Assembly: GCF_000011125.1 (NCBI RefSeq)
Contig: NC_000854.2
Location: 1,410,001 to 1,442,000, forward strand
Origin: Aeropyrum pernix K1
GTDB taxonomy: Archaea > Thermoproteota > Thermoprotei_A > Sulfolobales > Acidilobaceae
Reading direction: 5' to 3'
Length of the DNA stretch: 32,000 bases
Shown: piece by piece, positions 1-32,000 of the stretch
Layout of the letters: each line of letters begins with the position of its first letter
Position numbering within the stretch: the first letter of the stretch is position 1
Made by a program: the position numbers and the translations under genes
Notes under the pieces: model-generated
Told to the model about the DNA's origin: nothing
The model's database searches: none
Seen by the model: the letters and a program-made list of their open reading frames with translations, nothing else

Positions 1-2
1 TG

Positions 3-569
3 AGGCTGGTAAGGGCTAGCAGGAAGAGGAGTAAGACAGACATACTAGTGCTGCTTGATGTGAGCAACTCGATGAAGGACTATTGGCCCTGGATACTGGG
101 CATCCTCAACGCTCTCCGCCGCCTACCCCCGGGCAGCTACGAGGCCTTCCTATTCAGCACAAGGCTGGTGAGGGCAACTCCAATGGTTGAGGCTGCCGGG
201 GGGGCTGAGGACCTCAGGAGGCTCTTGTCCCGGGTGGAAGGCCTCTGGGGCAGCGGAACCAGGATTAGCCAGTCCGTCGAGGAGCTTCTCGAAAGCCACA
301 CCCCTGCTCTCCACCGGGGCGCCGCCGTGCTGGTGTTCAGCGACGGCTGGGACCTAGGCGACCTAGGGAGGCTGGCTTCCGCGCTGGCCGAGCTGAGGCG
401 GAGGGCGGGCTTCCTCGTATGGGTGACTCCCGAGTCGCCGCGGAGGGATGCTGGGGGCGAGCCTTCGACTATGAGGATAATCCGCCGCCACGCCGACCTC
501 ACTATAGACTTGGAGACACTGCTAAACACCAGGAGGCTCCTAAGGCTTCTCCCGAGGTCCTCCGCCTAG
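3..569 (+). CDS. VWA-domain protein, CoxE-like; 5' end lies outside the window
   Basis: The frame is open from nt 3, with no stop before the listed GTG at 48. The translation ...KTDILVLLDVSNSM carries a DxSxS MIDAS motif, and VLVFSDGWD is a typical VWA strand. It sits beside CoxG- and XdhC/CoxI-family genes. Confidence 0.7.
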   Translation, partial: RLVRASRKRSKTDILVLLDVSNSMKDYWPWILGILNALRRLPPGSYEAFLFSTRLVRATPMVEAAGGAEDLRRLLSRVEGLWGSGTRISQSVEELLESHTPALHRGAAVLVFSDGWDLGDLGRLASALAELRRRAGFLVWVTPESPRRDAGGEPSTMRIIRRHADLTIDLETLLNTRRLLRLLPRSSA

Positions 570-1241
570 CTGGGAGCACATCTTCGACGCCCTCTCCAGG
601 TCCTCCGGGGTGTCGACATCCAGGTGCAGCCCGGGATCGTCTACCTCAACAACCGCCAGGCTATCCCGGTATTTGCCGAAGAGGCTCCTCACCCCAGTAT
701 CTCCAGAGAGTCTAAGTAGCTCGCCCCGGAGCCTTGAGTCCACGACTACAGGAGGAGCTATAGCCCCGCCAGCCATGGGGGCGGCGATGAGGGGCCTCCG
801 GGCCATGTAGAGCGCCAGGACCCTGGCCACAGTGTGCTTCGAGACGAACGGCCTGTCCCCGTTGAAGAACAGGTAAGCCCTAGCCCCGGGCGAGGCCTCG
901 ACGCCCAGCCTGATAGAGTGGCTCAACCCCCTCCACTGCTCCCTATTCACCACTACCCTGAAGAGCCCCCTCCTCCCCGGGGGCCTCTCCCTCCTCAAAA
1001 CGTCTGCGACCTCCCCTGATGTGACGACGACAGCGCCCTCGAGAACACCCTCAAACCGGGCTACAAGCTCCAGAACGTGCCATAAAACCCTCTTCCCGCA
1101 GAGCGGCGCCAGGAGCTTGTTGAACCCCATACGCCTAGACATGCCGGCCGCCAGCACTACGGCGTATATACCCGACCTGGGCCTGAGCAGGCCAGCGGCT
1201 GATAGAGCCAGCAGGGTGTCGAGCCCCTCCAAGGCATGCAA
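540..1241 (-). CDS. MobA/MocA-like molybdenum-cofactor nucleotidyltransferase
   Basis: The N-terminal AVVLAAGMSRRMGFNKLL fits the LAGGxSxRMG-type NTP-transferase signature. Size is about 230 aa. It lies in the cox/xdh accessory context and overlaps the convergent CoxE-like gene by 30 nt. Confidence 0.7.
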   Translation of the reverse strand: MHALEGLDTLLALSAAGLLRPRSGIYAVVLAAGMSRRMGFNKLLAPLCGKRVLWHVLELVARFEGVLEGAVVVTSGEVADVLRRERPPGRRGLFRVVVNREQWRGLSHSIRLGVEASPGARAYLFFNGDRPFVSKHTVARVLALYMARRPLIAAPMAGGAIAPPVVVDSRLRGELLRLSGDTGVRSLFGKYRDSLAVVEVDDPGLHLDVDTPEDLERASKMCSQLGGGPREKP

Positions 1242-1301
1242 CCCTTACTGAACACTCGTAGCCAGGTTAAGTAGTTCGGAAGCCAGCCTATATCATAATC
1301 T

Positions 1302-1772
1302 ATGAGGCTGCACGCGGGGGTTTGGGGGTTGAAGGTTAGGTATGAGGGCTCATTCGAAGTGTCCAAGACTCCTGAGGAGGTCTTCGAGTTCCTCACAGAC
1401 CCCAAGAGGTTTTCACGCGCATTCCCGGGCTTCAAGTCTGTGGAGGTGGAGGACGGATCCTTCACCATAGAGCTGAGGCTGAGCCTGGGGCCGCTACGCG
1501 GGGATGCTAGGGTTAGAGCCTCGTTCGAGGACCTGGAGAAGCCTAGCAAGGCTACCGTGAAGGGCTCGGGCAGGGGTGCGGGCAGCACTCTGGACTTCAC
1601 CTTGAGATTCGCAGTAGAGCCCTCGGGAGGGGGTAGTAGGGTTAGCTGGGTTTTCGAGGGCAATGTAGGGGGGCTCGCGGCAAGCATGGGGGGCAGGGTG
1701 CTCGACAGCCTTGCCAGGAGGATGATAAACGACGTTATATCTGGGGTGAAGAGGGAGCTGGGGGAAGCCTAA
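1302..1772 (+). CDS. CoxG-family SRPBCC protein
   Basis: YEGSFEVSKTPEEVFEFLTDPKRF...GGLAASMGGRVLDSLARRMINDV resembles CoxG (carbon monoxide dehydrogenase subunit G family). A TATA-like TATATCAT at 1289..1296 is too close to ATG 1302, so the real start may be TTG 1329 (MKVRYEGSFEV). Confidence 0.7.
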   Translation: MRLHAGVWGLKVRYEGSFEVSKTPEEVFEFLTDPKRFSRAFPGFKSVEVEDGSFTIELRLSLGPLRGDARVRASFEDLEKPSKATVKGSGRGAGSTLDFTLRFAVEPSGGGSRVSWVFEGNVGGLAASMGGRVLDSLARRMINDVISGVKRELGEA

Positions 1773-1859
1773 GGCCGAAGGGGGGTTTTTAGCACACGCT
1801 TATCACCCCCGGCCACGCTATAGCTCCAGTGGAGCCCGAGCTTAGGTGGTGTGTAAAGG

Positions 1860-2756
1860 GTGGGAGGGGGCTTCAGGTTCGACGAGGAGAGTCTTAGAGA
1901 GTTCGTCGACATGGTCAGGGGGCTTATGGAGGAGGAGAGGGAGTTCGTCATAGCCACTGTCGTGAGCGTTAAGGGCTCAGCAGCCGCCAGGGTGGGCTCT
2001 AAGGGCGTCATACTCCCCGACGGGACTGTCAGGGGGTGGCTGGGCGGGTGGTGCAGCGAGAACGCGCTGCTCACAGTCGCCCTTTCAGCCCTGAAGGAGG
2101 GCAGGCCCAAGCTGGTGAAGCTGGTCATGTCGGGGGAGACCCTTAAGCAGGTCTCCGAGGACGTTATAGAAGTGGGTACACCCTGCGGCGGCGAGGTGCT
2201 CGTCTACTTGGAGCCCGCCTACCCCAAGCCCCACATACCCATATTCGGCAATAACGAGGTGACGAAAGCCCTCTCCAGGCTGGCGCAGCTCCTCGGCTTC
2301 AAGGTCACGGTTATCGACCCCTCGGCAGGGCCGGAGGACTATCCGGGAGCCAAGGTGCTTGCCTCCCTAGAGGACGGGGGGGTCAGGCTTGACCGCCACA
2401 CCTACCCGGTCCTCGCCACCATGGGGAGGACGGATGTCGACGTCGAAGTACTGCTCAGGATTCTCGACAAGCCGGTTGCCAGAGTCTTCCTGGTAGCCAG
2501 CGTTAACAGGGCTGAGGAGGTCCTCAGGAGACTTGCAAGGAAGGGCGTGCCCCCAGACCTCCTGGAGAAGATTGAGAGCCCCGCCGGCATAGACCTGGGC
2601 GCAGCGACCCCTGAGGAGCTGGCTCTCAGCGTTCTCGCAGGCATAGTAGCGGCGAGGAGGGGCGGGAGCGGCAGGCCGATGAGGGAGGCCAGGGGAGACC
2701 CTGTGGCCAAGGTTGTCAAGGAGCTCAGGAGGAGGGCAGAGGCTACCCCCTCTTAA
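1860..2756 (+). CDS. XdhC/CoxI-family molybdenum-hydroxylase maturation factor
   Basis: The N-terminal block FVIATVVSVKGSAAARVGSKGVILPDGTVRGWLGGWCSE is followed by a Rossmann-like block PIFGNNEVTKALSRLAQLLGFKVTVIDP. This is the two-domain XdhC layout. Confidence 0.8.
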   Translation: MGGGFRFDEESLREFVDMVRGLMEEEREFVIATVVSVKGSAAARVGSKGVILPDGTVRGWLGGWCSENALLTVALSALKEGRPKLVKLVMSGETLKQVSEDVIEVGTPCGGEVLVYLEPAYPKPHIPIFGNNEVTKALSRLAQLLGFKVTVIDPSAGPEDYPGAKVLASLEDGGVRLDRHTYPVLATMGRTDVDVEVLLRILDKPVARVFLVASVNRAEEVLRRLARKGVPPDLLEKIESPAGIDLGAATPEELALSVLAGIVAARRGGSGRPMREARGDPVAKVVKELRRRAEATPS

Positions 2757-2964
2757 CCACCACAGCCTCCCCACGCCCCAGGCTCACAACCTCGACCATC
2801 CCCAGCTCGGAAAGCCTCTCCAACGTCAGTCTCACCTCCCCCTCCTGGCCGCCAGCATAGACGAACCTGATCCTCGAGCCAGGCCTAGCCCGCCTCAGGG
2901 ATGTGACAACAGCCGCGAAAACGCCTCCACAACGCCTTGCCTCGGCGACAAGATCCACCTCCAC
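2743..2964 (-). CDS. hypothetical 73-aa protein (weak)
   Basis: It is the only non-trivial ORF in the 424-nt gap between XdhC and PolB2. No recognisable motif. High GC3 is uninformative in this background. Confidence 0.2.
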   Translation of the reverse strand: MEVDLVAEARRCGGVFAAVVTSLRRARPGSRIRFVYAGGQEGEVRLTLERLSELGMVEVVSLGRGEAVVVKRG

Positions 2965-3180
2965 ACCCTCGCGTGTCAGCCCCGCTCACCCCCACAGCCT
3001 GTGAACAGCGTGGTATGGAGTGTTTGACACCGCTTCTTCCGCCGGGGGTAGGCTGTTGGGAGGGGGACGAGGACCTCGCAGGCACCCAAAACCCTCAAAC
3101 CCCCAACGAAATACTATAGCCCCCGCACTCTTGTAAGCGTTAGACAGTACGCCCGAGCGGCCGGGAGCAGTCCGGGGTGT

Positions 3181-5094
3181 TTATGTATGGTGCTGGGGCA
3201 CGGGCTTGGGAAGCTCCCCCGCCGCCCTTTCGAGGAGCTTCATATAGTACTGCCTGTCTATGCTCCCAGGAGGCCCTAGCCATACTGGGTGCGGCCTCCC
3301 TCCACCCGCTACAACGTATTTCACCGTTGGCGTCTGAACGGGGCTTTTGAGCCACGCCCTCCTCCAGGGAGTGTTTCTAGAGGAGCCCGGGTCCACCCTC
3401 TTCTCTATGACAAGCTTCTCGACCGGCGGCTCCCCCTCCCTGAGCAGCCTCATATACCCATCTACCACCTTCCAAGCCCTCTCCACCGCCCCAGGCCACT
3501 CCCCGGGGTGCCTGGCCTCCGCCAGCCTCGCTATCGCGGAGGCCTGTGCCTCCCTCACTATCTCCGGCGTGTCCCGCCTGACGGCCGCTATCCCCTTCAG
3601 CTTCACACCCCCGCTCTCGAGGGCCCCGTAGTACTTGTTTACCGCGCCGTGGCCCCTCAGGGTCGGGGGTATGTAGAGCCACTTGTACTCCGCCTCTATC
3701 TTCACCGGAACACCGGTCCTCCTCTCGATCTCCCTTGCCACCTCCCCCGGGGGGCCGCGGGGCTCGACGGGCTGTATGAAGACGGAGTCGACGAGGGAGT
3801 GGATAACCCTGTACCCCATCTCCACAGCCGCCTCCTCGGCGGCGGCCAGGGCCCTCCTGGCGGCGGCCGTCACCGTCTCGTAGGCTGCTATGCTGCCGAA
3901 GAGGCTGTTCCTGAAGCCGAGGTAGCCGAAGCCCGAGACCAGTATCCACTTTATAGCCTCCTGCTCCTCCCCGGCCCCCCGCCTCCTCGCCTCCTCCCTG
4001 AGGTCCACCAGCCTGCCGAGGACCTCGGGCACCAGCCCCCTCCTATCCATACACACCCTGTGGCCCCCGTAGCCGGGCGCGGGGTCTAGGGTGTTCCCGC
4101 ACGGCGTGTCGACAGTCTCAGCGCTTATGTTGTACATCGCTATGAGCCTGGGGTAGAGGCTGGAGTAGTCCAGCTGTACAACCCCCCAGTAAACACCGGG
4201 CTCGGGCAGCCTAGCAGCCCCCGGCATGTCAGACTCCACAAGGCTCCTGAGGCTCCTGAACCTCTCGTGCCGGGGCGCACGCTCGTCCAGGAGGTACCTC
4301 CTCCTATAAGCCTCCCTAGCCTCAGCCGCGGTCAGCACCCTGCCTATAGGGGCTCCATGGGCCATTGTGTAGGGCAGCCAGGATATCCTCATCCACACTA
4401 TGAGGCCCCGAGGCCCCACCAGGTTCCTGTCGGGCTCGAACCACAGGTACTCACGGAACCGGGAGGAACCCTCAAGAATCAGCCTCACCGGGCTCCTGGC
4501 AACTACTACATGGGGCCTACAGCCCCTGAGCACATCCAAAGCCCCGTCAACACCACCCACCGCCTCCTCCCAGCCTCCACACACTACCCTGAACCGCCCA
4601 GGCTTCTCCAGGGGGCTGGATATGGGGCCGTGCCAGGAGTAGGCCTCCACCACAGCCAAAGACAGGACCCCATAATCATCGAGGGGGCCGCACACCCTGC
4701 CCAGGAGGCAGCCGGGGCGGAGGCCCAGGCGCCAGAGGACCTCCACCAGGGGGCCTGGATACCTGTTAACCCTCCTAGCAACGCCCCGGGCCTCGAGGGC
4801 CGAGGCCACACGCCCAACCCCTCTCCACCCGCCCTCCACAACAACGACCTCCACCAGCCTGTCATACCTGGGGGGAGACAGCCAGTCCTCCACCCAGGCC
4901 TCCACACCCTCCGCCTCCACGCCCCGGGCCAGGGTGCTGGCATCCGTGTTGATGGGGAGTAGGTAGGCGCGGGCCGCCGCCTCGACATTCAGGGCCTCGA
5001 GCCCCCCGCCCGGCGATGCTACTGTTAGCTGGAGCAGCCTGCCGCCGAGGGGCTCGGCGTCAAGTATGAGCCTCTCCCCCACCCTCCCCACCAC
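3181..5094 (-). CDS. polB2: family-B DNA polymerase, PolB2/Dpo2-like, exonuclease motifs degenerate
   Basis: Motif A is VVQLDYSSLYPRLIAMYNIS. Motif B is KWILVSGFGYLGFRNS. A KGIAAVRRDTPEI block is present. The motif C position reads YRVIHSLVDSVF. At 637 aa it has a short N-terminal half lacking a DxE ExoI motif. Confidence 0.85.
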   Translation of the reverse strand: MVGRVGERLILDAEPLGGRLLQLTVASPGGGLEALNVEAAARAYLLPINTDASTLARGVEAEGVEAWVEDWLSPPRYDRLVEVVVVEGGWRGVGRVASALEARGVARRVNRYPGPLVEVLWRLGLRPGCLLGRVCGPLDDYGVLSLAVVEAYSWHGPISSPLEKPGRFRVVCGGWEEAVGGVDGALDVLRGCRPHVVVARSPVRLILEGSSRFREYLWFEPDRNLVGPRGLIVWMRISWLPYTMAHGAPIGRVLTAAEAREAYRRRYLLDERAPRHERFRSLRSLVESDMPGAARLPEPGVYWGVVQLDYSSLYPRLIAMYNISAETVDTPCGNTLDPAPGYGGHRVCMDRRGLVPEVLGRLVDLREEARRRGAGEEQEAIKWILVSGFGYLGFRNSLFGSIAAYETVTAAARRALAAAEEAAVEMGYRVIHSLVDSVFIQPVEPRGPPGEVAREIERRTGVPVKIEAEYKWLYIPPTLRGHGAVNKYYGALESGGVKLKGIAAVRRDTPEIVREAQASAIARLAEARHPGEWPGAVERAWKVVDGYMRLLREGEPPVEKLVIEKRVDPGSSRNTPWRRAWLKSPVQTPTVKYVVAGGGRPHPVWLGPPGSIDRQYYMKLLERAAGELPKPVPQHHT

Positions 5095-5320
5095 TCCCCC
5101 TGCAGGACCTCGCCGCCTCCAGTATCATCGCTATGTAGACGGGCTCCATGGGGTCGCTCATCGGCACGTACCTGTAGGCCTCCAGGACCCTCCTGTAGCT
5201 GGAGAGCAGGTCCTCCAGGAGCCTCCTATCCTCGCCGCTCCTAAGGTGGCGGAGGAGCCTGCGGAGCCTCTCAACCTCGGCCTCTACAAGTACTCTTCCA
5301 GGGGCCGCTGTCCTGCCCAT
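5060..5320 (-). CDS. hypothetical 86-aa helical protein, overlaps both neighbours
   Basis: Arg/Leu/Glu-rich helical sequence (VEAEVERLRRLLRHLRSGEDRRLLEDLLSSYRRVLEAYRY) with AGG/CTC codon usage like the neighbouring genes. It overlaps the upstream RadB-like gene by 37 nt and the PolB2 start by 35 nt. Confidence 0.45.
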   Translation of the reverse strand: MGRTAAPGRVLVEAEVERLRRLLRHLRSGEDRRLLEDLLSSYRRVLEAYRYVPMSDPMEPVYIAMILEAARSCRGSGGEGGGEAHT

Positions 5321-5934
5321 AAGAGCCTCACCCCCAGCTCAGGCTCGGGGGCTAGAGCGGCCTGGGGCACAGGCTTGGCTGGGTGCTTCAGCAGCGTAGC
5401 AAACACCCCCCGCCCCCTCCACTCCGCCCTGGCTATAACGTGGACACTGTGGTGGTGGAAGTGGCCACCCTCCGGCCTCGCCCTGCCGAACTGGGTGACC
5501 CTGTTGGCCACGAACACCATGCTCCCCCGGGCCGCCGCCCTTAGGGCCCCCGTGATGCGGGTCAGAAGGCTGTAGGCCAACGGTGTCCTGGGGGCGAACC
5601 TGAAGGGGTCCACCACGACCACCGTCCCGGCGCCTGTTGAGGAGGCCTCCAAGACGAGGCTGGCCACGTCGTGCAGCCTGAAGGCCCGGGCGAACAATAT
5701 GTTACCGGGGTCTCCGCCCCTCATCCTGGATAGCCTGGCCGCCAGGTATGGGTCGAAGCCGCCGAAGTCCTGCACGTTGACAACCGCAACCCTACCCCTC
5801 CGTGAAGCCTCCGCCACAGCGGCGTGGGCAAGGAGCCTCGCCGCACCCCCATAGACCTCCACAACCCAGCCCGAGCTGGGCACCGGGCTCAGGAGCCTAT
5901 CCAGGCTGGGCACGCCGGTGACACTGGCCAACAC
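5284..5934 (-). CDS. RadA/RadB-like RecA-fold protein with the Walker A motif lost
   Basis: VTGVPSLDRLL...GWVVEVYGGAARLLAHAAV...VAVVNVQ...VVVVDPF...MVFVANRVT...ATLLKHP is colinear with archaeal RadB. The P-loop position reads GGAARLLA rather than GxxxxGK[ST]. Confidence 0.7.
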   Translation of the reverse strand: MLASVTGVPSLDRLLSPVPSSGWVVEVYGGAARLLAHAAVAEASRRGRVAVVNVQDFGGFDPYLAARLSRMRGGDPGNILFARAFRLHDVASLVLEASSTGAGTVVVVDPFRFAPRTPLAYSLLTRITGALRAAARGSMVFVANRVTQFGRARPEGGHFHHHSVHVIARAEWRGRGVFATLLKHPAKPVPQAALAPEPELGVRLLWAGQRPLEEYL

Positions 5935-6063
5935 CCCCGCACCCCGCTACGGGGAAAAGCCGTCCTGCTGATAAATGCGGCGGTGGGCTGTGCAGCCGCT
6001 AGCCCCCCACACCATCCCAAATCTAACCGGGGCTGAGCTGTAAGAAACCCGCCTACACCAGGG

Positions 6064-6798
6064 CTACGGGTATTCCACGGCGTGTGCTTCGGTCTTGAAT
6101 CCGGCCGGGGTCACAACCTCTGCCACAGCCTTGAACGGCGTCTCAACCAGGAACACAAGGTTCTCGTCAACGTAGTGGTAGGGCTTGAGGTCCACGGTCT
6201 TGAGGGCCAACTGGAATATGCAGAAGCCTTTGAGCAGGCTGCCCTCCCGGACGTCGAACTCAACCCAGAACCCCTGCCACCGAGGCTCTTCCCTGCCGAA
6301 GATCTCGTACACAGCCTTCTTGGTGTAGCAGGAAGCCAGCGGCCCCCCATACCCCAGCTCCACCGTCTCCCTGCTCAGGTTGGCCAGTGTAATGTAGATG
6401 TCCAGAAGCGCGAGATCATCCACGCCATCCGCCCAGGCCTCGGGGACCCGGTCGCACAAGGCGGCTGAACTGGAGCTGCAGTACTCCTCCAGGAGGGAGA
6501 CAACGTTCCTCAGAAGACTCTCGTCGGTGTAGAAGCTGTAGATAACACGGACCTTCAGCCCGTCCGCAGTAAACTCGTACTCAATAACCTTAGAGGGCTC
6601 GAAACCCTCGATAACGCTAGTCCTGCCAGAGAACTCGCCTGTAGGCAGCATAAAATCGGGGCTGGAGCTTCCAGGCGATAGCAGGAAGTAGGCCGCGGAG
6701 GCCACGGCTAGGAGAGCAGCTATAGCCGCTGCAAACAGCAGGAAGCCGCCTGGCCAGCGCCACTCGAGGATGGGCAAAGGAAGCCCCCAACGATACAT
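6064..6798 (-). CDS. hypothetical protein with N-terminal membrane anchor
   Basis: Hydrophobic N-terminal segment GGFLLFAAAIAALLAVASAAYFLL followed by a balanced soluble domain. No family recognised. Confidence 0.55.
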   Translation of the reverse strand: MYRWGLPLPILEWRWPGGFLLFAAAIAALLAVASAAYFLLSPGSSSPDFMLPTGEFSGRTSVIEGFEPSKVIEYEFTADGLKVRVIYSFYTDESLLRNVVSLLEEYCSSSSAALCDRVPEAWADGVDDLALLDIYITLANLSRETVELGYGGPLASCYTKKAVYEIFGREEPRWQGFWVEFDVREGSLLKGFCIFQLALKTVDLKPYHYVDENLVFLVETPFKAVAEVVTPAGFKTEAHAVEYP

Positions 6799-6930
6799 AA
6801 TTGGCGAAACCCCGTTTTTAACAAGCCTGACACGAACACCCAGCCGCTAGCTATAGATACAACGTATCCCATCTTAACCTATTCTCCACGATAATTGTGA
6901 GCTTCAAAGCAGCAGTTCCGACTCTCTTGT

Positions 6931-7521
6931 CTAGCCGTTGCCGCTTGTAACAAGTGCTCTGGTAAGGTCTACTAGGTTGTCCAGCTCTTCCTGCTGTATT
7001 TCAAAGGGGTTTACTCTGCTTCCCGCCCTCTCCAGGATGGCGGCTATTCTCTGCAAGGCTTCACCGTCTTCCGAGAGCCTATTTACAATGTACGGGTGCT
7101 CCTTCCCTGTGAGGTCTGCGAAATACACGGATAGGCTCCCGTATACTAGATACCATTTCTTATAATGTTCGCCGCCCTCCAAATCATACAAAGCCTTACT
7201 AAATGTTGCCAGCGCCTTCGAGTTAACCATCGCCTCGGCAACCAGGAAGCGCGTCCTATCAGGGTCACCGTTATAGCTGCTGGCAAGCGCCATAATGTCG
7301 TCAGCCAGGATGGAGACGTGGAATCCCGAACCCTCTACCAGGCTAACGGCAACCCTCTCTTCGGTTCTAACATACTCTAGGTTAGCGTACGCGCTAATAG
7401 CTAAAGATGTAAGTAACAAGCCAAACAGAACCTTAAACAGTGTAGCATTGCTAAGCCCATACAACACTCTGAACCCTGCTAATAATCTAAACAAATGCTT
7501 TGCCCATATCAACATTAACAA
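6931..7521 (-). CDS. hypothetical protein with N-terminal hydrophobic segment
   Basis: N-terminal hydrophobic stretch (LFKVLFGLLLTSLAISAYA) followed by a plausible helical soluble domain. It lies in the lower-G+C block. Confidence 0.5.
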   Translation of the reverse strand: MLMLIWAKHLFRLLAGFRVLYGLSNATLFKVLFGLLLTSLAISAYANLEYVRTEERVAVSLVEGSGFHVSILADDIMALASSYNGDPDRTRFLVAEAMVNSKALATFSKALYDLEGGEHYKKWYLVYGSLSVYFADLTGKEHPYIVNRLSEDGEALQRIAAILERAGSRVNPFEIQQEELDNLVDLTRALVTSGNG

Positions 7522-8393
7522 AATAGGGATGAAGGGACACTATTATAAACCACAATAGCTCTATCAGCAAAAACACGGGGAAAAGCTGCCGCTAATCGTG
7601 TCTCCCGAGCTGGCTGGGGCATACAGGAATTTTTAGGCGGAAGCTTGGTAGGGCTTAGAAGCTAAAAGTAGTTGTAGAACGGAGCTATGCAGAATTGAAC
7701 AACCGCCTTTGACATATGTCATCTTCATAGTTTTGAGTTCACAATGATACTGTGTGTAAAGCTCTGGATGAAAGAGAAATGATAATATGCATCATGAAAT
7801 CGGCTGATGCGCCACGGGACGATTACAGGAGGCAGGAGATGCTAGACGTAGCCCAAAGGCTAGATGTCCATGGCAAGGCAGAGCCTTAGGGGCGAGAAAA
7901 CGCGGAGGGTATACCATAACATGATAGGTAGGTCTAGTTCTAGTATGGTTGATTACAGGACGCTAATTCATGCAGCCAATGGATTTTGAGGGCGTGGAGA
8001 TGTGAAGCTGATGTGAATATACGACAGTACGATATAGCTAGTAGACGCTGTTAATAATATTTTTAATAGAATACACAAGAAGAACTTGCCCCCTCCAAAG
8101 GTGGCTTGGCGGAGACAGGGAGGAGACTGCGAAAGTGAGGCATGGGCAAGCTGTGTACCATGCGTGAAGCGTGTTTAGCACCAGGTCACTGCGTATTTGG
8201 GAGAGCGTATCAAGGAAGAGCTGGGGACCCGAAAAGAAGGCTATGTAATGGTAAGCTTAGTGTTGTGCTAAAGGATAAAGTCCTATGGCGTCTCCTGTCC
8301 TAGCCCATGATGACTAGCATATAGTTGAAATAATGGGAACCCTGATCGGAGCTTTCGAGATTGTTTTCACTCAAGTAGTTCGGTAACGAATTT

Positions 8394-8398
8394 AAAAA
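8394..8398 (-). terminator. T5 tract just downstream of the adh stop codon
   Basis: Plus-strand AAAAA (TTTTT on the minus strand) lies 9-13 nt after the adh stop codon (8407..8409). Oligo-T tracts are the usual archaeal termination signal. Confidence 0.45.
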
Positions 8399-8406
8399 GA
8401 AGAGAG

Positions 8407-9486
8407 TTAGGGTATCAGGACTGCCCTGCCTAGAACTTCACCTTTCTCTAGCCTCTCAAGCACATCGTTTATTTCATCTAGCTTGTGGATATCAACCTCT
8501 ACCCTGACCTTACCCTGAAGGGCTAACGTGACTAGCTCATGGAGCTCTACATAGTTTCCTACTAGGCTTCCTTCAAAGGATACCTCAGAGGATATCACCC
8601 TGATCGTGGGGAATCTAAGCTCACCCCCATAGCCTACGATGATAAGCCTCCCCATCCTCCCTAGCAGGTATGGTGTATAATCGACTGTAGCCTGAGAGCC
8701 TACGAAGTCCATTGCAACGTTAACTCCTCTCCCCCTGGTAAGCTCCATGACCTGCTTTACAGGGTCTCGTCTAGCGTCAACCACGTGATCCGCTCCAAGC
8801 CTCTCGGCCAGCTTTAGTTTTTCTTCCTTAACGTCCAGTGCTATCACCGTCGCGGGTGTCATAACTTTAAGTAGCTGAACTGCAATATGACCTAATCCTC
8901 CCACGCCCACTATAGCGACGTATGCGCCGGGATAGAGGGTTCGGGCGGCCTTCTTAACAGCCCTATAAGCCGTTATCCCAGCGTCCGCTAGAGGGGCCAT
9001 TTCAACAAGTTTCTCCCTGCTAATATCCTTAGGCAGCTTTATCACAGACCTGTGCGAGGTCCTCATGAACTCTGCAAATCCACCATCGATATTAAGTCCT
9101 GGGAACTCTAGGTTCTCGCAGTGCATATCCTCACCAGCTCTACAGGCTAGACAGGTTCCATCTGTGACCGCCGGGTGAAGAATTACCGGGTCCCCCTTCT
9201 CTAAGCCTTCCACTCCTTCGGCAACTTCTTCAATATACCCGACGTTCTCATGGCCTAAAGTGTAGGGTAGCTTAGGCTGCAATAGCTCATGCCACATTCC
9301 CTGGACAAGGTGGAGGTCCGTATGGCATACGCCAGCGCCTGCAATCCTTACAATAACGTCAAATCTACCTTCTAGCCTCGGATAGTCGACATCCTCTATC
9401 CTCAACGGCTTGTTATACTCGTGGAGCCTGGCAGCTTTCAAACGCTCCACCCCTAGGCTCTGCGAGAAGTCTTGCTCTATTCTCAC
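8407..9486 (-). CDS. adh: zinc-dependent (medium-chain) alcohol dehydrogenase
   Basis: GAGVCHTDLHL and GHENVGYIEEV zinc-ligand motifs, the CLACRAGEDMHC structural-zinc loop, and the VGVGGLGH Rossmann motif. From memory the sequence matches A. pernix ADH. The native start may be the internal TTG that gives MKAARLHEY. Confidence 0.95.
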   Translation of the reverse strand: MRIEQDFSQSLGVERLKAARLHEYNKPLRIEDVDYPRLEGRFDVIVRIAGAGVCHTDLHLVQGMWHELLQPKLPYTLGHENVGYIEEVAEGVEGLEKGDPVILHPAVTDGTCLACRAGEDMHCENLEFPGLNIDGGFAEFMRTSHRSVIKLPKDISREKLVEMAPLADAGITAYRAVKKAARTLYPGAYVAIVGVGGLGHIAVQLLKVMTPATVIALDVKEEKLKLAERLGADHVVDARRDPVKQVMELTRGRGVNVAMDFVGSQATVDYTPYLLGRMGRLIIVGYGGELRFPTIRVISSEVSFEGSLVGNYVELHELVTLALQGKVRVEVDIHKLDEINDVLERLEKGEVLGRAVLIP

Positions 9487-9522
9487 CTTTGACAGAGCAC
9501 TCTTTTAAGCATTCCACTTATG

Positions 9523-9528
9523 TTTAAA
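9523..9528 (-). promoter_or_regulatory. TATA-like element (TTTAAA) upstream of adh
   Basis: AT-rich divergent intergenic region. The element lies 37-42 nt upstream of the GTG at 9486. Confidence 0.35.
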
Positions 9529-9552
9529 CCGTACAAAAGCTAAACAAAACAC

Positions 9553-9559
9553 TTTATAT
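9553..9559 (+). promoter_or_regulatory. TATA-like element (TTTATAT) upstream of the amidohydrolase gene
   Basis: It predicts a transcript start near 9581..9586, where the amidohydrolase frame opens (9585). This fits a leaderless or near-leaderless mRNA. Confidence 0.35.
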
Positions 9560-9602
9560 GAGATCTCTAAGAAGTATTAATTAGTGGCGTTGGGGTGGGA
9601 CT

Positions 9603-10697
9603 ATTATCATAGTTGAAACACCCGATGGAAAAAGACATGAGATCCTAGTTATAGACTATCATACCCACATATGGAGAGGTGAGAGAGATAACTGGCTAAG
9701 GCCAAACCTGGCTAAGGGCTGGATGGACTGCTTCTACGACTATCACAAGTCCTTAAGCCCCGACGAGTATGTTTGGGACTACGAAGAATTCCTCTACTAC
9801 GGATCCGATAAGTTCATTAAAGATGTTTTCGTCGATGGAGGAGTCGATATAGCGCTTTCGCAGCCAGCATATCTCCAGTTTTTCTTCAGAGAACCATTCG
9901 GCAACACTAACGAGTTCGGGACTATGGCTCTAAAGTATCCCTACAGGTTCATCATAGGTACAAGATGGGATCCTAGGGAAGGAGAAGAGGGTAAGAGGCA
10001 GTTGGAGGAGGATGTTAGGAAGTATAGGGTTAAGCCGTGGCAGATGAGACATGTTAAGCTCTATACTGCTGAGTGGAAAGAGGTTAATGGCGGTATTAGC
10101 AGGGGTTGGAGGCTTGATAGCCCGCAAGCTTTCGAATTCCTCGAGTTCAATAGGGAGCTCGGTATAGATATACAAGTCCCCCATAAAGGCCCTACGGTAT
10201 GGCCTCTAAGTAAGGACGCATTTGATGTACACGACGTAGACACGGCAGCATCCTCGTTCCCTGAGCTAAGGTTCGTAGTCACCCACGTAGGACTTCCAAG
10301 GATAGATGATTTTTCATGGATAGGAGTCCAGGATAAAAATGTGTATGCAGGCCTAGCAGTGGCCACAGCGTTTATCAGGAAGAGGCCAAAATACTTTGCA
10401 GAGATAATGGCCGAGCTACTCTTCTGGCTGGGGCCAGACAGGATAATCTTCGGGAGCGACTACGCAATCTGGCATCCCAAATGGATTATCGAGGACTTCA
10501 TAAAGTTCGAGCTACCCAGGGATTTAGAGAGCGAATATGGTGTCGAACTCACACTTGAGAATAAGAAGAAGATTCTAGGCGAGAACGCCGCCAGACTATG
10601 GGGTATTGACGTGGAGGAGGCTAAGAAGGCTGTGAGGGAGGATCAGATAGCGAGTAGATATGGCGCCAAACCTCGAGTCTTTAAGGTTGAGGGCTAA
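9603..10697 (+). CDS. amidohydrolase-2 / metal-dependent TIM-barrel hydrolase family protein
   Basis: The listed ORF starts at ATG 9723, but the same frame is open from 9585 and encodes TIIIVETPDGKRHEILVIDYHTHIW, which contains the family's HxH metal motif. There is no in-frame ATG/GTG/TTG upstream, so the start coordinate is provisional (ATT/ATC/ATA at 9603..9611). Downstream, VVTHVGLP and IFGSDYAIWHP are typical family blocks. Confidence 0.75.
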   Translation: MIIVETPDGKRHEILVIDYHTHIWRGERDNWLRPNLAKGWMDCFYDYHKSLSPDEYVWDYEEFLYYGSDKFIKDVFVDGGVDIALSQPAYLQFFFREPFGNTNEFGTMALKYPYRFIIGTRWDPREGEEGKRQLEEDVRKYRVKPWQMRHVKLYTAEWKEVNGGISRGWRLDSPQAFEFLEFNRELGIDIQVPHKGPTVWPLSKDAFDVHDVDTAASSFPELRFVVTHVGLPRIDDFSWIGVQDKNVYAGLAVATAFIRKRPKYFAEIMAELLFWLGPDRIIFGSDYAIWHPKWIIEDFIKFELPRDLESEYGVELTLENKKKILGENAARLWGIDVEEAKKAVREDQIASRYGAKPRVFKVEG

Positions 10698-10721
10698 AGA
10701 CCTCGTAGCTGTTAGAGGGGA

Positions 10722-11600
10722 TTGTGTCTAGCTGTAGATGGATGGTTTGAGGGTATTAGGTTGGTTTCGAAGAGCGATATTGTCAGGGCCTTAGAGGCTG
10801 TTAGGGATCCTGAGCTAGACATCCCCATAACCGAGCTGGGTCTGATTGACTCGATCACCACCGGCAGCGGGGAGGTCGTTGAAGTGACTATAAGGATGCC
10901 CACGTATTGGTGCTCCCCGAACTTCACCTACATGATCGTTGAAGACGCTAGAAAGGCTTTGGAAAAGCTGGTAGGTCCTGCTAGGGTTAAGGTGTTTCTT
11001 AAAGATCACCACGATGGGGAGAGGATCACGAAATGCGTTAACTCCGGGCTAAGATTTGAGGAGTGCTATCCGGAGGAGGCTGGAGAGGGGTTAGAAGGGT
11101 TAAGGGCTAGGATGAGGGAGAAGGCGTTCCTAGCCAGGCTACACGGGCTAATCAGGATCCTGTTAAGGAAGGGTCTGACCCTCGGGGAACTTGAGAGGCT
11201 GAGACTAGAGGACCTAGAGGTTTCCCAGGGGTCAGTGACTATTCGGGGGGCGAAGCGTATCACACTTGAGTCCATGGAAGCTGACCGCATAGTAGAGTAT
11301 ATCGGGATGCTAAGGGAAGCCGGAGTGACTCGAGGCCCTCTCTTAAGACGGAACTTAAGAGGCGAGCCCTTAGGAAAGGAAAAGATGGAACTACTCTTTA
11401 GTAGGGCGAGACTCACAGCAAGCACCCTATCCTTCAATGCCGAGCTATGTAAGCTATTGATGAATACCCGTAAACTCTCTTCTACTCCTCGAGGAAAAAT
11501 TAGAGGTCGAGCTATTGCTCCAGACCCTGCTCAGCACCCTGACTATCCTGGGTATGAGACAGCAGGGCAAGAAGCTCCCGAGGATCAGGCTTCTCCCTAG
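10722..11600 (+). CDS. DUF59 (MIP18/PaaD-like) domain protein with long C-terminal extension
   Basis: The N-terminal IVRALEAVRDPELDIPITELGLIDSI...VEVTIRMPTYWCSP is the DUF59 signature. The remaining ~190 aa are unassigned, and the last ~50 aa are low-complexity. Confidence 0.6.
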   Translation: MCLAVDGWFEGIRLVSKSDIVRALEAVRDPELDIPITELGLIDSITTGSGEVVEVTIRMPTYWCSPNFTYMIVEDARKALEKLVGPARVKVFLKDHHDGERITKCVNSGLRFEECYPEEAGEGLEGLRARMREKAFLARLHGLIRILLRKGLTLGELERLRLEDLEVSQGSVTIRGAKRITLESMEADRIVEYIGMLREAGVTRGPLLRRNLRGEPLGKEKMELLFSRARLTASTLSFNAELCKLLMNTRKLSSTPRGKIRGRAIAPDPAQHPDYPGYETAGQEAPEDQASP

Positions 11601-11662
11601 CCCCCGTCAAACGTCTAACAAACTCCAGCGAATTCACCCACACTACAAAGTTATGTACTTCC

Positions 11663-11968
11663 TTAGGGAGGCAGCATGCTTAAGAAGAAGGCGGCTATCA
11701 CACCCGCCCCTAGGGTCCCCCCGGCCAGCACCGGCACCAGGAGGGCCCAGGGCCCTAGCTTCCTATCGAGAAGCCATGATACGAGGGAGAGGAGGCCCCA
11801 GACGAGCAGAGAAGGGGGTAACAGCAGGGCCATCTCCACTACTAAGATGTAGAACCCCGGATCAATTGTGAGGCTGAGATCCCTGAGGTCGAGCAGGATG
11901 AATGTTAGAGCAGCGCCCAGAACGTAGAGGATGGGGGTGCTGTACCAGGTCAGCCTCAGCAACCTCAA
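11663..11968 (-). CDS. small membrane protein (about 3 TM segments), hypothetical
   Basis: Three hydrophobic stretches (ILYVLGAALTFILL, LLLPPSLLVWGLLSLVSWLL, ALLVPVLAGGTLGAGVIAAFFL). TTG start. Confidence 0.4.
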   Translation of the reverse strand: MRLLRLTWYSTPILYVLGAALTFILLDLRDLSLTIDPGFYILVVEMALLLPPSLLVWGLLSLVSWLLDRKLGPWALLVPVLAGGTLGAGVIAAFFLSMLPP

Positions 11969-12028
11969 GCAAGAGACCCCCGGGAAAAACCGTAATTTAC
12001 AGGTTTACTTACCGTTTCTTATAATGCA

Positions 12029-12418
12029 TTAGTACCTGACGTCCATGTACATCTTGAGCGCTGTGATGGCAGCAAGCATGGTCTCCGCGTTTGTGGGCAG
12101 CGGCCCGGGGTACTCGGGATCCATGTCGTTGCCCTCGGTTATAAACTCTAGGTAGTCTGGCCTGAAGCCTGCGACCTCGAAGCCTCCGTCAGGCGCCACG
12201 TTATAGGCTACTATGAAGCCGCCGGTGTGGTCGTTTTAAACATGTACTCCCACGTGTCCGAGGATCATGTAACAGCCGCTCCCGCCCCACCGGGCTTTTA
12301 GAAGGACTTTCACCCAATAGGCGTTACTTGGTACCCTAGAGTTTATTGAGGCATAAAACGACTTAGCAGCCAAGAGGTGAACAGGGGGCGAGATTGATGA
12401 AAACAACAGGAGGTAAAT
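12029..12418 (-). pseudogene. interrupted ORF (in-frame TAA at 12236..12238), unknown family
   Basis: My hand translation of the minus strand gives ...LLLFSSISPPVHLLAAKSFYASINSRVPSNAYWVKVLLKARWGGSGCYMILGHVGVHV*NDHTGGFIVAYNVAPDGGFEVAGFRPDYLEFITEGNDMDPEYPGPLPTNAETMLAAITALKMYMDVRY*. The protein-like reading continues through the stop in the same frame. There is no ATG/GVG start; the only candidate is TTG at 12404..12406. Confidence 0.4.
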
Positions 12419-12721
12419 TCATCTGTTAAGTTCCTTCTAGGCCTGTTAGTAATGCTATACTTGCCTATTGTAAACGCTATTGTTACAACACAAAAATCAG
12501 GATTTAATAAGAGATTAGTAATAAATTTGAATAAGGCCCTTACGGCAAAGCAGAGTCGTCACTTAAAAGTAGGCTTGGAAAACCACACTACAAAGGTTCT
12601 GATACTTAACCCCGCTCAGCCTTAAATAGCGCTCTATGAAAGCCATCGGGTCTGCCCTATCCACCTTCAATTATGAATACGCGGTCCCTTTGATTGGCTG
12701 GGATGACTTTAGGATGGTTTG

Positions 12722-12800
12722 TGGGGCCCGGGCCGGGATTTGAACCCGGGACCTCCGGATCCACAGTCCGGCGCTCTATCCAGGCTGAGCTACCCGGGCC
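12722..12800 (-). tRNA. tRNA-His: tRNA-His (anticodon GUG), with encoded G-1 and 3' CCA
   Basis: The reverse complement is G-GCCCGGG-UA-GCUC AGCCUGGAU AGAGC-G-CCGGA CUGUGGA UCCGG-AGGUC-CCGGG UUCAAAU CCCGG-CCCGGGC-C-CCA. It forms a full cloverleaf. The anticodon loop CU-GUG-GA gives His. The extra 5' G opposite C73 is the tRNA-His hallmark. Confidence 0.9.
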
Positions 12801-12983
12801 ACCCTTGTTCTCGGCCGAGTCATACTACGGTGCTCCTCGTGGCTCGGGATAGCAGATCATCGCCCCCAAGGGGGGTTGTGGGGGGCTCAACCCGGGCCCC
12901 AGCCGTCTATCTATGAATGCCTGCTGGAACCTATATAGATCTAGCGTCCCCCGGATCCCTGGGTCTTTAGCCGTTGTTACCTA

Positions 12984-13550
12984 GTGGTTGTGGATGGTCG
13001 GGGTTGTTGGGTGTTGGTTGGGGAGGTCTATACCCTGGGCCACGGTTCGAGGGGGTTGGGCGAGATTGGGGATCTCGTCGAGTCTGTGGGGTCTAGGGTT
13101 GTTGTTGATGTGAGGAGGTGGCCTCGGAGCAGGCGTCACCCCTGGGCCTCCAGGGATACTCTGGAGGGCTTCCTCAGGGGGCGCGGCGTTGCTTACATCC
13201 ACCTGCCAGCCCTGGGCGGCTATAGGTCTTTCGGGAGGGATGTTGACCCGTCGCTGAGGGCCTTGTTCTCCTGTTTCGAGTCGGAGGGGTTCAACGCCTA
13301 CGCAGCCTACCTCGCCTCCAGCCCGGCGGCGTGGAGGGGGCTCGAGGTCATAGCCTACCTCGCCGAGGCTGGGGCTAGGCCTGTGGTTATGTGTAGCGAG
13401 AGGCTGCCGTGGAGATGCCATAGGAAGGTTGTGGCAGACTGGCTCTACGCCAGGGGCTTCAGGGTTCTCCACATACTCGATCGAGACAGTATCGTGGAGC
13501 ACCGGGGGACCAGGTGCGCCTCGATGCTGGGCGGGCCTAGCAGTGTTTAG
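12984..13550 (+). CDS. DUF488-family protein
   Basis: VYTLGHGSR...VVVDVRRWPRSRRHPWASRDTLEGFL...GVAYIHLPALGG...VVMCSERLPWRCHR matches the conserved DUF488 blocks. Confidence 0.8.
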   Translation: MVVDGRGCWVLVGEVYTLGHGSRGLGEIGDLVESVGSRVVVDVRRWPRSRRHPWASRDTLEGFLRGRGVAYIHLPALGGYRSFGRDVDPSLRALFSCFESEGFNAYAAYLASSPAAWRGLEVIAYLAEAGARPVVMCSERLPWRCHRKVVADWLYARGFRVLHILDRDSIVEHRGTRCASMLGGPSSV

Positions 13551-14121
13551 GGGCTGGCGAGACTCGGGCTTTGGAGACGAACGGGTTCCCGGCTATGTAG
13601 AACCTGAGCGGGAGCTCGAGGTCCTCGGAGACGCCGACGCGCCCGGAACACGCTACGCGGAAGCCCTCTACAGCTTCAGGGTTCTCCCAGAGCGTCAAGG
13701 GCGAGCCCCGCTCGTAAACCGGAGCCCCGTCCACACCCCTATCTATGGACAGGGCTCTGGCTAGCCTCCCAGGCCCTATGGGAGGGGGGTCTAGGCGGGG
13801 CGGCTCGAGGGGCTGGCAGGACCTCAGCAGCACCGCCCCAGCCATACCCTCGCTGTGTGCGACTATGTTGAGTAGCCACTGCCTATGCATACCATAGACC
13901 AGGGCTCTCCCGGGCTCCCCATAGAGGGCCCTCCATATCCTTCCCCTCCCCCTCCTGGCCCTGGAGGCGGGGTCGCACTCGCCGAAGTAGGCCTCAGCCT
14001 CGGTAACCATGCACCTCATACATGCTCCGCTGGCGCAGGAGACGAGGATTTTGCCCAACAGCTCTCTAGCCACAACGTCGGGCTGTCTATAGTAAAAACT
14101 CTTGGGTAGAAGCCTACCCAC
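13537..14121 (-). CDS. DNA-3-methyladenine glycosylase (AAG/MPG family)
   Basis: FYYRQPDVVARELLGKILV...VTEAEAYFGECDPASRA...GRALVYGMHRQWLLNIV...GPGRLARALSID fits the Pfam 3-methyladenine glycosylase (MPG) pattern. Confidence 0.85.
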   Translation of the reverse strand: MGRLLPKSFYYRQPDVVARELLGKILVSCASGACMRCMVTEAEAYFGECDPASRARRGRGRIWRALYGEPGRALVYGMHRQWLLNIVAHSEGMAGAVLLRSCQPLEPPRLDPPPIGPGRLARALSIDRGVDGAPVYERGSPLTLWENPEAVEGFRVACSGRVGVSEDLELPLRFYIAGNPFVSKARVSPAPKHC

Positions 14122-14154
14122 TCTTCACCCCCGACGCTTTGGACGGATAGCAGG

Positions 14155-15384
14155 CTAGCCGCTGGACAGCTCCCTAGACGCCCTGACTATTATCTCCGCC
14201 CCCTCCTTCACGTCGCTGGTGGCCGTGGCGAAGCTCAGCCTAACATGCTCCCTGCCAACACTCTCAGGGAAGCTGGTGCCGGGCAGGACCAGGACGCCGT
14301 AGCTGTATAGCAGCTTCTCCGCGAGCTGCTCCACGCTGAGCCCCGTCTTCCTCAGGAGGCCGGCCACACGGGGGAACATGTAGAAGGCGCCCTCCGGGAG
14401 GTAGGGCTCTATACCCTCGGCCTGGGATAGTATGTCGTAAAGTATCCTCGCTCTGCTCCTGAACTCTTCTACCATCTCTCTCACAGGACCCCAGTCGCCT
14501 CTGAGCGCGGCGACGCCAGCCTTCTGAGCTATGCTGGGGGGGCAGCTGTATATTGTGACTGCGAGGTCTAGGGCCTTCGGGATTACCTCCCTCCTGAGCA
14601 CAACATAGCCGAGCCTCCAGCCCGTCATGCTGAATGTCTTGCTGAAACCGTTGACGTAAACGAGGTTCTCCCTCCAGTCTGGGAGGGAGAGGGTGCTCTT
14701 GAAGGGCTTCTCCGTGTAGAGGAAGTTGTCGTATATCTCGTCGGCCAGTATTATTAGGCCCCTCCTCCTCGCTATATCGTGTATCGCCTCCACCTGGTCC
14801 GGCGGGAAAACACTCCCCGTGGGGTTGTGGGGGTTGTTGACAACTATCATCCTCGTCTTCTCGCTCACAGCCCTTTCTATCCCCTCGATATCGAACCTGA
14901 ACCCTAGACCCGGCTCAAACTTCATTGGAACGTAAACGGGCCTGGCGCCGAAGAGTTTAGCCACCTGTGCGTAGGCGTAGTAGCTGGGGTCCGGTATTAT
15001 GACCTCGTCTCCCGGCCTCAGGTAGAGGGCCATACCCAGGAATATTGCAGTCTTAGCCCCCGTCGTGGCTATAACCTCCTCCGGAGACACGTCGGCCCCG
15101 TACCTGGAGTTGAGGTACCATGCGATAGCCTCCCTCAGCTCCGGTATCCCGGCCGTCTCGGTATAGCCTGTGAACCCCTCGTCTAAAGCCTTCTTCGCAG
15201 CCTCTCTAATGTGATGGGGCGTCGGGAAGTCGGGCTGGCCTATCCCAAAGCTTATTACGCGCCTACCCTCCTGGATCAGCTTCCTGGCCACTGCGAGGTA
15301 TGCGAAAGCAGTCTCACCCTCTATCTCAACAACCCTCTCCTGGATGTCCAGGGTAGGATCCTTCTGGGGCAACAGCCAGTTCAC
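14155..15384 (-). CDS. class I/II PLP-dependent (aspartate-type) aminotransferase
   Basis: VVNNPHNPTGSV plus the lysine motif FSKTFSMTGWRLGY. Size is 409 aa. A TATA-like ATATTTAAAA (15386..15395) abuts the GTG, so the true start may be the TTG at 15370..15372. Confidence 0.9.
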   Translation of the reverse strand: MNWLLPQKDPTLDIQERVVEIEGETAFAYLAVARKLIQEGRRVISFGIGQPDFPTPHHIREAAKKALDEGFTGYTETAGIPELREAIAWYLNSRYGADVSPEEVIATTGAKTAIFLGMALYLRPGDEVIIPDPSYYAYAQVAKLFGARPVYVPMKFEPGLGFRFDIEGIERAVSEKTRMIVVNNPHNPTGSVFPPDQVEAIHDIARRRGLIILADEIYDNFLYTEKPFKSTLSLPDWRENLVYVNGFSKTFSMTGWRLGYVVLRREVIPKALDLAVTIYSCPPSIAQKAGVAALRGDWGPVREMVEEFRSRARILYDILSQAEGIEPYLPEGAFYMFPRVAGLLRKTGLSVEQLAEKLLYSYGVLVLPGTSFPESVGREHVRLSFATATSDVKEGAEIIVRASRELSSG

Positions 15385-15437
15385 CTTTTAAATATGATAA
15401 CGGCTCGGGCTAGAAATACATACTATGGGACAAGACC

Positions 15438-15995
15438 TTGTCGAGGTATAACGTCAGGGTGAGGACTTTCCAGAAGAGCTACATACGCATAGGCCCCGCG
15501 CTGCTGGGGGTTCTACAGCTCGAGCGGAGCGAAAGCTTCACGGAGGAGGGAGACCCTCTAGACACGCTTAGCTACGTAATAGAGAGCAGGTCTAAGGCCA
15601 GCGACTATGTGGAGGTGGAGATCGAGTTTATAGCTAGGAGCAGGAGCCACGAGACCCTCCCAGACAAGATGGTTAGGGGTGAGTACGGGGTTGCGAAGAG
15701 GTTCCAGGCGAGGCCTCTCTTCCCCAGGCCAGCTAGGCTGCTGAGGCTGGGAGTGGTCAGGCTCGAGAGGATTATGGACAGCATGAGGGAGCACGGCGGC
15801 TACGCCTCCCTCAGGGGGGAGGATATAGAGTGGTACACGCCGCCCGGTAACGTGTATGTCCTGGAGGGCGAGGCCGAGGTTCAGGAGGACGTGGCCTACC
15901 TCGTGCTGGAGACGGAGCACGGCTCGAGGTGGCTAAGGACGCTCACAAGCCTCGTCCTGAAGCCCCCCTCTCTGCAACACGATCGACAAGCCTAG
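15438..15995 (+). CDS. hypothetical protein (185 aa)
   Basis: Balanced, protein-like composition and a TTG start downstream of an AT-rich divergent promoter region. No family recognised. Confidence 0.5.
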   Translation: MSRYNVRVRTFQKSYIRIGPALLGVLQLERSESFTEEGDPLDTLSYVIESRSKASDYVEVEIEFIARSRSHETLPDKMVRGEYGVAKRFQARPLFPRPARLLRLGVVRLERIMDSMREHGGYASLRGEDIEWYTPPGNVYVLEGEAEVQEDVAYLVLETEHGSRWLRTLTSLVLKPPSLQHDRQA

Positions 15996-16224
15996 CTATA
16001 TCACCCGAGTGGACCCGGACGAGGTGGATGTAGTAACCCCTCCTCGACTGCAGCCTCCTACCGCAGAACGGGCAGACCCCTGTCTCCCACCTGAGGAGCT
16101 CGGCAACCTGGGCTGCAGCATAGGCCAGATGGGGGGATAGATCGCCGGCCTCCAAACCCTCCCCGAAGGCAGCCATCCTGGCGACCCTAGCAGCTATATT
16201 ATCCCCGGTCAAGCGGCTCAACAC
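15943..16224 (-). CDS. small C2H2 zinc-finger protein
   Basis: CPFCGRRLQSRRGYYIHLVRVH has C-x2-C-x12-H-x4-H spacing, which is the classical C2H2 spacing. Confidence 0.55.
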   Translation of the reverse strand: MLSRLTGDNIAARVARMAAFGEGLEAGDLSPHLAYAAAQVAELLRWETGVCPFCGRRLQSRRGYYIHLVRVHSGDIARLVDRVAERGASGRGL

Positions 16225-16329
16225 CGGAATAACCGTACCTCACTACCCTACATAACCGGAAACACGCCGTCTAATGAGGTGTTCCCCCGTATAAGGTGGT
16301 TAGGTTGTGTTAGGGCGAAGGCCGGCGTG

Positions 16330-17241
16330 TCAGCCTTTCAGTCCGCCGCTGTACGCCTCGAGGAGGAGCCTCTGTGTCAGGACGAAGAACACTATCGTGG
16401 GGAGGAGGTAGAATGTGCCGGCCGCCGCGATTATTGTTAGCTGGTAGTTCTCCGCGGCCGCCACTATCTCCTCTATAAAGGTCGGCAGGCTGTCTATGCC
16501 GAATGGTTTGAGGAAGACGTAGAAGTAGATGAACTCCTCCCATCCCGCTAGGAACGTGAATATGAGGACGGCCGCTATGCCCGGTTTTACCAGGGGGACT
16601 AGTATGCTCCACCACACCCTAACCCTGCTTGCCCCGTCAACGAGGGCGCTCCACTCGAGCTCCCAGGGTATCTTGTCGAAGAACCCTTTGAAGAGCCAGA
16701 TCGCCATGGGCACCTCGAGGGCGGCCCTGGCCAGTATTATGTAGGCTATGGCGTAGAACTCCTCCCCCAGGACGCCGAGGACGTCGCCTATTATCCTGAA
16801 TATCATGTACACGCCTATGATCAGGGCTACCCCCGGGAAGGCGTGGAGCATTATGAGGCCCGCCGTAAACACGCCTCTGCCCTTGAACTCCATCCTGGAT
16901 ATACTGTAGGCCGCTAGTAGTGACACTAGGGTTGCTGTGAGGGCGACGCCGACGGCGACTGTGAGTGTCACGAGGGTCATCTCGACTACGTTCCTCTCGA
17001 GGCCTCCGGTGGCGTAGGTTATCTGGCCCCTGAGGAACATTATCCAGTTATCGAGGGTCGGCTGGAAGTCGGTTAGCAGAGGGTCGGTCACCATATTCGT
17101 GCTGAAGCTGCTCAGTATGAGGAGCCCGTACGTCAGTATTATTGGGCTGCCGGCTAGTAGTAGTGCCAGGGCTATGACTATCTTAAGCCTCCTAGAGATG
17201 CTTCCGCTTACAACCTCCTCCAAGGGGTTCCCGCTCATCAT
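16330..17241 (-). CDS. ABC transporter permease (carbohydrate type, MalG-like)
   Basis: Multi-TM protein with the EAA-loop region EWSALVDGASRVRVWWSILVPLVKPG. It overlaps the upstream permease gene by 4 nt. Confidence 0.9.
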   Translation of the reverse strand: MMSGNPLEEVVSGSISRRLKIVIALALLLAGSPIILTYGLLILSSFSTNMVTDPLLTDFQPTLDNWIMFLRGQITYATGGLERNVVEMTLVTLTVAVGVALTATLVSLLAAYSISRMEFKGRGVFTAGLIMLHAFPGVALIIGVYMIFRIIGDVLGVLGEEFYAIAYIILARAALEVPMAIWLFKGFFDKIPWELEWSALVDGASRVRVWWSILVPLVKPGIAAVLIFTFLAGWEEFIYFYVFLKPFGIDSLPTFIEEIVAAAENYQLTIIAAAGTFYLLPTIVFFVLTQRLLLEAYSGGLKG

Positions 17242-18182
17242 ATGTCACCCCTGGGCCTGGTTATCATCCTCTGGAACCCGAGTATCCTAAGTGTTACTAG
17301 GCCGAGGATGGCGCCTATCACAACCAGCACGGTAGCGGCGGCAGCGGCAAGACCCTGCCTGAGCTCTCCCACCGGTAGGAAGGCTAGGTTGAACACTAGG
17401 AGGCTCCAAGTCTGACCCCAGGTCCTGTCTACAACGCCCCACTCGTAGAGGAGGAATATGTGGGTGTAGGTTGTCAGGAGGCTCAGCATCTGCCAGACGG
17501 TCACGAAGAGGAGGTGCCACCTTATCATCGGGACTATTATCCTCCTAATTATCACCAGGTTCGAGGCGCCGTCAACCCTGGCCGCCGCTATATACTCCCA
17601 TGGTATGCTCCTTATGGCGCTGTAGAACACGATCATTCCGAAGCTAACACCCACTAGGCCGTTGACGAAGATGAGTATCCACCAGGTTCCTAGGGGGAGC
17701 ATGTAGCTACCCCAGTTTATCGGCTTATCTATAACCCCGGCTAGGAGGAGTATCCTGTTTAGTGTTCCTATCGCGTCGCTGTGGAAGAAGTAATACCAAA
17801 GGAGGCTGTAGACGGCTACAGGCGTCATACGCGGAAGCAGCCAGAGGAGTCTGTAGTGGATTGAGATCCTCTCCTCGAGGAAGAACGTTAGGATGGCGAG
17901 GGTGAGCCCGCCAAGAACGTTAACTACTAGTGTGACGGCAACGAAGACCACTGTGGTTATAAGGGCGTTCCTAAACATGGGATCGTACTTAGCGAAGTGG
18001 ACGAGAACCTTGTAGTTGTACAGGCCCACTATGTCGAAGAGATAGGCGTCAACGTTCCAGTTCCTCATGTTAGTGAAGCTTGTATAGACGGTGAGTAGCA
18101 GGGGGAGGAAGAAGAACGTGATAACTATAAGCAGTGCGGGGCCCAGGAAAAAAGCCAGTGTGAAGAGTCTATCCAGCCTCAA
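17238..18182 (-). CDS. ABC transporter permease (carbohydrate type, MalF-like)
   Basis: Multi-TM protein with the EAA-loop region AAARVDGASNLVIIRRIIVPMI. Confidence 0.9.
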   Translation of the reverse strand: MRLDRLFTLAFFLGPALLIVITFFFLPLLLTVYTSFTNMRNWNVDAYLFDIVGLYNYKVLVHFAKYDPMFRNALITTVVFVAVTLVVNVLGGLTLAILTFFLEERISIHYRLLWLLPRMTPVAVYSLLWYYFFHSDAIGTLNRILLLAGVIDKPINWGSYMLPLGTWWILIFVNGLVGVSFGMIVFYSAIRSIPWEYIAAARVDGASNLVIIRRIIVPMIRWHLLFVTVWQMLSLLTTYTHIFLLYEWGVVDRTWGQTWSLLVFNLAFLPVGELRQGLAAAAATVLVVIGAILGLVTLRILGFQRMITRPRGDI

Positions 18183-18197
18183 CCCCCTCTATACCCC

Positions 18198-19949
18198 CTA
18201 GGGGCTTATCTGCCATCCTGAAGGTATGCTGCCGACGATCTCTATAGTCTCGGCGAGCTCGGGGTCGGCCCTTATCTTCTGGACTACATAGTTGGTAGCC
18301 TCCTCGGGAGTCATCTGTCCCTTCAGCACGAAGTCGACAGCGTCCTTAAAGAACTCTGCAAGCGGCTGGTACGAGGGGTGTAGCGGCGGTATGTGCGTAT
18401 ACTCCAGCATGTAGGTCACATTCTTAAGGAACTCTATGTTAATCGGGTGGGCCGTCTTCTTTGCTATCTCCACGAACGCCTCCCTGGCCTCGTCAGACAC
18501 GAACATGTCCAGGTTGCCCTGAGCTAGCTTGCCTACGAACTCCTGGTCGTCCATCAGCAGGGCCGCCTTCTCCCTGATCGGAATGTGGGCGCTCACAATG
18601 CTGTGTATCGCCACGAGGTCGGGATCGTTGGCCTTAAGAATCAGGAGGAATGCTATCCTATGGTAGGCCTCCTTCAGATCGTCATACTTCGGGTTCAGCT
18701 TCCCGGCGTTTGCGCTTATCATCCAGACGAAGGGCTGGCTCAATGTAACCGGGCTCTTACCCGGCTCTCCCGCGGGGAAGAGGCTGTAGGCGAATCTCTC
18801 CTTCACCTCCTCCGGCGTTAGACCCCTCTGCTCCCCCGTCTGCGGGTCCGTGTAGTACTTCTTAGTCTGCCACTCGGTCCAGTACCAGGTGCCGCCTATG
18901 TCGAAGGCGGTTTTAGCAGAGACTATGGTGGGGTGTATCTGCTTGGCCCAGTCCCACTCCAGCATGTTCTCGGGGGTGAGACCATTCCTGGCGAGTGCAT
19001 ACTCTACGGCGAGCCACTTGTAAAGGGCCTCAAGGTTGAGGTACAGCTTGTCGGGGTCGCTGCCGGTGAACTCGCCTCCGAATGCATAGTAGAACTGCAC
19101 TAGATCGGGGTGTGCACTGCCCTTCCTGTGTATAACACCCCACTCGGAGCAGCCCTTATCGACTGCCTCCTTGGCAATCCTCATCACATCCTTCCAAGTG
19201 TACTCGCCAGAGTCTATCTTCGCCGCAATATCCCACGCGTCGTAGCCGAGGCACTCCATGACGGGCTTCAGTATATACAGGGGCCTTGCCTCTGTGTCCT
19301 GGGGGAGGGCGTAAATCCTCCCCTTGTAGGTCACGCTGCTCCACAGGCTATCGTAGTAGTCCTCCAGCTCGCTGCCCATATAGGCGTTAGCGTAGTCCGT
19401 TATGTCAAGGAGGTATCCCTCCTTGGCGAACGTTGATATCCACCTGTAGCTAACGGCGATTATGTCTGCCTCCTGCTTTAGGGGGAAGCTCTGCTGGAAG
19501 ACCTTCGCAGGCTCGTCTGCGTTGGCCGAGAACTTTATATCCTCGATAACTATCTTGAAGTTGACGCCCTCCTCTTCCAGTATCTTGTTAAGCCTCGCGG
19601 CAGCTTCCACTATACCGTAAACCCTCATGATACTGTTTGGATCGCCAGAACCGTGCACCCTATACTTGGCTTCCGTGACGCCGTTGGCAGAGAGGTACCG
19701 GGCTATGTTGACTATATCCTCGCGCACATTCCCGGTTAAAGGTTTAAGCTCGACCATCTGGGCTTCGGTTTTAGTGGCGGGAGTTGTCTCTGCAGCAGTC
19801 TCCGTCTCTGTTTCAACAGTCTCTGGGGCTTGCCTCGTCGCAATGTATAGGGCCGCGGCAATTATGGCTATGAGGATGACGGCCGCCGCTATGTAAATAG
19901 TAGTCCTGTTAGTCTGGAACCCCATCCCGATATCCCCCCCGCCCTTCAT
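18198..19949 (-). CDS. extracellular solute-binding protein of the sugar ABC system, membrane anchored
   Basis: N-terminal TM segment (IYIAAAVILIAIIAAALYIA) followed by a Thr/Glu-rich linker (ETVETETETAAETTPATKTE) and a large W/Y-rich soluble domain. It is the first gene of an operon with the two permeases. Confidence 0.75.
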   Translation of the reverse strand: MKGGGDIGMGFQTNRTTIYIAAAVILIAIIAAALYIATRQAPETVETETETAAETTPATKTEAQMVELKPLTGNVREDIVNIARYLSANGVTEAKYRVHGSGDPNSIMRVYGIVEAAARLNKILEEEGVNFKIVIEDIKFSANADEPAKVFQQSFPLKQEADIIAVSYRWISTFAKEGYLLDITDYANAYMGSELEDYYDSLWSSVTYKGRIYALPQDTEARPLYILKPVMECLGYDAWDIAAKIDSGEYTWKDVMRIAKEAVDKGCSEWGVIHRKGSAHPDLVQFYYAFGGEFTGSDPDKLYLNLEALYKWLAVEYALARNGLTPENMLEWDWAKQIHPTIVSAKTAFDIGGTWYWTEWQTKKYYTDPQTGEQRGLTPEEVKERFAYSLFPAGEPGKSPVTLSQPFVWMISANAGKLNPKYDDLKEAYHRIAFLLILKANDPDLVAIHSIVSAHIPIREKAALLMDDQEFVGKLAQGNLDMFVSDEAREAFVEIAKKTAHPINIEFLKNVTYMLEYTHIPPLHPSYQPLAEFFKDAVDFVLKGQMTPEEATNYVVQKIRADPELAETIEIVGSIPSGWQISP

Positions 19950-20204
19950 GTATAATCTATTATAATTAGTTATAGGGGCAGAGATATTAAAGCTCCCCTT
20001 ACCTAAATTAATATTGAATATAAAATCAAGGAAAACATGAAATCTATTAAATAGTGTGTGAAGAAACTAGAAATTCTATTAAGACTTAATGATAAAAATT
20101 GTTTAAGAGTATCTCCCAAGCTTTGTGTATGATATAAGCGAGGTAAGGATAAAACGATCCTCAGGAGCATAATTGTTAAACGGTAGAGTTAGAGCGGATG
20201 CGAA

Positions 20205-20285
20205 GCTATGTATGATGACACGGGGCTTCCTCGACGCCTCCCGCAGACGGGTGGTGTATGAAGAAAGGTAGAGACGCTGACTCAG
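20205..20285 (+). ncRNA. candidate C/D-box sRNA (weak)
   Basis: C box ATGATGA (20212..20218), 12-nt spacer, TCGA (20231..20234, degenerate D'), TGAAGA (20259..20264, degenerate C'), 12-nt spacer, D box CTGA (20277..20280). The D'-C' gap is 24 nt, longer than usual. No terminal stem seen. Confidence 0.2.
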
Positions 20286-20397
20286 AAATAATCCATAAAT
20301 TTTCTGGCAGCAGTAGCTTCTAAAGCTTCTAACTTGCAAGGAACTCCTAACAGAGATTACCCCGGATATCTGCGACATCCTCATAGTTTAGAGCTTC

Positions 20398-21366
20398 TCA
20401 CGCTGTTCGGATACAGTCTTCAGGGAAGGCTAGTCTTCTGATATATTCGGCTAGGTATCTAGCCCTTGCTGGCTCTAGCCTATAGGAGTTGTCCGGGAGT
20501 CTGGAGGCTAGGCCCATAGCCTCTGCTATATATATTATCCAGGCATAGCCTGGGAGGTCCTCCGGTGATATTTTACTCTTTGAAGCGAGTGCTTCCACGG
20601 CATCTTCCAGGAGATGCTGGTCTACCTGGGGTGAGAGCCTTATTATGGGGATGAATACTGGCTTCCTCGCGGCTTCATGTATATAGTAGGCGGCGGATGC
20701 TCCTGCCAGGGAGCCGGCTAGGAGTAGGGCTCCCGATTCCGGCTTGAAGCCGCCAGTTAGGTTCAGCAAAACAACGTTACCTCTACCAATCCTAACCTTT
20801 ATGTCGCAGTAAGCCTCACGCACGAGGTTTGATAGCCCTTCGAAGAGCCTATCAAAAACACCTAGACCGGTTACCTGTTTTGAATACGTTTTTACATGGC
20901 ACAACCTTTCTAGAAAACCTTTTACGATCTCTGCCGAAACTCTGCCAGCATGAGTATCGGTGTGGTAGAGGATTGCCTCGTCAAGCATGGTAACACTACA
21001 ATCTTTAGTGCTCTGACTTATGAAATACTTCATCGCATTGAGTTCTGCGGAGTAGGCGAAGGGAGCGTAGCTTACAAGGGTCTCGACAACCTTCCATGCC
21101 TCGCTTCCTCGAGACAGCCTCCTACCACACTCTACATCATCCATCCTGCCAGGATCTATGCAGGGTTTAAGAGTCTCTAGAACATCTTTCAATACCGTGG
21201 GCTCTAGGCTCCTAACCGGTATGGAGCATGTGTTTTCTTTAAAGCATTTTGAAACTACTGTGTATGCGTTTCTGAGGACGCTTGTTCCTACTGAAATCAG
21301 GTGAGTGTAACCGCCCAAAGCAGCTGCCACCCCCACTTTCCTAATCGTTTTTGGCCTATTCTCCAA
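20398..21366 (-). CDS. CARF-domain protein, Cas_APE2256 family (possible Crn1-type ring nuclease or cOA-sensing regulator)
   Basis: THLISVGTSVLRN (21280..21294 encodes SVGTS), SAELNAMKYF, LNLTGGFKPES (TGGFK at 20743..20757) and AAYYIHE are the CARF/APE2256 signature blocks. The C-terminal ~70 aa could be a winged-helix-like domain. TTG start; an internal GTG is also possible. Confidence 0.85.
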   Translation of the reverse strand: MENRPKTIRKVGVAAALGGYTHLISVGTSVLRNAYTVVSKCFKENTCSIPVRSLEPTVLKDVLETLKPCIDPGRMDDVECGRRLSRGSEAWKVVETLVSYAPFAYSAELNAMKYFISQSTKDCSVTMLDEAILYHTDTHAGRVSAEIVKGFLERLCHVKTYSKQVTGLGVFDRLFEGLSNLVREAYCDIKVRIGRGNVVLLNLTGGFKPESGALLLAGSLAGASAAYYIHEAARKPVFIPIIRLSPQVDQHLLEDAVEALASKSKISPEDLPGYAWIIYIAEAMGLASRLPDNSYRLEPARARYLAEYIRRLAFPEDCIRTA

Positions 21367-21483
21367 GCCTAAACTATAGTAGTTGAGATATTTTGTAACG
21401 CAAGGCTAACGTTTTCACAATAGTCTTTAGGAACCTTGTAAGATATAAATATTTGAAGAGTTTTATCTAAAGTAAATAGTGCA

Positions 21484-21491
21484 TTATATAA
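21484..21491 (+). promoter_or_regulatory. TATA box (TTATATAA) for the peptide ABC operon
   Basis: It lies 19-26 nt upstream of ATG 21510, which fits a leaderless crenarchaeal mRNA. It sits in the divergent AT-rich region shared with the CARF gene. Confidence 0.5.
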
Positions 21492-21509
21492 GGCGGGGTT
21501 GATCATGAT

Positions 21510-23057
21510 ATGGCTTTAGCCAATACACGCGTTATCCTCGCCGCAATAATAGTTATCCTCGTCATCGCCGCCGGGTTTTACATATTGTTCTCCAGACAGC
21601 AGGCGGCAAACGTTATAGTGATAGGTACGACGGACGATGTGACGGAGCTCGATCCTGCCACTAGCTACGACTTCTTCACGTGGGAAGTTCTGAGCAACGT
21701 TATGGCGGGGCTAGTCACCTACGATCAGCAGGGCAACATTGTCCCCTACCTCGCCGAACGCTGGGAGTCCCAGGAGGGGGGGAAAGTATGGATATTCTAC
21801 CTGAGGCAGGACGCGAAATTCCCCGACGGTACGCCGTGTGATGCCGATGTAGTTGTCAGGAGTATAAAGAGGGTGATGACGATACAGGGGGACCCAAGCT
21901 GGCTTGTCACAGAGTTCGTGGAGAACGTTGAGGCCCTGGACCAGTGGACTGTCAAGTTCACACTAAAACAGCCCACAGGCTACTTCCTAGCTGTCGTGGC
22001 GACACCGCCCTACTACCCCGTCCACCCCAACTATCCTGAGGACCAGCCAGCGCCCGACGCTACATGGGGCGGCTGCGGTCCATACATGATAGACGAGTTC
22101 GTGAGGGATCAGTACCTCAGGCTAAAGCCGAATCCCAACTTCTTCGGCGAGGAGCCTAAGAATGACGGTGTGATAATAAGGTTCTACGAGGGCAGCGAGG
22201 ACCTCAGGAGCGCTCTAGAAGCTGGCGAGATAGACGTAGCCTGGAGAACCCTAAACCCCAGCGACCTTGAGGACCTCAGGAGTAAGGGGTACAATATTAA
22301 GGAAGTCCCGGGGCTTTTCATAAGGTATCTAGTGTTGAGGGTCTCACAGCCGCCGCTGGACAACGTGGCCGTAAGGCAGGCACTCGCAGCCGCCATAGAC
22401 AGACAGGACATAGTTGACAGGGTGTTCAGGGGCACTATGGAGCCGCTGTACAGTATGGTCCCCTCCGGTATGTGGGGCCACTACCCGGCATTCAAAGAGA
22501 AGTATGGAGAGGGCCCCAACATAGATCTCGCCCGGCAGCTCCTATCCCAGGCCGGGTACAGCGAGTCTAACAAGCTCCAGGTGGAACTCTGGTACACTCC
22601 CGAGCACTACGGAGACACTGAAGCCGCTCTCGCAGCAGTTATAAAGGAGCAGTGGGAGGCGACGGGCATGATAAGCGTGGAAATAAAGAGCAGCGAGTGG
22701 GGAACCTACGTAGACCAGCTCAGCAGCGGCCAGATGATGATAAGCCTCCTAGGCTGGTACCCCGACTATCTCGACCCGGACAACTTCCTAACACCCTTCC
22801 TGCTAAGCACGGCTAACTCGTGGACGGGAACAGGCTACGCCAACCCGCAGGTTGACGATCTTCTGAGGAAGGCTATGACTTCTTCTGACATGAACGAGAG
22901 GGCCCAGCTCTATAAGCAAGTCCAAGAGATACTGGCAGAGGAAGCACCCTTCATACCGCTGGTACAGGGCAAACTCTTTGTTGTAACGTCAACCGAAGTA
23001 ACGAGCATAGAGGTAAGCCCACTCCAGTTCCTGATATACTCAAGCATATCAAAATGA
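21510..23057 (+). CDS. ABC peptide/oligopeptide-type substrate-binding protein (family 5, DppA/OppA-like)
   Basis: N-terminal TM anchor. ERWESQEGGKVWIFYLRQDAKFPDGTPCDADVV is the typical family-5 block. WYPDYLDPDNF lies near the C-terminus. Confidence 0.9.
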   Translation: MALANTRVILAAIIVILVIAAGFYILFSRQQAANVIVIGTTDDVTELDPATSYDFFTWEVLSNVMAGLVTYDQQGNIVPYLAERWESQEGGKVWIFYLRQDAKFPDGTPCDADVVVRSIKRVMTIQGDPSWLVTEFVENVEALDQWTVKFTLKQPTGYFLAVVATPPYYPVHPNYPEDQPAPDATWGGCGPYMIDEFVRDQYLRLKPNPNFFGEEPKNDGVIIRFYEGSEDLRSALEAGEIDVAWRTLNPSDLEDLRSKGYNIKEVPGLFIRYLVLRVSQPPLDNVAVRQALAAAIDRQDIVDRVFRGTMEPLYSMVPSGMWGHYPAFKEKYGEGPNIDLARQLLSQAGYSESNKLQVELWYTPEHYGDTEAALAAVIKEQWEATGMISVEIKSSEWGTYVDQLSSGQMMISLLGWYPDYLDPDNFLTPFLLSTANSWTGTGYANPQVDDLLRKAMTSSDMNERAQLYKQVQEILAEEAPFIPLVQGKLFVVTSTEVTSIEVSPLQFLIYSSISK

Positions 23058-23183
23058 GTCTTACCCGATAACCCCTAAATCCTCCACAAAGCCTTTTTCC
23101 CTCACGCCGGCAGACTAGGCGGCAAACTTTTCCCCTCGCCCTCACCTTACCGGTATGTAGGCGGATGCGCGAAAGAATGGGGA

Positions 23184-24203
23184 GTGTGCCGGGTCTTGAG
23201 TTTGCTCCGCTACGCGGTCACCAGGGCTCTGGCTATAGTGCCTACAGTTCTAATCCTGTACACGGTAGTGTTCATAGTTTTGAGAGTAATACCCGGCGAC
23301 CCTGTAACTGCTGCGCTCGGGACCCGGAGCATACCGCCGGAGGAGCTAGAGGCCATTAGAGAGAGGCTAGGGCTCGACCAGCCTCTCTGGAGGCAGTACA
23401 TCGACTATCTTCTGGGCGTCATGAGGGGTGATTTCGGGGAGAGTATGACTCTCTACGGCAGGCCTGTCGCCAGGGATATCATGGAGAGGTTCCCCGCCAC
23501 TCTCGAGCTCACGATATTCGGGTTTATAGTGAGTGTCGTCCTGGGTGTGGGTAGTGGTGTGGTCGCCGCGTTTCGAGGCGGGCTCGTGGATAGGCTGCTG
23601 AGGACCTCGAGCATAGTAGCCTACACCCTCTTCATACCTTGGCTGGGGCTTATGCTGAAGTACGTTTTCAGCATAAAACTGGGAATACTCCCTACTGGGG
23701 GTAGGATAGACCCTAGGGTTAACCTTGACGTCGTGACTGGTCTCTACGTTCTGGATTCTATAATAACCGCCAACCCGGCCGCCCTGGTGAGTGCTGTTGA
23801 ACACCTTATACTACCCTCTCTAACACTGGGTATAGTCTTGAGCGGCGTCTACACGAGGCTAGTGAGGATACACGTTGCCGAGGCGCTCAGGAGCGAGGTG
23901 GCAGTAGCCTACAGGGCCCGGGGGCTCAGGGAGTCTAGGATAGCTGTGCACATGCTCAGGATAAGCCTCATACCAACGATAACTATGATGGGCCTCCAAT
24001 TCGCTATACTCCTGGGAGGGGCGGTTCTAACTGAGGCTACCTTCAGCTGGCCAGGCCTGGGGAGCCTTCTGGTGGAGAGGATATCCTATAGGGACTACAG
24101 CACCATACAGGGGGTTACAGTATTCTTCGCGTTCATGGTAGGCCTGGTGAGCCTTATCGTCGACATCATCTACGCTATAGTCAACCCCAGGGTTAGGTAC
24201 TAA
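23184..24203 (+). CDS. ABC peptide transporter permease (DppB-like)
   Basis: N-terminal LRYAVTRALAIVPTVLILYTVVFIVLRVIPGDP is typical of DppB/OppB. Multi-TM protein. Confidence 0.9.
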   Translation: MCRVLSLLRYAVTRALAIVPTVLILYTVVFIVLRVIPGDPVTAALGTRSIPPEELEAIRERLGLDQPLWRQYIDYLLGVMRGDFGESMTLYGRPVARDIMERFPATLELTIFGFIVSVVLGVGSGVVAAFRGGLVDRLLRTSSIVAYTLFIPWLGLMLKYVFSIKLGILPTGGRIDPRVNLDVVTGLYVLDSIITANPAALVSAVEHLILPSLTLGIVLSGVYTRLVRIHVAEALRSEVAVAYRARGLRESRIAVHMLRISLIPTITMMGLQFAILLGGAVLTEATFSWPGLGSLLVERISYRDYSTIQGVTVFFAFMVGLVSLIVDIIYAIVNPRVRY

Positions 24204-24217
24204 AGGTCAGGGGGTGG

Positions 24218-25066
24218 TTGCCAGTGCTTCCTGTTAGAAGCCTCCTCGCCGGACCTGGCTCGGGCTTCATAGCAGCGGGACTAGCTATAGTGGCGTTCTA
24301 CCTTGTTGTAGCCTTAGCGGCACCATACATAGCCCCCTATAGTCCCCACAGCAAGGTTAGTGACGTGCCGGAGCATCCATCACCCCCCTCTCTGAAGCAT
24401 CCTTTCGGCACCAACGAGATAGGCTACGACATGTTCTCTAGGGTCGTTCTAGGCACCAGGATAGTTTTGAAGGTGGTCCTACTCTCGAGCGTTATGGGGC
24501 TGGCCGTCGGCGTGCCCCTAGGCCTGGTAAGCGGGTATTTTGGAGGACCTGTAGACAGAGTTTTAAGCGTCGTCATGGACAGCCTATACGCCTTCCCCGG
24601 GATAGTGCTCGCCATAGCCATAGCCAGCGTGCTCGGGCCTAGTGTGCTGAACGCGGCCATAGCCCTGATGGTGGTTTACGTTCCAGCCTACTTCAGGATG
24701 ACTAGGGCCCGCGTTATCGAGATCAAAACACAGGATTACATAGTGGCTCTAAGGGTGCTAGGGGCCCCCCACTCGAGGATAATGTTCCGCCACGTGCTCC
24801 CGGGTGTCATGCCCACGGTCCTCGTCGTCTACGGCCTGGCCAGTGCAGACGCTATACTCACTGAGGCGGGGCTGAGCTTCTTCGGCCTGGTGGTCACCTA
24901 CCCAGCCCCCGACTGGGGGCTAGACATAAGCTATGGGATAAAGCAGTTTCTCTCCGGTAGCTGGTGGCTAACACTGTTCCCGGGACTCGCGATACTAACC
25001 CTAGCACTAGGCTTCGCAATGATTGGAGAGGGCCTCGCAGAGAGGTTCAGAGCAAGGGCTGTCTAG
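24218..25066 (+). CDS. ABC peptide transporter permease (DppC-like)
   Basis: HPFGTNEIGYDMFSRVVLGTR is the DppC/OppC N-terminal block. Multi-TM protein. Confidence 0.9.
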   Translation: MPVLPVRSLLAGPGSGFIAAGLAIVAFYLVVALAAPYIAPYSPHSKVSDVPEHPSPPSLKHPFGTNEIGYDMFSRVVLGTRIVLKVVLLSSVMGLAVGVPLGLVSGYFGGPVDRVLSVVMDSLYAFPGIVLAIAIASVLGPSVLNAAIALMVVYVPAYFRMTRARVIEIKTQDYIVALRVLGAPHSRIMFRHVLPGVMPTVLVVYGLASADAILTEAGLSFFGLVVTYPAPDWGLDISYGIKQFLSGSWWLTLFPGLAILTLALGFAMIGEGLAERFRARAV

Positions 25067-25085
25067 CACGGGGGTGTGCTGCTGT

Positions 25086-26036
25086 ATGGCCGTGCTCGAC
25101 ATCCAGGACCTCAAGGTCCATTACTACACCCTCACGGGCATAGTGAGGGCGGTGGATGGTGTAAGCCTATCCGTGAACAAGGGCGAATGGATCTCAATCG
25201 TGGGGGAGAGTGGTAGCGGCAAGAGCACCCTAGCCCTGAGCATCCCACGCCTGATAATGCCTCCAGGCAGGATTGTAGGGGGGCGTATCCTCTACTCTGG
25301 AGTTGACCTGCTGTCCCTCGCCGGCGAGGAGCTTAGGCGGTACAGAGGCAGGGAGATAGGCATGGTGTTCCAGGACCCTACAGCCTATCTAGACCCCTAC
25401 AGGACTGTGGGGAGCCAGATTGCGGAGTCGCTGCTCGAACATGGCCTGGCTTCCAGCGGCAGCGAGGCCGAGTCCATGGCTGGCGACGCCCTAGAGCTAG
25501 TGGGAATACCCCGGGACAGGGCCTCTGTGTACCCCCACCAGCTCAGCGGGGGGCAGAGGCAGAGGGTGGCTATTGCCGCAGCCGTCGCACTAGAGCCTAA
25601 GATACTCATAGCAGACGAGCCTACTACTGCACTCGACGTGGTGGTCCAGGCCAAGATAATGGATTTGATGAAGAAGCTCCAGGAGGAGCGTGGGCTCACG
25701 GTTATGCTGGTGACACACGATATAGGCCTGGCAGCGGAGTATAGCGACAGGATAGCGGTGATGTACGCGGGGGAGCTGGTGGAGATAGGCCCGGCGGAGG
25801 ACGTCGTATCAAACCCTATCCACCCCTACACCGAGATGCTGATAAAGAGCGTGCCCGACCCGTGGGAGGACAGGGAGGTAAAGCCCATCCCAGGCTCCCC
25901 ACCGGACCTCCGCAACCCGCCGCCCGGCTGCAGGTTCCACCCTCGCTGCCCCCTCAGACAGCCCTTATGCACAAACACTAGGCCGAGCTTGAGGATGGTG
26001 GATGGAGGGAGGGGGCATTCCTGCCTGGTAAGGTAG
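25086..26036 (+). CDS. ABC peptide transporter ATP-binding protein (DppD-like)
   Basis: Walker A GESGSGKST, signature LSGGQRQRV, Walker B ILIADEPTTALD, and a C-terminal oligopeptide-type Cys motif PPGCRFHPRCP. I placed the start at ATG 25086 (MAVLDIQDLKV) rather than the listed TTG 25023, which overlaps dppC. Confidence 0.9.
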   Translation: MAVLDIQDLKVHYYTLTGIVRAVDGVSLSVNKGEWISIVGESGSGKSTLALSIPRLIMPPGRIVGGRILYSGVDLLSLAGEELRRYRGREIGMVFQDPTAYLDPYRTVGSQIAESLLEHGLASSGSEAESMAGDALELVGIPRDRASVYPHQLSGGQRQRVAIAAAVALEPKILIADEPTTALDVVVQAKIMDLMKKLQEERGLTVMLVTHDIGLAAEYSDRIAVMYAGELVEIGPAEDVVSNPIHPYTEMLIKSVPDPWEDREVKPIPGSPPDLRNPPPGCRFHPRCPLRQPLCTNTRPSLRMVDGGRGHSCLVR

Positions 26037-27080
26037 ATGAGGGGTGGCAGTCTCGTGAACGGCGATGGCTATATCGTGAGCATCAGGGGGTTGAAGGTGC
26101 ACTACCCGGTGTATTATAGCCTTCTAAAGCGTATCCTGGGAAGGCCTGACGCCGTCGTCAGGGCTGTCGATGGTGTGGACCTGGGAATAAGGGAGGGCGA
26201 GGTCCTGGCCATAGTTGGGGAGAGCGGGTGCGGGAAGACGACTCTGGGGAAAGCCATAGTGGGTATCGAAGAACCCAGCGATGGCGCCATATACTATAGG
26301 GGTGAGCTGCTCACGCCTCACAGGCTCGCTAGAGATAGGAGGCTCCGTAGGAAGCTGCAGATGGTTTTCCAAGACCCCTACAAGAGCCTCGACCCTCTGA
26401 TGCCCGTGGGAGATCAGGTTGCGGAGCCCCTTGTCATCCACGGGCTAGCCAGAGGCGAGGAAGCAAGGCGGAGAGCCGTTGAGATGCTGGAGACCGTGGG
26501 CCTGACTCCCGGCCGGGAGTTCTACTGGAGAAAGCCGCACCAGCTCAGCGGGGGGCAGAGGCAGAGGGTGGCTATAGCTAGGACCCTGGTGCTGGAGCCC
26601 GAGGTTATAGTTGCTGACGAGCCAGTCTCGATGATAGACGTCTCCATGAGGGCATCCATACTGGATCTTATAATGGACTACCATAGAAGGACAGGGGCTA
26701 CTATAGTACTTATAACTCACGACATAGCGGTGGCAAGAGCGGTCGCGGACAGGATAGCGGTCATGTACCTAGGCAAGATAGTTGAGGTGGGCGAGCCCAG
26801 GAGTGTTATAGAAAATCCTAGGCACCCCTACACGGCAGCCCTGGTGACGTCGACACCCTCTATAAGCAGGAGGAGGCCACCTCGATTCCCCATATCCGGC
26901 GAGGTGCCCAGCGCAGTCGCTATACCCCCCGGCTGCAGGTTCCACCCCCGCTGCCCCCTGGCGAGCAGTTTGTGCCGGAGCCGAGAGCCAGCCCTCGTGG
27001 AGGAGGGTGGCAGGCTCTACGCGTGCCACCACCCTCTGGAGCCGGGGTCTCTATGGAGACAGGCTGAGCAGGCTGCCTAG
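26037..27080 (+). CDS. ABC peptide transporter ATP-binding protein (DppF-like)
   Basis: Walker A GESGCGKTT, signature LSGGQRQRV, Walker B VIVADEPVSMID, and C-terminal PPGCRFHPRCP. Confidence 0.9.
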   Translation: MRGGSLVNGDGYIVSIRGLKVHYPVYYSLLKRILGRPDAVVRAVDGVDLGIREGEVLAIVGESGCGKTTLGKAIVGIEEPSDGAIYYRGELLTPHRLARDRRLRRKLQMVFQDPYKSLDPLMPVGDQVAEPLVIHGLARGEEARRRAVEMLETVGLTPGREFYWRKPHQLSGGQRQRVAIARTLVLEPEVIVADEPVSMIDVSMRASILDLIMDYHRRTGATIVLITHDIAVARAVADRIAVMYLGKIVEVGEPRSVIENPRHPYTAALVTSTPSISRRRPPRFPISGEVPSAVAIPPGCRFHPRCPLASSLCRSREPALVEEGGRLYACHHPLEPGSLWRQAEQAA

Positions 27081-27109
27081 TTTATACCAGTGCACACGCC
27101 CTTACAGAG

Positions 27110-28003
27110 GTGGTGTCTAGCTCTTTGAGCCTAACTACATTAGCCGGCGGCACACTACTCCTCAAAGGAAGCCCCTCCACCCTCTTCTATAAGCACGGTA
27201 GGACCCTGTTCATAGTGGACCCTGGCCACGGGAGGAAAAGGGCTAAACAGATATCCAAGGCTGCAGAGAAGCTGGGCGGGGAGGCTGTAGCCATAATCAC
27301 CCACTTCCACAGCGACCACCTCTCAACCCTCTACCAGGGCTTCCAGCCCTCAACGGCTCTAGCCCCCGTGAAAGACCTGGCCATGGTCCAGGACAGGGTT
27401 ATGAGGCTGCACTATACCTTCGGCTACCCCTTCACGGGTGCCGAGGACTACCTGCTCTTCAAGGCCGAAGACGTTGATAACGTGGAGCCGCTTGAGGCGG
27501 AGAGGATTAAGCCCCTGAGGCTGGTGCCCTTACCCGGTCACACACCCGGCCAGACGGGGGTTGAGACGCCTGACGGCGTGCTCTACGCGGCCGACTCTAT
27601 ATTTGGAGAAAGAGTGCTGCAGACGTACGCCGTCCCGTACCACTCCAACCCCTGCCAAGCCCTGGAGACCCTAACTAGACTCCGTGACAGGGTAAACAGG
27701 CTGGAAGTCATTGTGCCTAGCCATGGCAAACCTGTGAAGGGTGAGGAGGCTGAGAGGCTCCTGGAGATGAACATAGAACGGCTGGAAGACGCCTGGACGG
27801 CTCTTACAGAGGAGTTGTCGAGGGCTCCGGCATCAGTGGGGCTTCTAGCATCAACGCTGATGAAGAGGTATGGGGCGGAAGCCACGCCTACCCTCGCCAT
27901 ACTAGTCGAGACCGCTGTAAGAGGCTACATAGGATGCCACGGGGCCGAGCTGGAGCCTATTCTTGAGAGTGGCGTGGTTAAGTGGAGGGTTAGAAGGCGG
28001 TAA
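27110..28003 (+). CDS. metallo-beta-lactamase-fold hydrolase
   Basis: The HxHxDH motif appears as ITHFHSDHL, with a downstream LPGHTPG histidine block. Size is about 297 aa. Confidence 0.8.
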   Translation: MVSSSLSLTTLAGGTLLLKGSPSTLFYKHGRTLFIVDPGHGRKRAKQISKAAEKLGGEAVAIITHFHSDHLSTLYQGFQPSTALAPVKDLAMVQDRVMRLHYTFGYPFTGAEDYLLFKAEDVDNVEPLEAERIKPLRLVPLPGHTPGQTGVETPDGVLYAADSIFGERVLQTYAVPYHSNPCQALETLTRLRDRVNRLEVIVPSHGKPVKGEEAERLLEMNIERLEDAWTALTEELSRAPASVGLLASTLMKRYGAEATPTLAILVETAVRGYIGCHGAELEPILESGVVKWRVRRR

Positions 28004-28083
28004 GGCACCGTTTACCCAAACCGTGCCTTCATGTAACAAATTATGGCAGGTTGTGTCGGGCACGGCTGGGTTCATCACGGTCT

Positions 28084-28135
28084 CCCCGGGGCTGCCTACG
28101 GAAGCCCCTGGGGGCTTCCCTCGGGAACCCCGGGG
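28084..28135. repeat. 52-nt GC-rich near-palindrome (nested stems)
   Basis: CCCCGGGG at 28084..28091 and 28128..28135 flanks GGAAGCCCC-TG-GGGGCTTCC (28100..28119). The only ORFs across it are mirror-image artefacts on the two strands. Confidence 0.6.
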
Positions 28136-28219
28136 TCACCGGGTTAGGTTTATGAACTTCAAGCCTTAAAGTTTTGTTGGGGATTCCCCAATATGAGCTA
28201 CATAACGAAGAGATATGGC

Positions 28220-28250
28220 TTAGATAGGCATTCAACATCAGCCTATCTAA
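28220..28250. repeat. perfect 10-bp inverted repeat with 11-nt spacer
   Basis: TTAGATAGGC (28220..28229) and GCCTATCTAA (28241..28250). Confidence 0.7.
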
Positions 28251-28270
28251 TAGCTCTACGCGGTATAGAA

Positions 28271-28298
28271 AGATACAGTCAGATACAGAAAGTTACAG
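28271..28298 (+). repeat. three 10-bp-phased copies of AGWTACAG
   Basis: AGATACAG at 28271, AGATACAG at 28281 and AGTTACAG at 28291, spaced one helical turn apart. They lie about 80-100 nt upstream of the putative decarboxylase TATA element. Confidence 0.6.
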
Positions 28299-28373
28299 CT
28301 TAGTTTTTCTGCCCCAGCTGGGGGCTCCCAGCCGGACACTCAAGAGCAAATACATGCTGCGTAAAGTAGCATC

Positions 28374-28380
28374 TTTATTA
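28374..28380 (+). promoter_or_regulatory. TATA-like element (TTTATTA) upstream of the decarboxylase gene
   Basis: It lies 47-53 nt upstream of TTG 28427. Confidence 0.3.
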
Positions 28381-28426
28381 GGAACAGGGTCTAGTTTGAA
28401 TGCCAGTGTGACAACGGTGGTACCAG

Positions 28427-29806
28427 TTGTCCAGCGGGAGAGTGGAGGAAGTTGTGAAAAGGCTTGCCGAGATAAGGGCGATGGACGCTAGAGGAGAGGG
28501 CGGCAGGCTCTTCACATACCTCTACGAGACGGGAGACCCAGGCGTGAAGGAGGTTTCCCTCAGAGCCTTTGAAATGTTTCTAGACACCAATGCCCTAGAC
28601 CCGACGGTGTTCAAGAGCGCCTTGTTCTTCGAGAGGGAGCTAGTCTCCTTCGCCTCAAGCCTCGCTGGAGGTGTTGAAGGCGTTGTCGGCACAGTGACCT
28701 ATGGAGGCACGGAGAGCATAATACTGGCGGCTATGGCCGCGAGGGAATGGTATAGATCCCTGGGTGGCTCTCGGACTCCCGGTATCGTGGCACCCCAAAC
28801 CGTCCACCCTTCAGTGAGGAAGGCTGCACGCTACCTGGGTATGAGGCTATCTATAGCCCCTGTAGACCCGGGGTCTAAGAGGGTCGACATTGACAGCCTC
28901 GTATCGCTGGTAGACGATCGTACCGCCATGGTTGTCGTCTCGGCCCCAAACTACCCTTACGGCACTGTCGACGATGTTAGGAGCGTTGCCGAAGCCCTGT
29001 CCAGCCAGAGGGTGTGGCTCCACGTGGACGCCTGCGTAGGAGGCTTCATACTACCCTTCATGAGGGAGCTAGGCCTGTACAGTGGGGCGTTCGCCTTTGA
29101 CGTCGAGGGGGTATACTCTGTGTCAATGGACCTGCACAAGTACGGCTACTCGCCTAAAGGAGCTTCAGTGCTTCTATTTAGGGACGGGAGCCTGAAGAAA
29201 CACAGCATATTCGCCGACCTCAGGTGGCCCGGGTATCCCTTTATAAACACAACAGTCTTATCCTCGAGGAGCGTCGCGCCCTTAGCGGCCGCCTGGGCCG
29301 TCACAAACTATCTGGGCCGTAGGGGGTATCTAGAGCTTGCCAGAAAGGCTGTCGAAGCTAGAGACGAGATAATGCGGGGTCTAGAGTCTATCGGCTTCAG
29401 GAGCCTAGCCCCTATAGAGTCGACAATACTCTCAGTAGCTCTCGACGATCCCGCGGATACTCTGAGATTCCATGCTAACATGTCTAGAAGAGGCTGGATA
29501 CTCGGGCTACAGCCCGGTGTGGAAGGTTTAGCCCCGCCGAACATACATTTGACGATATCCCCTATCCACAAGCTCGTGTCACCCCAGTTCCTAGGGGACG
29601 CCAGGGCCTCTTCCAGCGAGCCGCTTCCTAAGGAGCTGGAGGAGGCATGGCGCCTCCTAGAGAGTAGGGGGCCTCTGGAGCTGGCTGGTATGATAGGGAG
29701 GACCCAGTACGACCAGGTCATCATAGCGTGGATCCTCTCCTCGATACCGCCGGACTTGGCTGAGGACCTCGCCAGAGAGCTTACTGTAGAGGTGTATCGA
29801 GGTTGA
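28427..29806 (+). CDS. PLP-dependent group II decarboxylase family protein (sphingosine-1-phosphate-lyase/GadB-like clade)
   Basis: The PLP-lysine motif SMDLHKYGYSPKGASVLLFR and the GGTESIILA block are present. Size is 459 aa. Confidence 0.8.
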   Translation: MSSGRVEEVVKRLAEIRAMDARGEGGRLFTYLYETGDPGVKEVSLRAFEMFLDTNALDPTVFKSALFFERELVSFASSLAGGVEGVVGTVTYGGTESIILAAMAAREWYRSLGGSRTPGIVAPQTVHPSVRKAARYLGMRLSIAPVDPGSKRVDIDSLVSLVDDRTAMVVVSAPNYPYGTVDDVRSVAEALSSQRVWLHVDACVGGFILPFMRELGLYSGAFAFDVEGVYSVSMDLHKYGYSPKGASVLLFRDGSLKKHSIFADLRWPGYPFINTTVLSSRSVAPLAAAWAVTNYLGRRGYLELARKAVEARDEIMRGLESIGFRSLAPIESTILSVALDDPADTLRFHANMSRRGWILGLQPGVEGLAPPNIHLTISPIHKLVSPQFLGDARASSSEPLPKELEEAWRLLESRGPLELAGMIGRTQYDQVIIAWILSSIPPDLAEDLARELTVEVYRG

Positions 29807-30951
29807 GGCGCTCCCTGCTCCTCGCAGGCCTAGCCCTCTCCGTGTTCTCGAGCCAGGCGATATGGGTCACCTACTCTCCTGTGACGAGCCTTGTAGCCGA
29901 GGATCTGGACGTATCTAAGGAAGAGGTTGGCCTCCTAGCTATAGTCTACCCCGCGGCCTTCCTAGCGCTTACAATCCCTAGCGGCGTGCTTCTAGACAGG
30001 GCTTTCAGGACCTGGCTTACCGTGGGCGTGCTTCTTACAGGGGCTGCGGGCGTTCTGAGGCTTCTAGACCCCCTCAGCTACGAGTGGCTGCTGGCATGCC
30101 AGGTCCTCGCTGCACTGGGCCAGCCCCTACTACTCAACTCCTTCGCCCCCGCAGCATCAACAATCAGGCCAGAGCGTAGGGATACCGTGGTCTCGCTCCT
30201 AAGTTTCGCCATGTACCTGGGAATCATATACGCCCTAGGAACAGGCTACTACATCTACACCAGGCTCGGCCTCCAATGGTTAAACATACCTATCGCAGCT
30301 GTATCGGCAGCCAGTGTAATACTGTATGTAGCAGGTCTACCAGCATTACCTCAGCAGGCGGGGTCAGGTCTCGGTTTCAAGGATGTGGTGTCAGAGTTTA
30401 GACTATTGGCTGGCAGGAGGGATCTATGGCTTCTCGGCCTAATACTAGGCTTGGGTGTGGCACTGTTCGACAACATGTCGATATGGCTTGAGGCCGCGCT
30501 GTCACCGAAGGGACTGGGAGACATAGCTGGCAGCTCTGTAGCCTTAGCACTCTTGGCAGGCCTGGTGGGCGTTGCGGTCATACCCCCCAGGGTTGTTAGG
30601 GTTGGGTTAAGATCGTGGTACATCAGGGCGGCGGCGCTACTAGTAGCCGTATTATACCTAGCCTTAGCACTGGAGACGAGCAGGCTAGCAGTGCAAACTT
30701 TGATCCCGCTGGCGGGGCTTGTCATGCTCCCCGCATACCCAGTGATAATGGAGTGGATATCAACCTACTACGATAAGCGGCTCCAGGGCAAAGCTGCAGG
30801 GGCCATAGGGTTCGTGAGCAGGATCCTCACAGTATCCCTCGCATCGGCCGCTACACTATTCCTCTCTAGCCCCTCAGCCTACTTCACATTCCTAGCAGTA
30901 CTTTCAACAATAGCATTTGCCATAGCCCTTCTACTCCCCTCAGACCGCTGA
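29803..30951 (+). CDS. MFS-type transporter
   Basis: 382 aa with roughly 10-12 hydrophobic segments. The start TTG overlaps the decarboxylase stop codon (TTGA). Confidence 0.7.
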   Translation: MRRSLLLAGLALSVFSSQAIWVTYSPVTSLVAEDLDVSKEEVGLLAIVYPAAFLALTIPSGVLLDRAFRTWLTVGVLLTGAAGVLRLLDPLSYEWLLACQVLAALGQPLLLNSFAPAASTIRPERRDTVVSLLSFAMYLGIIYALGTGYYIYTRLGLQWLNIPIAAVSAASVILYVAGLPALPQQAGSGLGFKDVVSEFRLLAGRRDLWLLGLILGLGVALFDNMSIWLEAALSPKGLGDIAGSSVALALLAGLVGVAVIPPRVVRVGLRSWYIRAAALLVAVLYLALALETSRLAVQTLIPLAGLVMLPAYPVIMEWISTYYDKRLQGKAAGAIGFVSRILTVSLASAATLFLSSPSAYFTFLAVLSTIAFAIALLLPSDR

Positions 30952-30997
30952 AAAACGGTATGGGAAAGTTTTGGCACGCTCCTGCCGTTCCCTAACC

Positions 30998-31996
30998 TTA
31001 TTTGAGGAGCAGCCTTAAGACCGCTGCAGCCACGACAAGTGCAGCCAGCACTATAATTAGAGTGCGCGTGTCCAGCCCGAGGACGCTCCATATCGATGTT
31101 GTTACCGTGGATAGCGTCTTGGTTATTGTACCTATCGTTGCCGTATACGTTCCCACTTCGGTAAAAGTCTCTGTCTTGGTAACTGTTGCTGTTGCACCTC
31201 CTGTTACAGTCGATGTTACAGTTCTATAGCTTGTACTCGTCTCTGTTACAACCACAGTAGATGTTGAGCCTGCACCGCCTCCGGAGGCTCCACTTCCTGG
31301 TTCTTCTCCAGAGAGAATTTTCTGGATATCACTGCTAGAGAGGTAGATGAGGGCGTAGTTGTTGGAGAAGCTTAGCTCAGCGCCACCACCCTCCACAGCT
31401 ATGTATGCAACAAGGTCCTCGCCGGTATATCCCGAGTCAGGGAGGCTCAGCTCGACTCCTATAGTGTAAGTCCGTTTATCGCTCACGGCCAGGGGTGTAT
31501 CGTAGATGGCGGAAGCGCTGTAGACAGGGGTCTCCTCGTTGCTCCCGAGGAGCATAGCCCATATGAGCAGGTCATCCGTCATGTCGGCGTCTCCCATGTT
31601 GAAAACTTCTACGTCAGCCTCAATCACAATAGTAGGGCCCTCCTTGACAGCATAGCTGGTGTTCAGGAGCGTTAGAGCTGGGTCTGGAGGGTCTGTTGTC
31701 ATGCCTTTGGTCTTCAAGCCTCCAGCCGAAGTCACGGGCGCGCCCTTCCCGTCTAGGTCGAAAACAATTATCGGCGGCATCTTGGGCGACGACACTATGG
31801 GGGGTAACGCGGATATCTCCTTCTCGATAAGCCTCTTGAGGTGCGTCATAACCTTGGGGTCAGCCTCAAACTTGAACCACTTCCACGCAGGGTCGCTACC
31901 CTTGACGAGCTTCGAAGAGAGCGTAGAGAGTGCTGGATCTGAGGAGCTGGCGTAGAGTCTCGGCGTCCTCTTCAGTATGTTGCAAACCTCTAGCAT
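30998..31996 (-). CDS. surface protein with Thr-rich stalk and C-terminal TM anchor; N-terminus probably beyond the window
   Basis: C-terminal GSTSTVVVTETSTSYRTVTSTVTGGATATVTKTETFTEVGTYTATIGTITKTLSTVTT is followed by LIIVLAALVVAAAVLRLLLK. No signal peptide follows the listed Met, and the frame stays open to nt 31999. Confidence 0.6.
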   Translation of the reverse strand: MLEVCNILKRTPRLYASSSDPALSTLSSKLVKGSDPAWKWFKFEADPKVMTHLKRLIEKEISALPPIVSSPKMPPIIVFDLDGKGAPVTSAGGLKTKGMTTDPPDPALTLLNTSYAVKEGPTIVIEADVEVFNMGDADMTDDLLIWAMLLGSNEETPVYSASAIYDTPLAVSDKRTYTIGVELSLPDSGYTGEDLVAYIAVEGGGAELSFSNNYALIYLSSSDIQKILSGEEPGSGASGGGAGSTSTVVVTETSTSYRTVTSTVTGGATATVTKTETFTEVGTYTATIGTITKTLSTVTTSIWSVLGLDTRTLIIVLAALVVAAAVLRLLLK

Positions 31997-32000
31997 GTCC

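Follow-up and report, generated by a model that had tools for sequence, protein, structure and literature searches.

Gene Organization of the Cassette

The window analyzed here, a 32,000-nucleotide stretch of Aeropyrum pernix K1 DNA (NC_000854.2, positions 1,410,001 to 1,442,000), carries a cassette of three adjacent, co-oriented genes on its minus strand (5934/5931 to 5284, 5320 to 5060 and 5094/5082 to 3181, from the ORF listing and the RefSeq starts). All coordinates below refer to the window and all cassette features to the minus strand. The longest ORFs are 5284..5934 (216 aa, GTG start), 5060..5320 (86 aa, ATG) and 3181..5094 (637 aa, GTG), and A. pernix K1 database entries match all three proteins exactly. 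They are iRadA (APE_2235; RefSeq WP_148679160.1), an inactivated Rad51/RadA-core protein; PPB2 (arCOG07300/DUF8156; RefSeq WP_148679159.1), a small helical protein; and PolB2, entered as ‘DNA polymerase II’ (BAA81241.2/WP_010866876.1). The cassette region has a GC content of 65–67% and is rich in spurious long ORFs in other frames.

An original prediction for this DNA had proposed three overlapping ORFs on the same strand, and their coordinates were confirmed. The iRadA/PPB2 overlap (5284..5320) is exactly 37 nt, as had been stated. The second overlap, between PPB2 and PolB2 (5060..5094), measures the predicted 35 nt for the longest PolB2 ORF only. PolB2 has candidate GTG codons at 5094, 5091 and 5082; the RefSeq start at 5082 (633 aa) gives a 23-nt overlap, and a 636-aa start was chosen in the A. 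camini annotation. RefSeq starts iRadA at TTG 5931 (215 aa). Whichever starts are chosen, the genes of the cassette still overlap.

Upstream of iRadA, the block CCGCCGCATTTATCAGCAGGACGGCTTTTC (5954..5983) is identical in an alignment with A. camini, and a TATA-like ATTTAT lies at 5971–5976, approximately 38–45 nt before the iRadA start; this block is the putative promoter of the operon. In Sulfolobales, the only group in which damage-inducible co-expression has been demonstrated, Dpo2 is damage-inducible and Orc1-2-dependent (PMC6061795). No exact match to the Sulfolobus ANTTTC damage-response element was found upstream of iRadA, where only the near-matches GGTTTC and CTTTTC occur. Genes for orc1/cdc6, SRAP and DUF72 proteins, reported elsewhere as enriched around PolB2, were absent from the window, and the two genes upstream of the cassette (6064–6798 and 6931–7521) and the 73-aa ORF downstream had no matches near PolB2 in the 80 loci surveyed below.

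An Inactivated RadA Core with a PIP-Like Tail

Pfam and NCBIfam searches gave nothing usable for iRadA and PPB2, so that fold prediction was needed for both. iRadA (5284..5934) had no match in the local Pfam library, and its similarity to the NCBIfam RadB model NF006861 was confined to residues 144–192 (E = 0.002, 17.5 bits vs. a cut-off of 278). A profile search against the PDB reached RecA at E = 0.019. The AlphaFold2 (AF2) model was confident (pLDDT 87.9, pTM 0.88) and in Foldseek retrieved RAD51, DMC1 and RadA structures with E-values of 1e-13 to 1e-10 and TMq of 0.70–0.77. The 216 residues span just the core of these ~310-aa targets, and the N-terminal domain is absent. As modeled, iRadA is a protein of the Rad51/RadA ATPase-core fold, with faint sequence likeness and a clear fold.

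At the position of Walker A the protein reads E-V-Y-G-G-A-A-R-L-L and has lost GK[ST]; this degenerate region, E26-VYGGAARLLAHAAVAEA (5806..5859), aligns to the RecA sequence GQESSGKT. Column frequencies in 66 iRadA sequences showed E26 and H37 to be near-invariant. The Walker B aspartate is present in A. pernix and kept in 32 of the 66 family members. A word-indexed homology search returned merely 7–16 close relatives of iRadA, and the wider family membership was obtained by HMM iteration over the ORFs of the PolB2 loci. The description of the first gene as a RadB-colinear protein without a P-loop was accurate as to the RecA/Rad51 fold and the lost P-loop. The term ‘RadB paralogue’ was imprecise, because the protein falls far under the RadB family threshold and within the iRadA group; with that score and no P-loop, an identity as RadB was ruled out.

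The C-terminus of iRadA carries a PIP-like motif, Q209-RPLEEY-L216 (QxxLxxYL; 5287..5310), which is a candidate for PCNA binding. Disorder is predicted for the tail that carries it (pLDDT below 50 for residues 206–216), which terminates in Y-L, unlike the F-F of the canonical PIP box. Of the 53 full-length iRadAs, 50 have a matching pattern, [LIM]xx[WY][LIVMFAT], within their last 25 residues, compared with 11% of control windows. Clamp motifs on iRadA have been described previously, and the clamp-binding motif sits on either iRadA or PolB2, seldom on both (PMC11791011). No PIP-like motif was evident by eye at the C-terminus of A. pernix PolB2 (…LPKPVPQHHT).

A Small Helical Protein with a Conserved N-Terminal Arm

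The AF2 model of PPB2 (5060..5320) has a pLDDT of 82 and three helices (residues 8–23, 29–48 and 59–75), in agreement with the small helical partner that had been predicted from the 86-aa ORF. Its N-terminal arm, M1-G-R-T-A-A-P-G-R9 (5294..5320), contains the ‘MGRT’ motif with Arg3 and Arg9 as defined by Timinskas et al. (2025, PMC11791011), and essentially all PPB2 homologues begin with (start)GR[TSN]xP. The A. camini orthologue is annotated as DUF8156/PF26485, and a single-pass phmmer search from the A. pernix protein already reached PPB2 ORFs adjoining PolB2 in Sulfolobales (loci L069 and L072). Purifying selection on this ORF, a point on which the original prediction could have failed, was evident from dN/dS values of 0.06–0.44 for the PPB2 core in 12 close pairs, and the ORF has an identical RefSeq entry. 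The 86-aa ORF is a genuine gene and not a chance ORF: 69 of the 80 loci keep it next to PolB2.

A Family-B Polymerase with a Decayed Exonuclease Domain

PolB2 (3181..5094) matched the Pfam DNA_pol_B family at E = 2.5e-14 over residues 297–568 only, and its best NCBIfam model was NF004416 (E = 1.1e-62). It aligns with the PolB2 proteins of the Sulfolobales loci L069, L072, L075 and L076. The catalytic subunit is therefore of family B, and neither Y-family (UmuC) nor C-family (DnaE2). Motif A, LDYSSLYP (4150..4173), and motif B, K382-WILVSGFGYLGFRNSLFG (3895..3951; quoted also as KWILVSGFGYLG), are intact in the alignment. Motif C, HSLVDSV (3781..3801), reads LVD instead of DTD, a leucine having replaced the first aspartate of DxD; the corresponding motif in S. 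islandicus Dpo2 is IID (PMC11791011). No member of the family departs from Asp309 in motif A, Lys382 in motif B or Asp436 in motif C.

For the exonuclease domain there was no Pfam match at E ≤ 0.1. PolB sequences from the PDB align to residues ~257–567 only, and residues 1–260 hold a single DxE, which belongs to the N-terminal domain (positions 12–14). Judged from its sequence, the exonuclease domain of PolB2 has decayed or lost its active site. A polymerase with palm motifs and without recognizable proofreading motifs had been expected, and was found; motif C is degenerate as well. The loop F219-E-P-D222-R223 (4426..4440) contains a D(K/R) motif, a predicted contact of the PPB2 arm, and the segment preceding this loop is the predicted iRadA-binding beta-alpha motif (PMC11791011). 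In A. pernix D222-R223 lies within WFEPDRNL, and the PolB2 of locus L001 has DK at the equivalent position.

Conservation of the Cassette Across Archaea

Linkage of the partner genes to PolB2, on which the original prediction hinged, was surveyed in 80 PolB2 loci from other archaea and found to be conserved: PPB2 adjoins PolB2 in 69 loci and iRadA does so in 58. PPB2 is spread beside PolB2 from Thermoproteota to haloarchaea, and the A. pernix gene order is common to 27 of the 80 loci. The PolB2 loci that lack a partner are mostly truncated contigs or belong to lineages whose iRadA is known to be very divergent. Among 47 colinear adjacent pairs, PPB2 and PolB2 overlap in 23–27, and the gaps in the remainder are at most 156 nt. 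What this analysis establishes is the identity of the three genes, their conserved mutual linkage and the motifs that define their families. Very probably the cassette is the PolB2 mutasome operon already known from other archaea, present in A. pernix K1 with the published type 1a order iRadA–PPB2–PolB2.

In the comparison of A. pernix with A. camini, dN/dS was 0.07 for iRadA, 0.17 for PolB2 and 0.23 for PPB2, and the flanks of the cassette are syntenic. A block of ~1.3 kb that is 95–100% identical between the two covers the 3′ part of iRadA, PPB2 and the 5′ part of PolB2, which suggests recombination. The low dS of PPB2 in this pair (0.07) was considered as a constraint on that gene and dropped, because the identity block is regional and spans all three genes. 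Pseudogenization of iRadA and PolB2, which are split in an A. camini draft (L082), was likewise rejected because unrelated neighboring genes in that draft are also split.

The Dual-Coding iRadA/PPB2 Junction

Within the 37-nt overlap (5284..5320) the PPB2 frame begins one base ahead of the iRadA frame, so that a single stretch encodes both the PIP-like tail of iRadA (QRPLEEYL) and the MGRT arm of PPB2: the iRadA frame reads W-A-G-Q-R-P-L-E-E-Y-L-stop and the PPB2 frame M-G-R-T-A-A-P-G-R-V-L-V. The register is conserved in 23 loci, 15 with an overlap of 37 nt and 8, from a sister group, with 49 nt, and the junction consensus is W-x-G-Q-x-x-L-x-E-[WY]-L for iRadA and M-G-R-[TS]-x-P-x-x-R for PPB2. 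A Shine-Dalgarno-like sequence, GGGGGTGAGG (5326..5335), lies inside the 3′ end of iRadA and ends 5 nt upstream of the PPB2 ATG. Shine-Dalgarno-like 4-mers at −18 to −4 were found at 21 of the 23 overlapping junctions, vs. 29% of background windows.

Neither PMC4104785 nor PMC11791011 uses the word ‘overlap’ in its main text, and the conserved dual-coding junction is apparently an undescribed, if small, detail. It is conceivable, though we lean against it, that the junction is functional rather than incidental, coupling or setting the translation of iRadA and PPB2 (predicted need 1:3) and locking two interaction motifs into co-evolution. If so, it could inform how the stoichiometry of the subunits is set. 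A single −1 frameshift would turn the junction into an iRadA–PPB2 fusion of the kind reported in other genomes.

Proposed Function and Alternative Explanations

From Sulfolobus genetics and biochemistry and published AlphaFold models of other species, we infer a series of steps by which the cassette may act. The genes would be co-transcribed from the promoter upstream of iRadA, with PPB2 translated from its own Shine-Dalgarno site within the 3′ end of iRadA, and the products would assemble into a complex in which a PPB2 trimer joins single copies of PolB2 and iRadA. A PolB2 loop mimicking the RadA oligomerization motif would bind iRadA, and one MGRT arm of PPB2 would insert between PolB2 and iRadA, close to the DNA. 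Through its disordered tail (QRPLEEYL), iRadA could tether the complex to PCNA. Such a complex would be a proofreading-free, damage-tolerance ‘extender’ polymerase that gives rise to damage-induced mutations.

The reading of the cassette as a damage-tolerance complex is supported by our analysis, as every part of it that was tested held. The accompanying statement that no description of such a complex was known was wrong. The operon and a predicted complex were described in 2013 and 2014 (Makarova and Koonin, 2013; Makarova et al., 2014, PMC4104785), and a PolB2–iRadA–PPB2(3) heteropentamer, with its MGRT arm and an explicit comparison to Pol V, was modeled in January 2025 (Timinskas et al., 2025, PMC11791011); the claim of novelty fails on these publications. 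The mechanism that had been put forward, accessory subunits acting on the polymerase in a Pol V/RecA-like manner, is exactly the one proposed in the published model (PMC4104785; PMC11791011). A. pernix is absent among the rows listed of the PMC11791011 supplementary tables. Dpo2 is reported to be required for damage-induced mutagenesis and to act as an extender (PMC7390963, PMC8764526), and according to a 2026 review the PolB2 mutasome complex, an in silico prediction, still needs experimental verification in any organism.

Instead of translesion synthesis, the complex formed by the trio could serve to regulate replication, to initiate it by an alternative route or to resolve stalled forks, and PolB2 would then be mainly a structural, catalytically weak scaffold. 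Such a role was proposed on the grounds that the genes are associated with arORC2 genes in Euryarchaeota and that the catalytic motifs are degenerate (PMC4104785), and the missing first Asp of motif C in A. pernix PolB2 fits a scaffold. However, S. islandicus Dpo2, with its similar IID, is an active polymerase required for damage-induced mutagenesis, Asp309, Lys382 and Asp436 are invariant across the PolB2 family, and the window has no orc gene in the vicinity of the cassette; we regard this role as improbable. Less probable again is a reading of the cassette as mobile-element cargo rather than as a chromosomal repair module; the carrier could be, for instance, a casposon, a provirus or an integrative element that encodes a protein-primed or family-B polymerase. 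The PolB2 phylogeny does suggest frequent horizontal transfer among archaea (PMC11791011), the GC content of the cassette is above that of much of the window, and the identity block shared with A. camini is suggestive of recombination. Against this, the scan of the neighbors turned up neither an integrase nor Cas1 nor any other gene of a mobile element, synteny with A. camini extends to the flanking genes, neighboring cox-like genes are equally GC-rich, and none of the 80 other loci has the two upstream genes or the downstream gene next to PolB2.

That PolB2 is the sole real gene, with the 86-aa ORF or the overlaps arising by chance in GC-rich DNA or as an annotation artefact, can practically be dismissed and is already refuted by the conservation data. 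Such an origin would be in keeping with the base composition, the abundant spurious ORFs in other frames and the missing Pfam matches (local library) for both small proteins, but 69 of the 80 loci have, next to PolB2, a PPB2 homologue with an MGR[TSN]xP start, dN/dS of PPB2 stays below 0.45 in close pairs, the AF2 model of PPB2 is confident and that of iRadA is a confident Rad51 fold, and the overlap register recurs in 23 loci.

Comparison with Known Systems

The system closest to the A. pernix locus is the PolB2 mutasome operon, of which the Dpo2 locus of Saccharolobus/Sulfolobus islandicus is an example. Both have the same three components: a PolB2 whose motif C is degenerate and whose exonuclease has decayed, a three-helix PPB2 with an MGRT arm, and an iRadA that consists of a Rad51 core without the N-terminal domain and without Walker A. 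The PIP-like motif, in A. pernix a candidate for clamp binding, likewise lies on iRadA and not on PolB2, and the A. pernix order is that of the published type 1a. The Sulfolobales differ in their order PPB2–PolB2–iRadA (type 3a) and shorter PolB2 (~570 aa). Compared with the Sulfolobus locus, the A. pernix genes overlap and the iRadA tail and PPB2 arm are co-encoded, and neither an orc1/cdc6 neighbor nor an ANTTTC element was seen. RadB, the euryarchaeal RadA paralogue, is similarly a short RecA-fold protein without the RadA N-terminal helix-hairpin-helix domain, but it keeps Walker A and B, whereas the A. pernix protein has no P-loop.

E. coli Pol V (UmuD′2C–RecA–ATP) is a functional analogy only. 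It too places an error-prone polymerase on a RecA-family protein via an oligomerization-like motif, directs an N-terminal arm of its small subunit toward the active site and uses the sliding clamp (comparison in PMC11791011). Its polymerase is Y-family, its RecA is the active cellular recombinase and not a dedicated inactivated paralogue, the UmuD′ dimer is unrelated to PPB2, and the clamp motif is on UmuC. In the bacterial ImuA–ImuB–DnaE2 operon, a degenerate RecA-like protein likewise accompanies a mutagenic polymerase. In that system, however, DnaE2 is C-family, ImuB is an inactive Y-family scaffold and there is no PPB2 homologue, and the likeness is convergent, not homologous. Eukaryotic Pol zeta (Rev3–Rev7(2)–Pol31–Pol32) shares the B-family, exonuclease-dead, damage-linked ‘extender’ heteropentamer, with unrelated accessory subunits and no RecA-fold partner.

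In prokaryotes no multisubunit translesion polymerase of the B family is known other than the PolB2 mutasome, which accounts for damage-induced mutagenesis in Sulfolobales. Because A. pernix proteins are hyperthermostable and often crystallize well, its compact, overlapping type 1a operon with a clear PIP-like iRadA tail is a reasonable candidate for reconstitution. Set beside these systems, the A. pernix locus is a further member of a known system rather than a new kind of system.

Composition of the PolB2 cassette

The cassette consists of three overlapping minus-strand genes, laid out as the original prediction had described them: iRadA (5284..5934, 216 aa), PPB2 (5060..5320, 86 aa) and PolB2 (3181..5094, 637 aa as the longest ORF). 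This arrangement was confirmed by the ORF listing and by exact database matches in A. pernix K1, namely APE_2235/WP_148679160.1 for iRadA and WP_148679159.1 for PPB2 (both hypothetical; the A. camini PPB2 orthologue is labelled DUF8156), and BAA81241.2/WP_010866876.1 ('DNA polymerase II') for PolB2. Because the region is GC-rich (65-67%) and crowded with spurious ORFs, ORF length alone is no proof of a gene; the proof lies in conservation. The iRadA/PPB2 overlap is exactly 37 nt, as predicted. The predicted 35 nt between PPB2 and PolB2 holds for the longest PolB2 ORF only: GTG lies in frame at 5094, 5091 and 5082, and the RefSeq start at 5082 (633 aa) leaves an overlap of 23 nt.

PolB2 was recognized as a family-B polymerase with palm motifs, in line with the original prediction. 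Pfam DNA_pol_B matched residues 297-568 only (E=2.5e-14), the best NCBIfam model was the type-B polymerase NF004416 (E=1.1e-62), and motif A LDYSSLYP (D309), motif B K382-WILVSGFGYLG and the second Asp of motif C (D436) were invariant in an alignment of 20 PolB2 sequences. Motif C reads HSLVDS, with Leu at the first Asp of DxD; this Asp is likewise replaced in Sulfolobales PolB2 (IVD/IID, compared with LVD in A. pernix). Solved PolB structures aligned to residues ~257-567 only, and the N-terminal/exonuclease region is therefore unrecognizable by sequence, in agreement with the earlier failure to find proofreading motifs.

The original prediction regarded the product of the first gene as a RecA-fold paralogue of RadA/RadB, colinear with RadB and without a P-loop. 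The fold and the missing P-loop were both borne out; membership of RadB was not, its NCBIfam RadB match scoring 17.5 bits vs a 278-bit threshold. iRadA had no Pfam match, and a profile search found RecA weakly (E=0.019), with RecA GQESSGKT facing the P-loop-less segment. An AF2 model built with 17 homologues (pLDDT 87.9, pTM 0.88; tail 206-216 disordered) retrieved RAD51, DMC1 and RadA in Foldseek at E 1e-13 to 1e-10 and TMq 0.70-0.77. GK[ST] was absent throughout 66 iRadA family members, and only 32 of these retained the Walker B Asp. While the ATPase motifs have been lost, a near-invariant signature (E26, H37, P110, N144, P154-E-G-G, H160/H162, K183-H-P) is kept in roughly 55-65 of the 66 sequences, including the block P-E-G-G-x-[FY]-H-H-H-x-V-H at window 5440-5472 (iRadA residues 155-165). 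Such a pattern of conservation may reflect an interaction, DNA-binding or metal-binding surface.

The 86-aa ORF is a small helical protein, as had been proposed. In its AF2 model (pLDDT 82), the N-terminal arm is extended and precedes helices 8-23, 29-48 and 59-75, and no significant PDB match was obtained either structurally or by sequence. The N-terminus reads M-G-R-T-A-A-P-G-R, and (start)GR[TSN]xP opens essentially every PPB2 homologue.

Linkage across archaea and selection

For the neighborhood survey, one genome per species was scanned with a PolB2 alignment, yielding 80 loci, and partners were sought within a few kb of PolB2 using HMMs seeded only with the window proteins and close homologues. 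PPB2 was found near PolB2 in 69/80 loci and iRadA in 58/80, so that the original prediction was not refuted by a lack of conserved partners. Loci without partners were mostly contigs starting at PolB2 or belonged to haloarchaea and other lineages in which iRadA is extremely divergent (PMC4104785). With strands given relative to PolB2, the order in the window, iRadA+ PPB2+ PolB2+, occurred at 27 loci, followed by PPB2- iRadA- PolB2+ (10 loci), iRadA- PPB2+ PolB2+ (9), iRadA- PPB2- PolB2+ (6) and PPB2+ PolB2+ iRadA+ (3; two Sulfolobales and one 'Crenarchaeota' MAG). Spacing in colinear PPB2-PolB2 pairs (n=47) ranged from -128 to +156 nt, with 23-27 of them overlapping. The flanking unknown genes were absent near PolB2 in the other loci (n=80), and the unit therefore comprises iRadA, PPB2 and PolB2. 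Downstream of PolB2, 217 nt away and co-oriented with it, is a 73-aa ORF (2743-2964, minus) that overlaps convergent XdhC at its 3' end. Two other Aeropyrum assemblies annotate this ORF as a gene; it had no Pfam or NCBIfam match and was absent near PolB2 in the other loci (n=80).

Between A. pernix and A. camini, dN/dS was 0.07 for iRadA, 0.23 for PPB2 and 0.17 for PolB2, and across twelve close pairs the PPB2 core gave 0.06-0.44; the 86-aa ORF is thus under purifying selection. The dS of PPB2 in this comparison is very low (0.07, vs 0.47 for iRadA) because the gene lies inside a ~1.3-kb block (window ~4140-5460) with 95-100% nucleotide identity between A. pernix and A. camini SY1. The block extends from the 3' part of iRadA across the whole of PPB2 into PolB2, of which it covers the 5' third, its flanks being 68-93% identical, and this sequence pattern suggests recent inter-species recombination. 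In an A. camini draft assembly (GCA_001316065.1), iRadA (156 aa) and PolB2 (136, 351 and 141 aa) are fragmented. A reading of these fragments as pseudogenes was rejected in favor of assembly frameshifts, since the unrelated neighbors DUF488, NTP_transf_3 and VWA_CoxE are split too.

A dual-coding junction between iRadA and PPB2

At the 37-nt overlap, the iRadA frame reads TTA TGG GCA GGA CAG CGG CCC CTG GAA GAG TAC TTG TAG (L-W-A-G-Q-R-P-L-E-E-Y-L-stop) and the PPB2 frame, one base earlier, ATG GGC AGG ACA GCG GCC CCT GGA AGA GTA CTT GTA (M-G-R-T-A-A-P-G-R-V-L-V). The shared nucleotides (5284-5320, minus) thus encode W-x-G-Q-x-x-L-x-E-[WY]-L-stop in iRadA and MGR[TS]xPxxR in PPB2, one base out of register. 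The identical register was observed at 15 other PolB2 loci with a 37-nt overlap (among them L001, L002, L009, L010, L013, L037, L042, L045-L048, L051, L054, L064) and at 8 with a 49-nt overlap (L005-L007, L021, L022, L027, L030, L049). These span Acidilobaceae, Desulfurococcales, Staphylothermus, Caldisphaera and several deep Thermoproteota and 'Nitrososphaerota' MAGs, and the register is present also where the iRadA-PPB2 pair diverges from PolB2. The core [LIM]xx[WY][LIVMFAT] of the PIP-like tail occurred within the last 25 residues of 50/53 iRadAs vs 11% of control windows; it was also found in 28 of 31 iRadAs lacking the 37/49-nt overlap, and is therefore under selection independently of the overlap. 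Shortly before the PPB2 ATG, an SD-like GGGGGTGAGG (5326-5335, minus) lies inside the iRadA coding sequence, and SD-like words at -18..-4 were present at 21/23 overlapping junctions vs 29% of background windows. The overlap is a dual-coding segment conserved between distant lineages of archaea, with the embedded SD-like sequence a third constraint on the same iRadA stretch; the overlap may have a regulatory role. Neither PMC4104785 nor PMC11791011 uses the word 'overlap' in its main text, and that of PMC11791011 also lacks 'frame' and 'translational coupling'. The conserved junction is the sole, modestly new element of this cassette.

Other genes of the window

The sole other DNA-repair gene in the window encodes a methylpurine-DNA glycosylase (13537-14121, minus; PF02245, E=4e-41). 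It is located some 7.6 kb upstream of iRadA-PPB2-PolB2 and is near the cassette in A. camini too. The A. pernix interval at ~7,520-12,980, between a 196-aa unknown gene (6931-7521) and DUF488 (12984-13550), looks like a strain-specific island: it is ~5.5 kb long with lower GC (0.47-0.54) and carries a Zn-alcohol dehydrogenase (8407-9486), an amidohydrolase (9723-10697) and an FeS-assembly-domain protein (10722-11600), the A. camini counterpart being only ~1.5 kb with two small ORFs. A Cas_APE2256 protein (20398-21366, minus; PF09651, E=1.6e-38), evidently APE_2256 itself, lies between two ABC-transporter clusters, and no cas gene was present among its scanned neighbors.

Proposed mechanism and comparison with known systems

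The gene identities, motifs, conserved linkage and purifying selection are direct observations, around which a model of function may be drawn. The block CCGCCGCATTTATCAGCAGGACGGCTTTTC (5954-5983) upstream of iRadA is identical in A. camini and would contain the promoter, from which iRadA, PPB2 and PolB2 would be expressed on a single transcript. PPB2 would be initiated from the SD-like sequence inside iRadA, and a 1:1:3 complex is predicted to assemble. The iRadA tail QRPLEEYL could tether this complex to PCNA, and the complex would carry out exonuclease-free extension past lesions.

The system has already been published. Makarova and Koonin (2013) and Makarova et al. (2014; PMC4104785) predicted an operon of PolB2, a ~90-aa helical arCOG07300 protein and inactivated RadA-family proteins, with the complex proposed to act in damage repair or replication regulation (PMC4104785). 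In PMC11791011 (Timinskas, Timinskas and Venclovas, 2025), the partners received their present names, PPB2 and iRadA, '1a iRadA-PPB2-PolB2' was among the gene orders listed, and a PolB2-iRadA-PPB2(3) heteropentamer was modelled for 40 species. The authors also recognized the MGRT arm, clamp-binding motifs situated mostly on iRadA, and a PolB2 motif resembling the one used in RadA oligomerisation, and drew an explicit parallel to Pol V/RecA. Published models that pair PolB2 with active RadA have ranking scores below about 0.4. In Sulfolobus, Orc1-2 controls the induction of Dpo2 by damage (PMC6061795), and two further reports describe Dpo2 as needed for induced mutagenesis and as an extender of mismatches and lesions (PMC7390963, PMC8764526). 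According to a 2026 review, the PolB2 complex still awaits experimental verification. The original idea of a damage-tolerance polymerase complex is thus supported as an interpretation, for a predicted complex; its novelty does not stand, given the earlier publications (PMC4104785, PMC11791011). The window cassette shows every testable sequence-level defining feature of the PolB2 mutasome operon and is an ordinary member of that published system. Its iRadA is not a member of RadB. Pol V, ImuA-ImuB-DnaE2 and Pol zeta are analogues of the cassette, which belongs to none of them.

Follow-up and report, generated by a model that had tools for sequence, protein, structure and literature searches.

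What could a stand-alone gene for an APE2256-family CARF protein be doing between two ABC-transporter operons of Aeropyrum pernix K1, and what might keep it there? The window that we analysed, a stretch of 32,000 nucleotides (contig NC_000854.2, positions 1,410,001 to 1,442,000), holds this gene divergent from a dpp/opp-type operon and upstream of a sugar-type ABC operon. The original prediction placed it in an AT-rich pocket away from any CRISPR array or cas gene, and both parts of that description hold. A recount confirms 12 G or C among the 60 nucleotides of 20041..20100, and local G+C in 500-nt windows is 0.41-0.50 against 0.563 for the genome. No tandem repeat array occurs in the 32,000-nt window, and no cas family was found among the 30 ORFs scanned there or in the same region of a sister strain. 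An Rfam scan of 19900-21600 returned no match.

The protein is probably shorter than the longest ORF listed in Table 1. Its database copies start at residue 11 (GTG 21336, 312 aa) or 17 (TTG 21318, 306 aa), and homologues in an 85-sequence alignment begin aligning at about residue 17-21, which suggests an N-terminus 10-16 residues shorter and TTG 21318 or GTG 21336 as the probable real start. The divergent promoter region shared with the dppA-like gene had been put at 143 nt, a figure that stands if the longest ORF is taken as the start and does not with the later starts; the spacer is accordingly 143-191 nt. TATA-like AT tracts lie within 21434-21509, a stretch conserved with a complete genome of the same genus (G003).

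Table 1. Coordinates of the CARF7 gene, its domains and the segment around it (window positions; residues in the numbering of the longest ORF)
Feature	Position	Strand	Basis or remark
Longest ORF, CARF7/Cas_APE2256 gene	20398..21366	-	322 aa from TTG; stop codon 20398-20400
CARF (Rossmann-like) domain	20635..21318	-	Sis0811 alignment, invariant columns, AF2 model
Ser29 codon	21280-21282	-	in CARF domain
Lys208 codon	20743-20745	-	in CARF domain
Predicted C-terminal winged-helix-like domain, ~78 aa	20401..20634	-	Sis0811 alignment, AF2 model, Foldseek whole-chain match to Sso1393/Sis0811
Segment holding the gene, 1153 bp	20281..21433	.	194 unrelated bp at the syntenic G003 site
Spacer to divergent dppA-like gene	21367..21509	.	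21434-21509 kept in G003; 21367-21433 belongs to the insert

The predicted assignment to the APE2256 family is upheld by three family models. The protein matches PF09651 (Pfam Cas_APE2256; E=1.6e-38, 132 bits against a cut-off of 24.8), TIGR02619 (E=1.4e-64, 216 bits against 37.45) and, over its full length, the PADLOC model CARF7--CARF (E=6.5e-139, model positions 2-277 of 278), where membership in CARF7 rests on the PADLOC model name and the citations in PMC12409355. All four signature blocks, SVGTS (Ser29), SAELNA (106-111), TGGFK (Lys208) and YIHE (228-231), map to columns of the 85-sequence alignment that are invariant or conserved to at least 90%, and the family motifs GTS, SAELNA, NLTGGFKPE and YYIHE are each found in the protein. 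It agrees with all 24 columns conserved at 90% or more and with 42 of the 43 conserved at 70% or more, counts that carry the caveat that the family alignment was seeded with the A. pernix protein itself. The NCBIfam equivalog NF040951 ('CRISPR system ring nuclease') scores 43.3 bits, far under its cut-off of 600; by this strict model the protein does not rank as a close orthologue of those Sulfolobales enzymes that have been characterised. Because PF09651 matches this genome once only, and because the 90%-identity cluster of the protein includes a 303-aa A. pernix member (assembly GCA_004323575.1), the gene is most likely APE2256, the namesake of the family. A literature search on 'APE2256' returned incidental mentions only, and no account of an orphan Crn1 gene from Aeropyrum came to light. 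Both the family and the chemistry that it performs are already well known, and finding such a gene is in itself ordinary.

The closest solved relative by sequence is Sis0811 of S. islandicus (7pq2; E=7e-13), with Sso1393 of S. solfataricus (3qyf) also recovered and the alignment spanning the C-terminal domain. With the family alignment as input, AlphaFold2 gave a model of mean pLDDT 93.8, for which Foldseek ranks 3qyf and 7pq2 first (E of about 1e-13 over about 300 columns), followed by Cami1 and, remotely, Csa3. These two 'long' Crn1 enzymes (Sis0811, 7pq2/7pq3, and Sso1393) have their two-domain architecture and their fold in common with the A. pernix protein, as well as the catalytic Ser and Lys, most cA4-contacting residues and a homodimeric state, observed or predicted. 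They differ from it in being only 21-23% identical (Foldseek) and in lacking about 20 residues that the A. pernix protein carries as a helical insert between the first strand and SAELNA. The 'short' Crn1 enzymes Sso2081 and Sis0455 belong to the same family and presumably share the same metal-independent cA4 chemistry (PMC8284326; PMC10018336), but they have no winged-helix (wHTH) tail and are faster enzymes (PMC10018336; PMC8643638).

In Sis0811, cA4 cleavage requires S12 and K169 (Molina et al., PMC8643638), and the ligand is contacted by N16, D75, T98, T100, S103, Y189 and Y191 (PMC8643638). Correspondences read from the HMMER alignment, in ORF numbering, place Ser29 on S12 and Lys208 on K169, in agreement with the catalytic pair named in the original prediction; Asn33, Thr136, Thr138 and Tyr228 fall on N16, T98, T100 and Y189. 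Two positions count against equivalence of the active sites, as Y191 is replaced by His230 and S103 aligns to a Gly. The CARF domain thus holds Ser29, Asn33, SAELNA (Ser106-Ala111), Thr136, Thr138, Lys208, Tyr228, His230 and Glu231. A homodimer model scored 0.83 against 0.00 for the best control, with runs agreeing on at least 88% of contacts and a partner pLDDT of at least 85; the mark is reached by 20 of 30 solved homodimers and 1 of 23 single chains, a calibration that is rough here since a custom alignment was used. Since like complexes are already solved, the score may echo those structures, and we take the model as a measure of likeness rather than of binding. The predicted interface comprises the GGFKPE loop and helix, the YYIHE hairpin and residues 260-268 and 289-297 of the C-terminal domain, and a dimeric CARF fold with a single cA4 pocket is what the model predicts.

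The C-terminal segment of about 78 residues aligns to the wHTH domain of Sis0811 and is modelled as helices and a beta wing with pLDDT >90, consistent with the winged helix that had been suspected there. Such a tail, on a gene flanked by two transport operons, could make the protein a cOA-responsive transcription factor that governs those operons through its winged helix, and this co-option had been one of the two functions proposed for it. The divergent arrangement and the tail itself fit that reading, as does the distant fold match to Csa3, the CARF-wHTH regulator of type I-A systems, in which a CARF domain is likewise followed by a winged helix (Foldseek E 3.6e-5, TM 0.26-0.28). Csa3 is not known to have ring-nuclease residues. 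The A. pernix CARF7 protein has no Pfam match to Csa3_N or MarR, and the PF22662 and MarR matches that the genome's own Csa3 shows are both absent from it. Its C-terminal domain is acidic (pI 4.99), and the third helix of that domain (YAWIIYIAEAMG) has no Lys and no Arg and, in the dimer model, is predicted to be buried in the interface. In Sis0811, the way in which the wHTH is arranged gives no support to docking of dsDNA, and that domain appears to modulate activity (PMC8643638). In G003, moreover, both ABC operons are adjacent and syntenic with only 194 bp between them, and no PF09651 gene exists anywhere in that genome. We therefore consider a role as regulator of the neighbouring transport genes highly improbable.

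Characterised Crn1 enzymes degrade cA4 that the type III system of their own host makes (PMC8284326), whereas the A. pernix protein appears to have no such partner. The K1 genome is a single contig of 1,669,696 bp (56.3% GC, 99.9% complete). A k-mer scan located three CRISPR arrays, at about 717, 787 and 1277 kb, and the sole cas locus, with Cas1 at 784.7 kb, is of type I-A; it encodes Csa1, Cas4, Csa3, Csa2/Cas7, Cas3, Csa4/Cas8a and Cas6 and lies 645 kb from the CARF7 gene. Whole-genome profile searches for Cmr2, Csm1, RAMP, Cas10 palm, Csx1_CARF and SMODS gave no match while control genomes were positive in each, although a very divergent cyclase would escape such profiles. With each of the 21 proteins encoded by three related type III loci as tblastn query, only the CARF7 gene was matched, and the rest stayed at E >=0.086. 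The original prediction had also allowed for a ring nuclease that serves, in trans, a distant type III system. Across the order, PF09651 genes do keep company with type III markers, and some copies lie far from their type III locus; in this finished genome, which has neither Cas10 nor RAMP nor Csx1 matches, we find the idea scarcely credible. No cognate cOA-producing type III (Cas10) system was found; the genome has a type I-A locus only, and neither a cOA synthase nor an effector activated by cOA could be recognised in it, so that the enzyme seems to be stranded without its partner.

Two of the three arrays, at 717248-718997 and 1277299-1278486 of the chromosome (G000:C1), share one common 24-nt repeat, GAATCTTCGAGATAGAATTGCAAG, in opposite orientations, and the ORFs scanned within a few kb of them (five per array) are housekeeping genes with no cas gene among them. 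In the array beside the type I-A locus, at 786657-789355, the repeat is another one, of 25 nt. The two orphan arrays might rely on service in trans, or they might be remnants of a second system that was lost.

How unusual this situation is can be gauged from 199 genomes of the order, each at least 90% complete. PF09651 is present in 61 of them and Cas10-palm or RAMP markers in 109; type III markers accompany 53 of the 61 carriers as against 56 of the 138 non-carriers, an odds ratio of 9.7 that is descriptive only, as related genomes are not independent. Eight carriers have no type III markers (G000, G002, G039, G052, G069, G126, G152 and G165). A. pernix K1 (G000) is the only single finished contig among them; the copy in G039 is a fragment, and the other exceptions are draft assemblies, each in 30 to 140 contigs, that may have failed to capture a type III locus. 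Orphan genes of this kind have a counterpart in an unrelated CARF-like family, Csx15, about 25% of whose genes are orphans (PMC12409355). Like the A. pernix gene, an orphan csx15 is a ring-nuclease-family gene outside a type III locus (PMC12409355; PMC13148439), but orphan PfCsx15 sequesters cA4 rather than cleaving it (PMC13148439).

Comparison with G003 also bears on how the gene came to its present place. Window positions 17000-20280 and 21434-24498 are syntenic there at 86% and 83% identity, and the segment between them is exchanged for unrelated sequence (Table 1). The 194-bp filler in G003 yields no gene remnants (an 11-nt match only; tblastn E >10), and searches for repeats flanking the insert found short chance matches only, with no target-site duplication and no terminal inverted repeats. 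The composition of the gene is foreign to its surroundings, with a GC3 of 0.49 against 0.69-0.74 in the neighbouring genes. Its nearest relatives are P0003 (64% identity), P0004 (62%), P0005 (54%), and P0006 and the G031 copy (51-52%), after which identity drops to 36%; in a quick IQ-TREE reconstruction, the six-member clade that includes the A. pernix gene has 99% SH-aLRT support. P0003, P0004 and P0005 lie inside Cas10/Cmr/RAMP loci, with a Csx1 gene adjoining the first two, and the G031 copy adjoins a csx1 homologue; each of the four closest relatives whose flanks could be read thus has csx1 and/or Cas10/Cmr genes as neighbours. These four, from metagenomes and from a genome of another family in the order, are proteins of 293-307 aa with the same motifs and 51-64% identity along their full length; they differ from the A. 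pernix copy in not standing between transport operons. The other homologues in the genus (G001, G002 and G004) are only 35-43% identical and form a separate clade. No viral relatives were found in PHROGs.

Clade contexts, G003 synteny and GC3 together speak, in our view, for uptake of one gene out of an accessory module of type III. On this reading, the gene would have arrived once the G003 lineage had split off but while the A. pernix strains had not yet diverged. A second strain has it in the identical position, flanked by the same pair of operons. We infer the direction of the event, gain here rather than loss in the sister species, from composition and from one sister genome.

The same-genus copies of the other clade also occupy non-cas contexts. 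Those of G002 (L032, G002:C77) and G004 (L033, G004:C57) adjoin an SPFH/NfeD pair, with a Na+/solute symporter as the other neighbour in G002 and an enoyl-CoA hydratase in G004; that of G001 (L034, G001:C28) adjoins PdxS/PdxT. G002, 96% complete, has no Cas10 or RAMP match.

Several further features of the window were recorded. About 150 nt upstream of the sugar-binding-protein gene (19950-20100) are extremely AT-rich, are partly kept in G003 (for example TAAATTAATATTGAATA) and are probably the promoter region of the sugar ABC operon. On the plus strand, a C/D-box-like element at 20206-20280 (ATGATGA ... TCGA ... TGAAGA ... CTGA) is conserved with G003 and has no Rfam match; it stops exactly at the left edge of the 1153-bp insert, and the spacer around it is much more diverged. 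Farther away, a low-GC stretch (6500-12800; 0.43-0.53) ends at a tRNA-His gene (12722-12799, minus strand), and at the corresponding place in the other A. pernix strain, just past a DUF488 gene, there is a 455-aa integrase-like gene (L031 18686-20053), which suggests a strain-variable island at tRNA-His. A 637-aa ORF at 3181-5094 (minus strand), in a stretch of 64-68% GC, has a weak and partial match to family-B DNA polymerases (E=2.5e-14, profile positions 51-369 of 453); it could be a PolB paralogue that has diverged or lost its activity.

A gene stranded in this way might be a decaying relic without function. The genome offers it no partner system, and between the two A. pernix strains it differs at its C-terminal end, one copy being 3 aa shorter; its dN/dS, moreover, is 3-10 times that of the flanking genes (0.02-0.07), so that the constraint, though real, is weaker than on its neighbours and perhaps partly relaxed. 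Against decay stand an ORF intact in both strains and the pattern of substitution itself, with 14 synonymous and 9 non-synonymous differences (dS 0.067, dN 0.013, dN/dS about 0.20) and neutrality rejected (binomial p=1.8e-4). None of the changes between strains touches a conserved motif, and no conserved position has been lost. We judge a functionless relic quite improbable. Purifying selection argues for a useful role of the protein, which sits awkwardly with the notion that it has no substrate in this cell.

In another explanation, the CARF pocket is still in use but the gene now persists for the sake of a role that is new or lies outside type III CRISPR: degrading or sequestering cA4-like molecules from invaders or from an unrecognised cyclase, or tuning the pool of ligand for Csa3. 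The selection between strains and the intact ligand-binding and catalytic residues agree with it. So does the presence in the type I-A locus of Csa3, a protein with CARF and wHTH domains that is the only other CARF protein found in the genome and whose S. solfataricus counterpart binds cA4 (PMC8699464); sequestration of cA4 by orphan Csx15 offers a precedent (PMC13148439). The searches described above found no cOA source in the genome and no viral relatives of the protein, and 645 kb separate the gene from the type I-A locus with no physical link between them. On balance we hold such a role to be rather unlikely, if the least so of the alternatives.

We propose instead that the gene probably encodes a horizontally acquired, stranded and still active cA4 ring nuclease of the Crn1 type, in the CARF7 clade. 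The A. pernix lineage would have received it as one foreign gene out of an accessory module of type III CRISPR, and it would have come to lie between two ABC-transporter operons. Judged by homology, its product would form a head-to-head homodimer in which two CARF domains build one cA4 pocket, and would cleave cA4 without metal into two molecules of A2>P. The attack on the phosphodiester bond would come from a ribose 2'-OH. Stabilisation of the transition state would fall to Lys208, and Ser29 would have two tasks, positioning of the 2'-OH and stabilisation of the cyclic-phosphate product. In a host with no recognisable cOA synthase or effector, such an enzyme would be left without its cognate partner. 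Both the catalytic activity and the function on which selection acts are inferences here.

A bolder extension of the stranded ring nuclease is conceivable. A hyperthermophile that has no Cas10 may keep a competent cA4 ring nuclease because cA4-like signals reach it from outside its own CRISPR systems, the source being perhaps an unrecognised cyclase or an invader, and the enzyme, possibly together with Csa3, would then form a cOA circuit independent of type III. We regard this as decidedly unlikely.

Collectively, the locus presents a clean natural case: a finished genome with type I-A as its only CRISPR system and no recognisable cOA synthase or effector, which yet carries an intact, selected and foreign gene of the Crn1 type. 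It may be a place to test whether a ring nuclease stays active once stranded, and whether signals of the cOA kind occur apart from type III CRISPR. It is also a warning that APE2256-type genes should not be annotated as proof of type III signalling in the genomes that carry them.
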